This document shows, piece after piece, positions 1 to 23,254 of a DNA stretch of 23,254 nt (position 1 is its first letter; each line of letters starts with the position of its first letter). The stretch spans positions 17,634-40,887 of the forward strand of contig JBHLPF010000028.1 of assembly GCA_048939765.1 (NCBI GenBank), read 5' to 3'. Source of the DNA: Promethearchaeota archaeon. Lineage in GTDB: Archaea > Asgardarchaeota > Thorarchaeia > Thorarchaeales > Thorarchaeaceae. The notes under the pieces were generated by a model. That model did not search any database. It was not told the origin of the DNA and saw nothing but the letters and a program-made list of their open reading frames with translations. The translations under genes and the position numbers were made by a program.

Positions 1-2
1 TC

Positions 3-755
3 AGGATTTCCAATTGCATATCCGAGGCGCCATCCAGTCATACTGTAGGCCTTGGAGAATCCACTAATTACAAGTGTCTGCTCCATGACTGGGTCCACCT
101 CAAGCATGGATGATTGCTTAATGCCATCATAGACAAGCGACTCGTAAATCTCATCACTGAATACGACAAAATCATGGTCTGCGGCAAGGTCATAGATCAG
201 CTTCAAGTTGGCCTTGGAAAGAACTCCTCCAGAGGGATTATTGGGACTATTGATGATGAGGGCTGTAACAGTCTTGTTGACACTGCACTTCAGTGCCTCC
301 TCATCCAGTTTATACCCGGGCAGAGTTGAGACATCCCGTGGTTTCCCGCCTGCCATTCGGACTAGAACGCGATATGTGGGCCAAGCCGGAGATAAAAGAA
401 GCACATCATCACCTGCATCAAGGGTGCTCAAAAAGCCCTTGAATAGAGCCATCTTTGCTCCAGGAGTCACTATCACATCTTTGCGCCCATCAATCTCAAT
501 GCCTCGAGTCGCATAATGATTCTGGATAGCATCAAGTAGTTGCGGAATTCCCCGAGATGAGGTATATTTTGTAAGGCCTTTGCTTAGAGCAGTATTTGCT
601 GCTTCCACGATATGGGGAGGGGTGGGAAAATCTGGCTGCCCCACTTCGAAATGGTATATGGTCTTCCCCTTGGCTTCCAATCGTGAAGCCAGCTCAAACA
701 TCTTCAGGGTCCCAGAAGGTGGTATTCGTTCCATATGATGACTTGTCCAGTCCAT
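3..755 (-). CDS. PLP-dependent class I/II (aspartate-type) aminotransferase, 3' end runs off the window
   Basis: Not in the ORF track. Manual translation from ATG 755 gives MDWTSHHMERIPPSGTLKMFELASRLEAKGKTIYHFEVGQPDFPTPPHIVEAA...KYTSSRGIPQLLDAI, with the GQPDF and Y-T-x-x-x-G motifs. A GGTGAGG SD lies 8 nt upstream. Confidence 0.92.
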   Translation of the reverse strand, partial: MDWTSHHMERIPPSGTLKMFELASRLEAKGKTIYHFEVGQPDFPTPPHIVEAANTALSKGLTKYTSSRGIPQLLDAIQNHYATRGIEIDGRKDVIVTPGAKMALFKGFLSTLDAGDDVLLLSPAWPTYRVLVRMAGGKPRDVSTLPGYKLDEEALKCSVNKTVTALIINSPNNPSGGVLSKANLKLIYDLAADHDFVVFSDEIYESLVYDGIKQSSMLEVDPVMEQTLVISGFSKAYSMTGWRLGYAIGNP

Positions 756-851
756 GCGTCATGCCTCACCTTTGTCTTAACGACACTCAGTCGAGAGCGT
801 CCAGAGAAATGCGCGCTGACTTCTGGAACTAATATTACTTCCGGCGTGATA

Positions 852-1676
852 CTACAGAATCATTCGCTCGGATAATATGTGCTTCTGATGTTCTGTACCT
901 CTGACTTCGATCCGATCTAGCAGTGCCTCGCCGAGACCTTGGTCATACGCACGTCTAAGGTAAGACACCTTCATTGGATCCAAACTGAAGAGTCCCGCAC
1001 AGTAGGAATCCACTGCAACTGGGTCAACACCGGCGACCACTCCACCCACCTTCATCCTGCGTCCTGTAAGTCTCTTCCCAATGATAACCTCAGATAAGTC
1101 GATGACAGTCAAATTAGGACGAAATGCACTCAGAAGATCGAGCAAGACATCTTCTAAGTGAGGATGGAAATCTCCTTTTTCCACCTCTGGCAACAAACCA
1201 AAGAGATTCTTTATCCCGCCCCAAACAACGCCTTCACCTGGTTCAAATTTGAGAGTTGCCACATTTACAAGAAAAAGCGGACTTCTTAGTGCGTGAGGCA
1301 TTTTATGGGATGCGAGGTGGAAACCAGGCATAGATTTCGGTTCTAGAGCATCAAGTGAAAGATTGAACAACTTGACCTTTTCAGTGGCAAGTTTATTGTA
1401 TCCAAGTTTTGCGTAGGCATCTTCAACAGTCCTGTAAGGATTATCACTCTCTACAATTAACACCTCAGCAGCATTCTCAAAAAGGCCGACAACCGCTCTT
1501 ATGATTTCGAGAGAGGTATTTCCTGGAATCTCCGGGTCCAGAATCGAGGGCTTTATCACAACCCGTCTTGCGGCCCTTGTAATGGGCAGAGGTTGCGTTA
1601 GCTTAGAGAGAGCCACTGCAAGAGCTTGGCGCGGATTCTTCTTTGCAGCTATTGCAACTTCTGCTGAAGAGCCCAT
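852..1676 (-). CDS. DUF362 family protein
   Basis: VVIKPS, IVESD, GGIKNLFG and DPVAVD motifs typical of DUF362. Confidence 0.85.
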   Translation of the reverse strand: MGSSAEVAIAAKKNPRQALAVALSKLTQPLPITRAARRVVIKPSILDPEIPGNTSLEIIRAVVGLFENAAEVLIVESDNPYRTVEDAYAKLGYNKLATEKVKLFNLSLDALEPKSMPGFHLASHKMPHALRSPLFLVNVATLKFEPGEGVVWGGIKNLFGLLPEVEKGDFHPHLEDVLLDLLSAFRPNLTVIDLSEVIIGKRLTGRRMKVGGVVAGVDPVAVDSYCAGLFSLDPMKVSYLRRAYDQGLGEALLDRIEVRGTEHQKHILSERMIL

Positions 1677-1767
1677 AAGATTGACCTGCAGCCCAAGGCT
1701 TTAAGTGAGTCTATCTGTAAGACTGTTGGAAAATGAGCCTCAGACCAGACGCCGCTTCTGTGGTCAA

Positions 1768-2706
1768 TCAAGTGCCAAAGAATAGACGCCGAGCTCTCCT
1801 TCTACGCTCTTCCTCAGTTTCATCAGTTTCTGGGGGCGGGGGTGGCGGCGGGGGTTTAACCGCGGGAGTATCTTCCAACTCTTCAGAAACCTGCTCATCT
1901 TCAGCATCCGTGGAGATGATTTCATCATCTTCATCATCGTCTTGAAGTGGCGGCTCGTCATATGGGCTCCATAATTCGCGTTTTGGTGCAGATACTGGTG
2001 GCGATTCCTCAGTGTTTGAAGGAGACTCCAGAACCTCTAATACATCGTCATAGGTTTCGACTTCGAGATCTTCAACCTCCGGAGGCATTAGTTCCTCGTC
2101 GTCTGCCTCAGCCAACACAGCTCTCATGACATCTTCCGGGGTTGAGGGCACTATCTTTGTATCATCTTCCTTATCGACTACGGGTGTTGGCTCATCTAAT
2201 GGAAAGTCCGCTAGAAAGTTTCGTTTCATACCCTCGAATGCGATCTCATCAGTCGAGGTGGATTCGTCCTCACCTACAGTTGTTTCAATCTCCTCTATCG
2301 AAACTGGCTCAGCAGGTGGCGTTTCAGGTTCATCACTGACCTCATCCAGAGTGTCAGGCTCCCCTGCTACTTCACTAGCAACCAGCTCTTCATCACTATA
2401 GAGAATATCCTCAACCTCCGGCTCGACATCTGGAATTGGTTCCTCGAAATGGGCTGGCTCTTCGATTTCTCGTGGCTCATCTACCTCAGGGTCATCTGAA
2501 CCATACCTCATTCCCAGCTCCTTGCCTAGACATGACTTACATCGTTTTGCCGCAGCAACCAATCCTTCAGCTAAGAAATCATCGATGGTTTTGGCATCCT
2601 TTGGATGCTTCCGAGCCCATCGCAGAAATGAATCCACCATTCGAAGTGCATCGCGGACACCCATCCAGTAATTGTCATCTCTTTCCTCTGAGGACATATA
2701 TGCCAC
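1768..2706 (-). CDS. Hypothetical protein: helical N-terminal domain with CxxC, long acidic disordered region, Pro8 tract, basic/aromatic C-terminal helix
   Basis: 312-aa ORF that is D/E/P-rich and ends KPPPPPPPPETDETEEERRRRARRLFFGT. The true start may be ATG 2697. Confidence 0.8.
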   Translation of the reverse strand: MAYMSSEERDDNYWMGVRDALRMVDSFLRWARKHPKDAKTIDDFLAEGLVAAAKRCKSCLGKELGMRYGSDDPEVDEPREIEEPAHFEEPIPDVEPEVEDILYSDEELVASEVAGEPDTLDEVSDEPETPPAEPVSIEEIETTVGEDESTSTDEIAFEGMKRNFLADFPLDEPTPVVDKEDDTKIVPSTPEDVMRAVLAEADDEELMPPEVEDLEVETYDDVLEVLESPSNTEESPPVSAPKRELWSPYDEPPLQDDDEDDEIISTDAEDEQVSEELEDTPAVKPPPPPPPPETDETEEERRRRARRLFFGT

Positions 2707-2771
2707 CTACTTGCTTCAATCATCAGAACGGAATAAAGGCTTTGTATCATACGGCAGTTACATTTCACACC

Positions 2772-3230
2772 TTATTCTTGTGTTGAGAGGGCAAGAATTT
2801 CTTCCATCAGTTCATCAAGTAGGCTTTGAATCTCGTTTCTTTTGAAATCATCAATATCTGAGCCTACACAGACGACTCTTGTTGGAATGCCTTCACCTAG
2901 ATTCTCACGAATCTCGTTCCTATACATCGTTTCGATTTCAGGATCAGCATCTTTCAAGACAATGATAACACCAGCTGCTCCTTTGTAGGTAAGTGATAGC
3001 AGGATATCAAGTGCAGAGTGTTTTGGAGACATAAAGAGTGTAGAAACATCCGAGTCCTCCCACTCCATCCTCACCGCACCTATGCGAATGCCATCGACTG
3101 ACATCACTTGTTTGTTGAACACGCCTAAGACCTGTTCTAACAGTCCGTCTTCAGGACCGACTACTGTTACTTTGAAGAGATAGCGCGACTTCTCTTTCTT
3201 TGTTTTCTTTGATTTCTTCTTAGGTGACAT
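2772..3230 (-). CDS. Degenerate Rab/Ras-like small GTPase-fold protein (putative pseudo-GTPase)
   Basis: YLFKVTVVG, TYKGAAGVIIV and VVCVGSDID resemble Rab beta1, RabF4/beta4 and beta5/G4. GKS/T, DxxG and NKxD are absent. Confidence 0.65.
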   Translation of the reverse strand: MSPKKKSKKTKKEKSRYLFKVTVVGPEDGLLEQVLGVFNKQVMSVDGIRIGAVRMEWEDSDVSTLFMSPKHSALDILLSLTYKGAAGVIIVLKDADPEIETMYRNEIRENLGEGIPTRVVCVGSDIDDFKRNEIQSLLDELMEEILALSTQE

Positions 3231-3244
3231 TCCGGCACCCCTCT

Positions 3245-3274
3245 TTTGTTGAGTATATGGCGTGACTCAACAAA
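3245..3274. promoter_or_regulatory. Perfect 10-bp inverted repeat (operator or 5'UTR hairpin)
   Basis: TTTGTTGAGT-N10-ACTCAACAAA in the divergent intergenic region. Confidence 0.5.
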
Positions 3275-3386
3275 CACAGATTTCTCACCGCCCCTTGATT
3301 GATATGTGTTGTGTGACCTTATAATTGGGAGAAGGTATATACATTCTTAAGCCCTGAATTCCGGACTGCATATCGAGACGATATCG

Positions 3387-3734
3387 ATGACATCAGTTGC
3401 AGAGGTCTTCGAGATTTTGAAGCCTGTCCAGGACCCAGAACATCCAATCAGTATAACAGATCCCAGAATGGCTATTGTCAAAGAGGAATACATATCCATA
3501 ACGGAAGAGGGAATTCAGGTCAAATTCAAACCAACGGTTCCGCATTGTCCGATGGGGGGTCTGATTGGAATCCTGATACGCCATCGCCTTGAAGAAATAT
3601 ATCCAGATAGTGCGATCTCTGTTAGGGTGCTACCAGGCTCGCATTCGAGAGAGCAGGATGTCAATTTGATGATATCAGATGATGCGAGGTATTCTGGAAT
3701 CGTCGAACAATTGAAAGAACGTGGAATGCTCTAG
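3387..3734 (+). CDS. MIP18/CIA2 (DUF59) Fe-S cluster assembly protein
   Basis: DPEHP, PTVPHCPMGGLIG and PGSH motifs. Confidence 0.88.
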   Translation: MTSVAEVFEILKPVQDPEHPISITDPRMAIVKEEYISITEEGIQVKFKPTVPHCPMGGLIGILIRHRLEEIYPDSAISVRVLPGSHSREQDVNLMISDDARYSGIVEQLKERGML

Positions 3735-3767
3735 GATACCATGTAGCCTTTTGGTCTGGGATGAAGT

Positions 3768-4130
3768 TTGCGATTGTCAGAACGACTCATTATTCTTGGA
3801 TTTGCCCTAGCGCTCATAGGATTTCTCGTCATTGCTCTTACGATTCCAACCACCGAAGCTGGTTTCGTCTATGTCTTCCCATTCTTCTTTGTTGGTGATA
3901 TATCTGGACCACTTATGGTCACAATTCTGGTGTCGATGCTCCTGATGTTCATGATATTCTTCTTTTGGCTCCTAAGAGCTAGCAGTCCCACAGAGATTGA
4001 GAAATACGTGAAGATATCATCTCTATGTGAGCACTGCAGCAATCCAATTCCTATCGGTTCGAGCTTCTGTCCTTCATGTGGACGCCCTCTTGGAGAGGAC
4101 TCAACGGTGAGCTATGAGAAGATGTATTGA
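3768..4130 (+). CDS. Small membrane protein with C-terminal zinc ribbon
   Basis: Two to three hydrophobic segments followed by CEHC...CPSCG. Confidence 0.8.
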   Translation: MRLSERLIILGFALALIGFLVIALTIPTTEAGFVYVFPFFFVGDISGPLMVTILVSMLLMFMIFFFWLLRASSPTEIEKYVKISSLCEHCSNPIPIGSSFCPSCGRPLGEDSTVSYEKMY

Positions 4131-4145
4131 TGGAGGAATTCTGGA

Positions 4146-4616
4146 ATGATTCGAAATTTGATTAGAGTTGTTACCAGAGAAGATGTGCCACATATTATCG
4201 CAATAGAAAGAATGAGCTTCCCGAAACCCTGGGATGACGATGTCTTCCGCATCTTGGGGGCTTGGCGAGGTCGAGTTCGAACCCAGAAAGGAAAGACTGT
4301 CTTCATGCATGTGATCGAGGAAGATAGCGAACTGGCCGGATACATCGTCTGGGAAGAGGATGTCAATCTTAAAGAAAGTCACCTTCTCAATATGGCAATT
4401 CGGCAGCAAAGCAGACGCAGGGGGCTAGGAAGGGAACTTCTAGAATATGCTCTTAATATGATGCGTGAACGCAATATGTCATTATGTCGACTTGAAGTGA
4501 GAGAGAGTAACACACCTGCACAGGCGCTTTACACCAACGCAGGTATGTCTGTGCAATGCCATGACATCCAGTACTACGAGGATGAAGACGCGCTCATCTA
4601 TACGATTCGACTCTAG
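4146..4616 (+). CDS. rimI: RimI/Ard1-type GNAT N-acetyltransferase
   Basis: IERMSFPKPW, HLLNMAI..RRRGLG, LEVRESN..AQALY, YYEDEDA. GGAGG SD upstream. Confidence 0.9.
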   Translation: MIRNLIRVVTREDVPHIIAIERMSFPKPWDDDVFRILGAWRGRVRTQKGKTVFMHVIEEDSELAGYIVWEEDVNLKESHLLNMAIRQQSRRRGLGRELLEYALNMMRERNMSLCRLEVRESNTPAQALYTNAGMSVQCHDIQYYEDEDALIYTIRL

Positions 4617-4617
4617 C

Positions 4618-7600
4618 CTAGCTCCTTCTCGCTTTTGTGATAGCCGGACCAAGATAGTCGTGATATAGACGAAGATATGATTCATCGCGGGATACCACAG
4701 CCAGGGGCGTACCTGCTGCCTCGGATCCGCCAACCAACACCTCCGATTTGTCAATAAGAGCCAAGGTTGTGGGAGTCTTTGTATGCCATATTCTCCAGCC
4801 TTCGAGGGAGCTCAAGGCTGAATCGATCTCTTCTGTGTCAGGAACAACAAGGATTCTTCGACGAGGCCCTTTAGCTTTGGCCAGCTTCCTCAGATCCAAG
4901 CATTCAAGGTCCAACACAGAAAGCACAACCGACTTCTCGGCGCGCGAAACCATGTCGAGCATGTGTGCACAGATTTCATCGGTACCAGTGAGATACCAAG
5001 TGTTCTTACTTGTTGGGAAAAACAGCTCCTCCCGTGCACTCTTGACAGCTTCAATTGTATCGACAGTTTGACTAGTCAGTTCAGATACTGCGCCTATGAC
5101 GTCATCTACTCCTCCCTTAACCGAGGTGATGTCCTTCTTCTGCTCTGTGCTCCATTGCCTCAGGATTTTGTCCACATGCTCATTCAGGCCGTTGAAAGCA
5201 TCATTTCGAGTTTGGCGAAGAACCGAAAGGCCTTCACCTGCATCATTCATTGCCTTTGCAGAAGCACTTGCGATCTCTGCATTCTTCGCTGTTACTTCAT
5301 TTTGGGTACGCTCTGTCAGCCGCGCCGATTCACTGCCCACGTATGTCTTTAATTCAATGCCCACTGATTCCAGCTTGCGGGATGCGTATTGATTGGACAA
5401 TACTGAACCTTGCTTCGCCTCCTCGAGGGCTTTCTCAAGACCTTTGGCTGCTTCTGTCACCATTCCATCAATGAGTGTCTTGGAAGTATTCGTGATGGAC
5501 TTAGATGCTTCTGAAAAGTCTGTCAGCGCTGTGTCAAGGGTGGCTTTTGTTTCACTCCCTATCTTTGCTGTCTGCTCAACAGCATCTGATGTTGATGTCG
5601 CAATGGAATTCGCCAGGTTATTGGGCAAGTCAGATAGCACCTCAGCTGCCGTAGTAAGAACATCCAGTCCGTCATCACCAAACTGCACAGCTTTAGATTT
5701 GATATCAGATTCTGTCTTCTTAAAGAGAGCACGGCTTTTTGTTTCCATTTCCTTCAGGTTATTCTCTCCGCGCTCTAGGACCTTTGAAGCAGTCGTATCT
5801 GCGGCTTTCTCCAGCTTGCTTCCAATCGTGGAAATCTCACCATCAAGCTTGTTGGCAAGCTGCTCAAGAGAGGATGTTAGATTGGATGTGGAGGTTTCGA
5901 TTGTTTCTGAAGCTCCAGTGAAGATGAAAGCGACCTCGTTTCTTCTCTCCTCAATTGCTGCCAGTGCCTCCTCTCTGATTGCCCTAGCTGATTCCAGCCG
6001 AGAGGTTTCTTTCTCAGCCAGAGAGTTTTGGAATGCTTCAACATTGGAATTCGAGGCTTTTACGAGCTGAGATGCAAGGCTATCCATCTTCTTGCTGGTG
6101 TCTGCCAACAAGAGATCTCCCGACTCACGTTGCCCTGTTGTATAGGCATCAACCATTTCAAGGAGTTGCCCTGTACTCTTTGCCATGCCTTCCTGAGTTG
6201 ATTCACTGATGCTTGATATGCGCTCAGCGATGTTGTCTCGAGCACCTGTGACGGTTGCACTGAATTCCCTGGAAACCTGATGCAGATTCTCCCCAAATTG
6301 ATGTATTGTGCCAGTTTCGATTTCTTTGAGGGCATCATCTGTGCTCCTGACTGCATCTTCAATTCGTTGAAGCGCGTCCGCCATAGACTGTGAGATTTCA
6401 GTTCGCTTATTCACAGATAACTCATCGAGGGCCTTCTTGATCGAGTCAGCAGCTCCTACGAGTTCATCAATCCTCCCGCCCAACTGTGATGAGAAATCTT
6501 CCTGTAGCAGCTTTGAGTCTTCTTGCAGCGATGTCATTTCGGTTTTCAAAGCGCCCTTGAACTCAGTATGTGCAGAAGCAATGAGATCTCTCGCCTCAGA
6601 TGTCTGGCTGGTGAGGAATCCATTGAATGTTGCTTCCAATCCTTTGATGAGGTTGGTGAATTGTTGTGCAAAATCTTCAAGATGAACATGAAGCTCCTCA
6701 CGTATTCCGGATGCGTGCTGATCAATTCGCTCCACCTGGCCCGCTAATGCCTTATCTATCTCTCTCTGTACTCTGTTGGCCTGACTTGTGAGAGCACCTA
6801 CGCTCTGACCAAGCCGTTCATCAAGTTTTTCATTTAGATTTTCGTAGAGCGCCTTGGCATCTTGTATATGTGAGCGTGTGGTCGACACATAGCCTGCACT
6901 AAGCTCAGATAGATGCGTTCCAATTTCGGCTTCGAAGTCATGAGTTGACTTCTTTATAGAGGTCAGAGCGGACGCATTCTTTGTCGACGATGTAGACATC
7001 ACAGTGCTGAAAGCAGATTTGAGTCTACTATCAATGGACGCCGCAAGAGTGTCCATTTCAGACGCTTCTGTCTCTAGGGTCTTGCTGACATCTGAAATAA
7101 TCCTTGATAATTTGGTTTCTACATTCTTCGTTGTGCTTGACGACCACTTATCGACGTTGGACCTGATCTCCAAGCTTGTGGATTCGAGATTCTTCTCTTG
7201 TAATTTCAGCTGTTTCTTCAGGAGATCTAGTGTCGAAGTTCGGCAACTGTTTAGATGCGATTCGAATTGTGTAATGCCCTCTATTGACATATCCTTTAGG
7301 GTTTGATACTCATTAGCAAAATGAGCTTGTGTCTTCTCAAGATTCCCTCGCACTGCAGCCTTCACAGTTTCCAAATAGTCGTTCTCAGTGGCACTAACTC
7401 TATCAAGTTGGAGTCGCAGAGACTGCATGCCAACCTCACCAAAAGTGGCCACTTCTTCCTTCCAGGACGTAATGGCTGCCGTTGCTGCATCACAAATCTC
7501 AATAGCTGCTTCAATGCGAGTTCTAGCTGCTTCGGATTCTTCGGCGATTTGCGAACGCCCTTTGGTAGCGATTCCTCGCAGAGTTTCCTCCGCTGCTAGA

Positions 7601-8523
7601 AATGCCGCAGTAAGCTCTGAGTCCATGCCAGAGATAGTGGCATCAAGTGCTTTTGTCGCTTCACCAATGGAATTGATGGCATCATCTGATGATGCAGTGG
7701 ATTTCGTCAGAATATCGTCGGCTAATGCATTGACAGTGGCATCCAGAGCAGCCCTTGAGATAAGTAATGCTTGGGAAACTGAATCTCTCAATGTGTGAGT
7801 TAACGAAAGCAGCTCTTTTTCGAAAGCCTTCAATGCGGTGGTAGTGGACTTTCCTTCAGAAGTGAGCCATTTTTCGAAGCTCTTAGAGATGTCTTTTGCG
7901 GTGGTTCCAAGCTCCTTTTGGCTCCTATCAAGCTCAAGCTGAAGGGCTGAAAGCCGAGTGCCCAATCCATCGTCGAGAGAGAGGTCGAATGTTTTCATTG
8001 TCTCTTCAATAGTCTTTGTAAACTCTGCGAGAGCCTCGGTGGCAATTGATGTGATTGCATCTACCTGTGACTGAACAGCTGCAACCATATCAGTCTCATA
8101 CGCTTGAAATGCAACTTTCCCATCATTCATGGTGTTTTTGTGCAAATCAGAAACCGAATTGACTGATTCGTCAATTCCTGCGAGATGACCGTCAAACATC
8201 TTCTGGAATTCTTCCAAATTGGACTGCAAATCATCCCGCACTGAAGACAATGATCCCTCTAATGCGAAGATAGTTGGTGACAGTCGGAAAATTGGGACCA
8301 CGCCCTCTATTCGTGTCACCAGCCCCTTCTTTTCCAATCGGTCCAATGCTCTCTCGACTTTGTTGAGAGGCTCACCCGAAGCCACAGAAACCCCGCCAGC
8401 CGTCATGTTGCCACCGGCAAACACTGGGAGGATTGCCTTGGCTTCAATATTCGTAATTCCCAAACTTCTCTTTAATATTGGAATGCTTTCAGCCACTACA
8501 TTTCCACTCAATATGAATCCCAC
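4618..8523 (-). CDS. Giant TrmB-like protein: N-terminal wHTH, about 1080-aa helical rod, C-terminal TrmB effector/PLD-like domain
   Basis: N-terminus LGITNIEAKAI...VERALDRLEKKGLV; C-terminus WYLTG.DEI..HM.DMV.RAEKSV...LIDKSEVLVG. The start may be TTG near 8511. Confidence 0.75.
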   Translation of the reverse strand: MGFILSGNVVAESIPILKRSLGITNIEAKAILPVFAGGNMTAGGVSVASGEPLNKVERALDRLEKKGLVTRIEGVVPIFRLSPTIFALEGSLSSVRDDLQSNLEEFQKMFDGHLAGIDESVNSVSDLHKNTMNDGKVAFQAYETDMVAAVQSQVDAITSIATEALAEFTKTIEETMKTFDLSLDDGLGTRLSALQLELDRSQKELGTTAKDISKSFEKWLTSEGKSTTTALKAFEKELLSLTHTLRDSVSQALLISRAALDATVNALADDILTKSTASSDDAINSIGEATKALDATISGMDSELTAAFLAAEETLRGIATKGRSQIAEESEAARTRIEAAIEICDAATAAITSWKEEVATFGEVGMQSLRLQLDRVSATENDYLETVKAAVRGNLEKTQAHFANEYQTLKDMSIEGITQFESHLNSCRTSTLDLLKKQLKLQEKNLESTSLEIRSNVDKWSSSTTKNVETKLSRIISDVSKTLETEASEMDTLAASIDSRLKSAFSTVMSTSSTKNASALTSIKKSTHDFEAEIGTHLSELSAGYVSTTRSHIQDAKALYENLNEKLDERLGQSVGALTSQANRVQREIDKALAGQVERIDQHASGIREELHVHLEDFAQQFTNLIKGLEATFNGFLTSQTSEARDLIASAHTEFKGALKTEMTSLQEDSKLLQEDFSSQLGGRIDELVGAADSIKKALDELSVNKRTEISQSMADALQRIEDAVRSTDDALKEIETGTIHQFGENLHQVSREFSATVTGARDNIAERISSISESTQEGMAKSTGQLLEMVDAYTTGQRESGDLLLADTSKKMDSLASQLVKASNSNVEAFQNSLAEKETSRLESARAIREEALAAIEERRNEVAFIFTGASETIETSTSNLTSSLEQLANKLDGEISTIGSKLEKAADTTASKVLERGENNLKEMETKSRALFKKTESDIKSKAVQFGDDGLDVLTTAAEVLSDLPNNLANSIATSTSDAVEQTAKIGSETKATLDTALTDFSEASKSITNTSKTLIDGMVTEAAKGLEKALEEAKQGSVLSNQYASRKLESVGIELKTYVGSESARLTERTQNEVTAKNAEIASASAKAMNDAGEGLSVLRQTRNDAFNGLNEHVDKILRQWSTEQKKDITSVKGGVDDVIGAVSELTSQTVDTIEAVKSAREELFFPTSKNTWYLTGTDEICAHMLDMVSRAEKSVVLSVLDLECLDLRKLAKAKGPRRRILVVPDTEEIDSALSSLEGWRIWHTKTPTTLALIDKSEVLVGGSEAAGTPLAVVSRDESYLRLYHDYLGPAITKARRS

Positions 8524-8556
8524 CGCTAGTGATTCTAGGAATAGTCCTGATTCGGA

Positions 8557-9384
8557 CTACTCTGCCTTCTTACGTCGTTTGGATTTAGAAACTCCTTCAA
8601 AGAGAGAAACCAAATCCTTCACTTCAAATGAAGATTTGCCATCATTCGAAATGATCTCAGCCTCAATGTGCCCAGAGCCATCATCCAAGTCAATATGAAG
8701 ATCTTCGTATTTCTGGAGTGTGTTATCATCTAACAGAGACTCCTCTTTCGGAGGCTTTACACCATCAAGTTCGATGGTCAGAGACCACCAATTCGTCGCC
8801 AAGCCTGATACAGATGCATTAATTCCATAATGCTTTGACAATAACTCCACATACATTCTGAAGACCTGGAAGGAATTAACCTCATGATGACTAGGATTCA
8901 CTATGACAATGCCCCTTGCAAAATCAAAATGGAAAATCAAATCATCTCCTGCAACAAGCATGATGTTGTCCTCTTGGACATCAGAGGTATTCTTCCAGAT
9001 TTTCTTGAAGCGAGAAAGAAAGTGCTTGATTGAACTGACTCTCAGGGTTGAAAGGAAGTCCTTCGTTTGGAGACGTCTGTCAATCATCCCTCTCCCTTTT
9101 CTTTCAAGAATGAATCGTTTCACTTGCTCCAAGTATTGGCTATAGCAAAAGCTTGGGAGATCCTCAGGTTCAACTCCTATCTCAATCAGCATGTTGAGGA
9201 AATTGCGGTTGTTGCAGGCTGGTCTAACCGTGCAACCTAGGCGATCCTCTTGACATTCGCGACAACGTTCCTCATAAAGCTCAATAAACTCCTTCGCCAG
9301 CTGAGTGTCGGCAGGGAGGTCTAAAAGCTCCATTCGTGTCGCAAGTTCATCAGCATGCTTCTTTAGCTTCATTAGTCGATTCAA
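8557..9384 (-). CDS. Hypothetical protein with Cys-rich putative metal-binding N-terminal domain
   Basis: 275-aa ORF with CRECQEDRLGCTVRPAC...SFCY. Confidence 0.8.
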   Translation of the reverse strand: MNRLMKLKKHADELATRMELLDLPADTQLAKEFIELYEERCRECQEDRLGCTVRPACNNRNFLNMLIEIGVEPEDLPSFCYSQYLEQVKRFILERKGRGMIDRRLQTKDFLSTLRVSSIKHFLSRFKKIWKNTSDVQEDNIMLVAGDDLIFHFDFARGIVIVNPSHHEVNSFQVFRMYVELLSKHYGINASVSGLATNWWSLTIELDGVKPPKEESLLDDNTLQKYEDLHIDLDDGSGHIEAEIISNDGKSSFEVKDLVSLFEGVSKSKRRKKAE

Positions 9385-9560
9385 CTCTGATTATCGTTCA
9401 GACTTTGGAGAGACCTGAGGTAGTCTGAGTGACCTCGACCAGCTCATGTGCAGCACATAAGGCTCTAGATGCGAATGCGCATTTCAGTTTGATAAGTTTA
9501 TGGCCGGTGACATGCGTCCCAGTCGACATCTATGCAGTATTTCCGATTCAAAAGAGGAAT

Positions 9561-10493
9561 CTAGCTGCTCTTCGCCATCTCTTTTAGCTTGGTCGCCCAA
9601 CTGCGAATCTCTGTGTTCAGATTTGCGATATCATTCTCGTTTAGAGTCGCAGTGGGTGGATAGGACTTGAGTTCTCTTGCTTTCTTTCCAAACTGGAAGA
9701 GAACAGGGGTATGCCCAGAAATCATCGTGGTCAGCCTATCGCGGGCTTCTTCCAAAACACTAGCCATTTCACGAGCTTCAGTCTGTGGAGTCACTTCCTT
9801 CAGAAGCCCCTTCATAATCTCGTCAATAGTGGACTTGCTGACTTTCTTTGGAGGAGGTTCTTTTTCCTCTTTTTCCTCTCTTTCCTCCTTTTCCTCCTTC
9901 TCCTCCTCTGCTTTCTCCTTGACTGTCTTCTTGGCTGGCTTCTTGACTGATCTCTCAACGGATTCGTCTAGAGCTGGAAGACTGGTCAGCGTTTCTAGTG
10001 CTTCTTCGATTCTGTCAATAGCTTGGTTGTACTTGCGCTCAATGTCATCAAGTTGGCGGACAATTATGCCAACTATCTCTTTCGTTTCTGTAAGGGAACC
10101 TGAAACTTCCTGAACAGTTTCCTCAAGGCCTGAAAGACCAGCAACGTATTGCTGTAGGTCATCGATCCTCTTGGTGATTACTTCACCGTCAAGAGAACTA
10201 GCCATCTCTTCAATCTTCTTAGCAACATCATCTGCAGTACTGGAATTGCTCACTTCATTACCAAGATCAGAGAGTCCAACGAGGATGTCATCCATCTTCT
10301 TGAAGAGAACTTCCATCTCCTTAGAGTCTCGCACATCAATGATGTCGGAGGACATTGAATCAATTTTCTTGTCTATACCTTTCACTGAAGATAGTTCTGC
10401 CAGTTCCTTCTTGACGGAGGCGAGCTCATCAGTGACATTGTCGATTTTCTTTTCGATGGATTCAAGAACTGCGTCGGACTTATCGCCAGGCAT
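9561..10493 (-). CDS. Coiled-coil protein with repeated KK(I/M)D motifs, charged linker and C-terminal helical domain
   Basis: 310-aa ORF with heptad-like pattern and an EEK-rich linker. Confidence 0.8.
   Translation of the reverse strand: MPGDKSDAVLESIEKKIDNVTDELASVKKELAELSSVKGIDKKIDSMSSDIIDVRDSKEMEVLFKKMDDILVGLSDLGNEVSNSSTADDVAKKIEEMASSLDGEVITKRIDDLQQYVAGLSGLEETVQEVSGSLTETKEIVGIIVRQLDDIERKYNQAIDRIEEALETLTSLPALDESVERSVKKPAKKTVKEKAEEEKEEKEEREEKEEKEPPPKKVSKSTIDEIMKGLLKEVTPQTEAREMASVLEEARDRLTTMISGHTPVLFQFGKKARELKSYPPTATLNENDIANLNTEIRSWATKLKEMAKSS
9864..9908. repeat. Imperfect 9-bp tandem repeat, 5 units, encoding the EEK linker
   Basis: ttcctcttt ttcctctct ttcctcctt ttcctcctt ctcctcctc. Confidence 0.7.
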
Positions 10494-10587
10494 TAAGACA
10501 CCCCAACCTATATGGCCGCCTTTTGGAGGTTAGCCGCTGCATATTTAGATTTTCGTACTGCATTTGAGACTATGTAATAACAATCGA

Positions 10588-11412
10588 CTATAGTTTACTT
10601 GCTCGTACTACGGGAATGTCTAGGTCCCCCAGAATCGGAAATAGCACAGCCTTGTTCTCAGCATTGGTTCCTTTCCAGTCAATGATTGCTTGCGTTATTT
10701 CCTGAGCACTCCGCTTCAACATCTGAGAAACAATATCCTGTGTAATCTCGTTCAATGCGTACTTTGGAGCAATATGTCCAATCGTGACACCTTTCTCAAG
10801 CACGAGTTTATTGAATTTACTGGCATAGTGAGTCCCTCCGAATCCAATTGAAGCGCTACCAGTCATGGGGGCTTTGACGCAATCCATCACTGCTGCGGCA
10901 ACTGCCTGTGCTCCTTCCTCATGGCACCAATACGTTTCATCGCTTCCAAGCTCTACAAAAAGAAGGGGTGTATTCATTGATGTGGGACCATGATGTGTGA
11001 CTTCCAATGTAACATCAAACTCACTCAGATTTCGTTCGATCTTTTGTTGGTTGAGGCTCTTGAGGGCAAGAGAAACAAGGGATGGCGCCGAAATTGATAG
11101 TTGTCTGGGGGTTCCCCCAAAATCCGCTTGTGGACCAAAATTCCCTGTACTATGAACCAGGAGAGCAGGTTTCCCTGATGCCGCTCGATGACGAGAGCAA
11201 TAGATGAAGACCTCTGCCTCAAAGTGGTCTTCAAGGTAGCTGGAGTGAATCATATCTTGGTTTATTGTAACGAGTAGCGCAGACTCATCTAGCTTGTAGA
11301 CCGGATTACCCTCAAACACCTCATCAGATCTTTTGAATTCATAGTCCTCGCGAAGTGCCTTGGCAATAGTCTGGCTTGCTGTATCTTCAGTGGAAGTCAC
11401 CAAGACTCTCAT
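10588..11412 (-). CDS. dtdA: D-aminoacyl-tRNA deacylase (archaeal DTD2)
   Basis: SRH, LLVHSTGN, LEVTHHGP, FVELGS and GFGGTHYA motifs. Confidence 0.95.
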   Translation of the reverse strand: MRVLVTSTEDTASQTIAKALREDYEFKRSDEVFEGNPVYKLDESALLVTINQDMIHSSYLEDHFEAEVFIYCSRHRAASGKPALLVHSTGNFGPQADFGGTPRQLSISAPSLVSLALKSLNQQKIERNLSEFDVTLEVTHHGPTSMNTPLLFVELGSDETYWCHEEGAQAVAAAVMDCVKAPMTGSASIGFGGTHYASKFNKLVLEKGVTIGHIAPKYALNEITQDIVSQMLKRSAQEITQAIIDWKGTNAENKAVLFPILGDLDIPVVRASKL

Positions 11413-11427
11413 TAAATCACCAAGAAA

Positions 11428-12663
11428 CTATGCAACATTAGTCCTCTCAAGAAGGGGCTCAAGAGAAATCTCCATTTGAAGATTGACCTTCTCTTCAAAG
11501 GACTCTAGAATCTCAGATTCAATCCTCACCTTGAAGTCCTTTGCACGAGAAATTTCACGAGAGATATCATCCCTGATCCTTAGCATGTCGTTTCGGTGAT
11601 ACTCCAAGTTCCTCTCGGCTTCATTCAGCTCCTCATGCAGTTTTGCGCTCTTCGCGTAAACATCAGAATCAGCAAATGCATGGCGCTTCTCTTCCAGTTC
11701 CTTTGCTTTCTCTTGAATCTCACCTAGAGATCCATTACTAATGGCTTCGACCTCTTCAATAGCCCTTCTTGCCAGTCGGTCCTTCATAGGAAGCTTACCA
11801 TTCTCAATTGCCTTCCTTAACCCTGCCAAGCCCTCCAATAGTCCAGGATAGCCGATTGGCTCTTCCACAATAGCTTCATACGGATTCTCGAAGTAGTCGT
11901 TTAATGCCTTCTGCCCTGTCGCACTCACTCTCACACCAGTATCATGTTGAAAGAACTTCTTCACCTGCTTCTTGAGTGGATTAAGTTTCATTCTCAGCAG
12001 ACTCGCAATGTGGTCTGCTTCAGAGTCGATGTTCAACAAATCTGCTACGTTCGAAGTTTCGGTAAATTCTTCATAGGCTTCCTTTGCCGATTCATATTCG
12101 CTCAGTGCTGTTTCAATCTTAGCACGAGTCGTACGAATCTGTTCTTCATATACCTCCTTGCTGAAGCCAAGATCCTGAAGGGTCTGGATTCTACCGCCTA
12201 TACGCTCCAAATCCTTAAGCCAGCTGAACTCGTAGAGCAATTTCTGTATCTTGTTCATCTCTGACATGAGTTCCTTCATGCTGACATCCAGCTGCTTGAT
12301 AGTACTCTTGTGCTTCTTGTCCATCCGTCTAATCCAACGAGCGCCGGCACCCCAGAGTTCCTGGATGAAGCTTCGAATCCCTTCTTGAAGTGCCTCAGTG
12401 CTTTCATACGTTATTTCCTTACCAACGTAGAAATCATTTGTAATGTCTTCGACCTTCATTGCAAATCTTGTAGCAATCCCTGTGGAATCAGGATCATCTT
12501 CTTCACCTGGTTCTTTCAGATTTCGCGACATCTCCTGAATGTCTTTCAAAGACCTCTCTACGATTCTGTAGCTCTTTTCGGCCTTTTTCGTAAAATCCTT
12601 GGACATCTTGCTTAGACGCTTGCGATACCACTTCTGAAGCTGCTCGATTGTAAGAGTCGTCAT
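11428..12663 (-). CDS. Hypothetical alpha-helical/coiled-coil protein
   Basis: 411-aa charged helical ORF, 15 bp upstream of dtdA. GGTGG SD. No Walker motifs. Confidence 0.8.
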   Translation of the reverse strand: MTTLTIEQLQKWYRKRLSKMSKDFTKKAEKSYRIVERSLKDIQEMSRNLKEPGEEDDPDSTGIATRFAMKVEDITNDFYVGKEITYESTEALQEGIRSFIQELWGAGARWIRRMDKKHKSTIKQLDVSMKELMSEMNKIQKLLYEFSWLKDLERIGGRIQTLQDLGFSKEVYEEQIRTTRAKIETALSEYESAKEAYEEFTETSNVADLLNIDSEADHIASLLRMKLNPLKKQVKKFFQHDTGVRVSATGQKALNDYFENPYEAIVEEPIGYPGLLEGLAGLRKAIENGKLPMKDRLARRAIEEVEAISNGSLGEIQEKAKELEEKRHAFADSDVYAKSAKLHEELNEAERNLEYHRNDMLRIRDDISREISRAKDFKVRIESEILESFEEKVNLQMEISLEPLLERTNVA

Positions 12664-12805
12664 TGGAAGTCCACCTGAGATTCGAAAGGGTTTTCCGAGT
12701 GCACTTTATCAACTTTGTGACCCGAGCGTAGCTACATAACTTGTGTATGGTAGACCTTTTAACTCTAGGAAACTCGGAGAAACTAGCATAGGAACGTGGT
12801 CGGTC

Positions 12806-13609
12806 ATGTCCGAGATCTTTGAAACCGGTAACCGACGTCCAAGACTCGACATCAATTATGCTGTTGAATGTGCGTCATGAGGCTTAGGTCGCATCGGTTT
12901 CTACATCAGACGCCTCGGACTGATAGATCCCACCGGAAAGGAGCGACTATTGCTCAAGAATCCTGCTGACTATAAAGGCGGTATCTGGGCGTCATATGTC
13001 GTTGATGGGACCGCGGCTGTCGTGGAATCGACAGAAGCCGACACCATTGCTGTCGTGGAGCGAAAGCAGAAGAAGGGTAGCCTAAGTCTGGTGATGAACC
13101 ACACACCTCATGAATTCGAAAAACCTGTGGTGGCCTTCACACTTGACATGTGGAGCTACAACAAACCTGTCTTGTTGCTCCGGCATTCGACAACGAACAT
13201 CAGCTCAAGCATGGTCCAAGACCTCAAGGTCTACAGCATCTTCGACTTCGACATCGGAGGTCCAATGAGCTATAAAGACGACATGGGCACGTATGACAAG
13301 AAGAACGGAATTGTCATTGCCTATGATGAAAGTCAGCTCTCTGTAGCCATGGCCTCACAGCCGAGTCCCGATGGCTGGGAGATATCATCTCCACTAAAGC
13401 TCAAGGTAGAATCAGATAAGCGCGACCTGAAGAACAACCCCGAAGCGGGACCGAAGGACATTGCCACCGGTCTGCAGTGCAACCTAGGTGATTTAAAGCC
13501 GGGTGATAGCAGTTCGGTAAATCTTGTCCTCGCCTCTGCGTATGGTCTTGACGAGGTTCGAAGCCTCATCGATATGTCATGGGGCTTCTTCAAAACAAAA
13601 ATCCGATGA
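12806..13609 (+). CDS. Putative selenoprotein (267 aa, CxxU at residues 22-25), beta-rich body
   Basis: ATG 12806 is in frame with the called ORF at 12950 (offset 144 nt). The single internal TGA at 12878-12880 lies in ECAS*GLGRIG. A SECIS-like hairpin sits at the 3' end and a TTTTAA box at 12757-12762. Confidence 0.75.
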
Positions 13610-13649
13610 TGTCTACACCTAAAGCAAAATGGTGTCGATGGAGGCCGGG
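13602..13649 (+). promoter_or_regulatory. Eukaryote-like SECIS element (putative)
   Basis: UCCG-AUGA-UGUCUACACC-[UAAAGCAAAAU]-GGUGUCGAUG-GAG-GC-CGGG: tandem G.A core, about 10-bp upper stem with one U.C mismatch, apical AAA, short lower helix. Confidence 0.7.
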
Positions 13650-13672
13650 CTGCAACCCGCGGTAAGCACAGA

Positions 13673-13717
13673 AAAAAGATGAGAGGAGGCCACTCCTAGA
13701 AGTGATCCTGCCTCTCA
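13673..13717 (-). terminator. Hairpin plus U-tract terminator after the wHTH gene
   Basis: Minus strand reads TGAGAGG...CACTTCTAGGAGTG...CCTCTCA TCTTTTTT. Confidence 0.5.
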
Positions 13718-14107
13718 CTCATAATCCTGTTCTTCAAGGAAGTTAGCCAACATTACAGCAGTTGCTGTAAGCTTCGCCAGCTGTCCTCTGTTTTCCAAAT
13801 CACCGCCAGATAGCAGACCCAAGTCCATCAAGGAACGCAGGTTCCATTTCACAGTACTATAGGCCACTGAAGTCCTACGGGACACCACATCTGCTAATGC
13901 CGTCACTGTCAGATCATTATGCCTTAACAGCTGGGCACTCACTCTCAGAACGTATTTCTGAGTCTCACTCATTCTCATATCTGCTAAAGAAAGGAATGAT
14001 GCAGCGAGGCTCTCAAAAGAAGGCTTGGCGAAAGGTTCGTGACACTCTTGGAATACCTGGTTGACACTAGAGAATACATTCACCTCTTTGGCGAATTTGG
14101 CACTCAC
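13715..14107 (-). CDS. Winged-helix DNA-binding protein
   Basis: MSETQKYVL...TVTALADVVS...YSTVKWNLRSLMDLGLL...AKLT. Confidence 0.75.
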   Translation of the reverse strand: MSAKFAKEVNVFSSVNQVFQECHEPFAKPSFESLAASFLSLADMRMSETQKYVLRVSAQLLRHNDLTVTALADVVSRRTSVAYSTVKWNLRSLMDLGLLSGGDLENRGQLAKLTATAVMLANFLEEQDYE

Positions 14108-14257
14108 CTCTAGCCTGTATGACCCGACATCGATGGGCGGCGGTTGTCGTTTCTACACCCATTTCGCTTTTCACCTCTTTTTAGGGGTCGAAATCAAGCT
14201 CAAGTCAATTGTACTTAAGCATTTGCAGTAATGCGATTCTAAGTAATGAAGCACAAA

Positions 14258-14758
14258 TCACGACATCTCATCAGGTATCTCCAGTCCAAGTGAACCCAAT
14301 TTGGAAAATCCTTGACTATACAGACTCATATGATGCCGAATGTCTTCTTCAATCTCAGCAAGGGAGGTCAAATAGGGGACTATCTCCTCCAATCCACCTG
14401 TCTTGTATTCGTCCATCATGGCATGAATGACATCACTCATACGAAGCATTCCCCCTTGGATCACATCACTGAGGTCGATCATCGATTGAACAACCTCACG
14501 AGCATCAGGGTCGGGCATATAGGGCATGAAGTCTTCCAAAGCCACAGCAGTATCTTTCGCCTTTTCAACTCTCCCAGGAATAATCTCATCATACATCGAA
14601 TTCATCCAACCGAGACGCTCTTCCGATGTAAGGTCCCTGAGGTTCTCAAGTGAGAAATACCCTGTCCAAGGACCGAAATCGGAACTCTCGTAGTAGATCC
14701 AGTTATCGAAAGCTCCAAGAACTCTGCGCCAACCTTCTGCCGTTTCAGACATGTTCAT
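14258..14758 (-). CDS. Hypothetical acidic helical protein
   Basis: 166-aa ORF filling the gap between genes; no motif recognised. Confidence 0.7.
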   Translation of the reverse strand: MNMSETAEGWRRVLGAFDNWIYYESSDFGPWTGYFSLENLRDLTSEERLGWMNSMYDEIIPGRVEKAKDTAVALEDFMPYMPDPDAREVVQSMIDLSDVIQGGMLRMSDVIHAMMDEYKTGGLEEIVPYLTSLAEIEEDIRHHMSLYSQGFSKLGSLGLEIPDEMS

Positions 14759-14815
14759 CCCAAAAGTCTGTCATCAATGGAGGTTATAAACTAGCGTGAG
14801 CTACGGAGATGTATC

Positions 14816-15487
14816 ATGAGGGAGAGGCATCTCGAAGACCTATTGAGGATACTGAAGGAGTCAAAAGAAGACAATTGCATGAATGAAGTTGGGAGTGCTC
14901 TAGACGACGTTCTGAGAGCGATTGGAGCTAAGAAACTGGAATCCGGTGCTTGGGAGATTGAGAGAACACTACGTATCGACTTAGCGCTTCGCGCGGTTTC
15001 CATAGGAGCGAAGCTTGAGGACGTTGTCGACCTATTGACGTGGAAGGACTTCGAGGGATTTGTCGCTAGCATTTTGGGGGAAAACGACTACCGATGTGTT
15101 GAGAGTTTCAGGAAACGCGGCACATCTGAAGCTCGAGGAATGGAGATCGATGTGATTGCCGTTCGGGGAAATAGCATCTTATCTATTGATGCAAAGATGT
15201 GGGGTATTAGGACTGGAAAGTCATCATCATTGAAGATAGCAGCAGAGAAGCAGAAAGAGAGAACGAAGAGACTCTGCGGCATGATTACGCGTCTGGCAGG
15301 AAAATTGAGTGGTCTGGCCGCGGGACGATATATAATGAAGCCAATTTTGGTGACTTGGATGGTAGAAGAGGTAGTCTTCCATGAAGGTGTCCCTATTGTC
15401 CCGGTCTTCTTGCTGAATTCGTTTCTACAAGACTTACCCATATATGAGGACATGATTGCGACATCCTCCTGTGTCTATGAGGGGTAG
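14816..15487 (+). CDS. Mrr/NERD-like PD-(D/E)XK nuclease family protein
   Basis: WKDFEGFVASIL, EIDVIA...IDAKMW. Confidence 0.8.
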   Translation: MRERHLEDLLRILKESKEDNCMNEVGSALDDVLRAIGAKKLESGAWEIERTLRIDLALRAVSIGAKLEDVVDLLTWKDFEGFVASILGENDYRCVESFRKRGTSEARGMEIDVIAVRGNSILSIDAKMWGIRTGKSSSLKIAAEKQKERTKRLCGMITRLAGKLSGLAAGRYIMKPILVTWMVEEVVFHEGVPIVPVFLLNSFLQDLPIYEDMIATSSCVYEG

Positions 15488-15567
15488 AGAATCGCTTTGT
15501 CAAGCGCGGATGGTTCACCTTTAAATTGAAAAACGTGTCACGCCAGACAACCTCTCCAGAAGGAGTG

Positions 15568-16461
15568 ATGACTTTGGCCCTATTCGGGATTGTATATCAC
15601 GAAAACGTGAATAATTGGGCTACTGCAAGCCTCATCGAGGCCATCAAGGAGAAGGGGCATATTCCTAAGCCTTTCCGCCTCCCTGATGTGGCTGCGGAAT
15701 TGCCTCATAGGTTCACACACCTAGATGAAGATATATCCACCATGGACGGTGTGATGGTCAGAACTATTGGCTTCGGAAACGGTGACCAAATCACTTTCAG
15801 GATAAGCCTGCTTGAACACTTTGAAGATGCAGGCATCTACGTAATGAATCCAGCTTATTCATTTAGAAGAGCCAAAGACAAGTATGCCACACTTACTGCT
15901 CTTCATAAGGCTGGCCTCAAAGTGCCAAGAACCTTCATTGGAGAGAATCTGGAAGCCGCAATTGATTTTGCTGATGAGGTTGGTGATGTAGTAATCAAGC
16001 CATTGATCGGAGCAAGGGGCTTAGGATCAATTCGAGCACAGAACAAGGAACTGAACTACAGAGCGATGAAATTCATTCATCAGTTAGGGCAAGTACTGTA
16101 TGTACAGGAAATGATACAAAAACCAAGTCGGGATATTCGAGCGTTTGTAATAGGAAGCCAATTGGTTGGAGCAATGTATAGATACCTTCCTGAAGGCCAA
16201 AGCGATGAATGGAGAACTAATGTTCATGGAGGCGGGCGTGCGGAGATTGCGGAGCTTGATCCGGAATACAAAGAGTGTGCAATTAAGACTGCAGAAACTC
16301 TAGAGCTCGACTATACTGGCGTAGATATACTGGAATCACCTGATGGCCCATGCGTTATTGAGGCAAATGCTGCACCATCATGGAGTGCATTGTCTCGAGT
16401 AACTGGAATGGATATTGCCGGCCTCATAGTTGATAGGCTGATTGAGCAGACGGGGGTATAG
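15568..16461 (+). CDS. RimK-family ATP-grasp alpha-L-glutamate ligase (MptN/CofF-like)
   Basis: DKY, VPRT, VIKPLIGARGLG, YVQE, DIRAFV, WRTNVHGGG, GVD and EAN motifs. ATG 15568 follows a GGAG SD. Confidence 0.88.
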   Translation: MTLALFGIVYHENVNNWATASLIEAIKEKGHIPKPFRLPDVAAELPHRFTHLDEDISTMDGVMVRTIGFGNGDQITFRISLLEHFEDAGIYVMNPAYSFRRAKDKYATLTALHKAGLKVPRTFIGENLEAAIDFADEVGDVVIKPLIGARGLGSIRAQNKELNYRAMKFIHQLGQVLYVQEMIQKPSRDIRAFVIGSQLVGAMYRYLPEGQSDEWRTNVHGGGRAEIAELDPEYKECAIKTAETLELDYTGVDILESPDGPCVIEANAAPSWSALSRVTGMDIAGLIVDRLIEQTGV

Positions 16462-16471
16462 TGCGAGGGAA

Positions 16472-17221
16472 TTACTCTGTGCCTATTGAGCTGAGAGCTG
16501 ACTCAACCTCTTCCAACGAGAGAGACCTGAAGATTCTTTCCTCGACATCAATCTTTCCGATTTCTACAACGCGAGGCCGTTTTTCAGGTTCAAGCCCGGC
16601 TATTTCGCCGCTTTTTAAAAGTCCTCTAAGAGCTAAATTGGTTGCTTCGTCAAGAGAGAGCTTCTTCTCATCTTTGAGATTCTCCTTGAAGAATTCACGA
16701 ACATCATCAGCCTCTCGACCAATAGCCGCGGCCTTCCAACCCCAGAATGATCCGGAGGGGTCCGTTGTATATAGCTGAGGACCGTCGTGGTCAACACCGC
16801 CGACTAGGAGCGACACTCCAAAGGGGCGAACTCCTCCGTATTGAGTATGTAACTGCTTTGTGTCACAAATGTTGACTACAAGTGATTGAATCGAGATGGG
16901 TTCATCATAGCTCAGACGGTTGACCTGGGCTTGCACTCGCGCTTGGTCGATTAGCTTTCTGGCGTCAGCGTGCAAACCGGCGATTGCAGTTCCTACATGG
17001 TCATCAATCAGCAGGATTTTCTTGAGGGTATCAAGGTCAACCAAGACGTGGGGAGAGCGCTTCTCTCCAGCCAGGACTACACCGTCGGTAGCCTTGACTC
17101 CAACAGCAAGAGGCCCGTGACGAACAGCCTCAGTTGCATACTCAACCTGATATAGGCGGCCTTCAGGGCTAAACACAGTGATTGCACGGTCATAGCCCAT
17201 ACTCTGTGTGGGACCAAACAT
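16472..17221 (-). CDS. psmA: Proteasome subunit alpha
   Basis: GYDRAITVFSPEGRLYQVEYA, RPFGVSLL, TDPSG. Confidence 0.97.
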   Translation of the reverse strand: MFGPTQSMGYDRAITVFSPEGRLYQVEYATEAVRHGPLAVGVKATDGVVLAGEKRSPHVLVDLDTLKKILLIDDHVGTAIAGLHADARKLIDQARVQAQVNRLSYDEPISIQSLVVNICDTKQLHTQYGGVRPFGVSLLVGGVDHDGPQLYTTDPSGSFWGWKAAAIGREADDVREFFKENLKDEKKLSLDEATNLALRGLLKSGEIAGLEPEKRPRVVEIGKIDVEERIFRSLSLEEVESALSSIGTE

Positions 17222-17339
17222 GCTATGATAAACACTCCACTATTGTGAGTCCCATATTTGAAGGGATCACTATTTTGAAACCCAAATCTGAATCTTAAAA
17301 GCTTGTCTGTGTGTTTGTTCCTGGATTCTTTGTTAAGGC

Positions 17340-18032
17340 CTATCGCCACTCAAGTCGAAGCTCGATTCTGTCAGGAACTTCCTGCGTAGCCGCTTCAAGC
17401 TCTGAAATGTCTGATACTTTGAGATAGGGCTTTTCAGACTCCCTAACACCGGAAGACGCCACGTAGTTCTGTATTACATACTCACCACTGAATCCTAACT
17501 CATCAAGCTCATGAACAATAGCTGTGATGTCAGCAGATGAGAGCAGACTTCCTGTGAAGGTCGTACGAGGCCAGAATTCCACGTCGGAAGAAATCAGGAG
17601 ATTCATTGATTCCATGACCCTAGACCATGGATTTGCTGTAGTTCTGCTTACGCGCGTATAGATGGCAGGGGGAGCTTTTATGTCAAACCAGACTGAGTCC
17701 AAAAATGGAAGGCATTTCTCGAGGATGGATGGAACCGAGCCCTGCGTGTTCAGATTCACATGCAGGCCTGTGGATTTCAAAGCCTTGAGCAGATCGGGCA
17801 GGTCTCGATGGATTGTGGGTTCGCCTCCGGTAACACAAAACCCATCCACAAGATTCCCAGTGGATTTCTGGACTATCTCTTCTATGGACATCTCAGTCCC
17901 AGAGTTGAGAGGTATAATGTCGGCGTTTTGACAATAGGGGCAATCGAAATTACAGCCACCAGTGAAAATGACCGTTACTGGTATTCCGGGGACATCTACC
18001 AAGCTGATGTCGATTATTGACGCAATTCGCAT
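17340..18032 (-). CDS. nrdG: Anaerobic ribonucleotide reductase activating-type radical SAM protein
   Basis: ISLVDVPG, GCNFDCPYCQN (CxxxCxxC), TGGEPT, DIKAP, RTT. Confidence 0.8.
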   Translation of the reverse strand: MRIASIIDISLVDVPGIPVTVIFTGGCNFDCPYCQNADIIPLNSGTEMSIEEIVQKSTGNLVDGFCVTGGEPTIHRDLPDLLKALKSTGLHVNLNTQGSVPSILEKCLPFLDSVWFDIKAPPAIYTRVSRTTANPWSRVMESMNLLISSDVEFWPRTTFTGSLLSSADITAIVHELDELGFSGEYVIQNYVASSGVRESEKPYLKVSDISELEAATQEVPDRIELRLEWR

Positions 18033-18232
18033 ACGATATGTCCAGCCTCAACTGTCGATTACGCATGATGGATATAACTTCCCTTATAGAGACCAGCGAA
18101 TATTCACGAGAAAATACATGCTCTTTTCTAGTAAGACTGTTCGAATAAGAGCATAATAGCTCGAAATCTCGAAGGACGTTACTATAACCTTTAAGAGGAA
18201 CTATTAGGTCATCATAAGCGGGGACGTGTGCA

Positions 18233-18502
18233 ATGGCGAGTCGGAGCATTAGCAGAAAGGCCATAATTCAGAGCACTCTCTTTCACATTCAACTGAAGCA
18301 GTGTCAGTATATCGATGACTTTCCTGAAGCTGTGGCGGATGTTTTTGAGAAAAATGTCTATCGAGGCAGATTGAAGAAGTACCAGGATCTGAAGAGGAAG
18401 CTATACCGTATTAAGACCAGTTTCTTTGATGTAAATAGGGACATTAAGAAGAAGGACTTCTTTGAATCGCTGTATGACAGAATCAAGCGTCGAGTCAGTT
18501 AG
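18233..18502 (+). CDS. Small basic hypothetical protein
   Basis: 89-aa ORF with a TTTAAG box about 40 nt upstream. Confidence 0.55.
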   Translation: MASRSISRKAIIQSTLFHIQLKQCQYIDDFPEAVADVFEKNVYRGRLKKYQDLKRKLYRIKTSFFDVNRDIKKKDFFESLYDRIKRRVS

Positions 18503-18519
18503 ATTCTCGAGAAATGGAA

Positions 18520-20310
18520 CTAGATGTCTAGTTCATGCAAAGAGATAATGAATTTTGCACCATGACTCGGTTTTCCTTTCACACGGTCTTGAACCTCGAT
18601 TGATCCACCATATTTACGAACCATCTGAGCCACAAGAGTCAGACCCACACCACCAGTGTGTTTTCGCTTCCCGAAAATCGTCTTCTTCCGGGCACTGCTT
18701 ATGCCAGGACCGTCATCAGATATCGACAGTCTATACATCCCATTTTCCCTACTCCCGCCAACCCAAATTCGGGGCTTCTCTTTTGGATTATGTCTTGCTG
18801 CATTCTCAAGAAGGTTCCATATTAACTCACCAAGCAGCGTATCTGCTTTGACGAATATGGGAGCCTCAATATCTTCTAGGAAAACGGTTGCACCATGGAC
18901 TCGTGCCAAAGTGTTGATTTTCTCATCCAATATGCTCGTCAGCTCAATCTTCGTGGTGGGAAGTCTTCTGAACTCTCCTGCGCGCTTCACTTTCGTAATG
19001 AGCCTGTTGCATCGTTCTACTGCGTCTAGAATGTCATTCTGGGCATCAATTAGATACGATCGAGGCAGATCAACATCCAGAAGCCCAGCCGCAGTGATGA
19101 TTACCTGCAGTTGGTTTGCAACATCATGTGTGAGTAGATCGAGATAGAATTGGATTGTGTCCTCTGCTTCTTTCTGTGCGGATATCTCTGTTATTACGGC
19201 GAAAGTTCCATCGAAAACATCGTCGTCACCATATAGAGGTGTTGCTGAAATGATGGTTGGAACAGTTTCTCCATCTTTGCGTATCCACTCAAGCTCGTAG
19301 CGAGCATGTTTTCCAGCACGCCGCTCCTCGATCACATCATCCACCCAGTCCGGACCACGGTCTTTGACAAATCGTATCCAGTCTTGCCCCACTACCTCAT
19401 TCTGTGTTCTACCTAACATATCACAGAAGGCTTCGTTGGCATAGACAAGTCGACCCTTGTCATCATCAATAGCCAATCCGTCATTCATGGTTTCCACAAG
19501 TACGCGATACCGCTCCTCGGTTTCTGCGAGGGCCTCCTGTTCCCTACGTCTGTCAGTAATATCAAGAATGTGTGCAAGGGTCTTCATTGAGCCATCAGAA
19601 GCTTGGACTAATGAGACTCGGAGGTCAGCCACTAAAGGCAGTCCTTCTTTGGAAACTAATTGCAATGGATAGGTTGTGGGCTCCTCCTCTCCACCTCTTC
19701 GTTTAGAATATCTTTCACTTATTTGAGAGGCGACTTGTTTCGTCATGAATTTGCGGAAATCTTGCCCTATGAGGTCTTCTTTTGAGCTCCCAATGAGATT
19801 AGCAGCTTGTTCATTTACGTATTCAATATCGAAATTGTCACCAATTAACGCAATCCCATCATGGGTCCTGTCAATCATGGCTATCAAGACTTCATCGTTG
19901 AAAGGGAAGCCAGGAGCCAGAAATCCTGTTATGCTAGCATCGATTGCGAAGACACGTATCCTCTGTGCGATTCCCTTGCCGACCGTCTGAAATCGAAGCT
20001 CAGCATCAATCGTACTGCCATCAAGTCGTTGAAGTGACATTGCCTGCACAATGAGCCTCTCTCTTTTCTTCAACTCCTTGACTGTTTCCTTGAAACGGTC
20101 TTTGTAGGCGGGGGGAATAAAGGACCTCATTGACAGAGATTTGAGCTGACTCTTATCATCAATACGAAGAAGGCGAAGCGCATAGCTATTCATGTAGACA
20201 AGTTGAAGGTCCATCTTCGATTCCAATACAGCAAATGGAAATGCCTCTGCGATTTTTCTGAACTCTCGCAAGCCAGGAGAGCCAGATGACTTTCTCGCAC
20301 TTTTGCTCAT
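18520..20310 (-). CDS. Cytoplasmic sensor histidine kinase with three PAS domains
   Basis: PAS motifs YMN/YVN/YAN; H-box LTHDVANQL, N-box NLLENAARH, G1 DDGPGI, G2 GGVGL. No transmembrane segments. Confidence 0.93.
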   Translation of the reverse strand: MSKSARKSSGSPGLREFRKIAEAFPFAVLESKMDLQLVYMNSYALRLLRIDDKSQLKSLSMRSFIPPAYKDRFKETVKELKKRERLIVQAMSLQRLDGSTIDAELRFQTVGKGIAQRIRVFAIDASITGFLAPGFPFNDEVLIAMIDRTHDGIALIGDNFDIEYVNEQAANLIGSSKEDLIGQDFRKFMTKQVASQISERYSKRRGGEEEPTTYPLQLVSKEGLPLVADLRVSLVQASDGSMKTLAHILDITDRRREQEALAETEERYRVLVETMNDGLAIDDDKGRLVYANEAFCDMLGRTQNEVVGQDWIRFVKDRGPDWVDDVIEERRAGKHARYELEWIRKDGETVPTIISATPLYGDDDVFDGTFAVITEISAQKEAEDTIQFYLDLLTHDVANQLQVIITAAGLLDVDLPRSYLIDAQNDILDAVERCNRLITKVKRAGEFRRLPTTKIELTSILDEKINTLARVHGATVFLEDIEAPIFVKADTLLGELIWNLLENAARHNPKEKPRIWVGGSRENGMYRLSISDDGPGISSARKKTIFGKRKHTGGVGLTLVAQMVRKYGGSIEVQDRVKGKPSHGAKFIISLHELDI

Positions 20311-20442
20311 TGGAACCTAGTCTCCAGTTACACGAACGCAATTATCCCTATTTGGGAAGTAAATTAAATGACATTGTATTATAAGAGATTTTCAGGCGTA
20401 ACCGTGAGCCGTTTCGGACAAGAATGAGTCGATTTTCAACAC

Positions 20443-21780
20443 CTATGCTGAATCCTTTTGCTTTCCATATCCAACAAGGTCGTCGAATTTCAAGACGAGT
20501 CGATTAAACCACGGGAAATAGCGGACAAACCATAACACAGTTCTATGAAGTATTCCATCTCGCTTATTATAGGGACAAGATCTTATGCAATTGGAACAAT
20601 CACTCCCATTCTCAATCCAGAAGCCATAGCAGGTTTCTGGGTTCACAAACCATTTCTTGACGCCCGGATTGTTAGATTTAGTAACTCCGGACCAACCCCG
20701 ATCTTTGCCCACAGGAATTGACATTGATGGGCAATGATGGGCACATTTCTCGCAGACCTCACAGAACCGAATTACAGCATCGCAGAAACCATAATCCGGG
20801 GAATCGTTTAGCAAAGGCATATCTGTGAGAACCTTGGCGATTCTGACTCTTGGGCCAAACTCCTTTGTAATCAGCAGACCATGTCGTCCATACTGCCCCA
20901 ATCCAGCGTCTATAGCAAGAGGGACGCTGAGAGCTATATCATTCCCACAGGGAATTGCACTGTATCCAAGCCGCCTTATGAAAGCAGTTAGCTCGATCTC
21001 AGCAAATGCCATCTTTGAGTAGCCAACTGCAGTACTTGTGGCACTGGCAAATGCCGGTGAAGTCGAGATGCCTTCATAGTCCATCTCAATAGCCATCACA
21101 ATCGCATGAGTGAAACGTTCAGGAATGTCATATGGTTCACCTTGCCGGTCTACACTATACAACCATCTTCTGTCCAAAGCAGCAATGCCAACTAGAGATG
21201 CCCCATAGATCTTTGCAGCTCCCTTGATTTCATCGGTTAGTTTTTGAGAGCCCCAGTGAACCCGCTTTTCCAGATCAGGAGCAGCTTGAGCATCACTCAG
21301 TAGATGGCCTACTACTGCAGCTCTATTATCATATAACTTCCAGCCAGCTTCTGCCCTTTCATATTCAAATCGGTCATAGCCTGGTATGTTTCTAGATACC
21401 ATGGCTTCTCCACCGTAAAAGGCGTGCTTGCTATAGTACTCAAAATCAGGGTCATTGAAGACTCGAGCAAATATCATGTCTCGTTCAGGAAACTGCTCAA
21501 GCTCATCATTTGTCTGATATGACCGGGTATAGTTTTTCCCGCGAAAAGCCTTTTTCTGGTCACTCAATTTCGTAGGTCTGGTCATTCTGGTGCTAGAAAT
21601 AGCTCCAAAGGGGCAGGCTCTGACACAGCTCAAGCAGTTTGTGCAGTCTTTAACAACTCTAGGATACACCGCACCTTGTTCGAATAGAATAAGCGGATCC
21701 TCTCCATGCAACCGACTACATGCAACTATACATTCCCTATTGCACTCGTCTGACTTGCATAGCTGTTGGTCAATGTACAT
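20443..21780 (-). CDS. Reductive dehalogenase (RdhA)-like cobalamin/Fe-S protein with N-terminal ferredoxin domain
   Basis: AKIYGASLVGIA, LAIDAGLGQYGRHGLLIT.EFGPRVR, FCEVCEKCAHHCP, CYGFW..DCSNCIRSCPY, DDLVGYGK. Confidence 0.88.
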   Translation of the reverse strand: MYIDQQLCKSDECNRECIVACSRLHGEDPLILFEQGAVYPRVVKDCTNCLSCVRACPFGAISSTRMTRPTKLSDQKKAFRGKNYTRSYQTNDELEQFPERDMIFARVFNDPDFEYYSKHAFYGGEAMVSRNIPGYDRFEYERAEAGWKLYDNRAAVVGHLLSDAQAAPDLEKRVHWGSQKLTDEIKGAAKIYGASLVGIAALDRRWLYSVDRQGEPYDIPERFTHAIVMAIEMDYEGISTSPAFASATSTAVGYSKMAFAEIELTAFIRRLGYSAIPCGNDIALSVPLAIDAGLGQYGRHGLLITKEFGPRVRIAKVLTDMPLLNDSPDYGFCDAVIRFCEVCEKCAHHCPSMSIPVGKDRGWSGVTKSNNPGVKKWFVNPETCYGFWIENGSDCSNCIRSCPYNKRDGILHRTVLWFVRYFPWFNRLVLKFDDLVGYGKQKDSA

Positions 21781-21918
21781 CGGTTCACTTTCCCAGACTC
21801 ATCGGGTTTCAGCACAGCATCATTAAACACTTGCTATGAGTTCTGGTTCTCAAGCAAAGATTCATGGGTAGGTTGGAATACTGAGAAGCATACTGCAGTG
21901 AAATTGGAGACATGGAAT

Positions 21919-22824
21919 GTGTACAACTATAGTGCCGAACAGAAGACCTTGGAGATAGGGTCCGTTAAGATTGGCGGGACCCCAGGCCTTATCCCAACTG
22001 CAATGATAGGCTCCATCTTCTACTCTAAAGATAAACTAGTGAGGAATGTCAAGAGTGGAGAGATTGACAAAGCAAGCACTGAAACAATGTTGAACAGGCT
22101 TTCAGACATATCAGAAAGGACTGGACTTCCAAGTGTACTTGATGTGGTAGCATCCTCTCCTCAAGCAATGGAAAACTACCTCCGATATCTGGCTGATGAG
22201 ACCGACATGCCTCTACTAATCGATGGTTCCGGCTCATCCGAGGTCAATATTGCCGGTCTTGAAACTGCAAGAAACGCGGGCCTCCTTGACAGGGTGGCGC
22301 TCAACTCTCTCACACCGGATGATGATGAAGCCATCTATTCCAAAATAGAAGAGGTCCATCTCAGAAATGCAGTGATCTTGACATTCTCCAACTTGGCGAT
22401 GACCTCAGCAACGAGAAGAGCAGAGCTCGCTGACGAGCTATATGACAAGGCCAGCAGTATGGGAGTAGACAACATCATGTTTGACACCGGAGTTGTTGAT
22501 CTTCCAACGCTTGGGCTCGCTTGCAGGGCACTCATGATGATAAAGGACAAGTTTGGACTTCCTGTTGGATGCGGAGCACACAACGCAGTGGCGATGTGGA
22601 ATGGTCTTGTGCCGAAATTCGGAAAGGCCGCAAAGACGCCTGCATTTGTGGGTTCTAATCTGATGCCCATTGCATTGGGAGCTGATTTTGTGCTATATGG
22701 ACCAATCAAACATGCCCCGGTAGTATTCCCATCAGTTGCCATGATTGATGTGGCTCTATCAGGGAGTTTGATAGAAGAACGTATCAGACCGGACCGTCCA
22801 CACCCAAGGTATCTAGTAGGATAG
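21919..22824 (+). CDS. mtrH: MtrH/MtgA-family methylcorrinoid:pterin methyltransferase
   Basis: EQKTLEIGSVKIGGTPG..PTAMIGSIFY, GCGAHNA, GADFVLYGPI. Probable GTG start at 21919 after a GGAGA SD. Confidence 0.88.
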   Translation: MYNYSAEQKTLEIGSVKIGGTPGLIPTAMIGSIFYSKDKLVRNVKSGEIDKASTETMLNRLSDISERTGLPSVLDVVASSPQAMENYLRYLADETDMPLLIDGSGSSEVNIAGLETARNAGLLDRVALNSLTPDDDEAIYSKIEEVHLRNAVILTFSNLAMTSATRRAELADELYDKASSMGVDNIMFDTGVVDLPTLGLACRALMMIKDKFGLPVGCGAHNAVAMWNGLVPKFGKAAKTPAFVGSNLMPIALGADFVLYGPIKHAPVVFPSVAMIDVALSGSLIEERIRPDRPHPRYLVG

Positions 22825-22832
22825 GAATTCCT

Positions 22833-23254
22833 GTGCCAAAAAGACGCGTCGTCTTCGAGCCTTCAGGGCTTCGAATCGCAGTTGATGAATCAAACACCAT
22901 CTTGGATGCGGCACGTCAACTCGGTTTGTACATTTCGTCCGAGTGTGCTGGGAGGGGTACCTGCGGCAAGTGTCTCGTTACAATGGAACCAGTTCCTGAA
23001 CCATCACAGAACGATATGGCACACATCTCAGAAGCAGACATAGAGTCCGGTGTTCGGCTAGCCTGTGAACATAAGATACACACTGACACCAGAGTTGTTA
23101 TTCCACATGCGGCACAATTGAAGATACTCGTAGATGGAACACCCAGTCATATCGACTGGGACATTGATGATGGCCTCGCTGGTCAAATGGGCATAGCTAT
23201 AGATCTGGGAACCACAACTATTGTGGCATACCTGATAGGAATGGAGAATGGAAT
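22833..23254 (+). CDS. ASKHA/DUF4445 reductive activator of corrinoid proteins (RACo-like) with N-terminal 2Fe-2S domain, partial
   Basis: Manual translation gives MPKRRVVFEPSG...ECAGRGTCGKC...RLAC...GIAIDLGTTTIVAYL. Confidence 0.9.
   Translation, partial: MPKRRVVFEPSGLRIAVDESNTILDAARQLGLYISSECAGRGTCGKCLVTMEPVPEPSQNDMAHISEADIESGVRLACEHKIHTDTRVVIPHAAQLKILVDGTPSHIDWDIDDGLAGQMGIAIDLGTTTIVAYLIGMENG

Follow-up and report, generated by a model that had tools for sequence, protein, structure and literature searches.

Can one UGA serve as the stop codon of a selenoprotein gene while also forming part of the RNA element through which another UGA of the same mRNA is read as selenocysteine (Sec)? This question is raised by the 3′ end of a gene at positions 12806-13609 of a 23,254-nucleotide stretch of DNA from a Promethearchaeota archaeon of the class Thorarchaeia (the whole stretch is hereafter called the window), where an earlier note had proposed a eukaryote-type SECIS, with apical As above a kink-turn core. 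Asgard SECIS elements have been proposed to connect the archaeal and the eukaryotic ways of decoding selenocysteine, and have so far been catalogued only beside homologues of known selenoproteins. The element described here is very probably a functional Asgard-type (eukaryote-like) SECIS of the gene that it terminates: the covariation of the RNA, the conserved in-frame TGA, the Sec machinery of the genome, and the layout of a vhuU SECIS in the same genome all agree with the proposal.

The host gene and its in-frame TGA

The features of the gene and its upstream region are as follows.

12755-12764, plus strand: TATA-like box CTTTTAAC, aligning with a conserved TTTATAT about 45 nt before the ATG
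12796-12801, plus strand: Shine-Dalgarno-like GTGGTC, 4 nt ahead of the ATG
12806-13609, plus strand: predicted selenoprotein gene of 267 codons plus stop (open reading frame with TGA read as U), with CxxU at residues 22-25
12878-12880, plus strand: in-frame TGA, predicted Sec codon 25

Ordinary open reading frame calling starts this gene at TTG 12950, and all proteins returned by a protein search were unnamed, of Thorarchaeota type, and ragged at their N-termini, which start past the TGA. With TGA read as a residue, the frame is open back to ATG 12806 and holds a single in-frame TGA, in the motif C22-A-S-U25. A scan of GTDB genomes yielded 44 orthologous loci, nearly all labelled Thorarchaeota, with protein identity going down to 43%. 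Codon 25, which the earlier note had taken for Sec, is TGA at the same column in 43 of the 44 orthologues and Cys in the other one, and the protein is conserved across it. Indeed, the pattern MSE-LETGNR-PRLD--Y--EC-S is conserved ahead of the in-frame TGA in the translations of 43 loci, and a 34-sequence alignment showed invariant residues on both sides of it (G8, P12, R13, L14, D15, and C22 before; G26, G28, and G31 after). There is no ATG, GTG, or TTG from the TGA to TTG 12950, yet this stretch is conserved. Furthermore, GTGATC or GTGGTC followed by GGTC-ATG is kept in nearly all orthologues, and the conserved Shine-Dalgarno-like motif and ATG indicate that translation starts upstream of the TGA. 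The TATA-like box may act as the promoter.

A different account of the locus takes TGA 12878 for an ordinary stop, with the protein starting downstream, and assigns the 3′ hairpin, as a kink-turn RNA, some other role: as an element that binds L7Ae and governs translation or stability, as a terminator hairpin, or as an RNA of the box C/D type. Binding of kink-turns by L7Ae is common to all archaea, gene callers do put the protein start past the TGA, Rfam returned no match to a SECIS family (at the gathering score and also at E <= 10 on 13400-13900), and the Cys orthologue retains the hairpin. However, such an account has to contend with protein conservation that crosses the TGA and includes invariant residues upstream of it, with a conserved stretch free of start codons between the TGA and TTG 12950, with a conserved Shine-Dalgarno motif and ATG lying 72 nt ahead of the TGA, and with an orthologue that carries Cys at exactly the TGA column. 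In addition, like RNA follows two more TGA-containing genes, namely vhuU and a small open reading frame, and the C′/D′ boxes and guide regions of a box C/D-like RNA are absent. This account is considered very unlikely, and the locus is predicted from its sequence to be a Thorarchaeota-specific selenoprotein gene.

The host protein has no match in Pfam or NCBIfam. A confident AlphaFold (AF2) model (pLDDT 89, pTM 0.89) has a predicted beta-supersandwich fold, resembling the domains at the N-termini of GH15 glucoamylase and GH94 phosphorylases, and matches the GH15 N-terminal domain with a Z of 22.8 and an rmsd of 2.5 Å over 227 residues. The fold of the predicted model is not of the thioredoxin type.

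Several observations concern the flanks of the gene. Upstream, a motif at 12704-12720 (CTTTATCAACTTTGTGA, mostly TTTATCAACTTTATGA in the orthologues) is conserved at about 90-100 nt before the ATG; it lies in a divergent intergenic region and is possibly a promoter or operator of the divergent gene. The product of that gene (11428-12663, minus strand) is a helical protein of 411 aa, for which Pfam gave matches below threshold to BAR (E = 5e-5) and VPS28 (E = 7e-4); a role of the ESCRT or membrane-remodelling type is conceivable for this Asgard protein. Downstream, a 7-bp inverted repeat, UGAGAGG/CCUCUCA (13680-13686/13711-13717), lies between convergent genes, overlaps the stop of a minus-strand wHTH gene (13715-14107), and has an A-run ahead of it on the plus strand (a T-run on the minus strand); the zone 13680-13717 is probably a terminator region. 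Weak Rfam matches (SNORD15, miRNA, ctRNA) fell on the minus strand and came from this unrelated repeat, and were discarded.

Structure and covariation of the 3′ element

From 13598, the window reads ...AAA AUC CGA UGA UGUCUACACC UAAAGCAAAAU GGUGUCGAUG GA GGC CGGG CUGCAA CCCG..., and the whole element, made up of a predicted kink-turn, helix II, and hairpin 2, spans approximately 13602-13659. Its parts are listed below.

13603-13604, plus strand: 5′ strand of the predicted kink-turn C-stem, CC, also within the last two sense codons
13605-13607, plus strand: predicted 3-nt kink-turn bulge G-A-U (R-A/G-U in the family; alignment columns 19-21)
13606-13609, plus strand: AUGA SECIS core, ending in the stop TGA of the open reading frame (13607-13609)
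13610-13619, plus strand: 5′ strand of helix II, UGUCUACACC (8 pairs in RNAalifold; 87% of cells paired)
13620-13630, plus strand: apical loop UAAAGCAAAAU, 11 nt, with a conserved AAA (columns A35-A37, invariant or nearly so)
13631-13640, plus strand: 3′ strand of helix II, GGUGUCGAUG, partner of 13610-13619
13641-13642, plus strand: 3′ GA of the tandem sheared G.A/A.G pairs (G nearly invariant, A invariant)
13643-13644, plus strand: 3′ strand of the C-stem, GG, pairing with 13603-13604
13646-13659, plus strand: hairpin 2, CGGG-CUGCAA-CCCG (stem of at least 4 bp here in 39 of 45 orthologues)

Most of the fold drawn in the earlier note was recovered on reading the sequence: the AUGA that includes the terminal TGA, the 10-position helix, interrupted by a single U.C mismatch (13614/13636) and containing two G.U pairs, the loop, and the 3′ GA are all in place. 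The window loop opens with UAAAG, and most orthologues have GUAAAGC-NNN-GCAG at this position, with a 2-bp ministem. The lower helix that had been proposed between UCCG (13602-13605) and CGGG (13646-13649) was given up, showing no covariation across the 45 orthologues. Two of its four pairs (columns 16-19 with 62-65) are unpaired in 24 and 26 of the 45 sequences, and only one cell is changed on both sides. Instead, CGGG 13646-13649 pairs with CCCG 13656-13659 to form a second hairpin, and the pairs found below the G.A pairs are C13604-G13643 and C13603-G13644, with G13605-A13606-U13607 bulged.

Folded alone, the window element is unexceptional (MFE of -18.5 kcal/mol; z = -0.79 versus shuffles), and its significance derives from conservation and covariation rather than from the window sequence by itself. 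The RNA comparison comprised 45 sequences, namely the window and 44 Thorarchaeota loci, which are mutually related, so that the 45-locus counts overstate independence. All 45 end in the same frame with R-UGA (ATGA in 43, GTGA in two), and TGA terminates about 40% of long open reading frames genome-wide. Covariation in orthologues, which the earlier note had suggested looking for, was found in helix II: RNAalifold recovered eight pairs from the 45-sequence alignment, every one with compensatory changes. For the full structure, 82% of cells were paired, compared with 68% in shuffled alignments, none of 500 shuffles reaching as high a value, and with 40-53% in slid-partner controls. In the core, columns C18, U21, G22, A23, A57, and G58 are invariant, with C18-G58 (C13604-G13643) retained in 45 of 45; among the three apical As, one is invariant and the other two, like G56, are nearly so. 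The adjoining pair 13603/13644 (columns 17-59) covaries (CG 15, GC 8, UA 4, AU 2).

These data also dispose of the idea that a chance stem-loop with AUGA and GA motifs happens to end an ordinary gene. This idea would suit the single-sequence z of only -0.79, as well as the behavior of a loose SECIS descriptor, which gave 207 matches in the genome versus 102 in the shuffled genome, many of them inside coding regions. It is nevertheless refuted by the comparison, since every helix II pair covaries and the core bases are invariant over the 45 loci, and since a covariance model of the element core (R1) scores 30-64 bits in every orthologue; its probability is taken to be negligible.

In a simple kink-turn, the C-stem closes with a C-G pair, the bulge is 3 nt long with U as its last base, G.A and A.G pairs follow in tandem, and the 3b.3n pair is often non-Watson-Crick. 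Kt-7, U4 snRNA, and box C/D are such kink-turns, and the window family matches the pattern: the sheared pairs are G22.A57 and A23.G56, the N-R-U bulge is kept, with the U invariant and the A almost invariant across orthologues, and column 24/55, the putative 3b.3n, is unpaired in 27 of 45 sequences. The core therefore carries the sequence signature of a simple kink-turn, from which a kinked geometry is inferred; the bulged geometry of 13605-13607 is suggested by the invariance of the flanking C-G pair.

Hairpin 2 has a loop of the form n-A/U-G-C-A, in which the G is invariant and the C nearly invariant. In most orthologues, AUCUUCUU, which lies past hairpin 2, is the pairing partner of the Lys-Lys-Ile codons (AAGAAGAU), and the resulting lower helix, hairpin 2, and the kink-turn arm together make a three-way junction. 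At least five contiguous base pairs of the lower helix are present in 36 of the 45 loci, versus 19.8 on average and 27 at most after shuffling, and in some orthologues the helix reaches 11 bp with clear compensation. In the clade of the window itself (the window and L008-L013), searched also downstream of hairpin 2, no lower helix was found, the longest runs being 3-5 contiguous bp, which is the level of chance; judging from these sequences, the lower helix has been lost in this clade, and with it the three-way junction. A three-way junction on the C-stem side is also the point of likeness between most orthologues and k-junctions, from which the window clade differs in lacking it.

Sec machinery and related elements in the genome

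The host genome (3.37 Mb in 108 contigs, 88.5% complete) was found to encode tRNA-Sec, SepSecS, and a selD with an in-frame TGA (...THG-U-SCK...); the machinery check covered these three components. With this machinery present and an R-UGA stop in 45 of 45 sequences, the claim that one mRNA uses UGA both as Sec and as the stop inside its SECIS is supported. Three further loci of interest in the host genome (G000), given by contig, are the following.

G000:C86 1679-1515, minus strand: vhuU, with the core only some 96 nt downstream of the Sec codon
G000:C87 (in L059), minus strand: 3′ end of selD, with the UGA of an A/GUGA core as its stop
G000:C12, L053 1236-1439: second candidate open reading frame, 67 codons, with its RNA at 1504-1560 and relatives in L090-L095

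The vhuU SECIS, found in the descriptor scan, reads AUGA-AGACUCGGUC-GUAAAGACUUG-GACUGGGUUG-GA, and its spacing (AUGA, 10 nt, GUAAAG loop, 10 nt, GA) is the layout of the window element. The vhuU frame (...CYDC-U-LSCGAH...VTGGG) stops at the UGA of its own AUGA, an arrangement observed in five of the five genomes of the genus in which the gene was found. Likewise, in selD of the host genome and of genome G031, the stop lies inside A/GUGA, and a helix, an A-rich loop, and GA follow. Among the matches of the loose descriptor, eight have (G)UAAA loops, three of them at TGA-containing open reading frames; three others lie within continuous reading frames and were rejected as chance matches.

An Infernal model built from known selenoprotein genes, as advised in the earlier note, gave a divided answer. 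The model R2, built on five vhuU SECIS elements only, left the window element undetected, its best matches reaching 8 bits and lying elsewhere; it is too narrow, because the five sequences are 90% identical. Likeness was thus absent at the level of sequence, as judged with the vhuU model, and present at the level of the descriptor, and the resemblance of the window element to known SECIS elements is architectural.

R1 gave one strong match in the 3.37-Mb genome other than the window element, at 42.7 bits and 3′ of a TGA-containing open reading frame. This 67-codon frame has an N-terminal membrane anchor, a Thr-rich linker, and the sequence C-T-T-G-TGA-PPPLF...NP (...PPCTTG-U-PPP...), and its SECIS lies about 65 nt past its TAG stop. 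Six related genomes carry the small open reading frame and the RNA as well; the helices covary among them, and the SECIS follows a TAG or TAA stop at a distance of about 65 nt. Conservation past the TGA is clear only in the closest group. From these sequences, the small frame is a candidate for a second unlisted selenoprotein family.

Hairpins akin to hairpin 2 also trail the vhuU and small-frame elements. A hairpin directly after the kink-turn, with the loop n-A/U-G-C-A, is common to the new family and the small-frame family, and vhuU has a CCC-GCAA-GGG hairpin in the equivalent position. The places concerned are 13646-13659 in the window, columns 61-75 of the alignment, and about 1545-1562 of L053.

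The only orthologue with Cys, at L021 3007-3845 in genome G031, has ECSSCGQG at the Sec column. Its hairpin scores 40 bits with R1, in the lower tail of the family, and is SECIS-like and somewhat degraded, with the TGA stop kept in the AUGA. SepSecS was not found in its genome, in which selD contains an in-frame TGA; because of this selD, the genome is not read as Sec-free, and L021 is read as a recent Sec-to-Cys change. Since the Cys form keeps the hairpin, structure and TGA do not strictly go together, in a comparison with this one orthologue.

Relation to described SECIS elements and the role of the stop codon

An overlap between SECIS and stop codon has been described before. Eukaryote-like lokiSECIS elements may overlap coding sequence, and in VhuU.1 of Lokiarchaeota the AUGA coincides with the stop codon, whose proximity was argued to preclude recoding (Mariotti et al., 2016; PMC4989117). 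UGA stops in Loki genomes were later reported to overlap the AUGA motif frequently (Huang et al., 2024; PMC11227280). Thus, the placement of the stop in AUGA, the headline feature of the earlier note, is confirmed here and is not new, and the argument for stop protection had likewise been published. The window element resembles lokiSECIS in its AUGA...GA core, main stem, A-rich loop start, position at the 3′ end of the gene, and distance from the in-frame UGA. It differs in coming from Thorarchaeota, in belonging to a gene family outside those described, and in the start of its loop, which is (G)UAAAG rather than AAAAA. Beyond lokiSECIS, its family has a conserved second hairpin and, mostly, a lower helix formed from the last codons.

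A survey of Asgard genomes defined eSECIS-like models of types I and II (Huang, Xiao & Zhang, 2024; PMC11227280). These have an (A/G)UGA...(G/A)A core and an upper stem of 7-15 bp with at most two mismatches; unpaired 5′ As stand in a loop of 8-20 nt in type I, or in a bulge followed by a ministem and a 2-6-nt loop in type II. The element is expected between -30 and +600 nt of the 3′ end of the gene, together with an in-frame UGA that aligns with Cys (PMC11227280). In the window, the core is AUGA/GA (ATGA or GTGA in 45 of 45 sequences), the upper stem has 10 positions with one mismatch, and the 11-nt loop is of type I, whereas most orthologues are of type II (GUAAA-GC-NNN-GC-A, where the bulge has 5 nt, the ministem 2 bp, and the loop 3-4 nt). 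The element overlaps the stop, the TGA at codon 25 is present in 43 of 44 orthologues and aligned with the Cys of L021, and the host has tRNA-Sec, SepSecS, and a TGA-containing selD. The SECIS loops of Thorarchaeia frhA were reported as G[U/G]AAA in the same survey, in which SECISearch3 returned nothing on Asgard genes (PMC11227280).

Compared with eukaryotic SECIS elements (forms 1 and 2, bound by SBP2), the window element shares an R-UGA/GA core, a putative kink-turn here, and a 3′ location, has a helix II that sets unpaired As 10-11 nt past the core, and would likewise act on a UGA hundreds of nucleotides upstream. The differences are that it overlaps coding sequence and stop codon, that it has no Rfam SECIS match, and that SBP2 was not found in Asgard archaea (PMC11227280). 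Its core resembles a minimal kink-turn, whose bulge has 3 nt and whose closing C-G pair is invariant, in place of the larger internal loop of eukaryotic SECIS. No helix I with an internal loop below the core was found in the window clade; other orthologues have a lower helix, into which hairpin 2 is inserted.

If the element works like eukaryotic and Lokiarchaeial SECIS, its folded form would recruit the Sec-specific elongation factor with Sec-tRNA(Sec), either directly or via a kink-turn-binding protein, and selenocysteine would be inserted into CxxU by a ribosome that pauses at codon 25, a UGA 729 nt upstream. No experiment so far shows Sec insertion in any Asgard archaeon (PMC9622424). A ribosome arriving at the AUGA would already have unwound the C-stem and the kink-turn, so that the UGA of the core would be read as a stop and not recoded. 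Such protection of the stop by terminating ribosomes that melt the element, as suggested in the earlier note and by analogy with VhuU.1, is plausible. Because RNA and protein share bases here, the last codon can only be C-R-R, which encodes Arg or Gln.

The same overlap could also have been selected as a regulatory throttle, in which terminating ribosomes, by unfolding the SECIS, let translation feed back on the reading of codon 25 as Sec; the arrangement would then be kept for that purpose, and not just for compactness or insulation of the stop. Its retention in 45 of 45 orthologues down to 43% protein identity, and its occurrence in vhuU and selD of the lineage, would fit such a role. However, the overlap arises automatically once a UGA-containing core sits at the end of a gene, and conservation of the core alone accounts for it, so no extra function is needed. 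The small-frame SECIS, lying about 65 nt past a TAG or TAA stop, indicates that overlap is not required for function, and Mariotti et al. (2016; PMC4989117) read the overlap as an effect of minimal distance only. A throttle is thus rather unlikely, and a SECIS whose core simply shares its UGA with the stop is the preferred reading.

The newer part of the finding appears to be the host gene. The published survey searched for homologues of known selenoprotein families and listed seven Asgard families (PMC11227280); the host family is outside these seven, and the parts of a 2026 review that were available (PMC13188914) neither add archaeal families nor include it. As far as these lists go, the conserved host family is absent from them, and the published Asgard selenoproteome therefore looks incomplete. 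Searching outward from the SECIS appears to work in the Thorarchaeota lineage, and the clean covariation over 45 loci provides a defined core (kink-turn, helix II, GUAAAG loop, and hairpin 2) for search models, which is also usable for binding or reporter designs. The interest of the locus lies in this unlisted host family, in the second candidate family obtained from the model, and in the architecture of an extra hairpin and a junction.

A hairpin 3′ of the core is not described by Mariotti et al. (2016; PMC4989117) or Huang et al. (2024; PMC11227280), and its loop pattern is common to the new family and the small membrane frame, and loosely to vhuU. A tentative extension, possible though less likely than its opposite, is that the thorarchaeal SECIS is a distinct variant, in which a minimal kink-turn sits in a three-way junction on its C-stem or is stacked on an obligatory hairpin 2, and in which the hairpin 2 loop would be a second recognition site for an Asgard SECIS-binding factor or EFSec. 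SECIS-first searches might then yield several lineage-specific families on scaffolds that are not thioredoxin-like, such as the beta-supersandwich and the small membrane-anchored peptide seen here, which homology-based surveys would have missed.
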